Shown in pieces: positions 1-64,000 of a stretch of 64,000 nt of DNA. The stretch covers positions 96,846,001 through 96,910,000 of the forward strand of contig NC_086107.1 in assembly GCF_963921235.1 (NCBI RefSeq), given 5' to 3'. Every line of letters begins with the position of its first letter. The first letter of the stretch is position 1. A model generated the notes under the pieces. The model searched no databases. It was not told where the DNA came from and saw only the letters and a list, made by a program, of their open reading frames with translations. The position numbers and the translations under genes are program-made. The stretch is from Mobula hypostoma (lineage: Eukaryota).

Positions 1-294
1 CACTGAGTGGTTTTGTCTGAAGGTGCTACTGCTCTCTCTGCCCTCCAAAATGTTGAGAATTTCCTTCCTCCACACATGCTGCTCGGCCCACTGAGTTTCT
101 CCAGCTGATTATTTGTTGTTCCTGGTTCCAGCATCTACAATATCTTGCACCTCCAGACCTTGGACCTTTCTTGGATTGTCATGACAATGAGAAGAATACT
201 TCACTTGACCTTATTGTTTTGCATCTGTATTAATGATTTAATGATATTGACTTAATTAATAATGTGGTAAATTCCTTAAGGTTGGTATAGCTGG

Positions 295-810
295 AAGGGG
301 GTTGTGGTGGGTCATGTGGATAAGCTCCCACTACCTACTAAATCCTCCCAATGGCGTGCATATCAAATAGCTTCTGACAACCAAGTCTAGCTCCTGGCCT
401 TCACACGTGGCTTAACTACGAAGCTTGGAGGAACCATTTCTACTGACAGGAGAAGAAGCTGGGTTACTGGTGCCTTAAAACTTATCGCTCTGGGGAGATG
501 GGGCTCATCAGCTGTGGTTGGCAGCTCATCTAGGAGAAGGAAAACTCTGATCTCAAAACTGTGCTGTTTTGTGGGTATACCCACTCGTGAGGAAGGCTTT
601 GGGAGTAAACCCTGAGGAGAAAATCTGGAGCAGGAGTCCCTAAGGCAGTCCAACATTGAGTTCAGGGCTGACTGACACCTCCTGCAATGGCGCTGGTGCC
701 AAACTGCATCGGTCTCTGCCGTTCCTCTGGACTCAACAACTGTGTAGAGAGGGGGAGCTTGCTACATGGGCAACAGCTTGCTCTCCATATCCTACTGACC
801 TGGCTTGCAT
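295..810 (+). repeat. Unclassified ~520-600 bp interspersed repeat (family A), copy 1
   Basis: Colinear with 22541-23135 (aagctccca...ctgacaaccaagtc...ggcagctcatctagga...). Confidence 0.75.
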
Positions 811-869
811 AATAGTGGCACTGCACCAACAACGTGGACAGTTAGGAGGCAGAATCCGTGGTTGACCCC

Positions 870-2245
870 GAAACAGGGAGCCTGAGCTGTGGCAAATTGT
901 GTTAGTAAATTTGCAGATGACACGAAGACTGGAATGTAGTGACAACAAGGAAGGCTATCAAAGCTTGCAGCAGGATCTGGACCAGCTGGGAAAATGGAAT
1001 GAAAAATGCCAGGTGGAATTTAATGCAGACAGTGAGGTGTTGCACTTTGGGAGGACAAACCAGGGTAGGACTTCATTTCAAGAGGAGTAGAATATAAAAG
1101 CAAGAATGTAATGTTGAGACTTTGTAAAACACTAGTGAGGCTTCACCTGGAACACTGTGAGCAGTTTTGGGTCCCTTATCTGAGAAAGGATGTGCTGAAA
1201 CTAGAGAGGGTTCAAGGGAGGTTCACAAAAATTTTCCCAGGATTGAACGGCTTATCATATGAAGAGTGTTTAATGGCTCTTGGCCTCTATTCACTAGAAT
1301 TCAGAAGAATGAGGGGTGACCTCATTGAGACCTATCAAATGGTGAAAGGCCTTGATAGAGTGGATGTGGAGAGGATGTTTCCTATGGTGGGAGAGTCTAA
1401 GACCACAGGACACAGCTTCAGAATAGAGGGGTGTCCTTTGAGAACGGAGATGAGGAGGAATTTCTTTAGCCGGAGAGTGGTGAATCTGTGGGATTCTTTG
1501 CAACGGCCAAGTCTTTACGTATATATAAAGCAGAGGCTGATAGATTCTTGATTAGTCAGGGCATGAAGGGATACGGGGAGAAACATAGAAACATAGAAAG
1601 TAGGTGCAGGGGTAGGTCATTCGGCCCTTCGAGCCTGCACCGCCATTCAGTACGATCATGGCTGATCATCCAACTCAGAACCCTCTACCTGCCTTCTCTC
1701 CATACCCCCGATCCCTTTAGCCACAGGGGCCATATCTAACTCCCTCTTAAATATAGCCAATGAACTGGCCTCCACTGTTTCCTGTGGCGGAAAATTCCAC
1801 AGATTCATCACTCTCTGTGTGAAGAAGTTTTTCCTCATCTCGGTCCTAAAAGGCTTCCCCTTTATCCTCAAACTGTGACCCCTCGTTCTGGACTTCCCAA
1901 ACATCGGGAACAATCTTCCTACATCTAGCCTGTCCAATCCCTTTAGAATTTTATATGTTTCAATAAGATCCCCCCTCAATCTTCTAAATTCCAGCGAGTA
2001 TAAGCCTAGCCGATCCAGTCTTTCATCATATGAAAGTCCTGCCATCCCAGGAATCAATCTGGTGAACCTTCTTTGTACTCCTTCTATGGCAAGGATGTCT
2101 TTCCTCAGATTAGGGGACCAAAACTGCACACAATACTCTAGGCAGGAGATTGGGGCTGAGAGGAAAATTGGATCAGCCATGATGAAATGGTGGAGTAGCC
2201 TCGATGGGGCAAATGGCTGAATTCTGCTCCTCTATCTTATGGTCT
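870..2245 (+). mobile_element. CR1 3' fragments, interrupted by a nested opposite-strand CR1
   Basis: RT C-terminal peptides (LGLYSLEFRRMRGDLIE, RRNFFSRRVVNLW); the 3'UTR resumes at ~2140 after the nested copy. Confidence 0.85.
1581..2140 (-). mobile_element. Nested CR1 3' fragment, same subfamily as 7160-9958
   Basis: ORF 1656-2180(-) is almost identical to the C-terminus of 8497-9861; tail gaaacatagaaacatagaaa. Confidence 0.92.
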
Positions 2246-2404
2246 AACTCAGTGAAAAGGGATCTGGAAATACTGATCTAGAATTCTTTGAAAGTGGGAT
2301 AGGGAAATTCTAGGCAGTTTCTAGAGTAGGTTACATGGTCGGCACAACATTGTGGGCTGAAGGGCCTGTAATGCGCCATAGATTTCTATGTTTCGATGTT
2401 ATAT

Positions 2405-2942
2405 TTCATAAAGAGAGCTTTTGGCAAATTGGTCTTCATAAATCAAAGCACAGTGCAGGTGTAATGTTTAAATTGTACGAGATGTTGGCGAGGCCAAATT
2501 TGGAGAATTGCACACAGTTATGGTTAACTACCTACAGGAAACATGTTAAAAAGTTGAAAGAGTGCAGAAAAAAATTTTACAAGGATGTTGCCAGGACTCG
2601 GGATTTATAAAAGATTGAATAGGTTTGGGCTTTGTACTCTGGAGTATAGGAGAACGAGGGGAGATCTTAGAGAGGTATAGGTAGGGTACCTACGTGCAGG
2701 CTTTTCCCCCTGACGTTGGGTGAGTCATAGGATGAGGGTGAATGGTGAAATGTTTAAGGGGAAACTGAGGAGGAATTTCTTCACTGAGAGGGTGGTGGAA
2801 GTGTGGAACACATAAGGAAATAAGAGAAGTTTGGATCAGTATATGAATGGGCTCATCGGGAATCGGCAGAAAACAGGTTGGCACAGACTGGATGTGCCAA
2901 AGAGCCTATTTATGTGCTGTAGTCTTCTCTAACTCTCTGACT
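2405..2942 (+). mobile_element. Decayed CR1 3' fragment
   Basis: RPNLENCTQLW-like peptide, aatttcttcactgagagggtggtg, tail. Confidence 0.7.
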
Positions 2943-3094
2943 CAATAACCTCTTAACGTCTTCAATATGATTTAAACTCTGAAACCAAGAAATCTCAGCT
3001 CAGGGTAAATCTGGTTCCTTGGAAAATAGGGCACCTGGATCCAATGAAGGAATGGATGAGACCAATTATGCCCAAAAACTGCAGCTGGACTCAC

Positions 3095-3245
3095 CTCTCC
3101 TTGCTGGCTCTGCTACGACTATGTTACATTACCAACCTACTATCCCATGAGTAAAAATAAGTGATCTAATTTTGTACCGGGCTGGAGATGAAGCTATGTT
3201 ATCTGTTGTGTGTGAGAGAGAGAGAGAACTACTGGCTCCCAGCAG
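3095..3245 (-). other. Probable non-coding first exon of a minus-strand gene continuing left of the window (SEPTIN3 by synteny only)
   Basis: Strong donor GAG|GTGAGTC on the minus strand (gactcac 3088-3094) in a ~2 kb repeat-free island, with promoter motifs directly upstream. The human order is CENPM-SMIM45-SEPTIN3. No coding sequence was seen. Confidence 0.45.
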
Positions 3246-3277
3246 ACAGCCACTGCCATTGTTTCTCCGTCCTGCTT

Positions 3278-3308
3278 TGATTGGTGGCAACAAGGTTACT
3301 ATGGGAAC
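3278..3308 (-). promoter_or_regulatory. CCAAT box plus RFX X-box-like element
   Basis: TGATTGGT at 3278-3285 (ACCAATCA on minus); GTTACTATGGGAAC at 3295-3308. Confidence 0.5.
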
Positions 3309-4941
3309 ACGTGCCGTGTAACAAGCAATTTTCTGCTGTGTTAAAGGGAAATAGCTGTTAAAGAGTTTAACTCTTCTGCCAAATCCTCTTATTCCTTTAG
3401 AAAAGATAATAGACCTTTAAGAATCATGCTGATTGGGGCGCAATAACAGTTTGCGATCCACTGGAATTTAAATACTTCCAAATCTAACATCTGGATTTTT
3501 GACGCTCTTAAAGCTAAAATGATAGACACTGATTGACAACTACCCCATTCACGGAGGGATTTCTTTGGACAAGGGTAAGGATGTAAATCTTATTATCCCA
3601 TTTTTCTTCATGATCCTCTCTAAGGCGTGGGAAATTTAGCTGAATGAGTCTGTGGGCAGCTGACCCGCTGCCTTTATATCCCAGAAGGTCAATAAATTAC
3701 GCTACTCTTTGCAAAGAAATGGGTGATGCTCTCTATATCCGGCTGAACCTTAGCCTGCTTTGGCTTTACTGTTCGTTTTGTGTGTCTTGCTACATAGTAT
3801 TGACCACTTCGTGCTTCTGTGGCTTTTAACGAATTAGACCGAAAGACAAATCAGTTGACCACGATATTTTTATTTAAGACATGCTCAAATGCTGCCTGAC
3901 AACCTGTAGACAGGTTATCTTTGCAAACATAAAGATATCTTCTCACAATTTATGAATCAACTCAGACTGAGCGAATCTTTTACACATTTGGGTGTTTACT
4001 ACTGCATAGACAGATGATGTGGATTCAATATTGCACTTGCCAGGGTATTAAAGCTTAGGGTGGTAAAATACATCAGCCCCAATGGGGTTGTGTGGATGAT
4101 GGAACCGTGGGAGAGGCTTGATTGAATTGAATTCACTGAACGATGCGACTGAGAGCAGAACTAGTCAAATATCGTAATTCTCTTACCCTTTTGATCTCGC
4201 TGAATGGGTAGCTGCTGATTTAACCTCGTGCGGATGGCAATTGCGATTTTTTTTCAAACAGATGAATTGGTTGGATTACACTGAATGGTTTGCTTTGAGT
4301 TTGGATTATACACAGGGGTGAATTCTGGACTGCAATTGTCAGAATGGATAGGTTTATTTTGGATTCTCGAATAGAGGTACAATTGGGTTGTCAACATCTA
4401 AATGGTCAGGGTTATATTGCTTCCACAAACAGATCTGTGGTAGGAACCTTATCGGGGGACTGCAGTATTGTACACACAATGTGGGTATTGATCATTTGGC
4501 GGAATGGCAGGTTTCTACCTAATTAAGCTTTACAAACCATTGCACGCCATCAGTGGTAAATATGGCTTTCAAGTGAGGAAAGGTATTTCATTACATTCCG
4601 AAGACGACCAAAAGCATTCTAGGTTCATTTATATATTTGTAACACGGCTACTTCAGTTAATTTTACGCAAGCAAACTTATACGATTGACGTGCACCGGTT
4701 GGTGTCTCGCAGTGAACCTCAAACGTGAGGATTATGAGCTCCAGACTAAGCGTCGGGAAGCTCCGCAAAGTTCATGGTCAGTAGAATTTGGCGTCCGGAT
4801 AGAAGTATTTAAACCAAGAGGAATCCACAATAGATCCGGATCACCTACTCAGACCTGCAAAACAAAACCCGGCAGCACCTTGAGTCAGTGGAGTTGGTAT
4901 CAAGTAAATCTGGATTCACTTTGAAAACGGTGGCATTTTGT

Positions 4942-5330
4942 AAACACGAGAGATTCCGCAGATGCGGGAAATGAAGAGTAACGTGCACCAAATTCCGGAG
5001 GAACTCAGCGGGCCAGGCAGCATCTATGGAGAGGAATAAACAGTCGACGTTTCGGGCTGCGACTGTTCTTCAGGACTGGGAAGGAGACCAGAATAACTTG
5101 ATGGCGGGGCGGGGCGGGGGGGGGGGAAGAGTTAAAGAAATTGATGGTTGTGCCATCGGTTTTGGGGCTACCCAGATGGAATATGAGGTGTTGCTCCTCC
5201 AACATGAGAGTGGCCTCATGGTGGCAGTAGAGGAGGCCTCGGAGCAATGTGCTGGAATGGGGATTGGAAGAGGTTGGTCTCCGAGAGATCCTGCTTGTTG
5301 CGGATGGAGTGAAAGTGCTCGACAAAGCGC
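4942..5330 (-). mobile_element. Penelope-like element 3' fragment with a degenerate hammerhead (5041-5078)
   Basis: GIY-YIG C-terminal-like peptide LEEQHLIFHLGSPKTDG; CUGAAGA...GAAACGUCGACUG; shared tail gatgctg...ttccagcatctgc. Confidence 0.75.
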
Positions 5331-6351
5331 CCCCCCCCCAAACAAAATCTATGTCAGAGATAGTATTTTGTAGCAGGGCCACTGAGTGATGAAAGGAAGG
5401 GTTCCCACCGTCAGAATATCAGCACAAATCCTACAATGACGATGTGGCAGAAGATTCTCTCAGTTCGTTATTACTTCATGGAAAACAACATTAAAACAAG
5501 GATTTTTTTTTGTGCAGCAGTCACCCCCTGTGCATGAGACAGCTTTTAACCCCAGCAATTTTACGCTGAATGGCTTTGACCTCCTTTGAATTATTCCTAT
5601 CGATATTTGTAGAGAGGCTGAGTTGTTAAAAGCAATACCATTAGCTGCTAGTCATTCAGAGGATTTATTACGGAGTCTGTAGGAGAGCCATGGTCTGCGT
5701 GAACTAGAGTGGAATGCACTGCCAGCGAAGGTGGTACAGGCGGATACAATAGGGTCTTTTAAGAGACTCTTAGGTAGGTACATGGAGCTTAGAAAAATAT
5801 TGTATAGGGCTATGCGGTAGGGAAATTCTAGGTAGTTCTAGAGTAGGTTCCATGGCCGGCACAACATTATGGGCCGAAGAACCTGTAATGTGCTGTAGAT
5901 TTCTATGTTATCGGACTCTAGGTGGGTGCAGCGCGGAATGTGATCTTCCTGAGCCTGAGCCCAATTTGAACTTCAGTCGGCTCTCAGTAGACTCTGGAAG
6001 GATAGTGTACATAAAGGCTTTTCAGGTTATACTCATCAAGCCTGTTCTCCCCCAAAAAGAACTTGAGCTAATTCCATTCACAAATACTGTGTATAATCCA
6101 CCTCTGCTTCATAAATTCAATCAAATTGAAACTTCCCCGCCCCCACTTCCACAATGAAGTCATATGAACTCTATTCTTACTTTAGTGTTGAATCATCTGC
6201 CAAGTCCATTAATGAATAGCAAATTGATTTGTTAAGACTGTAATTTTTAAAAATATTGGAACATTAAGAGTTCTTTTAATTTTCATTTTTCGGGAAAAGA
6301 AGTATTTCAGATCGATCACCTCTTATGACTCAAAATTGGATTTTTGTTAAT

Positions 6352-6602
6352 TAATTTATTTATTGAGACACAGCGTGAAATAGGCCCTCCTGACTTCCTT
6401 TGAGCCGTGCCACCGAGCAATCCCCCGATTTAACCCTGGCCTAATCACAGGACAATTTACAATGACCAATCAGCCTGCTGGAGCACCCGGAGGAAACCCA
6501 CGCAGTCACGGTGAGAATATGCAAACTCCTTGCAGGCAGCGGTGGGAGTTGAGCCCTTGTTGCCTGTACTGTAAAGCGTTGTGCTAACCACTAGCTACCG
6601 TG
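6352..6602 (-). mobile_element. V-SINE (HE1-like)
   Basis: tRNA-like head; V-domain gagtttgcatattctcaccgtgactgcgtgggtttcctccgggtgctcc on minus; (AATA)n tail. Confidence 0.8.
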
Positions 6603-6900
6603 TTAATCTTAGGGCACTGGCCCAAGAGTCGAAGTATCCTACAGAATTGTAATCTCACTTATTGCAGGATATTATATTCTACCTGAGCTTTCTCCTTATC
6701 CCTGAATTTTCTGAAAATTATTTCCCAACAAAATAAGAGATGATGTTCTTTTCTTTCTTTTAGATTTCTTTCTCTTCCACAGGGTCCAGTTCTGCTTTAG
6801 GTATCACCACAAACATTTGTCTGTTCAGCCCCTGGAAATCCCATCTTCACTGGTGGAGCACACCTGATGGGCCAAATGGCCTAATTCTGTTGCTAAAGTA

Positions 6901-6962
6901 CTGTGCGACACTCTTAGACACATATACAGTATATAGCGAGGGTGCCTAAGACTTTTGCACAG
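6901..6962. mobile_element. Tiny Tc1-type MITE flanked by TA
   Basis: ta|ctgtgcgacactcttagacac ... gtgcctaagacttttgcacag|ta, imperfect ~21-bp TIRs. Confidence 0.65.
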
Positions 6963-7159
6963 TAGAAGTCTTAATTTTATGTACTGCACTACGGCTGTAG
7001 CAAAAAAAAAACAAATTTCAAGATGTGAGTGATGATAAATCTGATTCTGATTTGGGTCTGTATTGTGGACTGAGAGTGGGAAGGGGGCAGGGAGAGGGGA
7101 TTCATGGTTGGGAAGGGAGAGGGGAGGGAGTGGGAAGCACCAGAGAGACATTCTGTAAT

Positions 7160-9958
7160 GGCTCCAGGGTGACCAGGGATGGGAGCTCAACATTCAGGGA
7201 TATTCAATATTCAGGAGGGATAGACATGAAGGAAGGGGAGGTGGGGTGGCGTTGCTGGTTAAAGAAGAGATTAGCGCAATAGAAAGGAAGGACATAAGCC
7301 GGGAAGATGTGGAATCGATATGGGTAGAGCTGCGTAACACTAAGGGGCAGAAGACGCTGGTGGGAGTTGTGTACAGGCCACCTAACAGTAGTAGTGAGGT
7401 CGGAGATGGTATTAAACAGGAAATTAGAAATGTGTGCAATAAAGGAATAGCAGTTATAATGGGTGACTTCAATCTACATGTAGATTGGGTGAACCAAATT
7501 GGTAAAGGTGCTGAGGAAGAGGATTTCTTGGAATGTATGCGGGATGGTTTTTTAAACCAACATATCGAGGAACCAACTGGAGAGCAGGCTATTCTGGACT
7601 GGGTTTTGAGCAATGAGGAAGGGTTAATTAGCGATCTTGTCATGAGAGGCCCCTTGGGTAAGAGTGACCATAATATGGTGGAATTCTTCATTAAGATGGA
7701 GAGTGACATAATTAATTCAGAAACAAAGGTTCTGAACTTAAAGTGGGGTAACTTTGAAGGTATGAAACGTGAATTAGCTAAGATAGACTGGCAAATGACA
7801 CTTAAAGGATTGACGGTGGATATGCAATGGCAAGCATTTAAAGGTTGCATGGATGAACTACAACAATTGTTCATCCCAGTTTGGCAAAAGAATAAATCAA
7901 GGAAGGTAGTGCACCCGTGGCTGACAACAGAAATTAGGGATAGTATCAATTCCAAAGAAGAAGCATACAAATTAGCCAGAGAAAGTGGCTCACCTGAGGA
8001 CTGGGAGAAATTCAGAGTTCAGCAGAGGAGGACAAAGGGCTTAATTAGGAAGGGGAAAAAAGATTATGAGGGAAAACTGGCAGGGAACATAAAAACAGAC
8101 TGTAAAAGCTTTTATAGATATGTAAAAAGGAAAAGACTGGTAAAGACAAATGTAGGTCCCCTGCAGACAGAAACAGGTGAATTGATTATGGGGAGCAAGG
8201 ACATGGCAGACCAATTGAATAACTACTTTGGTTCTGTCTTCACTAAGGAGGACATAAATAATCTTCCAGAAATAGTAAGGGACAGAGGGTCCAGTGAGAT
8301 GGAGGAACTGAGCGAAATACATGTTAGTAGGGAAGTGGTGTTGGGTAAATTGAAGGGATTGAAGGCAGATAAATCCCCAGGGCCAGATGGTCTGCATCCT
8401 AGAGTGCTTAAAGAAGTAGCCCAAGAAATAGTGGATGCATTAGTGATAATTTTTCAAAACTCGTTAGATTCTGGACTAGTTCCTGAGGATTGAAGGGTGG
8501 CTAATGTAACCCCACTTTTTAAAAAAGGAGGGAGAGAGAAACCGGGGAATTATAGACCGGTTAGCCTAACGTCGGTGGTGGGGAAACTGCTGGAGTCAGT
8601 TATCAAGGATGTGATAACAGCACATTTGGAAAGCGGTGAAATGATCGGACAAAGTCAGCATGGATTTGTGAAAGGAAAATCATGTCTGACGAATCTCATA
8701 GAATTTTTTGAGGATGTAACTAGTAGAATGGATAGGGGAGAACCAGTGGATGTGGTATATTTGGATTTTCAAAAGGCTTTTGACAAGGTCCCACACAGGA
8801 GATTAGTGTGCAAACTTAAAGCACACGGTATTGGGGGTAAGGTATTGGTGTGGGTGGAGAATTGGTTAGCAGACAGGAAGCAAAGAGTGGGAATAAACGG
8901 GACCTTTTCAGAATGGCAGGCGGTGACTAGTGGGATACCGCAAGGCTCAGTGCTGGGACCCCAGTTGTTTACAATATATATTAATGACTTGGATGAGGGA
9001 ATTGAATGCAGCATCTCCAAGTTTGTGGATGACACGAAGCTGGGTGGCAGTGTTAGCTGTGAGGAGGATGCTAAGAGGATGCAGGGTGACTTGGATAGGT
9101 TGGATGAGTGGGCAAATTCATGGCAGGTGCAATTTAATGTGGATAAATGTGAAGTTATCCACTTTGGTGGCAAAAATAGGAAAACAGATTATTATCTGAA
9201 TGGTGGCCGATTAGGAAAAGGGGAGGTGCAACGAGACCTGGGTGTCATTATACACCAGTCATTGAAAGTGGGCATGCAGGTACAGCAGGCGGTGAAAAAG
9301 GTGAATGGTATGCTGGCATTTATAGCGAGAGGATTCGAGTACAGGAGCAGGGAGGTACTACTGCAGTTGTACAAGGCCTTGGTGAGACCACACCTGGAGT
9401 ATTGTGTGCAGTTTTGGTCCCCTAATCTGAGGAAAGACATCCTTGCCATAGAGGGAGTACAAAGAAGGTTCACCAGATTGATTCCTGGGATGGCAGGACT
9501 TTCATATGAAGAAAGACTGGATGAACTGGGCTTGTACTCGTTGGAATTTAGAAGATTGAGGGGGGATCTGATTGAAACGTATAAAATCCTAAAGGGATTG
9601 GACAGGCTAGATGCAGGAAGATTGTTCCCGATGTTGGGGAAGTCCAGAATGAGGGGCCACAGTTTGAGGATAGAGGGGAAGCCTTTTAGGACCGAGATTA
9701 GGAAAAACTTCTTCACACAGAGAGTGGTGAATCTGTGGAATTCTCTGCCACAGGAAACAGTTGAGGCCAGTTCATTGGCTATATTTAAGAGGGAGTTAGA
9801 TATGGCCCTTGTGGCTACGGGGGTCAGGGGGTATGGAGGGAAGGCTGGGGTGGGGTTCTGAGTTGGATGATCAGCCATGATCATAATAAATGGCGGTGCA
9901 GGCTCGAAGGGCCGAATGGCCTACTCCTGCACCTATTTTCTATGTTTCTATGTTTCTA
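7160..9958 (+). mobile_element. Young 5'-truncated CR1 LINE (ORF2 with one nonsense codon)
   Basis: ORFs 7246-8493 and 8497-9861 are in the same frame, split by TGA in EDW*RV; EN and RT motifs; (TATGTTTC)n tail. Confidence 0.95.
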
Positions 9959-10069
9959 TAAACCAATTGATTGGAATCAAATGACCACTGTTTTAAGACT
10001 ACTGAATAGTCCCTAGTATGATAAGATGGGCTCTTGACCTCACAAACTACCTCGTTGTGACATTGTGAC

Positions 10070-10822
10070 CACTGCTACACTACGATAAGGAATGCCTATC
10101 ATTCCTTCCTGAGACCACATTTTGGCAAGTCAGATCATCTAGCTGTACTCCTGCTACCTGCATACAGACAGAGTCAAAAGAGCAAGCCTTCAGAAATCAA
10201 GACAACTAAGGCAGAGGAACCGGTACAGGATTGCCTTGAGTCAGTGGACTGGGCTGTGTTGGAGACCTGATCTGAGGACCTGAATGAGGGTTGTTCGTAC
10301 TTTATTACAACAGATGTGGATGAGTGTGTCCCCACAAAGTTGTTCAGAGCCTACCCCAATCAGAAGCTCTGGATGAACCATGGAATCTGGAATTTGCTGA
10401 GATCCAGATCAGAGGCATTCAAGCCTGGAGATCAAGAACACCACAAGAGGTGCAGGTATGATCTCCGGAAAGCCATCTCTTGGGCGAAGTGGAGATTCTG
10501 GACTAGACTGGAATCAATGAGGGATGCTCAACAGCTGTGGCAGGGTTTGAATGCAATAAACTCCTACAAAGTTCAAACTTGTGACATAGGGGACAGCAGA
10601 GCTTCAGTTCCAGATGAGCTCAATTCCTTCTATGCTCACCTTGACCATCAGAACAGGGAGGAAACATTGCGTGCCCCATGTCTCCTGATGGTCCTTTGGT
10701 CTCAGTATCTGAAGATGATGTGCGGGCTGCCTTCAAGATAATGAATCCAAGGAAAGCATCCAGTCCAGACGGAGTACCTGGCCAAGTACTGAAGGCCTGG
10801 GCTGACCAGCTGGCTGGTGTGG
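10070..10822 (+). mobile_element. Rex1/Babar LINE internal fragment
   Basis: YPNQKLWMN...PDELNSFYA and KASSPDGVPG linker peptides. Confidence 0.8.
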
Positions 10823-12829
10823 AACAGGAAATGTAGCAATCTTCCTTACTTTAATGATATGTGTGAACTTGATTTCTCCACCTATTCGATGGGCTCAACT
10901 TGTTGGTATTTTTTAAAATTTTTGTAGTAATAGTAAGGCGATCACTTGAATCGAGTATAAATTTCTCCCACGGGATTATTTCCTGAATGGCAAACACCTG
11001 TGCGTGGACTTTGTTTAATATGGGGAATCTGATGCACGGCAGCCACCACATGGTCTTTGACAATCAGGACCAGAGTCCAGTAGGGTGGAATGCAAGATGG
11101 CTGGGGACTCTTCGCTGTCATTGTGACGCATCATCACCTACTGCCAGCTCCACTGTTGAGGTCTTGGTTGGATTGCTCTTTGTGTAGAACCTCCTCTTTG
11201 ACCTTACTGCCTTGGGTGGCCTTACCAGGAACTAAGCTCCAGATGCTATCACGCTCAGGATGTCATAAACCTCTCCATCATGACAAAATTGTGATGCTTG
11301 GAGAAGTTTTCTTTTTGTTTTCATCAGGGAGTGGAGGACATTCCCAGTCTGACCTACCAGGCATGTCCTCCTGCTCAACATTTTGCAACTCCCACCATTG
11401 CCTCTGTTCTCACTCTCCAACTGCTCCCTTCACTCATTGAATAGGTAAACTTGATTACCTCATTTTCACCCCATCAGGGTCAAACTCCCGTCCCACCTTC
11501 CCTGCATTTTAACACCCTTCTATTGTCTCATTCTGGCTTTTGGTGAGAGGTCTTTGACCTGAAAATGTAACCCTATTTCTCTTCTTACTCTGTTCTGAGT
11601 GTTTCCAGCATTCTCTGTTTTTAATCTTAGATTTCCAGCATCTGCAGTTGTTTTGGTTTTCAGAAGTTGGAAGCGATTTTGTCTTGTTCATGAAAACCAG
11701 ACGAGAGACTCTGAACAGGGATCTAGTTTCCTTAATCCAACAGTGCTGTAATTATTTCTGTTAGCTAACTTGGGAACCCCCATCCCCACACTCCCAATTT
11801 TTAACTGGCCAGCTTTTAAAAAAAAAAGTGTTTCATGGGATTAAAAAACTCATCAAAGAAACTCGAGTGCCTCTGTTAATGGGCAAAATGAGTTGGCACG
11901 ATGCTGCTTCCAAACAGAACAGCCTGGACTCAGCTGCTGCCTGGTCAGCATGGTCTGAATTTATCCAGACCTCCAAGCCTGATGACAGATGCCTGTCATC
12001 CATTCCTTTCTTCACCACTGGGCTCCATATGGTTCAAAGGCAGAGCCTAGAACCCTCAGCGCTTGACAGGGGCTGCAGCACAAGGTAACTTCTCACTTAT
12101 TTTTAAAATTGTTTTAATAATTTCTTAATGTGTTGTCTTAATCTTCAAAAAGTTTGAAAGTTAAAAAGATTTAAAAATTATTTAAGTCAATTCCATTAAG
12201 TTTTTAAATCACTATCAAAGATATTTAAGAATGCCCTCCATCCTAGCCTTTACCAGTCAGACCCCCCTGAGGTTCTCGCGGAACGGTGGGGTGAAACCTC
12301 AGGGTGGCATTTCAGCTGAAGACCAATTGGCACAGAGGGCCAAAGGTCGGCTGGCTCAGCCTCTGCATCGGTGCACTAGTGGCTGCCTAGGGAAACTGCC
12401 GACCACCCCTGCCAAATCCGGCATTATTTGGTCCAATGGTTTGTCATCTGCTAAGTAAAATTCCAAATGCCAGGACTTTCTCTCTAGCTACTCTTGATCC
12501 ATCACCGCTGCTTGATCGATGGAGAAGCCAGGTCCCAGTGGAGTGTTTCCTATGCCACTTGTATCAATTAGATCCTTGGTCCTCGGTAGAGACTTTAGTG
12601 AATTTAAAGGTGAGAACAATTCTTGTGGAGTCCATCATTGACTGGGCTCGTTCCTCTCTGAGTGATGATAATGGCAGCCACAGGAGTATAGTTATTTGCT
12701 AGTAAAACTACCTACTTTTTTGTGACAGAAATTTACTTTCTAGGGATTGAGAAGCTTATTGCCAACCTCAGCTTTCTAGCCCGGCAGTGTGACCCTCCAG
12801 AGGGTCAGCATTGTTTATGTCAAAGATAA

Positions 12830-13200
12830 AAGGATCTCAATGGACCCTATCAAATGTTGAAAGGCCGAGTGAGAGTGAATGCGGAGAGGATGCTTCCTAT
12901 AGTGGGCAAGCCTAGGGCCAGGAGGCACAACCTCAGAATGGTGGAACGTCAGTTTAGAACGGAGGTGAGGAGGAATTTCTTTAGCCAGAGGATGATGAAT
13001 TTGTGGAATTCATTGCCACAGCTGGCTTTGAAAGCTAGGTCATTGAGTGTATTTAAACTGGAAGTTGATAAATTTTTGAAAAGTTACCGGGAGAAAGCAG
13101 GAGAATAGGGTTGAGGGTGAAATGGATCAGCCATGATCAAATGGCGGAGCAGACTCGATGGGCCGAATGACCTAATTCTGCTCCAATGTCTTATGGTCTT
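12830..13200 (+). mobile_element. CR1 3' fragment
   Basis: FRTEVRRNFFSQRMMNLWNSLP and a 3'UTR ending cttatggtctt. Confidence 0.8.
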
Positions 13201-13228
13201 AAATTTCTAACCAATATCTTTGCCCAAC

Positions 13229-13514
13229 TTCAGTCGAAGCAAGCAGCTGAAAAGAGGGGAGTGAAGAAATTGGGTAGAAAAATTTTTTTTTAAACACTGC
13301 TCGGGGCGAAGGGTCTGCACTGCGCAGGCGCGTGATGTAGCGCGCCAAGGTTTAAAAAGAGAAATTTTCAACGGTTCTTGTTTCAGTCGAAGCAAGCAGC
13401 TGAGAAGAAGGGAGTGAAGAAATCGGGTAGAAAAAGTCATTTTTTTTAAACACTGCTCGGGGAGAAGGGTCTGCACTGCGCAGGCGCGTGACGTAGCGTG
13501 CCAAGGTTTAAAAG
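13229..13514 (+). repeat. Tandem 153-bp monomer repeat in the CR1 5'UTR
   Basis: ttcagtcgaagcaagcagctga...ccaaggtttaaaa starts at 13229 and again at 13382. Confidence 0.9.
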
Positions 13515-13672
13515 CAGACCACCATATACAGCGACCATCATTGTAGCGGCCATCGTCGGAGTGGACTGAGTTAGAGTGGGACGGCTTTGGCTCAACAGGC
13601 TTCGTCGAGAACAGGCAGAGGTCAGGGTAGGTTCCGGTAAGTTTTTTGTTCAGATTGTTTAGAGTTGAGAGA

Positions 13673-14595
13673 ATGCCAGGCAGGATGTTGGAATGCTCCT
13701 TTTGCAGGATATGGGAAGTCAGGGAGCCCTCCGGTGTCCCTGACAACGACTCCTGCAGGAAGTACATCCAGCTGCAGCTCCTAACAAACCGCGTTAGGGA
13801 ACCGGAGCAGGAGCTGGATGACCTGCAGATCATTCGGGAGAATGAAGAGATTATAGATAGTAGCTACAGGGAGACAGTTACGCTAAAGGAGCAGAGGACA
13901 GGAAATTGGGTCACTGTCAGGCGAGGGAAGAGGAAAGGGCAGGCAGAGCAGGGTTCCCCTGTGGCCATTCCCCTCAACAACAAGTATACCGCATTGGATA
14001 CTGTTGCGGGGGATGACTTACCTGGGACAAGCTGCAGTAGCCGGATCTCTGGTACTGAGTCTGGCTCTGCAGTGCAGAAGGGAGGGTGGAAAAAGAGGAG
14101 AGCGGTAGTGATAGGGGACTTGATAGTTAGAGGTTCTGTGGTCGTGACAGAGAATCCAGGATGGTTTGTTGCCTCCCGGGTGCCAGGGTCAAGGATGTCT
14201 CTGAGCGCTTGCATGACATTCTGAAGTGGGAGGGTGATCAGCCAGATGTCGTGGTGCACATCGGTACCAATGACATAGCAAGGAAGAGTGAGGAGGTCCT
14301 GGAGAATGAGTATAGAGAGCTTGGTAGGAAGTTGAAAAGCAGGACCTCGGGGGTGGTAATCTCAGGATTGCTACCTGTGCTACGTGCCAGTGAGGGTAAG
14401 AATAGGATGCTCTGGAGGATGAACAAGTGGCTGAGGAACTGGTGTAGGGGGCAGGGTTTCAGATTTCAGGATCATTGGGACCTCTTCTGGGGCAGGTGGG
14501 ACCTGTACAAGAGAGATGGGTTACACTTGAACTACAGGGGGACCAATATCCTTTCAGGGAGGTTTGTTAGTGCTATTGGGGAGGCTTTAAACTAG
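13673..14595 (+). pseudogene. CR1 ORF1 (zinc finger/leucine zipper plus SGNH esterase-like domain), frameshifted near 14130
   Basis: MPGRMLECSFCRIWEV...; VVIGDLIVRG (GDS motif mutated); HIGTND and DGLHLN blocks in the second frame. Confidence 0.85.
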
Positions 14596-17524
14596 ATTTG
14601 CAGGGGGATGGGAACCAGAGTGCCAGAGCTGACAGTGTGGCTGGGGTGAAAATAAATGATGTTAAAAGTTCAAGCAAATCCGCTAATAGAAAGGTTGTGA
14701 GTGGTGGTAAAAATCTTCTGAGGTGTATATATTTCAATGCGAGGAGTATTGCGGGGAAGGCGGATGAGTTGAGGGTGTGGATTGACATGTGGAATTATGA
14801 CGTTATAGCAATTAGTGAAACTTGGCTACAGAAGGGGCAGGACTGGCAGCTTAATATTCCAGGGTTCCGATGTTTCAGATGTGATAGAGGCAGAGGAATG
14901 AAAGGTGGGGGGGGGGGAGCATTGCTTGTTAGGGAAAATATTACAGCAGTGCTCAGGCAGGACAGATTAGAGGGCTTGTCTACTGAGTCCTTATGGCTGG
15001 AGCTGAGAAACAGGAAAGGTATGGCCACATTAGTGGGGTTGTATTACAGACCACCCAATAGTCAACGAGAATTGGAAGAGCAAATCTGCAGAGAGATAGC
15101 AGGCAACTGCAGGAAACATGAAGTTGTGGCGGTAGGGGATTTTAATTTTCCATATATTGATTGGGACTCCCATACTGTTAGGGGTCTAGATGGTTTAGAG
15201 TTTGTAAAATGTGTTCAGGGAAGTTTTCTAAATCAATATATAGAGGGACCAACTAGAGGGGATGCAATATTAGATCTCCTATTAGGAAACGAGTCAGGAC
15301 AAGTGATGGAAGTCTGTGTAGGGGAGCACTTTGGTTCCAGTGATCATAACACCATTAGTTTCAACTTGATCATGGACAAGGATAGATCTGGTCCTAGGGT
15401 TGAGGTTCTGAACTGGAAGAAGGCCAAATTTGAAGAAATGAGAAAGGATCTAAAAAGCGTGGATTGGGACAGGTTGTTCTCTGGCAAAGATGTGATTGGT
15501 AGGTGGGAAGCCTTCAAAGGAGACATTTTGAGAGTGCCGAGTTTGTATGTTCCTGTCAGGATTAAAGGCAAAGTGAATAGGAATAAGGAACCTTGGTTCT
15601 CAAGGGAGATTGCAACTCTGATAAAGAAGAAGAGAGAGTTGTATGACATGTATAGGAAACAGGGAGTAAATAAGGTGCTTGAGGAGTATAAGAAGTGCAA
15701 GAAAATACTTAAGAAAGAAATCAGGAGGGCTAAAAGAAGACATGAGGTTGCCTTGGCAGTCAAAGTGAAGGATAATCCAAAGAGCTTTTACAGGTATATT
15801 AAGAGCAAAAGGATTGTAAGGGATAAACTTGGTCCTCTTGAAGATCAGAGTGGTCGGCTATGTGTGGAACCAAAGGAAATGGGGGAGATCTTAAATAGGT
15901 TTTTTGCGTCTGTATTTACTAAGGAAACTGGCATGAAATCTATGGAATTAAGGGAAACAAGTAGTGAGATCATGGAAACTGTACAGATTGAAAAGGAGGA
16001 GGTGCTTGCTGTCTTGAGGAAAATTAAAGTGGATAAATCCCCGGGACCTGACAGGGTGTTCCCTCGGACCTTGAAGGAGACTAGTGTTGAAATTGCAGGG
16101 GCCCTGGCAGAAATATTTAAAATGTCGCTGTCTACAGGTGAGGTGCTGGAGGATTGGAGAGTGGCTCATGTTGTACCGTTGTTTAAAAAAGGATCGAAAA
16201 GTAATCCGGGAAATTATAGGCCGATAAGTTTAACATCGGTGGTGGGTAAGTTATTGGAGGGAGTACTAAGAGACAGAATCTACAAGCGTTTGGATAGACT
16301 GGGACTTATTAGGGAGAGTCAACATGGCTTTGTGCATGGTAGGTCATGTTTGACCAATCTACTGGAGTTTTTCGAGGAGGTTACCAGGAAAGTGGATGAA
16401 GGGAAGGCAGTGGATGTTGTCTACATGGACTTCAGTAAGGCCTTTGACAAGGTCCCGCATGGGAGGTTAGTTAGGAAAGTTCAGTCGCTAGGTATACATG
16501 GAGAGGTGGTAAATTGGATTAGACATTGGCTCAATGGAAGAAGCCAAAGAGTGGTAGTAGAGAATTGCTTCTCAGAGTGGAGGCCTGTGACTAGTGGTGT
16601 GCCACAGGGATCAGTGCTGGGTCCATTGTTACTTGTCATCTATATCAATGATCTGGATGATAATGTGGTAAATTGGATCAGCAAGTTTGCTGATGATACA
16701 AAGATTGGAGGTGTAGTAGACAGTGAGGAAGGTTTTCAGAGCCTCCAGAGGGACTTGGACCAGCTGGAAAAATGGGCTGAAAAATGGCAGATGGAATTTA
16801 ATACAGACGAGTGTGAGGTATTGCACGTTGGAAGGATAAACCAAGGTAGAACATACAGAGTTAATGGTAAGGCACTGAGGAGTGCAGTGGAACAGAGGGA
16901 TCTGGGAATACAGATACAAAATTCCCTAAAAGTGGCGTCACAGGTAGATAGGGTCATAAAGAGAGCTTTTGGTACATTGGCCTTTATTAACCAAAGTATT
17001 GAGTATAAGAGCTGGAATGTTATGATGAGGTTGTAAAAGGCATTGGTGAGGCCGAATCTGGAGTGTTGTATTCAGTTTTGGTCACCAAATTACAGGAAGG
17101 ATATAAATAAGGTTGAAAGAGTGCAGAGAAGGTTTACAAGGATGTTGCCGGGACTTGAGAAACTCAGTTACAGAGAAAGGTTGAATAGGTTAGGACTTTA
17201 TTCCCTGGAGCGTAGAAGAATGAGGGGAGATTTGATACAGGTATTTAAAATATGATGGGTATAGATAGAGTGAATGCAAGCAGGCTTTTTCCACTGAGGC
17301 AAGGGGAGAAAAAAACCAGAGGACATGGGTTAAGGGTGAGGGGGGAAAAGTTTAAAGGGAACATTGGGGGGACTTCTTCACACAGAGAGTGGTGGGAGTA
17401 TGGAATGAGCTGCCAGACGAGGTGGTAAATGCGGTTTTTTTTAACATTTAAGAATAAATTGGACAGATACATGGATAGGAGGTGTATGGAGGGATATGGT
17501 CCGTGTGCAGGTCAGTGGGACTAG
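14586..17524 (+). pseudogene. CR1 ORF2 (endonuclease-reverse transcriptase), open for 812 codons, then a premature stop at 17034-17036 and a frameshift near 17250
   Basis: Motifs YFNARS, ISETWL, GDFN, SDH, NYRPISLTS, DFSKAFDKV, FADD. Confidence 0.92.
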
Positions 17525-18918
17525 GCAGAAAATGGTTCGGCACAGCCAAGAAGGGCCAAAAGGCCTGTTTCTGTGCTGTAGTTTTTCTATGGTTTCTATG
17601 GTTTCTAAGTGAGAACCAATCTTCAGTCTTAATGTAAATTGCAAGCAATAATCAGTCTTGAGTTTAAAAAAGTCAGCATTGTAAACAAACTGCACTGTCT
17701 GTAGAGCACAGGAAACTGGTCCACAGCAGGTGACTGGCTACTCAAGAATTATGATTTACAAAGTGAAGTGACCATGAGACATTCTGGTCTGCACCGGCTA
17801 AATCTGAGCCAATGGGGTTATGTTAAGTGGTCTACATCAAAGGAGACAACTACAGCTAAGTTTTCTTTTGCATCATTGTGATAGGATGAGGAAGGTTCCA
17901 GATGGGATTATGTTGTCACTTAGCACATCAAGCATGGTCGCAGTATGATCAATATATAGTTAGGATATTTGTGTACTCAGAGAGTCGGCCCTCGCTGCAC
18001 TAATTGCGGGTGCCTGGGATCTCTGTCCCCAGAAGCTTTTAGACTATCTATGTGAATTACTTTGTCCCAGCAAAGGTATCTGAGAACCATCACATGTAAA
18101 AACTGTCAACTAGTAGCAAAACAGTATAAATATTGGAAAGTATTGGGGATTGTTAGGAATGACCGAAAGACAAGGTGACAGAAAGAAGAACTGGAATTCA
18201 CTCCTCAACCTTTGGTTTCTGTGTTGGTATGTTCTTTTAGTTTGTAACAATTGGACCTGTGCTTGGAAATCCTTTGTCGTTCATAAATCGTTTGGAATTC
18301 AGAAATTTTTGTTTGAATCAGAAATCCTTTGCAAGTTTTAAATGTGTGTAAATAACTATTTGTCTAAATTTAAACGGGTATCAGTAAAAATGCAATAAAC
18401 TGTGTTTAAACGCCTTTGTTAGCCGGAGGTAACTCTTTGGTAGGGAGGGGGACCTACCAAACAACCATTGGGTATTGGAAACTAGACCTCACCACAGAGA
18501 CTAGACAGGGAAGTCGGCTAGTCCTTGGAGAGTAGGTGGATACAGTATAACCTCCCCTATAGTGAGGGTTTCCATAGATGTCTGTATCAGAGGCTTAAGA
18601 TCTCTTATTGAGTTTGGGGCTTTGCAGACGGTGGACCCAATACGATCACATTTTTGGCACTATTTCTACATGTATAATTATGCTACATTGCTGTAATGGC
18701 ACCATTAGTTATTAAGGCAATCATACCATTCACCTGCATTTCAACTTTAGATTCCAAATGAAAAATGAATTGTAACCCCCATGTGATGACAAGAAGGACA
18801 ATTTAAAGGATTTGGTTGTGATTAACAGGTGTAGGGGTTGCTTTACCCATGAAGTGCACTGCCAGTTGAGAACACGGTGATTATCTGTTGGGCAGACGTG
18901 GCGGTCTCACTGGGAGGC

Positions 18919-19125
18919 TCAGACTTCAGGCGGCCTGAAGCCCAAGTTGTCTCGGATCATCAAGGTCTTCCGAACTTCCCTCTCCGTGATGGGCCGCTGG
19001 GTCCGCCACTTGTGGGCTTCCTGGAGGCCCGGCTCGAAGTAGTAGATGCAGGCGCCAAACCCCACCAGGATCAGGATGGAAATCATCAAGTAGACAGGAA
19101 CGAACCAGTCCAGGAAGTGAGGCAT
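18919..19125 (-). CDS. SMIM45: Small integral membrane protein 45 (68-aa microprotein), single coding exon
   Basis: Translates to MPHFLDWFVPVYLMISILILVGFGACIYYFEPGLQEAHKWRTQRPITEREVRKTLMIRDNLGFRPPEV*, which I recognise as very close to the human 68-aa SMIM45, with one hydrophobic segment. A splice acceptor ctcttcctttcag|AC ATG lies 2 nt before the ATG. It is divergent from CENPM, as in human. Confidence 0.95.
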   Translation of the reverse strand: MPHFLDWFVPVYLMISILILVGFGACIYYFEPGLQEAHKWRTQRPITEREVRKTLMIRDNLGFRPPEV

Positions 19126-19199
19126 GTCTGAAAGGAAGAGGACAGAAGACATCTCTGTTTGTTGTATAATGGAACAGAGAGCACGGGACAGTACAGGAA

Positions 19200-20208
19200 G
19201 AGTCATAGTCATACTTTATTGATCCCGGGGGAAATTGGTGTTCGTTACAGTTACACCATAAATAATAAATAGTAATAAACCATAAATAGTTGAATAGTAA
19301 TATGTAAATTATGCCAGGAAATAAGTCCAGGACCAGCCTATTGGCTCAGGGTGTCTGACCCTCCAAGGGAGGAGTTGTAAAGTTTGATGGCCACAGGCAG
19401 GAATGACTTCCTATGACGCTCTGTGTTGCATCTCAGTGGAATGAGTCTCTGGCTGAATGTACTCCTGTGCCCAACCAGTACATTATGTAGTGGATGGGAG
19501 ACATTGTCCAAGATGGCATGCAACTTGGACAGCACCCTCTTTTCAGACACCACCATCAGAGAGTCCAGTTCCATCCCCACAACATCACTGGCCTTGCGAA
19601 TGAGTTTGTTGATTCTGTTGGTGTCTGCTACCCTCAGCCTGCTGTCCCAGCACACAACAGCAAATATGATCGCACTGGCCACCACAGACTCGTAGAACAT
19701 CCTCAGCACCGTCCAGCAGATGTTAAAGGACCTCAGTCTCCTCAGGAAATAGAGACTCCTCTGACCCTTCCTGTAGACAGCCTCAGTGTTCTTTGACCAG
19801 TCCAGTTTATTGTCAATTCGTATCCCCAGGTATTTGTAATCCTCCACCATGTCCACACTGACCCCCTGAATGGAAACAGGGGTCACGGGTACCTTAACTC
19901 TCCTCAGGTCTACCACCAGCTCCTTAGTCTTTTTCACATTAAGCTGCAGATAATTCTGCTCACACCATGTGACAAAGTTTCCCACCATAGCCCTGTACTC
20001 AGCCTCATCTCCCTTGCTGATGCATCCAACTATGGCAGAGTCATCAGAAAACTTCTGAAGATGACAAGACTCTGTGCAGTAGCTGAAGTCCGAGGTGTAA
20101 ATGGTGAAGAGAAAGGGAGACAAGACAGTCCCCTGTGGAGCCCCAGTGCTGCTGATCACTCTGTCGGACACACAGTGTTGCAAGCACACGTACTGTGGTC
20201 TGCCAGTA
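19200..20208 (-). mobile_element. Young Rex1/Babar LINE 3' fragment in the SMIM45 intron
   Basis: Open RT segment GAPQGTVLSPFLF...KFSDDSAIVG...SFLPVAIKLYN; 3' end AATAAAG(TATGAC)n. Confidence 0.9.
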
Positions 20209-20339
20209 CTTAAGAGGCCCTTAAGTCCACAATATCTATACTGACCATGATGCCAAATTAAATCAATCTCTTGTGCTTGCACAAAACCTACAGTATAACC
20301 CTGTATTCTGGGTGCTATGGTAGCGTAGTGGTTATTGTG

Positions 20340-20590
20340 AGGCAATTTTAGCCAGAGGGTGGTGAATCTATGGAATTTGTTGCCACGGGCGGCAGTGGAG
20401 GCCAAGTCATTGGGTGTATTTAAGGCAGAGATTGATGGGTATCTGAGTAGCCAGGGCATCAAAGGTTATGGTGAGAAGGTGGGGGAGTGGGACTAAATGG
20501 GAGGAGGATCAGCTCATGATAAAATGGCGGAGCAGACTCGATGGGCTGAATGGCCGACTTCTGCTCCTTTGTCTTATGGTCTTATGGTCT
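20340..20590 (+). mobile_element. CR1 3' end fragment
   Basis: gagggtggtgaatctatggaatt... with a (CTTATGGT)n tail. Confidence 0.8.
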
Positions 20591-20759
20591 TGTGATCTAA
20601 TTACAGCTCTGTCATCAGAGTCGGGAGTTAAATTAAATATCTTGTACATGTTTGTTCTCTTGTGCGCAGTAGGTGTCTTGTACTGTGTAAGACTGTTGGT
20701 ACTGTGTACCTCCAGAGGAACACTGTTTCATTCAGCTGTACTTAAACTTGAACGTGAAC

Positions 20760-20975
20760 TTGCGTTCCAGTGCTGTCTGTAAGGAGTTTGTATGTTCTCC
20801 CTATGACCGTGTGGGTTTCCTCCGGGTGCTCTAGTTTCAAAAGACATGGTTAGTAGGTTAAATTGTCACTGTAACTGGTCCTGCAATTAGACTAGTGTTA
20901 AGTAGGTGGGTCGCTGGGCGGCACATTGAACTGGAAGGGCCTATTCCTTGCTGTACCTCGACATTAAAAATAAAT
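20760..20975 (+). mobile_element. V-SINE body and tail
   Basis: ggagtttgtatgttctccctatgaccgtgtgggtttcctccgggtgctc. Confidence 0.75.
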
Positions 20976-22540
20976 ATTCCCTGCATATTCATGTCTCTAT
21001 TGAAAAATCTCTTGAATTCTTCCGTTTCCATCACCGCTCCTGGCAGCTGCCACTCTCTGTGTCAATAAAAACGTGTCCTGCACAAACCCTCGGTAGACTG
21101 GTAAGTGTACGTGGGTTTCTAGGTGCAAAATCCATGACCATCAACATGTAAAATGATGGACCTGGGTTTGATGGGACTATGGGAAGAACATGTTAAATGG
21201 AAAATGGGCTGTTCTGTGAGCTAGCATAGAGATGATAGGTTGAATGGTCTTGTGTGAGGTGGGGGGGGGAATGGAAATATAAACGCATCAGTTAGACATT
21301 GTCCATTCCTTGCACTTCCAATTTCTACCTTGCCTGAGAGTCACCAGAAGATTCAAAAGGCAAAGCTTTGTGCAGGATTTACCCTAAATGGCCCTGTGCT
21401 CAGCCATCCTCTCCCAGAACCCGCTGAGCACAGTTCCACAGGGCAGAATCATTCATGCCCTCTTCTCATCACCGACATCAGGGAGGAGCCGGCAGAATCA
21501 TTCATGCCCTCTTCTCATCACCGACATCAGGGAAAGTACAGGAGCCAGAAGATGAACTTTATGTTATAGCCAGAGCTTCTTCCCCTTCGCCATCAGCTTT
21601 CTGAACTCGTGACCATCTCACTATTCCTCTTTTGCACTATCTATGTATTTAAATTTTTATTTTAACGTAGTATACTTAATGTCGTGTATGGTCCTGCTGC
21701 CACAAAACAACAAATTTCACGACAGGCATCAGCAATACCGAACCTGATTCTAATCTTAGACCCCGTACACGTCCCTATGGCAAAGATGCCTCATCTGCAA
21801 ACCATTAACTCTTGTTTATCTCCCCGCGGATGCTACCTGACTTGCTGGGGGGTTCTAGAATTTTCTGTCTTCATTTCAGATTTCCAGCATCCGTGGTTGT
21901 TGCGATTTTCATCACTGAGCTGGGTCAGGTGGAGGTCGGCCCACACCGATCTGAATGTGAACATCTAGCGATGCACGCGGACACAGACAGGTCGGGGGTC
22001 AGGGACTTGCTTACCAGTTAGCGGCTGCTGACGTGAATTGAGGGCAAAATTAGGCGAGGGGAAGGGTGGGGGTGGTGGGGATGGTGGGTGGGTGGGGGGA
22101 ACATCCCTCTGAACTCCAGCGTTCAAGTGAAGAACTGTCCCGCCACTCAGCCCCTCCCCTTCAGCAGTATGGCAGCAAACTGCTGGACTTGGCTTGTTAG
22201 AGTGAAGCTGATTTGGCCAGCTCTCTGCAAACATCAATCTTGTTAACATTAAAGAGTTCTGTCATTCTCCCTCTGCCGCAGTGACCCCAGGAGTAGTAGT
22301 TTCCCCAGGCCCACTGCCTCAGTTCTCGCAAGTTGTGCAACTGTTCCCTCTGTAAGAAATGACCTTTCTCAAATGTCACATGTGGGGATTGTACTGCAGT
22401 CACTCAGTTTCCTTTTAAGGGTTAGATTTGTCATCTTCCAGGAAGGTGAACTAACTAATGTTGACTATTCATCCACAGTGATTAATTCTACATAGTTGCT
22501 TCTATTCTATCAGACTCCTCCGTAATTTACTTGTCATAGC

Positions 22541-23135
22541 TAGGGGCGGAAGTGGAGACAAGCTCCCACACCCTATTAAACGCTCCCAATGGTGTGCAAT
22601 TCAGATCGCCTCTGACAACCAAGTCCAGCCCCTGGCCTTCACACGTGGCTTAGCCACTAGACCCTGAGGAACTGCTTCTGTTTACAGGAGAAGGGGCAAA
22701 GGCGGGATGCCGGCACCTTAAAGACCATAAGATATAGGAGCAGGAGTAGGCCATTCGGCCCATTGAGTCTGTTCCGTCATTTGCTTTGGTCAGCTGTGGT
22801 TGGCAGCTCATCTAGGATAAGGAGAACTCTGATCTCAAACCTCCGCTGGTTTGTGGCTACGCCCACTTGTGGAGGTGGCTTCGGGACTAAACCCCTGAGG
22901 CGGAAACATCCGGAGCTGGAGTCCCTCGGGCATTGAGTTTAACGTTGATTGGTAACTCCTGAGATGCTGCTGGTACCCAACTGTATCGGTCTCTGCCATT
23001 ACTTTGGGTTCATCAGATGTGTGTGGAGGGAGGGAGTTAGCTGCGTGGGCAATAGCTTGCTCTCCTTATTGTACTGCCCTAGCCTGTGTATCTTGACAGC
23101 TAGGCTGCAATATCCGTGGTCAACCCAGACCGACA
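22541..23135 (+). repeat. Family A repeat, copy 2, with a CR1-tail insertion at ~22722-22780
   Basis: Colinear with 295-810. Confidence 0.75.
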
Positions 23136-23549
23136 GAGGGCGAGTATGGTACATGTAGTGCAATTGTGAGGCCATAGTACTCTAGTTGAAGCCATACCAA
23201 CCTTCGCTCAGAGTCTGATTGGCTGAGATACCTGCCCAGGTCACATCAGGCCCTATTTTCCATAGAAATATCCTATCCAGATGCATCATGGCTTGGCAGC
23301 TCAACTATACGCAACTACAAGAAACTGCAGAGCATTATGAATACAGCTCAGCGCATCATGCCTCAAAGTTCAAAGTAACTTTATTATTACAGTACATAAT
23401 GTCACCTATTCAACCCTGTGATTCATTTTCTTGCGGGCATAATAGATCGATAATAAAATAATAACCATAACAGAAACAGTGAAAGACCGTGCCAACTTGG
23501 ACGTTCAACCGATATGCAAAAGACAGCAAACTGTGCAAAAAGAAATAGA

Positions 23550-24665
23550 GGAAAAAAAAAGACTTAATATGTCACCAAAGATTCTCACAAATTTCTACAG
23601 ATGTACCATGGAGGGCATTCTAACAGGTTGCATCACTGTCTGGTACGGAGGGGCCACTGCACAGGATCGGAAAAAGCTGCAGAAAGTTGTAAACTCAGCC
23701 AGGTCCATCATGGGCACTGACCTCCCCAGCATCGAGGACACCTTCAAAACGTGGTGCCTTTAAAGACAGCAGCCGTCATTAAGGAATCCCATCACCCAGG
23801 ACATGCCCTCTTCTCATTGCTACCATCAAGGAGAAGCTACAGGAGCCTGAAGACACCATGTTTTAGGCACAGCTTCTTAATCTCTGCCATCAGATTTCTG
23901 AAAGGACAATGAATCCTTGTACACTACCTCACTTTTTTTTCTTTATTTGCTCTTTTTTGCACTACTTATCTAAATTAATATATAATTAAAATTATAACTT
24001 GCAATAAGAAATTCATATTATTGTAAATTATATTTTTATTATGTAATTAGAAAGTACTGCTACTGCAAAACCAGCAATAGCAGTACGATATGGAGAGCAA
24101 GCAATTGCCCACCTTGCTTGTCACCTAAAACACTCAGATTTCTACAAACGTACTATGAAGACCATTTTGACTGGTTGCATCACCTTATGGTTTGGGGAGG
24201 CGGGGGGGGGGGCGGGGGCTGCTACTGCACAGGATCGAAGTAAGTTGCAGAAAACTGTAAAATTAGTCAGCTCCATTATGGGTACCAGCCTCAATAGTAT
24301 CCAAGACATCTTCAAGGAGAGGCGTCTTAGGAAGGTGGTGTCCATCGTTAAGGCCCCCCCCCACTACAAAGGACATGCCCTCTTCTCATTGCTACCATCA
24401 TGAAGGAGGTACAGAAGCCTGAAGGCTCACACTCAGCGATTCAGGAACAGCTTCTTCCCCTCTGCCATCAGATTTCTAAATTGGCACAGAACCCATGAAC
24501 ACGACCTCACTATGTTTTTATTTCAGCTTTTGCACTACTTATTTAACTGTTTGATATATGTATATATACTTTTTTATATATAGTTTTTTCTATAATATCA
24601 TCTATTGTGTTGTACTGCTGCCACAAATTTCAGGACACATGCTGGTGATATTAAATCTGATTCTG
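23550..24665 (+). mobile_element. Two tandem Rex1/Babar 3' fragments
   Basis: NFYRCTMEGILTGCITVWYG...QDRKKLQKVV occurs twice, each with an AT-rich tail. Confidence 0.8.
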
Positions 24666-26384
24666 CGTGCAGTTCTGAGAGCCACTGTATGAACAAAGGG
24701 AGCAATGACTAATCCCCACGAGGTGCCAATCCAGTCCAAGTCCGCCCAGCGTCATCTCCTCTGGGTAATATCAAACCGGACAACGTCATGCCCCGTAAAC
24801 TGATACCTGGTTTCCATGCTCTCTGGACTTGAGCAAGAATTAAAAATCCTGAACTCTGTACTGGGAGTTTGTACCAACACTTAAGACCTTGAGACATAGG
24901 AGCAGAATTAGACCATTCAGCCCATCGAGTCTACTACCCCATTCTCCATAACTTTGGTTGAATGTGCTCCTTAAGTCTACAATAAGATCCGCAAACCAAA
25001 GCAGGTCCTCTGGCACCTCCTTTGCCCTCTCTATTATACCTTTAGTTCAATCCCTTTCAGGAAGTAGACATCACTCTCAAGTTGGCAGTTAGTGAGTCAG
25101 CGGTGGTGGGGTGTTGATTGCCTTCCCGTGAGGGCTCATTGGCTTTTTCAGATTCTACTGCTTTGCTGTGGGGCTGGAGAAAATTTCTTTCCTGTGAAGA
25201 TGTGAGTGGTCAGGATGGGTTTTGTAGAAATCTACTATTACTAACATATTAACAAATTATTGACTGTTACTAACACTAGTTCCAACTTTTTTAAAGAAAG
25301 GAGTAAGGACCAGAGGAAGTGGTGGAGGTCGTCTATAATTAGAACATTTGCACAGGATTGCAGATAAAAAAACGTTTAGAAGGATATTGACCAAGCTGTT
25401 ACGATGCACACCCAACCGCGCCCATTCCGCAATTCCAACGCTCTAATTCTCCAGAGTATGGATAACTGGCATAGCCCCTTTAATGATCCAGAACAGTCCT
25501 GCTAATTGTCTACCATGTTTTGGCATCAGGATTTTAATTTTTAAGGACTGCCTGAATGGAGGTTCAGTGTTCAAATCAACTTGGGTTATCTCCTATGGTC
25601 TTGTTCAGTGCTGAGTTCTCGTTTCAGTTTCATACCGTGTCTCGATCCCAGCCTCAGATACTCAGCATCTGGGTTCTAGCCATTCTCGTTAAGGTCTCTC
25701 ATCACACAAACACAGACAAATGGGAATAGCGCAGGCAGGCAACTTGGTCAGCATGGGTGAGATGGGCTGAAGGACCGTTCTTCGTACACTACAAGTACAT
25801 GACATTAAAACATTTTGGTCTAGGATTATATAATTAATTGAGCTTAATTTTCCCAGGTTGAGGATGAGATATAAATTTGCATGTACAGATCAGGCCACGC
25901 TGCCCCTAAGACATTTGGAGTGTGGTGCTTGCTACAGAGAGCCCAGCATCTAGTGGTTTGATCTGCAGATATGAGCGTGCACAATACAGACATCAGAAAA
26001 ACCCACAAAGTATAAGTTCACCACAAAACTGAAGCTCATGAGAACTTCTGCAAAGTTGACTCACCAAAGTGTTATTGCCAGAGTACCCTGTGCAGCAGTT
26101 ATAATCTGTTACCATCAGCCGTCCCTGATCCTTCTGCCAGCACCTATACTGGAGCAATTCACAGCGGCCAATTACCTCACCGAGCCACGGGTTCACTGGG
26201 ACGTGGGAGGAAAGCATAGAGAACGTGCAAACTCCACACAGACAGCACCTGAGTTCAGCCGCGTCACGCGCTGCACTACCAGGTCGCCTGACGGACAATC
26301 CCCAACCTGTTCGTCCTCTGCGCCCACTTGTGGCAATGTGGGACCCTGTTTTGGGAAGTGTCCAGTGAACACCGTTAAACCCGT

Positions 26385-26672
26385 GGACGCGGCGGTAGCG
26401 TAGCAGTTAGCGCCATGCTATTACAGCCGGGGGCATCAGAGTTCAATCCCGACATCATCTGTAAGGTGTCTGTACATCCTCCCCGTGGAACAGGTGGGTT
26501 TTCTAGAGTACTCTGGTTTCCTTGCACAGTTCAAAGACCTACTGGTTAGTAAGTTAATTGCTCATTGTAAATTGTCCCATGATTAGGCTAGGAATTAAAA
26601 TTGGGGTTGATTGGGGCAGTGAAACTCATTGAGCCAGAAGGACTCATACCACACTGTGTCTGAAAATAAACA
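26385..26672 (+). mobile_element. V-SINE
   Basis: A box-like ggtagcgtagcagtt, B box gagttcaatccc, V-domain, aaataaa tail. Confidence 0.75.
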
Positions 26673-27149
26673 GAGAAATAAAACAATGTGTGCAGTTCTT
26701 GATTTGAGCTTCACCTTCGAGCATGGAATGAGTTTGCAGCAGAAGTGATGAGATGGGTTTGATTTTTAACATTTAAGAGAGGTTTGGGTAAGTACACAAA
26801 TGGGAGGAATGTGGAGAGCTATGGTCTGGGTGTCAGTCGATGGGAATAGGCAGAATAGTTCAATGCTGAACAGGTGAGCCGAAGGGCTTTTTTCTATGCT
26901 GTATGACTATTTGCAAATAACCATTTGAGCAAATATTAAACACAATCCATTCTTCTTGCATTTTCTCATCAGCACAGCATCTGCTCTGTCTGATGTAATA
27001 ATCAAAATTAACAAATTTATTCTCACTGACGTGAACAATTCAAAGTACTTAAATGACCTTGAAATACTTACTGGGCCTCTCTGTTCAAGAACAGCCAAGG
27101 ACTTGGGACGGGTGATTTTTAATCATCTCATTGACACAGCATCATTTAT

Positions 27150-27880
27150 GTAGATAGATGGATACTTTGTTGATTCTGAAGGAACTTGCAGTGTCACAGT
27201 AGCATTACAAGTGCACAGATACACAAATATTAGAAGAGAAGTGAGAAAGAATGAACAGTGTTACCTCAAAAAGTCTATCAGGAGGGTGTCATCACTTCCC
27301 CCGGCTATAGATTGACTCATTACAGAGCCTAACGGGCAAAGGTAAGAATGACCTCATGTCACGCTCTTTGAAGCAGCAGTCATCTTGGTCTATTACTAAA
27401 AGTGCTCCTCTGTTCAGCCAAGGTGGCACGCAGAGGGTGAGAAACATTGTCTAGAATTGCCAGGATTTTCCGTAGGGTCCTTTGTTCCACCACAGCCTCC
27501 AGTGTTTTCAGTTTGACTCCTATAACAGAGCCAGCCTTTCTAATCAGTTTATTGAGCCTGTTGGCATCACCTGTGTTGATGCCATTGCCCCAGCACACCA
27601 CCACATAGACCACAGACTGGTAGAATATGTGAAGGTGAGGTCTGCATACTCCAAGGGACTTCGGTCTCCTCAGGAGGTAGAGGCGAGTCTGGCCCTTCTT
27701 GTACACAGCCTCTGTGTTGGCGTAGCACTCAAGTCTGCCATCCAGTTGCACCCTCAGGTACTTGTAGGCCCTCACCACATCCACGTCCTCACCATCAATA
27801 GTAACAGGGAGTCTGTCATTCAGATGCAGCCCCAGATACTTGTAGGTCCTCCCACATCCACGTCCTCACCATCAGTAGTA
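27150..27880 (-). mobile_element. Rex1/Babar 3' fragment
   Basis: YKYLRVQLD...NTEAVYKKGQTRLYLLRR; local ~50-bp duplication at 27757/27833. Confidence 0.8.
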
Positions 27881-28721
27881 ACTCAGAGCCTTGTTGAGCC
27901 CCCAGGGTTGCTAATAGCTGGTCCAGTGAAACATCGTTACAGTTCTCAGAGCCCTCAGGTAAAATTCATGGAATTAAAGATACTGTTACTGAAATGGAAC
28001 AGTCATAATTAACATCAGGCCATCTGAGGAGGCCCAGGACCAAGCCAAACTACCTGTGAGTTGGTGGTCGTCATGAATAACTGTGTTCGTCAGACAAATC
28101 AGAGCCTCCTTTAACATGAGGTGAACAGGGGTCTGTATGGTGCTGTGCAGTTCTATGTTCTATAACTGGTGGTCATCTGCTAAGGTGTCCGATAGAACAT
28201 TGAGGTGAATCCAGCCTATTGTGACTGCCCCCGGCCCCCCGTCATTCCCACCTCCAGTCACAGGGTCTGGATATCGAGTGCTAAATGGGTTGTCCGCCCC
28301 AAGCACCCCCCAAAGCCCAGGGTGAGGCGAATCCTCAGCTCTCAGGGGGATGTTGGCCTGGTCTGGGGACGATGTTCAGTTCATTTCAGAGACTGGAGCG
28401 TGCAATCCAGGCCCAGCTGTTTGTGCAAGTACTGCTGAACATTAAAACAATTATTTTCCAGCGCAAAGAGGTTCCTGGGGATGGTGGGTTTACCATGTGA
28501 AGAAAAACTGTATTCTCTGGGTTTGGGCGATGAGAGAAGGTCTCATTGAAATGGGCATAATTGTGAGAGGGTTCAACAGATTCAAAGCAGGTGGAAGTTC
28601 CCCTGGACAAGGGGTGCCTCTGGCTCAGTGTATATAGAGAGAGAGAGAGAGAAAGAGACTGAGACTCTGACACTGTGTGGATGGCCACTCCTCACACACA
28701 TTTTTCAGTATTTTCCCTTTA

Positions 28722-28860
28722 TTTTACGAGGTCGAGTTGTGGTCTCGACACTCAACCCAGCACGGATGGAAAGCGTACTCAGGGGTGGACCCGACTGGTT
28801 TCGAACCCGGGAACCTCTGCTCCTGGGTCCGGTGCCAATGTCGCTGCACCACCAGCTGGC
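28722..28860 (-). mobile_element. Short tRNA-derived SINE (~140 bp)
   Basis: On minus: ggccagctggtggtgcagcg...ggttcgaaacc (B box)...caactcgacctcgtaaaa. Confidence 0.7.
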
Positions 28861-28864
28861 CCCT

Positions 28865-29480
28865 GATGGAGACTTATAAGGTTGAGAAGTGTAGAGAGAG
28901 GAGGTAGCCAGTATCTTTTTCCCAGGGTTGAAAGGTGTAGCACCCAGAGGGCATTGCAGTTAAGATGAGAGGAGGTAAGTACAAAGGAGATGTATGTGTG
29001 ACGATGTTTTTCACACAGAGAGAGTGATGGCTCTCTGGAATGTGCTGCCAGAGGTGTTGGTGGGGGCAAATTTGACAGAGGCATTCAAGATGGGCAAATA
29101 TTATGCAGGAATGATAGGCAGAAGGGATTAATTGGGCATTTGATTACTAGTGTTAGTGGTTCGGCACAACATTGTGGGCGAAGCACCTGTTCCTGTGCTG
29201 TTCTATGTGCAAACAAGGAGAGGCCATTTAGGACTGAGATGAGGAGAAACGTCATCACACACAGTGTGCTGGACCTTTGGAATTCTCTCCCCAGTTGGAT
29301 TGGGGAGGCTCAGCCAGTGAGTTCATTCAGAACGGAGACGGGTGCGTTTCTGGATATTATGGGAATCATGGACGTGGGGATAGGGAAGGAAGGCCGCACT
29401 GAAGTGGAGGATCAGCTGTGACCATCCGGAATGGCGGAGTGTGTTGGGAGGATCACTGGGCCTCCTGCCCCAGACTTCTG
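28865..29480 (+). mobile_element. Two decayed CR1 3' fragments
   Basis: FRTEMRRNVITHSVLDLWNSLP and related RT C-terminal and 3'UTR sequence. Confidence 0.7.
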
Positions 29481-29814
29481 GGCGTGATGTTAGAGTGAGG
29501 TTTGGATAGAAGCAAATGGTCACAGGGACAGCTACAAAGAGGACTGCTGCTTCTATATTCATCTAAGTTTATGTTAACACAAGTTTTTCATGTTTGCTGC
29601 TGCTGCAAAAAGCTAGTTTTCAGGCCATACTTTCCATGGGTATGTATGCCCATGACAATAAACTTGGATTTGAACTTCCTCAGTGCCCTCACCAACATTT
29701 GCCTGCAACAAATGTCACTCTTAAAGACAGGATGATCTTGTCTTTGTCACGTTGCCTCAGGTGGACCTTGCCTTGTGTAAATCCATGGCCTTGATTCCTG
29801 CAAATGGAAGCCAA

Positions 29815-30385
29815 CTACAATAATGAGCTCACTCTCAGGCTGGAGGAACAACACCTCATTTTCTGTCTGGGTAGCCTTCAACCTGACGGCATGACTTTGA
29901 TTTCTCTAGCTTGTAATTTCTCCCCCTTCTCCACGCCCCTCCCCCAGTCTTTCTTCTTCCATTATCCATTCTAATTACCGTCTTGCTCCTTCTTGTCTCC
30001 TTACCTGCCCATTACCTCTCTCTGGTTCCCCTCCTCCTTCCCTTCCTTCCATGTTCCACTATACTCTCTTATCAGTTTCGTCCTCCAGCCCTTTATCGTT
30101 TCTGCCCATCCCCTCCCATCTTCTCATCTCATCTCCCCTCCCCCCACCCACCCACCTTCCCTTTAACCTGGTTTCACCTCTCACCTGCCAGTTTGTATAC
30201 CTTCCCCTCCCCTCCACCTAATTCTGACCTTCTCTCCCCACCCATCCTTTCCAATCCTGAGGAAGGGTCTTGGCCAGAAACATCGACTGTTTATCCCCCT
30301 CCATAGATGCTGCCAGACTTGCTGAATTCCTCCAGCACTGTGTTTGCATTGCTCTGGATTTTCTGTACATGCAGAATCTCTCATC
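29815..30385 (+). mobile_element. Penelope-like element 3' fragment with a hammerhead variant (30252-30289)
   Basis: LEEQHLIFCLGSLQPDGM; pyrimidine-rich spacer; CUGAGGA...GAAACAUCGACUG; tail. Confidence 0.8.
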
Positions 30386-30724
30386 TTCATTGTCCACCAA
30401 AGGGGAAGATCTCCTGTGATCCCTTGCATCCAGATATCTCTTCATTTAATATGGCCAGATCCCCCCTCAGTTGTCCAGTCCAAAGCCTCTCTGATGCAAC
30501 GTACCCTTTCATGTCAGGATGTATTCTCCATTCCTGGGTGGTTAGTTGGTCATCGTAAATTATCCTGTGATTAGGCTAGGATTAAACTGGGGGATTGCCG
30601 TGCAGCACAGTGCTAAGGGCTGGAAGAGCCTATTCTGCGCTGTATCTCAATAAATACTCTTCAATAACTTCACACTCTTCCTGTTATATGCAACCTGAAT
30701 TGAACACAATAGGATTGAAAGAGT

Positions 30725-31172
30725 GAGGAGAAAATTTACAAGGATGTGGCCGAGACTTTAGGACTTGCGATATAGAGATTCGGACTTTATACCCTGCAGT
30801 GTAGGAGAATGAGGGGAGACTTGATTGAGGTATACAGAATGATGAGGGGTATAAATAGGGTAAAGTGGCTTTTTCCACTGAGGTTGGGTGAGGCTAGAAC
30901 TAGAGGTCATAGGTTAAGGATGAAAGGTGAAATATTTAAGGGGAAGCTGAGGGGGAACTTCTTCACTCAGAGGGTAGTGCAACTGTGGATGGAGCTGCCA
31001 GCACAAGTGGTCAATGCAGGTTCGATCGCAACATTTAAGAGAAGTTTGGATAAGTGCATAGATGGGAGGGCTATGGTCCTGGTGCAGGTAGGTGGGTCTA
31101 GGCAGGATAACAGTTCAACATGGATGAGGTGGGCTGAAGAGCATGTTTCTCTGTTGTGGTACTCTCTGACTC
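30725..31172 (+). mobile_element. CR1 3' fragment
   Basis: MRGDLIEVYRMM...RGNFFTQRVVQLW. Confidence 0.8.
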
Positions 31173-31469
31173 CCGATGATGCTCTTGTACTGTCTACCTG
31201 ATGGCAGTAGTAAGAAAAGAGCATGGTCTGGGTGGTGAGGATCTCTGATGATGGATGCTGCTTTCCTACACTGTTTCATGTAGATGTGCTCAATGGTTGG
31301 GAGGGCTTTACCAGTGTATGTACTAGGCCGAATCCACTACCTTTTGTAGGATTTTCAATTCAAAGGCATTGATGTTTCCATACCAGGCTGTGATGTAGCC
31401 AATCAATATGCTCTCCACCACCTGCATATCTATAGAAGTTTGTCCAAGTTTTTGGCGTCATGTTATGTT

Positions 31470-32240
31470 GTAAGATTAATAGCGACTCCTTTGTTTGCAT
31501 CTTTGGAAACAGTTCTATTTCCATCTTTAATATCCCTATTTTTCCCTTTCAGGGTTCTTTTGAAGACCCTGACTTAGATTTGCATGCTGACTATGGTTCT
31601 TTGTGGAAATGGGACCTGCTCATGGGGTTTCATAACTGGACGTTGTTCGGCACACCAAGGGCTTGGCCTAAGAGCTTTGCTTGCTTTCGGAGGACCGAGT
31701 TTTCGGGGGGTGGGGGGGGCGGGGATCGGAAATCGGTGTTCGAGCAGAAGACTGGTGTGTCATGGGAGATGGAAGAGACCAGAGATCTTTGGGCACAGAG
31801 GTCGGAAAAAGTGACGCAATGGACTTTTAACGTTGTAAACCAGCGAGTTGTTTGTTATGTCTCCCCACTCACTGTGAGATGGAGACACCTCTTTCTCCCT
31901 TATTAGGGAGAGAGAGAGCCTGTGGTATGTCAAATGCTGGGTGAACAATGTGGTCTTTGGAGTACTGCAAGTCTGTGTCTTTGCTGCTGCCTTGCTCACG
32001 GTTGAGTACTCTGTGGCGGGTGCCAATGCTTTTTTTTGCCGGCGGGGGGAGGGGGAATTGTTGCTTGCTGCCGCTTACGCGCGGGAGGGAGGGGAGCTGG
32101 GGGGGGTACTTTGGGGTTCTAACATTTGACTGTCATTAATTCTTTGGGGACTCTCTGTTTTCTTGGAGGTTGTAAAGAGAAAGCATTTCAGGATGTGTAT
32201 TGTATACATTTCTATGACATTAAATGTACCTTTTGAAATC
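31470..32240 (+). repeat. Unclassified ~800 bp non-coding repeat (family B), nested in a minus-strand Rex fragment
   Basis: Colinear with the reverse complement of 52280-53095. Confidence 0.75.
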
Positions 32241-33107
32241 TTTTGAGTTTCAGCATGACTTCCTTAATTTGGTACTCCATGCCCAATATTGTGCCTGTCT
32301 CATTCACCGCTTTCTCAGCTTGGACTATCATTTCTAATGCTTGCTAAGGCTCTCTGTGGCTAGTGGCCACGGGGCAACCATGGAGAATACTGCAGCAGTA
32401 AGCCATTGCTTGCAAGTGTGGACAAACAGGCAGAAACAGTGTTGGAGAAGCCCGCTGGCCCATGTTATCAGGGTCTCTTTTCCAAGTGGAGATTTGCTGC
32501 GTCTGTACCCACCTCTATCAGATTGCTCGATCAGGGTGACGATGAAATGTTTCCATGAAGGAAGCCAGCTAATTCGTCCACACTAAACAGGAAGATGACA
32601 GGCAGCTTTTAAAGCAGTGGCTTCCAAACTCTCTTTCATCGAGTGATTCACCCACACTACCTGATAATATCTATCTAGCTAGCTATAAATCTAATTGTAG
32701 ATGCATTCAGACCCTGAATGAAAATTACATTCCCTGCATACTTCTCCGTCACACATCCCTGCGCAGGTGGGTCAGCTTGTTTTTCAGCCCAGCTCGTGTT
32801 TGCTCTGCCTCATCTGAGTGGGGTCAAACTGCAAGTAAGGTTAATTTTGGCAGCACACACATAATGCTGGAGGAACTCGGCAGGCTAGGCAGCATCTATG
32901 GGAAAGGGTAAACGGTTGACATTCGGGCTGAGTCCATTCATCAGGACAACTTTGGCAACCTGTTTTTTAACATCCCATGACTAACTGAAGCAGTGACTCC
33001 CCTGCCCCCGCATCCCAGTTTTCTTTAAAGAGCCATCCTGACCCTGTTTGCCTTCCAATCTTCACTGTATCCAGGCTATTCCACCCAGTGAGTTCATCTT
33101 TAGGGAC

Positions 33108-33459
33108 GCAAACAACAGGAATTCTGCAGATGCTGGAAATTCAAGCAACACACATCAAAGTTGCTGGTGAACGCAGCAGGCCAGGCAGCACACTTTTCTT
33201 TCTTCCCGGACCTCCTGTCCCATGATCCTCTCATACCCCCTTTGCCAATCACCTGTCCAGCTCTTGGCTCCATCCCTCCCCCTCCTGTCTTCTCCTATCA
33301 TTTCGGATCTCCCCCTCCTCCTCCCACTTTCAAATCTCTTACTAACTCTTCCTTCAGTTAGTCCTGACGAAGGGTCCCAGCCTGAAACGTCCACTGTACC
33401 TCTTCCTAGAGATGCTGCCTGGCCTGCTGCGTTCACCAGCAACTTTGATGTGTGTTGCT
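33108..33459. mobile_element. Penelope-like fragment with an inverted pseudo-LTR arrangement
   Basis: Perfect 47-bp inverted repeat 33144-33190 / 33413-33459 enclosing the hammerhead. Confidence 0.8.
33360..33396 (+). ncRNA. Minimal hammerhead motif with one stem I mismatch
   Basis: AGUC-CUGACGA-AGG-gucccag-CCU-GAAAC-GUC-cACU. Confidence 0.65.
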
Positions 33460-33794
33460 CATCCTTAGGGGGTGACCTTCTTCAAAAAGAATTCAGAGTC
33501 AAAGTCAAAGGAATTTATTGTCATGTACACTAGGTGGAGTGAAAAGCTTACAGCAGCATTCAGTAGATGGAGGACCAGACTTCTGCGCTGAAGCATAGCA
33601 TCTGGTATTCTGAAAGGCAGCTACAAGGAGTACCCTCACTTATCAGGCAGATAGAACAACCTGAGAAGATCACAGAAGGAATGCTGCATATCAACAACAC
33701 TTTTACTGCCAAGATGTGACTCCCCACAGAGAAATAAACAATAGTTATCATTCACAATCAAAGTTGAGTTCGTTGTCAGAGGCACAAGTACATG

Positions 33795-34585
33795 CACTCA
33801 GAGGCCACTTTATTAGGTACACCTGCTTGTTAATTGATATCTAATCAGCCAATCGTGTGGCAGCAACTCGATGCATAAAAGCATGCTGACATGGTCAAGA
33901 GGCTCAGTTGTTCAGACCAAACAACAGGATGGGGAAGAAATGTGATTGAAGTGACTTTGACCGTGGAATGATTGCTGGTGCCAGACAGGGTGGTTTGAGT
34001 ATCTCAGAAACTGCTGATCTCCTGGGGAATTTATTTATTTATTTAGTGATACAGTGCAGAGAAGGTCCTCCCAACCTTTTGTACCAATCTACCCCAGCAA
34101 CCCCACAACCCCAATTAACCCTAACCTTCTCACAGGACTATTTAATTGATCATTGTATTCTATCCGGCAAGAACCTGGACTGTGGGAGGAAACCAGAGCA
34201 CCTGGGGAAACCCCACAGATTCCACAGCAACGACGTACAGAGACTCCTTACAGAACATCACCGGGATTGAACTCCGGAACGCTCTGAGCTGTAATAGCAT
34301 CACACTAATGCCACACCGCCGTGGTGCCCGACATTTTTCACGCACAGCAGTCTCTAGATCTTGCAGAGAATGGCGAGAATGCCTTGTTAATGGGAGAAGT
34401 CAGAGGAGAATGGCTGGAATGGTTCAATCTGACAGGAGGGCGGCAGTAACTCAAATAACCACACGTTACATCAGTGCTGTGAAGAAGCGCATCTCCAAAT
34501 GCACAACACATCGAAGCCCACCAACATACACTCAGTGGCCATTTTATTAGGTAAAAGAGGTACCAATTAAAGTGGCCAATGTGTG
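33795..34585 (+). mobile_element. Tc1/mariner deletion derivative with a nested SINE
   Basis: TIR cactcag(a/t)ggccactttattaggtac at 33795 and its complement at ~34560-34585; transposase HTH remnant RGMIAGARQGGLSISETADLLG...FSRTAVSR. Confidence 0.85.
34028..34326 (-). mobile_element. V-SINE-like insertion inside the Tc1 derivative
   Basis: (TTTA)n tail, ccaggtgctctggtttcctcccacagtcca on minus, B box ggagttcaatccc. Confidence 0.7.
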
Positions 34586-35560
34586 TATGTGCACGGGTGC
34601 AAAGAAAAAGTTACTTGCAGCAGCATCACCGACACAGAGCATCAGATAAACAGCATTCACTGGGAAAACATTAATTATATACAATTTTTACAATTTGATT
34701 TATCACCCACCCCTGTATTCCTCCGATTTGAGAATGCCGCTCGGAGGGCAGTTAAACTCGATCATGTTAGTTAGATTGAAGTCACAAGGCAGCCAGATTC
34801 AGTAAAGAATGATAGTTGCCATTCTATTAGCAAATATCAACAGCATTTCTGAATCCACAGCCCAGGGCTCTGTACCGACCAGGAAGCTAACTGGACCATC
34901 TTCCTGCTTGCTCCATTCGTGGACCAACTGATTTTAGTGACTTAGCTAAAACTCCTCTTACTAGTTTATTCCCAAACTATCAAAGTTACTTCATTAAATC
35001 AAACACATTTCTCTGTTTGAATGTTGTAGGTATCAGCACAACAGTCCAGTAACTGGGTAAAATAGCAAAACTCCGTGTTAAAGTAAGGGTGTTCATTCTA
35101 ATATGAGTCATTATCCCTCTGCCCCCACCACTAAAGCAGATGCTGTGGTCACCACGCTGTTTGTAGGAGTTTTTTATGCCCTGTAGTTTCCTATGCTAAC
35201 CAGTGACTCTGCGTCAACTGTATTTTGTTGCTGTAAAGTGTTTCCTCTGAGAGATTTCAAGTTCAAGTTTAATTGTTATTCAACCACACATGACTACAGC
35301 CAAACAAATACAAATTTTCCTCCTTGGAATTAATGCATTCTTCTCACCTTTTGGACTCTTCCCTATGCTAAGTGTGTGCAGGGCCAGGTTCCCGGTGATC
35401 AGCAGGGTTGCTCTATGCTTGGCCTTGTCGTCGCTCACCCAGTATGGGGCTGGACAGCGCTTCCATGGGGTTCGGGCTCCGGCAGCTGAACTGCCTGCCA
35501 GGAGCGAACAATCGTGTCAGGACGGCACAGAATACATGCACTACAAGTAACCGGACTTAC

Positions 35561-35760
35561 TCTTTGTGGAGCCCACGGGATTAGAGGGAGGGAGGTCGCA
35601 CAAGAACGGCCACTTCCTGTGTCCTCTTCAAGGTCCCATTTTTCAGTTGCGCTCTGGATCAGCTGGAGCCTGACAGTGATCAGCTGAAGGAGTCTGTTCT
35701 TTCCGCTCTGCGACCTGCTAGCAACTTCTCTCTGGCTTTCTCTCTCTCCCCCCAACCCCC
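35561..35760 (-). other. SMIM45: Probable non-coding first exon of SMIM45
   Basis: Consensus donor AAAGA|GTAAGT on the minus strand (acttac at 35555-35560) in repeat-free sequence just downstream of an X-box/CCAAT cluster. The coding exon has an acceptor and so needs an upstream exon. The 5' boundary is approximate. Confidence 0.6.
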
Positions 35761-35879
35761 TTGCTCTCGTGCTCGCTCTCTCTATCTCTCTCTTTCTCTC
35801 CCTCTCTTTCCAAAGCCCGTGCCGGGTTCTCTATATTCCTTCTCTATATCTCTGTCTCTCTCTGTCCTTTCCCAACACA

Positions 35880-36000
35880 CCGCCAATCTGGCAGCCCTCC
35901 AGCCTGAGAAATCCCTCCCCGAATACTTGTCAACCAATCTGCGCCTTCTTTTTTTGGCAGGACGATTTTTTTTTAAAATCCATCTGTTGCCATGGTAACC
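35880..36000 (-). promoter_or_regulatory. Probable SMIM45 promoter: RFX X-box plus two CCAAT boxes
   Basis: GTTGCCATGGTAAC at 35986-35999; CCAAT at 35883-35887 and 35934-35938; adjacent CT/GA tracts. Confidence 0.6.
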
Positions 36001-36729
36001 AGCCTGCTGAGCTGCTCCATGTGGTACTGAGGAAAGAGAGAGAGAGAGAGAGATGAAGCATCACATTAGACAGCGACCTATGAACTCCCTGAGGCACAGT
36101 ACACAGAAACATTGATAAAGCTGAACAATTCTATCTTCTGCCAAACTTCACATCATTCCTGGCAAGGTCTCTTATTTACATACAGTCAGCAGCTGATTGC
36201 ATTCGGCGGAGATTGGTTGCGGCCTAGAAATTTAAAATTCGTAAGCAGCCTAGCGTCAAGCTCACTGCAATGATATACCGTCACATCAGCTATGCGCCCA
36301 GGTAATGGGGGGGGGGGTTCTCCACCACTTCCAGTGATCATGTTTGTCTAATACTGCAGAACGCCCACAGCATTATGCCCCAGAATTCGATGCCAAAGCC
36401 CCAAAAGGGGATGTCTGGGTGGATGAGTGGAGAGAAAACAATGGAAGTAAGTTATTCTTCCCTCACTGCTCTTCCGCCACCTGACATTCCCTGATTGATC
36501 TACCTCAGTATCACTTCCCTGCAGTTGGAACTGGAATTGGGAGATGTTTATTATTGTTAATGTACCGAGATACAGTGAAAAGCTTTTGTTTGCATCCCAT
36601 CCAGTCAGATTCTATACATAAATAAACTAAGACAGTAAAAACAGAATGCAGCAGTTTGTATAACTGCAATACAGGTAGGAAAATAAGATGCAAAAGGGCC
36701 ACCACAAGGTAGATTGGGAGATCAAGGGT

Positions 36730-38048
36730 TCACCTTTCAGCATACGGATCTGGCCTTGTCAGCGCCTTACAGACAACTGTCTCTACACTTGTACTGACTT
36801 CTCTTGCAATAAACACTAACACCCCATTTTCCTTCTTGACTGCTTGCTGTACCTGGATGTTAACTTCCAAATGATTTGCGGGCAAGGGCACCCGTGTCTC
36901 TGTGAACATCAACACTTTCTAATCTCGCTCCTTTAAAAAAAAGTCATAGAGTCACAGAAAAGTACAGCAGAGCAATGCGCCCTTTGGCCCATCTAGTCCA
37001 TGCTGAAACCATTTAAACTGCCTACTCCCATCAACCTGCACCAGGACCATAGGCCTCCATATCCCTACCATCCATGTTCCTATCCAAACTCCTCTTAAAC
37101 ATTGAAGTCGAGCTCGCACGCACCACTTCTGCTGGCAGCTCAGTCCACACTCTACGACCCTCAGTGAATAGAATTCTCCTCATGTTCCCCTTAAAACTTT
37201 TCACTTTTCACTTCAGCCCATGACCTCTGGTTGTAGCCCCACCTAATCTCAGTGGAAAAAGCCTGCTTGCATTTACCCTATCCATACGTTCATCATTTTG
37301 TATACCTCTATCAAACCTCCTCTCAATTTTCTGCATTCCAAGGAATAAAGTCCTAACCTATTCAATCTTTCCTTATAACTTAGGTCCTCCAGACCCAGCA
37401 ACATTGTTGTAAATTTTCCCTGTATCCTTTCAACCTTATTTATATCTTTCCTGTAGAAACTCCAGTAAATACTCCACTTTATAAAAGAAACTCGACTAAG
37501 GTGGATGACCTCCTGTTTTTCCACATCATATTCTATCTGCCATGTCCTTGCCCTTACACATAACCTGTCCATATCTCCCTTAAGCCCCACTGTATATCCA
37601 CACAGCCCATATTGTCACCTAAACTTGAATATACTGTATTTAGCACGTTCCCCTTGTCTGAGTCAGTGATGTGCTTTGTGAAGAGTTGGGGTTCCTGTAC
37701 TTGAAGTACATAAAAGTGGACAGATACTTAGGACCTGATGAAATGCATCCTATGCTGCTATGGGAAGGAACAGAGGAGATAGCTGGGGCAGTGAAAGAGA
37801 TTTGTGCATCTTCTCTGGTCTCAAGGGACCAGAAGACTGGAGAATAGTTAATGTTGTCCCATTATTTACGAAGGGCAGTGGGAACAAGCCAGGTATTGAC
37901 AGACCAGTGAGTCTTCAATCAGTGGTAAGGAAATAACTGGAAAAAAATTCCCAAGAACAGGATTTATTTACACTTGAAAAGGCACACAAAGAGTGGAGAT
38001 AATCAGCTTGGAGTGGAGATAATCATGTGAAATCTTGTCTCACCAATT
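36730..38048. mobile_element. Cluster of CR1 fragments (minus 36730-37620 with a nested copy at ~36945-37460; plus 37700-38048)
   Basis: LGLYSLECRKLRGGLIE on minus; remnants of GPDEMHP and RPVSL on plus. Confidence 0.75.
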
Positions 38049-38149
38049 GTGACTGGTTGCATCATGGTTTGGTGTGACAATTCAATTGTGCAAGAAGCTG
38101 CAGAGAGTAGTGGAATCAGCTCAATACATCATAGCTATATCCCTCCCTG

Positions 38150-38500
38150 GGTGGCAGGGTGGAGATACCAAAGGAGGTGTAAAGTGCCTGCAGGTCACCC
38201 TGGGCAAGGTGTAGCACCTGCTTATCCCCCCGGATCAGGGTTCCATGAAGCCATGGGAGCCGGTGGTGGATGGCCGTATGAGCAGCCGGTACATATCGCA
38301 AGTCCTGGTTATGCAACCACTGATGCCAGGCAGACAATCTCTGAAGAGTATTGATCTTGGCTGAGGTCACCCATCTTGTAAAGACACTGTCCAGAAGAAG
38401 GCAATGGCAAACCACTTCTGTAGCAAAATTTGCCAAGAACAATCATGGTTATGTGACCATGATCACCTATGTCATACGACACGGCACACGATGATGATGA
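38150..38500 (+). mobile_element. Non-autonomous RTE-related element, copy 1
   Basis: Contains gaagaaggcaatggcaaaccacttc...tttgccaagaa (RTE/Bov-B-like terminal motif); (GAT)n tail. Confidence 0.65.
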
Positions 38501-38809
38501 TAACATCCCTCTCCCCACAGATGCTGCCTGACATGCTGAGTATTTCCACCTTTTTTCTGTTTCTATTTCAGATTTACAGCATCTGTAGATCTTTGCTTTT
38601 CTTTGAAATGACATATGGAACACAAGAAGTAACTGATGATGCAGCGGTCGCCTTTCACCGCCGTATATCTGGAAGGTTGTTTCGGGCAGAAATTTTTTTT
38701 TACAAGTTCTTAAACTAGCAATGTGGCCAGGGGATTGGGAAAAATTAGACAGGAAGTAATAATCATAGCGTTAACCAGGCATGCTAAAATTACTAAGTGT
38801 AATGTACTT

Positions 38810-39163
38810 GGATGGTAGGGTGAAGATAGGTCTCCACCAACGGACCCTTCAGGTCACCCTTAGGCAAGATGTAGCACCTGCTTAGCCCTCCGATCAGGGT
38901 CACGAGAAGCCATGCGAGAAGGTGGTACATGGTCTTACGAGCTGCTGGTGCATAATACAAGTCCTGGGTTGTGTGACCGCTGACGCCAGCAGACAATCTC
39001 TGAAGATTATTGATAATGGCTGGGGTCACCCATCTTGTAAGGACACTGCCCAGAAGAAGGCAATGGCAAACCATTTCTGTAGAAAAATTTGCCAAGAACC
39101 ATCATGGTCAAAGACCATGATCGCTCACATCATATGACACAGGACATAATTATGATAATGATA
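38810..39163 (+). mobile_element. Non-autonomous RTE-related element, copy 2
   Basis: Colinear with 38150-38500. Confidence 0.65.
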
Positions 39164-39529
39164 TTGCACCAATGAAGTAACTGGTGATGAAATAATTACA
39201 AATTTTGGAAATCTGAATTGGAAAGAGTGTGTTGGGAAGGTACTAATCTGATACCAGTCCCTTGAAATAAGCACTGTCTTCTACCTCTGTTTTGGGAGGT
39301 TACCAGGCAGACTAAGAAAGCGATTCAAGGATGACCTAAAATAAGTTTCTGTGAAGAAAATCGCCACTGGATCTCAACCTCTTTGGGTGGGATGGCCTTG
39401 AAAGCCTTGAGGCCATGTGCTGGGAGCAAAGAGAAGGAGGGCTTCAGCTCATAAAGCAACCAGCCACCGTCTGCCCTACCTGCAGCTCCCACAACCTCAA
39501 TCCCACATCTCACAGAGGAAACACATCAT

Positions 39530-39648
39530 AAACACAAGAGATTTTGCAGATGCTGGAAATCCAGGGTAACACACACACAAAGCTAGAGCAGGTCAGGCAG
39601 CTTCTATAGAAATGAATAAACGTTTCAGGCTGAGACCCTTCATCAGGA
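39530..39648 (-). mobile_element. Penelope-derived short element; hammerhead core present, stem I lost
   Basis: cctgatgaagggtctcagcctgaaacgttt on minus, plus tail. Confidence 0.7.
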
Positions 39649-40019
39649 AGCAAGACGCCATTGATTCCAGGGGTCTGCCTAAGGGGAATGTAACATATGT
39701 CCAACTCCGATGCATCTCGTTGTCACCAATTTTGCCCACACTTCACCAATATTATTCAAAAGTTCATGGTTTAGAAGACAAAGAGAACAGTTTGGGCATT
39801 GGAGTGAAAGACTAAAAAGATAGAGGGAGGAGATTAAATGCAGGAAGGACCGTGAAACTTTTGGAAGCAGCAGAATAAGCAACATCTTTGCAGATAGAAT
39901 CCAGTGGTCCGGGTCTGCAACACCATGTTGACATTAAGGGGAAACTGTGTGCATCTCCAATGGGAATCATCAAGTATTCCCATTTGGGATTACTGTAGCT
40001 GAAATCCATTGTCACGGCC

Positions 40020-43000
40020 ATGGGTACTGCAATAAGCAACACTGTTTTAAGATGTTTAAGAAATTCTATGGATACCCAAAATCAATGAACCTTGAAATGG
40101 CAGACTCGGGCTGCGAATGGTGTTCACCGTTAAGAAAACATAAATAGGGATGACGTGCCGGTCTGTAAATACAATTGAAATGCAGTGGCTTTAGATCCCC
40201 AATCCTGACTATCCTGTTGGTGAATGTACAGTCTCTAGAAAATAAAATGGAAGTCCTCAGAGCAAGATTGCTGAACCAGAGAGATATTAAGGACTGGTGT
40301 GTACTTTGCTTCATGGAAACGTGGCTATCTTCATCCATTTCAGATGCAGCACTGCAGCTCGATGGCTTCATGGTTCTCTGCAAGGATAGGAAAGCTGAGA
40401 TTTTTAAAGGCAGAGTTGGTGGAGAATGCTTTATGATTAACTCATCGTAGTGACCAAATGTAGCTATTCTGTCTCAGTCTTGCTCACATAACCTGGTACA
40501 TCTAGCAGTCAAATGTCATCATTTTGTCTGCCGAGGGGATTTTCCACCATCATCCTGGTAGCAGTGTACATTCCAAAGTCAGACAGGCACTGGAGGAACT
40601 GAGCAATGTAAACAGTAGGCACAAAACTGTGCACCCTATCATTACGGGAGATTTCAACCAGGTCAGCTCGAAGAAGTCTCTGAACAACTACCACCAACAT
40701 ATCACCTATGGAACCAGAGGAGCCAACACACTTGACCACTGTTATACCCCCATCAAGTACATGTACTATACCATCCCACCCCACACTTTTGGAAGTCTGA
40801 TCGTCTGGCTGTACTTCTACACCCAGTAATAGGTAGAGGCTAAAGGCTGTAACATCAGTGGTGAGGACCAAGAAGGTATGGTCAAGGGAGGCAGAGGAAC
40901 GCTTACAGGAGTGCTTTAAGTCAGTGGTCTGGACAATATTCAGGAATCCATCTACAAGTCTGAATGAATTTGTCACAGTTCTCACTGATTTCAACAAGAT
41001 CTGTGTAGGTGAGTGTGTTCCGAGAACATATCAGACATATACAAACCAAAAGCTGTGGATGAACCAGGAAATTTGTGGTCTGCTGAGGGCTAGATCTGTG
41101 GCATTCAAGACTGGTGATGCAGAACTATACAAGAAGTCCAAGTACAATCTACTGAAGGCTATTTTAAGGGCAAAAAAAAACAATTTTGATTGAGACGGAA
41201 TTGGATGTACAACAGCTCTGGCTGGGTTTGCGGGCCATTATCTCCTACAAAGCTGTGATACTTCACTCCCAGATGAGCTCAACGCCTTTTACAATTGCCT
41301 TGAAATGGAGAATAAAACTACCAGCGAGAATCCCTGCAGCATCTGGTCACCCTGTGATCTCAGTTTTGGAGGCCAAAGTCAGAACTTTATTCAAGAGGGT
41401 GAATCCATGCAAGGCGTAAGGCCCTGATGTGTACCTGGTGGGAACTGAAAACCAAGTTCAAAGTAAATTTTATTATCAGAGTACATACGTGCCACCGCAT
41501 AAAACCCTGAGATTCCTTTTTCCTGTGGGCATACTCAGCAAATCTATAGAATGGTAACTGTAAACAGGATCAATGAAAGATCAAGAAGAGTGCAGAAGTC
41601 AACAAACTGTGCAAATGCAAATATAAATAAATGCCAATAAATAATGAGAACATGAAATGACAAAATAAAGAGTCTTTAAAGTTAGATCTTTGGCGTGGGA
41701 ACCAAGAATGGACAGGTGAGTGTAGTAATGACCTTTCATTCAAGACCCTGATGGTTGAGGGGTAGGTGACGGTTCTTGAACTTGGTGGTGCGAGTCCTGC
41801 ACCAACTGATGGGAGTGTTCAAGGACATCTTCAATCTCTCACTGCTGTTGTCGGAGGGTCCCACCTGATTCAAAAGGGTGGCAATCTTGCCAGTGCCCCA
41901 GAAGAGCAGGATGAGCTGCCTCAATGACTGTCACCCAGTGGCATTCACATCCACTGTGACGAAGTGCTTTCAGAGTTTGGTCCTGGCTAGCACGGACTCC
42001 GGACTAAGCAAGAATTGGATCCACTGTAATTGGCTTATTGCCACAATCGTTCTGCGATGGATACAAATTTACTGGCTCTCCACGCGGCCTTGGATCACCT
42101 GGACAATAGCAATACCTACGTGAGGCTGATGTTTATTGACTACAGCTCAGCGTTCAACGCAATCATACTCCCAGTTCGGATCACTGGGATCCGAAACCTG
42201 GACCTCTGTACCTCCCTCTGCAACTGGATCCTTCACTTCCTCACCAGGAGCCCACAGTCTGTGTTAATTGGAAATTAACACCTACTCTCCCTACATCCAC
42301 AACTCTGTGGCTAGGCACAGCTCAAATGCCATCTATAAATTTGCGGACAACACGAATATTGTTGGCAGGGTTTCAGATGGTGACGAGGAGGCGTAAAGGA
42401 GTGAGATAGATCAGCTAGTTGTGTGGTGTGACAACAACAGCCTTACATTCAGTGTCATTAAGACCAAGAAATTGATTGTGGACATCAGGAAGGGGAAGTC
42501 GAGGGAACACACCAGTCCTCATTGAGGAATTAGCAGTGGAAAATGTGAGTAGTTTCATGCTCCTGGGTGATAATATCTTTGATGTCCCATCCTAGGCCCA
42601 ATATATCGACACAATTACAAAGAAGGCACAACGGTAGCTATATATCGTTAGGACTTGAGGAGATTTAGTGTGTCACTAAAGACGCTTGCAAATTTCTACA
42701 TGGGTACCATGGGAGCATTTTTACTGGTTGCATCACTGTCTGGTATGGAGGGGTCACTGCAGTGTATTGGAAAAAAGCAGCAGAAACTTCCAGCTCCACC
42801 ATGGGTACTAGCATCCCCAGCATTGCAGGACACCTTCAATAGGCGATGACTCAAAAAGGCAGCATCCATCATTAAGGACCCTCATCACCCTAAGACTACC
42901 ATCCTCTCATTGCTACCATCAAGGAGGTACAGGAGCCTGAAGACACACAGCGATTCAGGAACAGCTTCATCCCCTCTACCATCAGATTTCTGAAGAGACA

Positions 43001-43155
43001 TTGAACCCATGAACACTACCTCAGTATTTTATCCTCTTCCTTTGCTCTACATATTTAATTTCCTTTGTTTATATATACTTATTGTAAATTATAGTTTTTA
43101 ATATTATGAACTGAAATAGACTGCTGCCGTAAAGCAACAAAGTCCACGATATTAA
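40020..43155 (+). mobile_element. Decayed near-complete Rex1/Babar LINE, interrupted by an inverted Rex tail at ~41455-41800
   Basis: EN motifs (LLVNVQSLENK, CFMETWL, GDFN), RT ([14 protein letters not shown]) and a 3' tail ending ~185 bp before the CENPM ATG. Confidence 0.88.
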
Positions 43156-43224
43156 TTCCGGGAGTCCATGGTCCTCCCATCCGCAGCAGTCGCTGCAACA
43201 CTAAACAGCAGCACTGCCGAATCT

Positions 43225-43340
43225 AATGGCTGCGCATGACAAGTCGTTTTGGCATGACGTCATGCGATTAGCACGCTGCGTGACAACGCAAGAGGGGAGA
43301 GGTTTTTTTCAAAGCGGATGGCGCGCGCGGGCGGTGGGAG
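43225..43340 (+). promoter_or_regulatory. CENPM promoter/5'UTR with CRE, inverted CHR and E2F-like motifs
   Basis: Palindrome GCATGACGTCATGC at 43252-43265; TTCAAA (inverted CHR) at 43308-43313; TGGCGCGC at 43319-43326; CpG-rich. Confidence 0.65.
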
Positions 43341-43397
43341 ATGGCGACGTTGAGGCCGTTTAGCAAACACCCGGACCTCAACACGGCCACTGTGCTG
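43341..43397 (+). CDS. CENPM: Centromere protein M, coding exon 1
   Basis: MATLRPFSKHPDLNTATVL resembles the CENP-M N-terminus (human MSVLRPLDKLPGLNTATIL). 57 nt, followed by a GT donor, in CpG-rich context. Confidence 0.92.
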
Positions 43398-43404
43398 GTG
43401 CGGA

Positions 43405-43730
43405 CCCTCCCCCGTCACCCTTCCCTTCCTCATCCCTCACCGACTCCCCCTCGCCCTCCCGACCCCTCCACCCTCACTGAACCTTCCTTCATCCTAACCT
43501 ACCCCCTCCCCTCCACCATCACCGACCCTTCCTCCCCCTCCACTCTCACTGAACTAACCTCCACCCTCACCGAACCCCATGTCCAACACGCTCACAGAAC
43601 TCCTTCCCCCCACACCCCTCCCCCCCACCTCCCTCCCCCCACCCCTCCCTCCCCCCACCCCTCCCCCCACCCCTCCCCATCCCCCCTCCCCCCCACCCCT
43701 CCCCATTCCCCCTCTCCCCATCCCCCCTTA
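43405..43730. repeat. C-rich low-complexity tract in CENPM intron 1
   Basis: Repeated ccctcac(c/t)gaac units and many C4-C6 runs. Confidence 0.85.
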
Positions 43731-43925
43731 AGTTGGGGGAGAGCTCAGACTGTGAATGCCCTCTTTCAGCAGCCTGGTTGAATATCTCTGAGCCATTACA
43801 AAATCTTACTGAAAGCGCAATCGGGAATGTCTTCAATTTGGAAGTCTTTATCTTGCATGGGGGCTGATGTATGTTAAATTTAAGTTAAATTTACAAGTCT
43901 CTTAAAAATATTTCTGTCTTTGCAG

Positions 43926-44005
43926 TTAGTTGGAGCTGAAGCTCTTCCTCTAGAACAACTTGCGGCGGCGATTCTGAAGGAGAACAGGTCGTTTGAAGTG
44001 AATGT
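43926..44005 (+). CDS. CENPM: Centromere protein M, coding exon 2
   Basis: ttgcag|TTA...AAT GT|gtaagt; 80 nt; LVGAEALPLEQLAAAILKENRSFEVN(V), in frame with exon 1. Confidence 0.92.
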
Positions 44006-45523
44006 GTAAGTTCTGCTGATTACAGATACATTGAAATCAGTTGGGCTGAGTGGTACCCTGGTAATCAGGGAACCATGATAGAGTAATGGGTTGGTCAATG
44101 AATTGCCTTTATTTCAAAACTGTTGTATTTGTGACAATGGCTTCAAAACTTTCTCCAATGTGTTTGTTCTCATTCATTTAAGTATTTCCTGATTTCATTT
44201 GAAGTGGCCCAGCTATTTAGGACTTTGTACTCTTGTTCTGGACTTTTCAGCATATCAGTGCCTCTTACCTTATGTAATTCTTTTGACACTTAAACAAGTT
44301 GATTAGGTTTCCAAAGTAAAAACTGCAAGTGTTGGAAGTAAAACAGGATATGCTAGACGAGGTAACAGTTCAGGTTCTTTGTCAGAACTGGAACTAAGAA
44401 GACATTTTTTGTTTTCAGTAACATTTATTTATTGAGATACAGCATGGAACAGGCCCTTTCAGCCATGCCACCCAGCAACCTCTGATTCTAAGTTACCACA
44501 GATCAATTTACAATGACCAATTAACTTACCAAACAGTATGTCTTTGACCAGCGGCCAATCTGGATATTGGAAGTTGGATACTTCAATCAGGTCCACTGCC
44601 TGAGAATAAAAGGCAGGGATAGGTCATGACAGTGTAATAGTGCTTTGACCAGCGACCAGCGGTGTTTGGGATTGATTAGTAAGAGCAAATAAAAGGAAGG
44701 CAGAGGCAAATGCAACGGCCGTTGTCTGGACTGCCAGAGTGGTGATCTTAAGGTGTTAGCTCTTCAAGGTTTCAGTTAAGAGTGGCTTCACTTAGAGAAA
44801 GCAAAGTAAAGAAAACCTCAATTTTTTTCCCTTCTGTATATCTGCTGAGCTAGGATAGTAGAAATGACAGCCAGGGCAGTGAAATGTTGTTCTTGCAGGA
44901 TGTTGGAAGGCAGGGATACCGCCAGTCCCTGACGATTACAACTGTGAGAAGTGCATCCAGCTGCAGCTTCTAGCAAACCGCATTAAGGAGTTGGAGCTAG
45001 AGCTGGATTATTCAGGAGTCTGAGGAGGTGATAGATAGGCCATATAGAGAGGTAGTTACACCCAAGGTGACAGTTGTGAAGGGGAAAGGGGTTAAGGAGC
45101 TAGTGTACAGTACCCTTGTGGTCGTCCCCCTCAGCAATAAGTATATCACTTTAGATACTGTTGAGGGGTGATGACCTAACCAGAGGAAAGTCACAATGGT
45201 TGGGTCTCTACCACTAAGCATGTCTCAGTAATTCAGAGGGAAGTGGGGAGAAAAGGCATGCTGGGTGATCAGGGATTCATTAGGGGAATGAGCAAGAGGT
45301 TCTGTGGGCGAGAACAAGGTTCCCGGATGGTCGAGTCCTCAGGATTCTTAATTAGGAAGGTGAACAGCCAGGAGTTGTGGTCCATGTAGTTAGGATAGGG
45401 AGTTCATGGAGTTAGGTGCTAAGATAAAAGGCAGGACTTCCATGGTTGTGATTTCACTCATGCCACGTGCTAGTGAGGCTAGAACTAGGAAGATTATACA
45501 GTTTAATATCTGGCTAATATGTT

Positions 45524-45830
45524 GGTGCGTGGCCAAGTGGTTAAGGCATTCGTCTAGTGATTTGAAGGTCGCTAGTTTGAGCCTTGGCTGAGGCAGCATG
45601 TGTGTCCTTGAGCAAGGCACTTAACTACACATTGCTCTGCGATGACACCGGTGCCAAGCTGTATGGGTCTGAATGTCTTTCCCTTGGACAACATCGGTGG
45701 CGTGGAGAGGGGAGACTTGCAGCATGGGCAACTGCTGGTCTTCCATACAACCTTGCCCAGGCCTGCGCCCTGGAAACCTTCCAAGGCACAAATCCATGGT
45801 CTCATGAGACTAACGGATGCCTATAAATAA
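45524..45830 (+). mobile_element. tRNA-derived SINE with a CORE-like motif, inserted in CR1 ORF1
   Basis: A box tggccaagtgg; motif gtgtccttgagcaaggcacttaac; flanking gttggtg duplication. Confidence 0.8.
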
Positions 45831-47272
45831 GTAGTTGGTGTACGAGGGAGGGCATAAGATTTTTGGATCATTGTGTTCTCTTCCAGGGATACAGAGGGCC
45901 AGTTTGTACCTGAACTGGAGGGGGACTAATATCCTTGCAGGAAGGTTTGTTACTGCTGCATGGTGGGGTTTAACCTGGAGTTCCAGCGGAATGGGAGCCA
46001 GAGTGCCAGAGCAATCAGTGGGGAGTTTGTGGAGGCAGATGTTGGTAAGATCTCAGACAAAGTAAGGAAGCAAAAGGTTCAGCATGGACCAACTAGTGTC
46101 CTGAGCTGCAAGAAGTATTGTAGGAAACATGAATAATAGTGCTGAAGATGGGGTAGCTGGTTTACAAATGGGCAACCCGTAGTGAGGAGAGGCTGTTGAT
46201 AGGACAAAATTGGAGACAATTGAAGGAGTTGCAACATTAAAGTGGACAAAATCGAAAAGGGTGAATATAGGACTGAAGGTGTTGGATTGGTAGATGAACT
46301 TGCAGCACAGTTGCAGATTGACAGGTATGATATTGGCATCACTGAATCATGGCAGAAAGATTATAGCTGGGAGCTTAATGTCCAAGGATACACATTGTAT
46401 CAAAAGGATAGGCAGGAAGGCAGGGGGCGCGGCATTGCTCTGTTAATAAAAGATGAAATCGGGGAAAAAAAGAGGTGATATAGGGTCACAAGATGTTGAA
46501 TCATTGTGGATAGAGCTAAGGAACTTCAAGGGTAAAAAGACACTGATGTGAACTGTATACAGACCCCCAAACAATAGTAAGGATGTGGCCTATAAATTAC
46601 AACAGGAGGTTGAAAATGCATGCCAAAAAGGCAATGTTGCAATAGTCTTGGTGGACTTTAATATGCATGTTGATTGGGGAAAATCAGGTTGGTGCTGGAT
46701 TACAGGAGGGGGAATTTCTAGAGTGCCTACGAGATGGCTTTTTCAAGCAGTTTATGGTTGAGCCCAGCTATTGTGGACTGGGTGTTGTGTAATGAACCAG
46801 AATTGATTAGAGAGCTTAAGGTAAAAGAACCCTCAGGGGAAAGTGGTCATAATATGATTGAATTCACCCCGAAATCTGAGAAGGGGAAACTAAAGTCAGA
46901 TGTATCAGTGTTACAGTGGAGTAAAGGGAATTACAGAGGCATGAGAGAGGAGTTGGCCAGAATTGATTGGAAAAGAACACTGGCAGGGATGATGGCAGAG
47001 CAGCAGAGGTTGGAATTTCTGGAAGTAATTTGGCAGGCACAGGATATATACATTCCAAAGAGGAAGTAGTCTAAAGGAAAGGTGACATAACTGACTAACA
47101 AGAGAAGTCAAAGCCAACATAAAAGGGGAAATGAGGGCATATAATGGAGCAAAAATTAGGTGCAAGTTAGAGGATTGGGAAACTTAAAAACCAACAGAAG
47201 GCAACTAAAAAAAAAATCATTAAGAAGGTAAAGATGGAGCACGAGAATAAGACACTTAATAATATTAAAGAG

Positions 47273-47555
47273 TGTGGCGCGTGGCCAAGTGGTTAGGGTG
47301 TTGGGGTCACGATCTGAAGGTCGTGGGTTCGACTCTTGGCCAGGGCAGCGTGTTGTGTCTTTGAGCAAGGCACATAACCACACACCGCTCCAGTCCACCC
47401 AGCTGAAAATGGGTACTGGCGAATGCTGGGGGTTAACTGACGTCCTATCCCGGGGGGGGGGCGGGGGAAGTCTCGTACTCAGTCATTTCACGCCACAGAA
47501 ACCGGCATAAGCACTGGCCTGATGGGCCACAAAGGCTCGGGACAGACTTTGACTA
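47273..47555 (+). mobile_element. tRNA-derived SINE with a CORE-like motif, inserted in CR1 ORF2
   Basis: A box tggccaagtgg, B box ggttcgactct, gtgtctttgagcaaggcacataacc; target-site duplication attaaagag on both sides. Confidence 0.85.
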
Positions 47556-49404
47556 AAATTAAAGAGGATACCTAAAGTTTCTTCAGATACATATACATAA
47601 AGTGTAAAAGACACTTACACATAAAGTGTATTGGACCACTGGAAAACTATGTTGGAGAGGTAACAATGGAAAACTTCACTGTGGAAGACACTAGCAGTAT
47701 GGTGGAAGTTCTACGTGTCAGAGGCGTGAAGTGTGTGAAGTTACTATAACTAGAGAAAAGGTTCTTGGGGAAACTGAAAGTTCTGACGGTAGATAAGTTA
47801 CCTGGACCAGATGATGTGCATCCCAGAGTTCTGTGGAAGGTGGCTGAATAGATTGTGGGGGTGTTTGTAGTGATCTTTCAAGAATCACTAGGTTATGGAA
47901 TGGTTCCAGAAGACTGTAAAATTGCAAATGTCACTTCACTGTTCAAGAAGGGAGGCAGAATAAAGGAAACTATAGGCCAGTTAGTCTGACTTCAGTGGTC
48001 AGGAAGATGTTGGAGTCGATTGTTAAGAATGAGGTCTCATTGGAGGCACATGATAAAATTGGCTGTAGTCAGGCATGGTTTCCTCAAGGGAAAATGTTGC
48101 CTGATAAATCTGTTGGAATTCTTTGAAGAAGTAACAAGCAGGATAGACAAAGGAGAATCGGTTGATATGTACTTGGATTTTCAGAATGTCTTTGACAAGG
48201 TGCCACACATGAGACTGCTTAACAAGCTATGAGCCTGTGGAATTACAGGAAAGATTCCAGCATGGATAAAGCAGTGGCTAATTGGCAGGAGGCAAAGAGT
48301 GGGAATAAAGGGAGCCTTTCTGGCTAGCTGCTGGTGACTAGTGGTGTTCCACAGGGGTATGTGTTGGGACCAATTCTTTTTATCTTGTATGTCAGTGATT
48401 TGGATGATGGAATTGATAGCTTTGTTGTAAAGTTTACAGATGATATGAAGATAGATGGAAGGCAGGTAGTTTTGAGGAAGTAGAGAGGCTACAGAAGGAC
48501 TTGGATTAGGAGAATTGGCAAAGAAATAGCAGAAATAGTAGAAATAGTCAACTGATGCTGACTGACCTGCTGAGTTCCTCCAGCGCAATGTGAGTGTTCA
48601 GATGAAATAGTGTTGGGAAGTGTATGGTCATGCACTTTGGTAGAATAAGTGAAAGGGGTGACTATTTTCTATATGGAGGGAAAATTAAAAAAATAAATGG
48701 GGTGCAAAGGGATTTGGAAGTCCTTGTGCAGCTTTCCCTGAAGGTTAATTTGCACGGTTGCATCTGTGGTGAGGAGGGCAAATGTAATGCTGGCATTCAT
48801 TTCAAGGGGACTAGAATATAAAAGCAAGGGTGTAATGTTGAGACTTTACAAAGCACTGTTGAGGCCTCACAGAGTACTGTGAGCAGTTTTTGGCCCCTTA
48901 TCTTAGAAAGAATGTGCTGAAACCAGAGAGGGTTCAAAGGAGGTTCACAAAAATGATTTCAGGATTGAATGGCTTGTCATATGAAGATAGTCTGATGACT
49001 GGGCCTGTATTCGCTGGAATTCTGAAGAAAGAGGAGTGACCTCATTTAAACCTATGGAATGGTGGAAGGCCTTAAAAAGAGTGGATGTGGAGAGGATGTT
49101 TCATATGGTGGGAGAGTCTAAGACCAAAGGACACAGCCTTAGAATAGAGGGATGTCCTTTGAGAATGGAGGTGAGAAGTTTCTTTAGCTATGATGGTGAA
49201 TCTGTGGAATTCTTTGCCACAGGCAGCTGTGGAGGCCAAGTCTTTATGTATATTTAAGGCAGAGGTTGATGGATACTTGTTGGTCAGGGCATGAAGGGAT
49301 ATGAGCAGAAGGTAAGAGATTGGACTGAGAGAAAATTAGATCAACCATGATGAAATGGCAGAGCAGATTTGATGGGCCAAAATTCTGCTCCTGTATATTA
49401 TGGT

Positions 49405-49552
49405 CTTTGGACTGTGGGAGAAGACTAGAGCACTTGGAGGAAACCCACGCTGTCTTGGGAAGAACGAACAAGCTCCTTATGGGCAGTGGTGGGAATTGAA
49501 CCTGGGTCGCTGGTACTATAAAGCATTGTGGTAACCATTGCATTGCTGTGCT
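49405..49552 (-). mobile_element. V-SINE 5' part
   Basis: B box ggttcaattccc and V-domain on minus. Confidence 0.7.
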
Positions 49553-50974
49553 GTGATAAAGAGAATTATCTGTTAGGATGAGGCTTGATAATTCACTGTG
49601 ACAGTTGTATTCTGCTTTGTGGTATGTGTAGCTAATAGCAGAACTGTGAGATGTGAGCAGCTGACTGGACAATTCTCATGAAGTAGAACTAGGCCAAGAT
49701 CACAAATGGCCATAATTTGATGCAACAGATAAAATGCTGGAGGAAGTCAGCAGGTGAGACAGCATCTGTGGAGGGAAATAAACAGTTGATGTTTTGGTGC
49801 ATCTCATCTGGTTTCAACCTGAAGCATTATCTGTCCATTTCCCACCACAGATGCTGCCTGACCTGCTGTGTTCTGCAGCAGACTTTTTTTTTGAGCCAGA
49901 ATCCAGCATCTGCAGTCTTTTGTCTCTCCTTTGGGAAATTTGATATTAATTCCGGAAGGCTGCAATGTTCCTAGATGGAGGATGAATTGGGCTTGTCTTG
50001 GACCTTGTATTAGTGCAGGAGGTCAGAGTGAAATGGGAAATTACACTGGAGAGCAACTAGAAGCTCAGTTACTCTGAGGACTGAACACTGTTACTACGCA
50101 AACCAATCGTCTTATCCACATTTGTTTTCTGTAGTGTGTGTGTGTGGGGGGGGGTGAACACCACTTTCTGAACACCTACACCTACTGAAGTACACTAGAT
50201 TTGTAGAGGTACAAGTGAATCAGTGCTTCACTGAGACTGTTTTGAATTCCTGCATGCCGGGTAGGAAATGGGCGAAAGGGTACAGGACAGCTGAATGAGT
50301 CTAAATGTAATAGATGTTGTGGCTAGCTGCTCCCCTGAGACAGAGGGATCCAGAAAGGGAAAGGAGAAATCTCAGATGGACCATGTAGTAAGAGCACTTG
50401 GATTAGACTTGTGCTCAGCCGTTCAGACCTGAGGGTAAATTTGCTGTTAGTCTGGTATCATTCCTACTCATCATGGGCAATTTACACTGGCCAATTCACC
50501 TACCCACTGTTGTTAGACTGAATAGTTCACTAGTACAATTAGACAATCGCTTGACCTCCAAATCTACCTTATTTTCTTGTATCTTATTGTTTGTTTGCAC
50601 TGCATTTTCTCTAGCTGTTGCACTTCTTTCTGAATTCTGTTATTATTTTACCTCGATGCACTGTGTAATGATTTGATCTGTACAATATGCAAGACAGTCT
50701 TTTCACTGTAAATGTGACTGTTATAAACCAATTCCAATCTGCCTGTCTTTGAGAAGTGTGAGGAAGCCAGCACAGTCACAAGTAGAATGTGCAATCTCCA
50801 TGCGTGTTAGGTTGGGATTAAAATCTGGTTTCTGGCCTTGAGGCAGCAGCTGTGCCACCAATATTTTATTTAATGTTGTGAGGTGAAAATAGTTCTTCCT
50901 CAGATCTTTCTGAATCTGGAGAGTGGGTACTGAACATTGAGAGTAAGGGGGTGCAAGTACATAGTTCCTCAAAA

Positions 50975-52270
50975 GAAGCAAAGGTAGACAGAGTGGTGAT
51001 GGTGTATGGTATGTTTGCCGTCATTAGCTGAAGCTTGAGCATAAGAGTTGGGATGTCATCTTACAGTGGTGAGACACAATGTAACAATGAGGCAACACTT
51101 ACAGTACTGTGTGTAGTTCTAGTTGGAAGGATGTGATTTAGCTACAAACCGTATAGAGAAAATTCACAGTAATGTTACATTGATAGAGTTATAGGGAGAG
51201 ACTGGACAGGTTGGGATTGTTTTCCCTGGAATGAACAAGGCTCAGAGGTGATGTGGTTTAAAAAATTGGGGATAGTGAGTCAATGGTTAGTTTTTTTTCC
51301 CAGGGTAGGAGGCGCCTTAATCTATAGGGAATGGGTTTGAGTGATGGAAAAACTTTAAAGGGGATCTGAGGGGCAAGATTTTCATACAGAGGGTGGTGGA
51401 TATATAGAATGAACTGCCAGTAGAGGCGGGTGCAGTTACAATGTTTAAAAGGCAAGTACATGAATAAGAAAGCTTTAAGGGGATATGGAGAAAACAGGAT
51501 CTTGGTTGCATGGATGAATTGGGTTGAAGGGCCCATTACCATGCTGTACAACTCTGAATTTGTTTCAATACCATAAACTTGTACTCTCTGTGCCCCTTTT
51601 TCTTTGGAACAGAAGAGAAGACAGCAACCCAGCCTATTGATTCTGTTTGTATAGCTGGAATGCTCTGTTCCGGACAACAATCTGGTGAATGTTGTTTGCA
51701 CCATGTTGCATTCTTCCTACAGTATAGTGACCAGACCCGAACACATTTGTGGAGTAACCAATGTTTTATACAGTTGCTCCATAACCTCTCTGTTGTCATA
51801 TTCTCTTCATCAGTTTATGAATGCTAATATCCTATCTGCCTTTTTCACCTTATCAAAATCTAGAGGCCATAGGTTTAAGGTGAGTGGAAGGAGTTTTCAA
51901 TGTGACCGAAGGGACAACAATTTTTTTTTAACCAAGATACCGATATCTAAAATGTGCTGCAGGGGAGGTGGTGGCAGCAGATAAAATTACTACATTTAAA
52001 GGAAATTTAAACCAACACTTAAAAAACGATAGGAAAATGGTCTCAGATCAGGGAGATTAAAATGGGACAACACACACAAAAAATGCTGGTGAACGCAGTA
52101 GGCCAGACAGCGTCTATAGGAAGAGGTACAGTCGACGTTTCGGGCCGGGACCCTTCGTTAGGACTGTAAATGGGACATGACAAGTTATGAAGGGTATGGA
52201 ATAGATGGACAACTTTTCTCCCTCTCACAGGTGAACGAAACTAAAGGACAAAGATCTAGGATAAAGGATA
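50975..52270. mobile_element. Cluster of decayed CR1 3' fragments on both strands
   Basis: RT C-terminal and 3'UTR remnants (agagggtggtggatatatagaatgaactgcc; SRGHRFKV). Confidence 0.65.
52068..52167 (-). mobile_element. Penelope-derived short element; hammerhead core mutated (CUAACGA)
   Basis: acagtcctaacgaagggtcccggcccgaaacgtcgactgt on minus. Confidence 0.75.
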
Positions 52271-52279
52271 AGAGGTGTT

Positions 52280-53095
52280 TTGAAGGTACAATTTAATGTC
52301 AGAGAAATGTATACAATATACATCCTGAAATGTTTTTTCTTCTCAGGCATCCATGAGAAAAGAGGAGTGCCCCAATGAATGACAGTTAAATGTTAGAACC
52401 CCAAAGTCCCCCCCCCCACAGCTTCCCCCTCCCATGCATAGTGGCAGCGAGCAACAATTCCCTCTCCCCCACTGGCAAAGAAAAAGCATTGGCACTGCCA
52501 CCGAGTACTCAAGCATGAGCAAAGCAATACCAAAGACACAGACTTGCAGTTACCCCAAAGACTTCGCATTTCATCTGGTATTCGACATACTGCAGGTTCT
52601 TTTTCTCCCTAATATGGGAGAAAGAGATGTCTTCATTTTCTTAATAAGCAGGGAGACGTAACAAACAACTCGCTGGTTTATGATGTTAAAAGTCCGTTAC
52701 TTCGCTTTTTTCGAACTCTGTGCCTGAAGATTGCAAAAATCTTGGGTCTCCAGGCACACGGCAGATATCCCGACTCTCCCGACAACACATGGGTCTCCTA
52801 TTGTGACACTGACCCTCGATCCGCCCGTCTCCAGAGCTCCAAGATTCTATGCATCCGAATTCGAGCTGGACTCTTAGGCTGAGCCTTTGGCCTGCCAAAC
52901 GACGGCCAGTTATGGAACCCCGAGAGCGGGTCCCATTCCTGCAAGGAGCCGTAATCAACCTGTAATTCTGGATCAGGGTCGTCAAAAGAACCCTGAAAGG
53001 GAAAAATAGAGATATTAAAGATGGAAATAGAGCTGTTTCCAAAGATGCAAGCAGAGGAGTTGCCGTTGGATGCCATTAACCCTCCTAAGCTCCGC
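52280..53095 (-). repeat. Family B repeat, copy 2
   Basis: ttgcatctttggaaacagctctatttccatctttaatatc...gtatacatttctctgacattaaa on minus. Confidence 0.75.
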
Positions 53096-54149
53096 CTTCA
53101 TTTTTACCCAGCGAGTGGCATGTACCTGGAACATACTAATCTGATGAATGGTGGAAACAGAACTGTACAGCATTTACATTTCGAGACAAATACTTGTACA
53201 GAAGGCTACAAGTCAATGGAAGATAGGATTAATACAGATGAGTGCTCACTGGTTGATGAGATTGTGGTGGGTTGAAAGGCCTGTTTCCATGCTGATTGAC
53301 TCCAAGTCAAATAGGGATTGATTAGTGTGGTTGAGCAAAAACAGGATGGATATGGTGAGCTGAAGGGCCAGTCTTCGACTTTGCTGGTGCATTTAGAAAT
53401 AATTGGCATCAAGGCTCCTCTGCTCCTCAATTACAGCTTTAGGAACCAAGCTTTCATTATGTATATCCTAGCTGAATGCATCATCTTGCACTCATCAGGA
53501 TTAACTGCCATCTACCATTGCTGTCCCTGATGTATATTCCTGGCCATGTTGTGAGTCAGTCCAGGGCGGAGCTTGGGAATATACTTTTGGTCTCTTTGGC
53601 TTACTTAGATTGGCAGTCACATATGACTTAATTGTAGCTGTGCCCAGGGAATTTGCCTAATTTAGTAATCTTTTACAGAGAATTAATAACAAGAAATGGC
53701 AGATAAGCTGAATCAATACTCTGTGTCAGTCATCATGATAGAGGACACTGCAGACATTCCAAAGGTTTCTGATGAGCTGATTTCAATCACAGTAGAAGAA
53801 CTTGCAGCAATTATTACCATGTGGGATAACAATAGAGAAGGTAATTGGACTAAAAGTAGACAAGTCACCTTGTCCCCAGGGTCTGCACCTGACTGTTTTA
53901 AAGGAAGTGGCTGCAGAGATACTGGAGCTATTGGATGAGATTTTACAAAATTTGCCAAGTTCTGGGAAGATACCAACAGACTGGAAAACTTACTATTGCG
54001 TAAGCAAAGAAGACCAAAAATGGGTAACCATTGGCCTATTAGGTTAATATCTATTGGAAGGATGCTGGAGTCTATAATCAACCGGATATGGATAGTTTGA
54101 GTGAGTGGGCAAAACCTTGGCAAGTGAAGTTTAATGTGGGGTGGGGAAG

Positions 54150-55185
54150 TGTGAGCACAATCTTACCCTTAGTTCCAATCAACAAGCTACAAAACCTGGG
54201 CCTCTGTACCTCTCCCTGCAACTTGATCCTTGCCTTCCTCACTGGCAGACCACAGTCTCTGTGGATTGGAAATAATATCTTCTCACTGGCACATCTGAAG
54301 GATGTTTGATTAGCCCACTGCTCTACTCTCTCTACACTCACAGCTGTGTAGGTCGGCACAGCTTAAACGCTATCTATAAATTTGCCGATAACACAACTAT
54401 TGTTGGCAGAATTTCAGATGGTGACAAAGGCATACAGGCATGAGATAGAACAGCTGGTTTAAGTGGTGTCCCAGCAACAACCTTGCATTCAACATCAGTA
54501 ATACCAAAGAATTGATTGTTGACTTCAGGATGGGAAAGTCCAGGGAATACACACCAGTCCTCATCAAGGGATCAGAAGTGGATAGGGTGAACGGTTTCAA
54601 GTTCCTAGGTGTCAGTGTCTCTGAGGATCTATCCTGGGCCCAACATATTGATTGAATTACAAAGAAGGCATGACAGTGCCTCACTATTTCATTAGGAGTT
54701 TTAGGAGAATTGGTATGTCACCAAAGACACTCGCAAATTTCTACAGATGTACCATGGAGAACATTCTAACTGGTTGCATCATCTTCTGGTATGAGGTGGG
54801 GAGGGTCTATTGTACAGGATCGGAAAAAGCTGCAGAAAGTTATAAACTCTGCCAGCTCCATCATGGGCATTAGCCTGCCCAACATTCAGGACATCTTCAA
54901 AAGGCAATGCCTCAAAAAAGTGGCATTCATCATTAAGGCTCCCCATCACCCAAGACATGCCCTCTTCTCATTGCTACCATCAAGGAGGAGGTACAGGAGC
55001 CCGAAGGCATACTGTCAATGTTTTAGACATAGCTTTTTCTCCTCTGTCATCAGATTTCCTCAGTATTGTTTTCCTCTTTTTGTACTAATTTAATTTTCTT
55101 TTAATATATACTTATTGTAATTTATAGTTTAAATTATATATTGCAATGTACTGCTATGGCAAAACAACACAATGTATGCCAGTGG
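54150..55185 (+). mobile_element. Rex1/Babar RT 3' fragment, flanked by decayed CR1 pieces at 53680-54150 and 55200-56000
   Basis: LQNLGLCTSPCNLILAFLTGRPQ, KFADN, NFYRCTMENILTGCI. Confidence 0.8.
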
Positions 55186-56757
55186 TTCATGTATTTTGGT
55201 AAGAGCAATCTAAAAGCAGCTTGTCATCTAAATTGAGATGTGCAGAAAAGTGAAGTACAGAGGGAGCTGGGTGCTCTTGTGCATAAATTGGGAAAATACT
55301 ACAAGTGGTATTGCAGTTTGGCACATTGACCTTTATTGCAAGAGCGTTAGATTTAGAAATGGGTGTTAGTGAAACCATACCTGGAGTATAATGTGCAGTA
55401 AAGTTTTGGTTCCCTTATTTAAGTAAGGATATACTGACATTGGAGGAATTCTTAAACAGGTTACTTCCTAGGACAGAGGCACAAGAGACTGCAGATGCTC
55501 AAATTTGTAGCAAAAAATAAAGTGAGGAACTGGAGTGCTTCCACAGATGTTGCTCACCCTGTCAAGTTTGTTTAGCAGTTTTACTTAAATTTGTGCTGAG
55601 AAGATTATTCTATCCTAAGCAGTTAAATAGACCTCCTGTATATTCTTTAGTGTATAGAAAGATCAGGGATATTTTATCTAGTGGCATCTCATGGCTGGGT
55701 GTCAAGATATTTCCACTAATGGAGAATCTTGCACTAAAACATCATTACAAGATTAAATTAGATTCATTTAAAACGAGTGCAAAAATTCTTTTCTCAGAGG
55801 ATTGTGACTCTAAAATTCTTTATCCGGGAGTGTTGTTAAGTACCCCCAATGATCTAGCTTCCACAAGGACACATAAAACATTAAAAATTAGAAAATTGAG
55901 GGCTGTGGGGAGCAGTTGAGACCTGGGGAAGATCAGCCATGGCCATATTGAATGGCAAGACAGACTTGAGGGACCAGTTAGCTTCATTATGTTCTGTTGT
56001 TTAGTATGACATCTTGCTAATAAACAATCCCGGATGGTATGTCGACAGCCTAGTGAATGCTGCTATTCCTTAGCAATAGCCTCTGCTGACTAGGATGCAG
56101 CCGTCACTTTCACACCTCAGTGGCCATACTGCTCATCCCAGCTTGGCCACACGAACCTTCAACAGCAGTTGCAAGCAATTTATGAATTTGCGCCATCTGC
56201 AGTAAGGACGGGTTTATATCAGGTTCCAGATCAACATTACTGTCAGTAAAGTGTGTTTGTAGACATAATGACTCTTTCACTGCATGCTGGGAGCTCAGCA
56301 AGGTATCATTATACAGACAGACATTACATGAAGTTAGATGTTGATCACTCATAATACTGAATATGGGTCAGACTGGAGGAACAAGTGTCCTAGTTCTTCA
56401 TGACTGTGGCTTTGAATCAGCCTTTTGTCATCACTTTTCAAAAAATGAGGGCAGCTTTCTGTGTGATATTTTCTCATTTTGATATTGAGATGCTAGCAGT
56501 ATAACTGATTAACTAAATATTAGATAATTGCAAAAATCTTTCATCTCTTCACCTGTGTAGTGTTGTTTAGCCCAGGCAGATGGCTTGAAGTACAGTATAT
56601 TTACTGTACTAGTCAGTTGGTGCTAACAACTAAGAGTTAACAGTAACTGTAGATTTTCCTTCAGTAATTCAGTATTCATGGTTCTTTTCATTGAGGATAT
56701 TACCTAACCCCTGCCTACAGTTTCATTAGATAACGTAAAATATTACTTTTATTTTAG

Positions 56758-56856
56758 CCATTTAGCAAAACGTCTGCCATTACCAGTGGAAAATGAGCAC
56801 ACCCGGCCTCGGATAGACCTCATTGTATTCCTAATGGATATGCGCAGTCAGCATAG
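56758..56856 (+). CDS. CENPM: Centromere protein M, coding exon 3
   Basis: attttag|C CAT...CAT AG|gtgagt; 99 nt; HLAKRLPLPVENEHTRPRIDLIVFLMDMRSQH contains the CENP-M motif RPRIDLIVF; phase compatible with exon 2. Confidence 0.93.
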
Positions 56857-58375
56857 GTGAGTTGGAATGATTCTTGAAACCAGAACATCTTTGATCCATT
56901 TATGTATATCTGATAGGGGTACCGTTCCTAGAGAGCATGATTCACAGAGACTCAGTCCTCCTTTCCTGGCTTGTCTATCACTTGCCACCTCTTGCTTCTT
57001 CTCGCCCCCCTCACCTCTTTAAACAGACCATTTCTCCTGTACTTGTTTAGTTCAGATGAAGGCTTCTGACCCGAAACGGTGACTGAACATTTCCCTGCAC
57101 AGATGCTGCCTGACTCAGAGTTCTTCTGGCATCTTGTTTTCTGTTCCAGATTCCAGTATCTGCAGTTACTGTGTCTCAAACTGTTATTCCTTGACAGTAT
57201 CACCATTTTTAATCAAACACTTGTAAGCTGAAGAGGGATCCAAACCTCCTAATCTAACTCAATAGACATTGGTCGAGCACAGTTTACATCAATTATGTTG
57301 CTAACAGAGGAAATGGGAACTAGGGTTTCTTCAGTTTATGCCTTAACTTGGATTATTTTGAAATGTTTCTGCAACCTTTTTGTTGGAACAAGATGTAGCA
57401 TACTGAAGTCATAACATATTGGTTTATTCTTCATTTTATTGTTGTCTTTTGTGTACCAGCCAGCCAGGTAATTCCATACATAAGTACATCGTGGTAGTGA
57501 AAAGGAAAAGCAGAATGTAATGTTAGTTACAGAGAAAAGTATAGAGTAGGTAGGTAAATAAAGGACCAGGGCCACAATGTGGTAGTTTTGGAGATCAAGA
57601 GTTCATCTTTTAGCATTTGAGAGATCTGCTCAAGTGTCTGATAACAGCAGGATAGAAGCTGACCTTGAGTTTTGTGGTATGTCCTCTAAAGAGTTTGTAT
57701 CTTCTGCCCAGTGGGAGGAGAGAGACAGACTCAGTTTGAAGGGCCTTGATCTTTCCCCAAGGTAATGGAAAGTGTGAGGAGAAATCAGTGGAGGAGAGGC
57801 TGGTTTGCATGATCGACTGGGCTGCCTTCAACTCTATAATTTCTTGTGGTCATGGGCAAAGCAATTGCTATACAAAGCTGTGATGCATTCGTGTTATATT
57901 AACTACACATTGTCAGAATAAACCTCCCCACTGAATTGTTATTTTTATTTATTTGTTCTGATTTTCATTTCCTTTACTATTTGAATGTTATTTTAGCTTT
58001 ACTCCTAGCTTCTAAATAAACGTTCTAAGTAACAATCTCAGACTCGCACAATTATTATTAATATAAAAATCAAGTTTGTATTTTAGAGTAAATTTCATGG
58101 CCTTAGTCCAAAATGCTATTTGTTCAATTAAATGCTTTTGAACTGTTTTTTGTTGTCACTTTTTCCAGCACAGGTAATATTGAGCTAAATAACTAGTTGG
58201 TGGTGAATGTCAGCCAGGAGAGTACTGTTTGTGTCTAATTAGTGCTGTGTATTTATATCCTCATAGTTCACTGCTGTCAGTTTAAATTACATACTCTTGC
58301 TTTGAGACCTTGATTCCCTGTTCTTTTGATTTACCACATTAGTTCTATCATTGAGCCAAGGCAGATACAATGAAA

Positions 58376-58477
58376 CTGACGAAGGGTCTCGGCCTGAAAT
58401 GTTGACTGCACCTTTTCCTAGAGATGCTGCCTGGCCTGCTGAGTCCTGACGAAGGGTCTCGGCCTGAAACGTCGACT
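58376..58477 (+). ncRNA. Tandem pair of minimal hammerhead motifs (70-nt period)
   Basis: CUGACGA...GAAAUGUU at 58376 and AGUC-CUGACGA...GAAACGUC-GACU at 58442-58477. Confidence 0.72.
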
Positions 58478-58577
58478 GCACCTCTTCCTAGAGATGCTGC
58501 CTGGCCTGCTGCGTTCACCAGCAACTTCTATGTGTGTTGCTTGAATTTCCAGCATCTGCAGAATTCCTGTTGTTTAC
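58376..58577 (+). mobile_element. Penelope-derived short element with an internal tandem duplication
   Basis: Same tail as the 33108 and 59494 copies. Confidence 0.8.
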
Positions 58578-58749
58578 AATGAAACACATTGCATCAATAA
58601 GGTGGTGAATGTGGTATGATACTTCTACTTCAGTATAATCAGGCCCAGTACACTGAACTGTTGAAAGAGTCACTCTTTTTGTGGTGCTAGGATTATCTGA
58701 GTGTAGGTGGTATAGTTGTCTCATTTGCAATGTGCTTGAATGTTTGTCT

Positions 58750-59628
58750 TGTTGGAAACACCCCACCCCCACCCTTTTATCGGGCTTCTATAGAAAGTTG
58801 GCTAGTTAGCACTCTGCTTGCAGCCACTGGACTCAGAGGTGAGAAAGCTTCCTTTCTCGAACTCTAAGTCTAGGGTTGGTATGCCTTGGGTTTTACCAAA
58901 CTGGAAGGTTAAGTTTCGACCGCCTGAACCCCGAGCTGAGCAAATACTGCATAAATACTGCCCACATGCAATTATCTGTCAGCAAAAAATAACAGATCAT
59001 ACACCATATACAATTATAAAGAAGCTGTATTTACTAATGTCAGCTTAATTAAACAGTTATTAAGAGAAGAAAAAGAAGAAAAAGAAAAAAAAAGGGCCTA
59101 TTATAATTAAACCAGTCTAAATGAGCACAAAGTTTGAGCTCATACCTTACAAAATCTGGATAAGTCCCTTACTCACGGCACTGACTCCTCAGCACTGATC
59201 ACCAGTAGAACTTCCCGTCTTGAACTCCATCAAATCCGCTCTCCAGTTGAATCGAAACTTACAGCTATCTATCCTGATGATCTTTTTCCATCTCCCACCA
59301 GTGTCCGTCACAAAATCCTCTCCACTCAGCTTTCTCTAGAACCTTCTCTAGAACCTCCTCCTAAATCCACCATCTTGATTGGCTGATCCAACATTCCTAA
59401 GTTGAACATTACAGCCCCTTATCTTTACCTGAAACCCAAACACTAAGAGCAGAACACACTGATTCTACAGAAAGCTATTAACTGAAATACCCTCAACACA
59501 CATCAAAGTTGCTGGTGAATGCAGCAGGCCAGGCAGCATCTCTAGGAAGAGGTACAGTCGACGTTTCAGGCCGAGACCCTTCGTCAGGACTGAAATACCC
59601 TACAGCATTCACAGTAAAAATCTTAACA
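58750..59628 (-). repeat. Gypsy 3' LTR
   Basis: On minus, a polypurine tract AGGGGAGAA (59637-59629) is immediately followed by TGTTAAG. The candidate end ...TTCCAACA at 58750 gives TGTT/AACA termini but is less certain. Confidence 0.7.
59555..59592 (-). ncRNA. Minimal type I hammerhead ribozyme motif (Penelope-associated), intact
   Basis: CAGUC-CUGACGA-AGG-gucucgg-CCU-GAAAC-GUC-GACUG: stem I CAGUC/GACUG, conserved core, stem II, palindromic ACGU in place of stem III. Confidence 0.8.
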
Positions 59629-62600
59629 TTCTCCCCTACCAAAGGTAGTCATATCCTCATGACTTTGAATTTTATCAACCCATCATTAATAACAGTTTTC
59701 CAAAGAAATTTTGTGATGTGAAGGCCTCCAATCCATTTATAAATGGCAGTGACATATCTCATGCGGGCGATAGATGCAACACTTTATTCCTTCGGTACGT
59801 CATATGCCAGTTTATTTGGGGGTTTCCTGACTCTTTGAGGCCTTCTTATCCCATTTTCAGCTTCTTTAGCATCCATTATTCCTTGGGACCTTTCCTGTCT
59901 GCTTGGGGATGCCTCCCCAGTCCATTACTTGTGCCTTCTGACAACTCAGATCCCCCTATCACCTGAGCTCAGCTTCATCCCCAATTGCACTGGAGCCCAG
60001 CTTCCCTAATCTGTCTAGCATTGTGTCTGCCTGCCCTCTGCTAGTTCCCCCCACTATCTCGAAGTCAGTGGGAAGAGATTCAGGAATCTCCATCAATTCT
60101 TGGGGAATTTGCACGTTCAGCATCTAGCTCTCTACTATATAAGCCATAGACATCCTGCGGTCAGCCAACTTGTGCTTCCCTGGTAGCCCCAAGTTCCTTA
60201 TTAAAACTCTGTTACCAGGCATCAGTTGAGAGAATCTAAGGGTAATGTATACCACACCCCCATTTCCTCAGAGGCCATACAGCTTGCAGTGGGTAGGTCC
60301 TTTTTGGGTCTTTCCACTAATCGTCTTTTCCCCTCGTCCTGCGCAGAGTTTTCCTGCTAGGTGTAGGGTCCATGTTGGGCTCTGGGTCAACACGTACCTC
60401 CTGCCGTAGAGGTAAAAGGTGATTCCGGTGGAGAATTCTGACGGGACCATTCCCATCCTCTGGCTTCACCTTGAAACCTGGCACATTCAGCATCTGACTC
60501 TCTACTACATAAGGTGTAGACATCCAGCGGTCAGTCAACTTGTGCTTCCCTGGTAGCCCCAAGTTCTTTATTAAAACTCTGTCACCAGACATCAGTTGAG
60601 AGAATCTAATCTTTTGATCACATCTCCTTTCGTTTCCTTGATTTTGCTTGTTAGCAGAGCATAAGCATTTGCAGTTCTTTCCTCATGTCAGACATATACT
60701 TAAGATAAGTCTTCTGTGGCAAGTCTTCACCACCAGTCCCAAAACAGAGATCTACTGGCAATCTGGCTTCGTGCCTGAACATCAAGTAGTGTGGCAAGTG
60801 TCTAGTAGCTTCATTTTATAGTTCCTTCATTGTACAGTTATAGCAGTGAACCAAATACCCAATATGCTGACCCGACTTGCTCTTTTTGCTGATATCCAAA
60901 GTTCCAAGTCTGTCTAGCATTATCTGATTGAACCTTTCAGGCTGGGGATCACCCTGAGGATGATAGGGTGTGGTCCTCGACTTCACAACTCCAAGCATGC
61001 TCAGTAACACGTATGAGCCTACTCTCAAAATCCCTTCCCTGATCAGTGTATCCATCTTGGGAGGCCATAATGAACAAAATACTTTCCCATAATACTTTGG
61101 TGACTATGGATGCCATTTGATCCTTTGTGGGGAAGGCTTGAGGAGATCTGATATAGTGATCAGTAATGACCAAGACATTTGTCGTGATGCGGGTATCAGG
61201 CTCTGTGGAGAGGAAGTCCATACACACTAAATCAAGTGACACCCCACTCTATAAATTAGATAATGGAGCAACCCTTGTAGGCAGTGTCTTCCTCCGAATA
61301 CATCGAATGCACGACTTATAGTGCTGTTCAACCTCAGGCTTCATTCGGGGCCAATAGAACCGATCTTGGACCAATCATTTGGTCTTGTCAAACCCCAAAT
61401 GACCCGAATCATCATGAAGTGACTTCAGCACAATCCTCAATGCTTCTCAGGCAAAACCAACTTGGAATGCCAAGGCCTGTCCGGAGGAGATGTGACCCTG
61501 TATAAAACCAGGTTCCTCAGCTCCAGTTTTCTCCATTCCCTCATCGGTAGAGTAGGGTAGGGTGTTTCGTCTTTTCAGCTTGGGCCATATCCCCTTCAGT
61601 AACAGATGCCCAAATGGCACCTATGCAGGGGTCGCCTTGCTGGGTGATCGTCAATTCCGCAGGACTCAAGGCAAGGAACTGCCTTGTGTTCAGAGTCGTC
61701 AAGTTGCAATAACCTTGTGGAGTAGCCCAACCCGAAGCTCCCGAATGATCCCCAGCTCTACTCTGCCATAGCCTTGCCATTGGTTTCCCTGTGGCGGATA
61801 ACTGGCACATTCCCTTAACACCAAAGTCAGGAACGCTCTCCCACTCTGCCCATTTCCAGCACCTCATGCGAACATTGGGACAACACATCCACATCAGTGT
61901 TCCAGCTCCTTGGTCTATATTTCAAGCTGAACTCATGAGCTGACAACTCTGCCAACCATCGGTGACCTGTGGCATCCAACTTCGCTGAGGTCAAGATATA
62001 AGTCAGTAGACTGTTGTCAGTCCTCACCTTGAACTTGGTACGAAATAGATAGTCACTTATCTACCACAGCCCATTTCAATGCCAGGAACTCCAATTTGTG
62101 CATCGGATAGTTTCATTCGGAAGGTGACAGACTCTGGCTGATGAAAGCAACAAGTCTCAACCTTTTGCCCTGGTCCTGATATAGAACACTGCCCTAGACC
62201 CTCATGGCTGGCACTGGTGTGCAGGGCATACATGTATGGCAACTGGTGGTTTGCAAAGGCCAATACAGGTGCTTTAGTCAGCAGGTGGAAGGCTTCTTCA
62301 CATTTTGCATCCCATCTTTCTCTGAAAGACTAGAATAAATGTTGCCTTGTCCTTTTGTTCTCCTCCCTTTCTTCCCTAGGAGAGGGTACCCACCCAGAAG
62401 CTGATTCAAAGGGTGGCTTACTTTGGAGTAATCCTTCATGAATTTCCGGTAGTACCCACAGAATCCAAGGAAGGAGTGTAGAGCACTCACATTCTTGGGC
62501 CTTGGCCATGTGGTCACTGCCTCTATTTTGGACAGATTTGTAGCTACTCCATCCTGTGAGGCTATGTGCCAGACACAGTTGACTGATGTCTTGCAGAACT

Positions 62601-64000
62601 GGCACTTGTCCAGTGACAGTTTTAACCCTTCAGATTTCAGGAGGTCTCGCACCTTCAGTAGCTTTGTCTCGTATTCTTCCAGAGTGGACCCAAGCACTAT
62701 GAGATCATCCAAGTACACCAGTTCCTCAAGCAGGTTCATCTCCGCAACAGTCTTCTCCATGACATGTTGGAACATAGTCAGTGCCCCTGATATGCCCTGG
62801 AGCATTCTTTCAAACCGAAAGAATCCCACTGGACACATGAGTGCCATCTTCTCCTTGTCAACTTCACTCATGGGTATCTGATATTACCCACTCCTTAGGT
62901 CCAGCACACTGAATCGTTTTGCTCCACTCAGGCATGCCAGCGCACCTGCGATCTGTGGAACAGTATATTGGTCAGGGACTATAGGCAGTTCAGTGTCCGA
63001 TAGTCAATACACATTCATACCTTCCCATTCTTCTTCCTCACCACTGTGCATAGGGACTTCTTGACTCGGTGATAATTCCAGTTTCCTTCAGTTTCAGCAG
63101 ATGCTGCTGAACATCTTCCACCTCCACAGGAGCTAACTGCTGAGACCGTTATCTGAAAGGGGTATTCTTGGAACAACCCACATCACTCATCAGTAGAAAA
63201 GACTTCTTCGAACTTTAACATCTTTTCCGTCAGTCTCCTTTTCCATCTCTCGGGTACCAGGGAGTCACCAAAATTGAATGACTTTGCTGTTACCTTCCTC
63301 AGTCCAGGAGATTGTCTCTCTTCTAGTTTTCTCATCTGAAAACTAGAGATTATGTTCACTGGGAAAAGATGTGCCATCGGCATCCCGCATCTGAGGGTGA
63401 CCCCTGTCACTGTGGTGTTCCTGACAATCACTGTCATTCTGTTTGCATGTACAGCTGACAGTTTCTGAAGTTCAGGCCTCTCCAGCAGGTAAACGTGACT
63501 CTTCTTCGTGATCCTCCAGAGCATCCACCAGGAGGGCCTCAGCATCAAGGATTCTGGGGAATTTGGGGTGTCCTGTCACTCTAGCTACTTCCCCAAGATG
63601 TAACACGATGAGTTTGGGCTGGGTGTACCAGACAGTTCCTTGTTTGTGCTCATCATCTTGCGCCTTCTCAGAACTTGGAGGAACTTGCACCTTCTCAAAA
63701 ACGCCTCCTGAACACTTGGTGAATTGACAAGGTTCTCAAGAAATTCTCTCCATTTCTCTCCTTGCTGGCTCCCACAAGCCTTCTCACAAGGGAAGTATTT
63801 GTTCCCACAATAATGGAAGCTTTACCTTTCTCACTAATGTATCAAGGCCCTCAGCTACTCCAGCACCTGCTTCTGAAAACTCCAGCTTCAAAGACAAGTA
63901 ACTAACATATGCAAAATCATCAGTACTGAGGCCCCAAACCTCTAATGCGTCAAATACCAGTTGTAGAAGGATCCGTACAGTATAGTAACCTTGGAACCAG

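Follow-up and report, generated by a model that had tools for sequence, protein, structure and literature searches.

A conserved -1 ribosomal frameshift at the junction of ORF1 and ORF2 probably gives rise to an ORF1-ORF2 fusion protein in a CR1-group LINE of Mobula hypostoma. The junction lies in a window of 64,000 nucleotides, the whole stretch of DNA that was analysed (contig NC_086107.1, positions 96,846,001 to 96,910,000). A preliminary description of this DNA had proposed such a fusion, made by programmed -1 frameshifting in the manner of retroviral gag-pol; the conservation of a slippery heptamer and its phase, and the absence of an AUG before the endonuclease, support the proposal, while slippage itself and its efficiency are what we infer. 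Under the proposed mechanism, most ribosomes would read ...Ala-Leu-Asn, halt at the abutting TAG and release ORF1p. A minority would slip by -1 (tRNA-Leu from UUA to UUU, tRNA-Asn from AAC to AAA), take CUA as the next codon in the -1 frame and continue through the endonuclease and the reverse transcriptase, and the product would be an ORF1-ORF2 fusion at a Gag-Pol-like ratio. A G5N2G3 tract 10 nt downstream would be part of the signal, perhaps through contact with a protein or the ribosome, or as a weak G-quadruplex.

The element and its ORF1/ORF2 junction

The label CR1 comes from the preliminary description; the domain set fits an APE-type LINE of the CR1 group with an esterase-type ORF1, whose esterase domain matches PF13472 (E 1.4e-12). 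There are 90 homologues of ORF1, with elasmobranchs, frogs, lizards and a turtle named as the sources of many, and four N-terminal cysteines are nearly invariant in their alignment. The window copy of the element is defective: its ORF1 is broken into two frames (13631-14224 and 14131-14595), the change of frame falling between 14131 and 14224. An unbroken ORF1 frame of 325 codons is present in loci L013 and L025, and L013 supplies an intact version of 311 aa with the C-terminus ..GEALN. Features of the window copy are collected in Table 1.

Table 1. Features of the CR1 element, in window positions
Feature	Position	Strand	Remark
ORF1 of CR1 element	13673..14595	+	N-terminal Cys motifs, coiled-coil-like stretch, C-terminal SGNH/GDSL esterase
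TAG closing the ORF2 (-1) frame	14568..14570	+	15 nt 5' of heptamer
ORF2 open frame, 821 codons	14571..17036	+	3' end cut short at 17036 in window copy
Slippery heptamer T_TTA_AAC	14586..14592	+	X_XXY_YYZ phase relative to ORF1
Block with nucleotide-level conservation between CR1 families, 52 nt	14586..14637	+	
ORF1 stop TAG, directly 3' of heptamer	14593..14595	+	-1 frame reading is CTA G...
10-nt spacer (stop + 7 nt) after heptamer	14593..14602	+	length constant, letters vary among lineages
G tract GGGGGATGGG	14603..14612	+	NNG GGG GNN phase in ORF2; candidate stimulator or binding site
ORF2 endonuclease, PF03372, E 1.1e-12	~14733-15347	+	aa 55-259
First ATG in ORF2 frame	14787..14789	+	codon 73, within endonuclease domain
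ORF2 reverse transcriptase, PF00078, E 4.1e-32	~16194-16844	+	aa 542-758

The anatomy of the junction is as the preliminary description gave it. ORF1 ends on GAG GCT TTA AAC TAG (14581-14595) with the heptamer in phase; the -1 frame is that of ORF2, open from 14571 and carrying both ORF2 domains by Pfam; and the upstream TAG limits the overlap of the two ORFs to 25 nt. The first in-frame ATG does follow the motif YFNARS (codons 54-59), and none precedes the endonuclease domain. The -1 frame is open across the heptamer into the downstream ORF, as is canonical for -1 frameshift sites. The stop codon that adjoins the heptamer is TAG, TAA or TGA in other lineages, always at the same position. An in-phase canonical heptamer is expected by chance in about 3% of such overlaps, so a single copy of one is little proof.

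Conservation within the genome

A cassette consisting of NNT TTA AAC, a stop codon and, after the 10-nt spacer, G5 occurs in four CR1 families of the Mobula hypostoma genome. Searched for genome-wide, the pattern TTTAAAC-TRR-N7-GGGGG was matched 22,790 times, and its reversed control 16 times. The window element's own family keeps TTTAAAC in 29 of 30 copies, a figure that is uninformative because these copies have diverged by only about 2%. Contigs from four sequencing runs, one of them recorded as RNA, contain no variant or indel in 14568-14629 among the variants listed, a weak observation that is silent on expression level, strand and translation. Low divergence leaves room for an explanation in which the terminal Leu-Asn is needed by ORF1p as a protein, or in which a coincidence has been inherited by young copies, and the ORF1 alignment offers it something as well (N311 is invariant and L310 at least 90% conserved). 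We nevertheless hold this explanation to be very improbable, for reasons found in more distant relatives (below).

Within the 52-nt block the window element's family and family 2 are 88% identical, compared with 72-75% upstream and 51-53% downstream of it, and contigs of other families begin to fit at 14586 and end at 14637. In a second young family the -1 frame runs from the heptamer into the endonuclease for 122 codons without a Met, so neither there nor in the window family does an in-frame AUG precede the endonuclease. That conservation between families reaches well past the heptamer could mean that the block serves the RNA in some other way (binding of ORF1p or of a host protein, packaging, or internal entry into ORF2) and looks slippery only incidentally; the four N-terminal cysteines of ORF1, which might bind nucleic acid, would suit such a role. 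We think this distinctly unlikely, since the distant lineages retain only the heptamer, the stop, the length of the spacer and the G5 tract, the remainder of the block having diverged.

Distant relatives and the codon control

In eight of the 30 metagenome loci examined there is an ORF1 of 30-43% identity whose end falls cleanly on the cassette, and three further degenerate copies retain the cassette. The -1 frame continues straight into the endonuclease in L061, L064, L069, L070 and L086. In 6 of the 8 distant loci this frame extends only 3-15 nt upstream of the heptamer before it is closed, so entry into ORF2 must fall in a short window at the junction, which also argues against an RNA-level role of another kind. 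Apart from the heptamer and stop, the G tract is the sole universally conserved feature; its distance from the heptamer is 10 nt in 10 of 12 sequences, with 9 nt and 7 nt in one each.

Codon usage separates conservation of the letters from conservation of the protein. All 16 aligned rows, which represent 8 lineages, encode the terminal Leu by TTA and the terminal Asn by AAC, whereas five different codons occur at other conserved positions for Leu in these rows. The codon before the terminal Leu has T as its wobble base in 7 of the 8 lineages. TTA accounts for 11-15% of Leu codons, AAC for 33-48% of Asn codons and T for 30-32% of fourfold sites; the chance per lineage is about 0.05, giving 3e-11 for eight lineages and 6e-6 for four, values that overstate independence because the lineages share descent. 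The heptamer is in this way conserved at synonymous sites among relatives, as is canonical for -1 frameshift sites. A pure protein constraint is rejected by this control, and does not account for the wobble T; the retention of the same letters at 30-43% identity likewise speaks against a chance inheritance. Judged from these sequences, the recurrence of heptamer and cassette is not chance.

Heptamer and phase are thus conserved in four families of this genome and, in all, in eight lineages at the DNA level, and they can be read indirectly from the ORF1 proteins that rays, frogs, lizards and a turtle encode. The preliminary description had ascribed the frameshift to "this CR1 lineage". The cassette stands; the limited scope does not, for the cassette is wider and looks ancestral to the esterase-type ORF1s of the CR1 group.

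C-terminal ends of ORF1 proteins

The tally of ORF1 ends covers 84 non-redundant homologues, from rays, frogs, lizards and a turtle, whose sequence extends to the C-terminus. The last residues are x-L-N in 39 of these, x-G-N in 12 and S-K-N in 2, against a background dipeptide frequency of 0.9%; 21 of the 84 have ends that fit no slippery pattern. None of the LN ends has K, E, Q, M or W as its preceding residue (0 of 39, P 1.5e-4), and 12 of the 39 have Y, C, F, H or D there. Before GN the residue is Q in nine of the 12 cases (S, V and A occur once each), and before KN it is S; Fisher's test on these patterns gives p 3.4e-6. The preceding residues fit U_UUA_AAC for x-L-N and would fit G_GGA_AAC for x-G-N and A_AAA_AAC for S-K-N, the last two being read from protein only. 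A site bound for its specific sequence should not tolerate the exchange of UUU for GGG or AAA that the proteins suggest, a further point against an RNA-level role of another kind.

DNA for the x-G-N and S-K-N types was sought in viral contigs (18 pattern matches, none a relative) and in genome contigs (64 pattern matches, none a relative). A protein search of the Mobula hypostoma genome with an ORF1 query (P0153) led only to a family of the LN type, and the pattern CAGGGAAAC-TRR-N7-GGGGG was matched 3 times, its control 4 times. According to the available part of a 2016 review, U_UUA_AAC, G_GGA_AAC and A_AAA_AAC rank among the sites at which mammalian ribosomes shift most readily (PMC5009743).

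RNA downstream of the heptamer and re-initiation

Folded singly, a segment of 115 nt and 11 segments of 68 nt did not outscore shuffled sequences (z -0.68 to +1.44), RNAalifold on 12 lineages returned 0 pairs, and Rfam returned no family for 14450-14800. No stem-loop is predicted a short spacer after the heptamer by these methods, which cover nested structures. A hairpin of 6-7 bp about 30 nt downstream in the clade of L064 and L075 is not the common element, because the families of this genome lack it. A canonical G3x4 quadruplex is absent from 12 of 12 sequences, and the G4Hunter maxima of the 12 are borderline (1.12-1.64). Most folds leave the G tract unpaired, as would also suit a binding site with some other role in the RNA. 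The G-rich tract, a candidate stimulator in the preliminary description, has a conserved position and takes part in no predicted stem-loop and in no canonical G-quadruplex.

Some observations sit awkwardly with frameshifting. A predicted stable downstream structure is absent, and structured stimulators usually have a spacer shorter than the 10 nt seen here. In every case the stop directly adjoins the heptamer; this is not required in classical -1 frameshifting and recalls termination-coupled mechanisms. Three to four codons past the heptamer, L064, L069 and L086 have ATG, and others have TTG (families 1 to 3) or GTG (L065, L067).

The same observations bear on the main alternative, which we regard as unlikely, if worth serious attention: termination-coupled re-initiation, in which ribosomes would stay on the RNA after the ORF1 stop and restart a few codons on in the ORF2 frame, using AUG where there is one and elsewhere a near-cognate or indeed any codon. 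The block would then serve to retain the ribosomes, and ORF2p would be made as a protein of its own. The identical position of the stop in every lineage and the start-like codons agree with it, as does UGGGA, a motif of calicivirus re-initiation signals, within the G tract of families 1, 3 and 4. The start codon itself, however, is not conserved (ATG in 3 of 12 sequences; TGG in family 4 and L075, TCG in L070, none in L061), the G tract is placed 3' of the stop, and re-initiation leaves unexplained both the fixed TTA, AAC and preceding T at synonymous sites and the alternative ORF1 ends that match other slippery heptamers. Re-initiation has been reported for SART1 of Bombyx, with UAAUG (PMC3708506), and proposed for mammalian L1, for which an AUG-independent start is described (PMC5009743); SART1 and mammalian L1 likewise make ORF2 from a bicistronic LINE RNA, through events at the ORF1 stop or beside it. 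The CR1 junction differs in having no conserved start codon and, in RNAalifold and single folds, no predicted downstream structure of the SART1 type, and in having a canonical slippery heptamer fixed at synonymous sites, which SART1 and L1 lack.

Comparison with known frameshift systems

The favoured -1 frameshift resembles that of the coronavirus IBV, whose U_UUA_AAC has the identical heptamer and phase and where, too, an upstream structural or accessory ORF is joined to a polymerase ORF in the -1 frame; the X_XXA_AAC sites of retroviruses and astroviruses are related to the CR1 heptamer. Sites of the coronavirus and retrovirus type have a pseudoknot or stem-loop after a short spacing of 5-9 nt, whereas CR1 has no predicted structure, G5N2G3 at 10 nt and a 0-frame stop that abuts the heptamer. 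The host also differs, being a cellular LINE without a protease for cutting the fusion. PEG10, a retrotransposon-derived gene, has the frameshift site G_GGA_AAC. The likeness to PEG10 and to Gag-Pol of LTR retroelements is that slipping would hold the enzyme at a fixed low ratio to the structural protein and that the structural part of the fusion would bring the enzyme into the particle; CR1, by contrast, is non-LTR and has an esterase-type ORF1 without capsid or protease, and its fusion would remain uncut.

Protein-dependent stimulators of frameshifting are found in cardioviruses (2A) and in arteriviruses (nsp1-beta with poly(C)-binding protein). The G tract of CR1 is similar to these as a linear, unstructured motif past the usual spacing, and differs as a G-rich motif at 10 nt in place of a C-rich stretch or stem-loop, with a binding partner that is hypothetical. 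Older proposals of -1 frameshifting concern jockey, R1Bm and Dictyostelium TRE5-A, where ORF2 overlaps ORF1 in the -1 frame; these are not known to rest on more than the frame arrangement, whereas CR1 has a canonical heptamer, stop and G tract conserved across distant lineages. Stimulators that lie 12-15 nt 3' of the frameshift site, working with trans-acting factors, are described in the available part of the 2016 review (PMC5009743).

Implications for CR1-group elements

In the part available to us, a paper of 2013 calls the mechanism of LINE ORF2 translation from bicistronic RNA "not clear" (PMC3708506), and the non-LTR coverage of the 2016 review, in its available part, extends only to HeT-A, TART and mammalian L1 (PMC5009743). 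No paper describing -1 frameshifting in CR1 was found in the literature covered, outside of which the older CR1 papers fall. A conserved slippery site at the ORF1 stop offers a concrete and cheaply testable hypothesis for how LINE ORF2 is translated, and entry by -1 frameshift would be the reason why CR1 ORF2s seem to be without a start codon in annotation.

A broader reading is quite doubtful: that all esterase-type CR1-group LINEs, from sharks to reptiles, make an uncut fusion through one ancient stop-adjacent cassette, with the heptamer swapped among U_UUA_AAC, G_GGA_AAC and A_AAA_AAC and with G5N2G3 as a linear stimulator bound by ORF1p or by a host G-tract protein. If it were true, the ORF1:ORF2 ratio would be tuned by the element itself, a cellular parallel to the frameshifting that proteins stimulate in cardioviruses and arteriviruses.

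CR1-group elements are the dominant retrotransposon of most vertebrates, according to the portion available of a further source (PMC13343379). If the frameshift proposed here is real, tens of thousands of cassettes per genome would join the short list of vertebrate frameshift cases, with an unusual stimulator (a stop that abuts the site together with a G tract at constant spacing, and no fold predicted), and an ORF1-ORF2 fusion would alter views of cis-preference and particle assembly in CR1-group elements.

Anatomy of the junction

The ORF1/ORF2 junction of family 1, one of the window's three larger CR1-like elements, carries a putative -1 frameshift cassette: a slippery heptamer, an abutting stop codon and a G-tract element. 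The preliminary description proposed that slippage at this heptamer makes an ORF1-ORF2 fusion; the heptamer is confirmed in the sequence, and comparative evidence supports the frameshift interpretation, short of proving it. ORF1 ends ...GAG GCT TTA AAC TAG at 14595, which puts T_TTA_AAC (14586-14592) in X_XXY_YYZ phase. The other particulars first described also hold: the -1 frame, that of ORF2, is closed upstream by TAG at 14568-14570, overlaps ORF1 by 25 nt and has its first Met (ATG 14787) only past the YFNARS motif. This frame stays open from 14571 to 17036 (821 codons, the first Met being codon 73) and has endonuclease and reverse transcriptase domains by Pfam. The window copy is defective, with ORF1 broken across two frames and ORF2 ending early; an unbroken ORF1 frame is present in the fetched copies L013 and L025, and that of L013 is 311 aa long counted from Met, with the C-terminus ..GEALN. 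A canonical heptamer would fall in phase somewhere in an overlap of such length with a chance of about 3%, so for a single junction the question becomes one of conservation.

CR1-like features of the window
Feature	Window position	Codons of the -1 long frame	Remark
Family 1, CR1-like element	13673-17036		
SGNH/GDSL esterase			ORF1 C-terminal part; Pfam
Exo_endo_phos endonuclease		55-259	Pfam
Reverse transcriptase		542-758	Pfam
Family 2, old CR1-like element	~44925-48846		own ORF1/ORF2 junction
Family 3, 5'-truncated CR1-like element	7159-9369		ORF2 identity 47%
Further short CR1 ORF2-like fragments	889-1072, 37701-38047, 42033-42275, 53850-54002		

Families in the Mobula hypostoma genome

A search of the 3.48-Gb assembly that contains the window returns at least 5252 candidate copies of the family 1 junction, 97-100% identical among the 40 scored. 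TTTAAAC is unchanged in 29 of 30 fetched copies, the window's own included (the exception, L026, has TTTAAAT), and the 12-mer GCTTTAAACTAG in 28; the copies have diverged too little for selection to be visible. For family 2, an alignment of 30 rows (29 of them fetched relatives at 77-82% identity) has TTTAAAC in 20, TAG next in 17 and GGGGG ten bases further in 16, the other rows having single decay changes. Over the 52 nt that start at the heptamer, families 1 and 2 are 88% identical; the flanking stretches of equal length reach 72-75% on the upstream side, where conserved esterase residues are encoded, and 51-53% on the downstream side. Family 3, also young (copies 98-99% identical), reads ACT TTA AAC TAG, 7 nt, GGGGGG T GGG in five of six fetched stretches; its -1 frame runs 122 codons from the heptamer to the endonuclease motifs with zero Met, and one of four copies has a stop within this stretch. 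Family 4, found with a distant ORF1 protein as query, has GGT TTA AAC TAA, then TTTGGCA, then GGGGGATGGG in 14 of 20 copies. The pattern TTTAAAC-TRR-N7-GGGGG has 11,354 + 11,436 matches genome-wide, versus 8 + 8 for the reversed control, and the first 100 matches listed include diverse spacers and all three stop codons.

Some copies depart from the common layout. Family 3 (L106-L111) has a second G-rich module, CAGGGGGATGGGAACCAG, about 55 nt past the first G tract and near-identical to that of family 1; it looks like a duplication, lying downstream of the family's own GGGGGGTGGG. In one of these copies (L106:139-165) CTTTAAACTAG is present twice, 17 nt apart, which looks like a 5' rearrangement. 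A family 4 copy, L118, is without heptamer and stop, and its ORF1 is continuous with the ORF2 frame (..FNRAVKLIWQGDGNQ..), an in-frame ORF fusion.

Contigs from four sequencing runs of four studies, one recorded as RNA, were aligned to the window at a likeness of at least 80%. Among 40 of the 204 variant rows, none reports a variant within 14568-14629 (variants are listed at 14554, 14556, 14567, 14630 and 14633) and no insertion or deletion touches the heptamer, so an RNA-level indel as the means of joining the frames finds no support in these contigs. The match to contigs of other families starts precisely at 14586 and ends at 14637, in agreement with the 52-nt block shared by families 1 and 2.

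Distant relatives and codon control

The intact ORF1 query matches 90 proteins, the named sources being rays, skates, sharks, two frogs, two lizards and a turtle, and nearly every complete protein ends in x-Leu-Asn. Scanning metagenome contigs with an alignment of 31 ORF1 homologues gave 45 loci, 30 of which were examined. A clean Leu-Asn end is found in eight (L061, L064, L065, L067, L069, L070, L075, L086), whose ORF1 is only 30-43% identical to the query. Seven of the eight read NNT TTA AAC followed by TAG or TAA; L061 has TCG TTA AAC TAG, i.e. G_UUA_AAC, a site credited to equine arteritis virus in a passage of the review PMC5009743. The -1 frame is closed just 3-15 nt upstream of the heptamer in six of the eight, and it leads directly into the endonuclease domain in the five whose sequence continues downstream (L061, L064, L069, L070, L086). 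Three degenerate copies (L062, L082, L090) retain CTTTAAAC and the G run, with TGA as the stop of L082; the remaining 19 loci either break off short of the ORF1 end or belong to unrelated hydrolases. Heptamer and phase, whose conservation the preliminary description proposed to check, are kept in four families of the ray's own genome as well as in metagenome loci.

Codon choice separates constraint on protein from constraint on RNA. The final 33 ORF1 codons were compared in 16 copies representing 8 lineages: all 16 end in TTA for Leu and AAC for Asn, and 15 rows (7 lineages) have T immediately ahead of this pair. In the same rows a conserved Leu some 22 codons earlier, in the D-G-x-H-L motif, is TTG, CTG, CTA or CTT, and further conserved Leu positions likewise vary in codon. 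Among the codons of these elements, TTA accounts for 11-15% of Leu and AAC for 33-48% of Asn; T occupies 30-32% of fourfold third positions. The chance of such fixed codons is about 3e-11 for eight lineages or 6e-6 for four, figures that take lineages as independent and are optimistic given shared descent; even with shared descent, synonymous sites should be scrambled at 30-43% protein identity. Downstream, the G tract lies in ORF2 as NNG GGG GNN, and five fixed G's are beyond the reach of one conserved Gly. Together with the codon control, this places the constraint at the junction on the RNA.

ORF1 protein endings

When 1.84 billion representatives are searched with the ORF1 alignment profile, 11,052 proteins score at E of 0.001 or below. 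The best 150 of these, pooled with further homology matches, make 264 proteins, of which 167 match through the ends of both profile and protein; thinning to below 70% identity across the last 60 residues leaves a non-redundant 84.

C-terminal endings of ORF1 homologues
Ending	All 167	Non-redundant 84
xLN	99	39
xGN	27	12
SKN	5	2
FF(x)	7	5
FL(x)	2	2
Other, with final N	4	3
Other	23	21

LN, GN and KN dipeptides occupy 0.9% of positions inside the same proteins. The residue preceding the terminal dipeptide is the most informative. Residues that have no NNU codon (K, E, Q, M, W), whose background share is 20%, precede LN in 0 of 39 non-redundant proteins and in 1 of all 99; Y, C, F, H or D does so in 12 of the 39. 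Before GN (non-redundant) stand Q in nine and S, V and A once each, all codable with a final G and none NNY-restricted; before KN stands S, codable as UCA. Fisher's exact test of NNY-only versus NNR-only preceding residues gives 3.4e-6, a figure that shared descent makes optimistic. We infer that xLN, xGN and SKN ends, the latter two seen in proteins only, match the pattern expected if they encode U_UUA_AAC, G_GGA_AAC and A_AAA_AAC, all of them forms of X_XXA_AAC in which X is free to vary. Endings in FL(x) and FF(x) would likewise fit U_UUU_UUA and U_UUU_UUY, as would the ..FFR, ..GFLG or ..MFF ends of seven distant homologues (P0084, P0085, P0182, P0256, P0259, P0260, P0258), with the site one codon ahead of the stop. 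Pattern scans of viral and genome contigs and of the ray's own genome found no DNA relatives of the xGN, SKN, FF(x) or FL(x) types. Heptamer phase relative to ORF1 is not independent evidence, because heptamer and stop form one conserved block; the independent evidence for the putative cassette comes from the codon control and the rule at position X.

Six CR1 ORF1-like proteins (P0013, P0075, P0028, P0064, P0065, P0087) are on record under other names: a Pseudomonas aeruginosa hydrolase, a flatworm protein, isoform X2 of ribosomal protein S24, isoforms of transmembrane protein 204, and a BRMS1-like isoform. These probably represent contamination or gene models that engulf a LINE ORF1.

The downstream element

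In 10 of 12 sequences the G5 tract begins 10 nt past the heptamer; one sequence has it at 9 nt and another at 7 nt, and the letters of the spacer vary. No nested RNA structure stands out in the predictions: the fold of 14586-14700 is no better than shuffles (z = +1.44), z lies between -0.68 and +1.25 for eleven 68-nt folds, each of a different sequence, RNAalifold predicts zero pairs across 12 sequences, and an Rfam search has no match at the junction. Quadruplex prediction, suggested for the G-rich tract at the outset, finds the G3x4 motif in none of 12 sequences (G4Hunter maxima 1.12-1.64, with two-tier arrangements possible in some). A 6-7 bp hairpin, CCAGGC...GCCUGG, about 30 nt past the heptamer, belongs to the L064/L075 metagenome clade, and the own-genome families are without it. 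With the hairpin limited to one clade and no common nested fold predicted, the features that appear universal are the heptamer, the abutting stop, the 10-nt spacer and a G5N2-3G3-4 tract. In the ORF1 protein, four nearly invariant N-terminal cysteines (C8, C11, C28, C31) look like a zinc-binding module, a candidate nucleic-acid-binding part that might contact the G tract.

Mechanism

Frameshifting at -1 has been proposed earlier for other LINEs, namely jockey, R1 and TRE5-A. We found no link of CR1 to frameshifting or a slippery site in the full-text literature searched, outside which the classic CR1 papers (Haas 1997, Kajikawa 1997, Kapitonov and Jurka 2003) and Repbase may note the overlap; "slippery" and "non-LTR" were found together only in PMC5009743, a 2016 review whose passages on non-LTR elements treat HeT-A, TART and mammalian L1. 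A 2026 vertebrate-wide survey of the CR1 group (PMC13343379) contains none of frameshift, overlap, slippery, reinitiation, stop codon or fusion, and the ZfL2-1 esterase paper (PMC3905857) mentions neither frameshift nor overlap. A passage of PMC3708506 describes the UAAUG of SART1 and calls the mechanism of ORF2 translation "not clear".

The main rival is termination-coupled re-initiation at the ORF1 stop, which the invariant stop position favours; several lineages also offer an ATG, GTG or TTG 3-5 codons past the heptamer, but others have TGG, TCG or no candidate, so that the start codon is not conserved, and re-initiation explains neither the synonymous-site constraint on the heptamer nor the interchangeable slippery ends. 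Tandem -1 slippage on X_XXA_AAC is the most economical reading. Basal slippage on the heptamer could be enough, because LINE ORF2p is required in very small quantity, and the abutting stop and G tract may increase or tune it. Among known systems, an unstructured motif at 10-nt spacing would most closely resemble the minority of frameshift stimulators, described in part of PMC5009743, that lie 12-15 nt downstream and act via trans-acting factors.

The putative cassette is conserved across esterase-type CR1-group LINEs, with more than 20,000 copies in the Mobula hypostoma genome alone. By tandem slippage, the majority of ribosomes would terminate at the abutting stop and yield ORF1p, while a minority would carry on in the -1 frame and yield an ORF1-ORF2 fusion.
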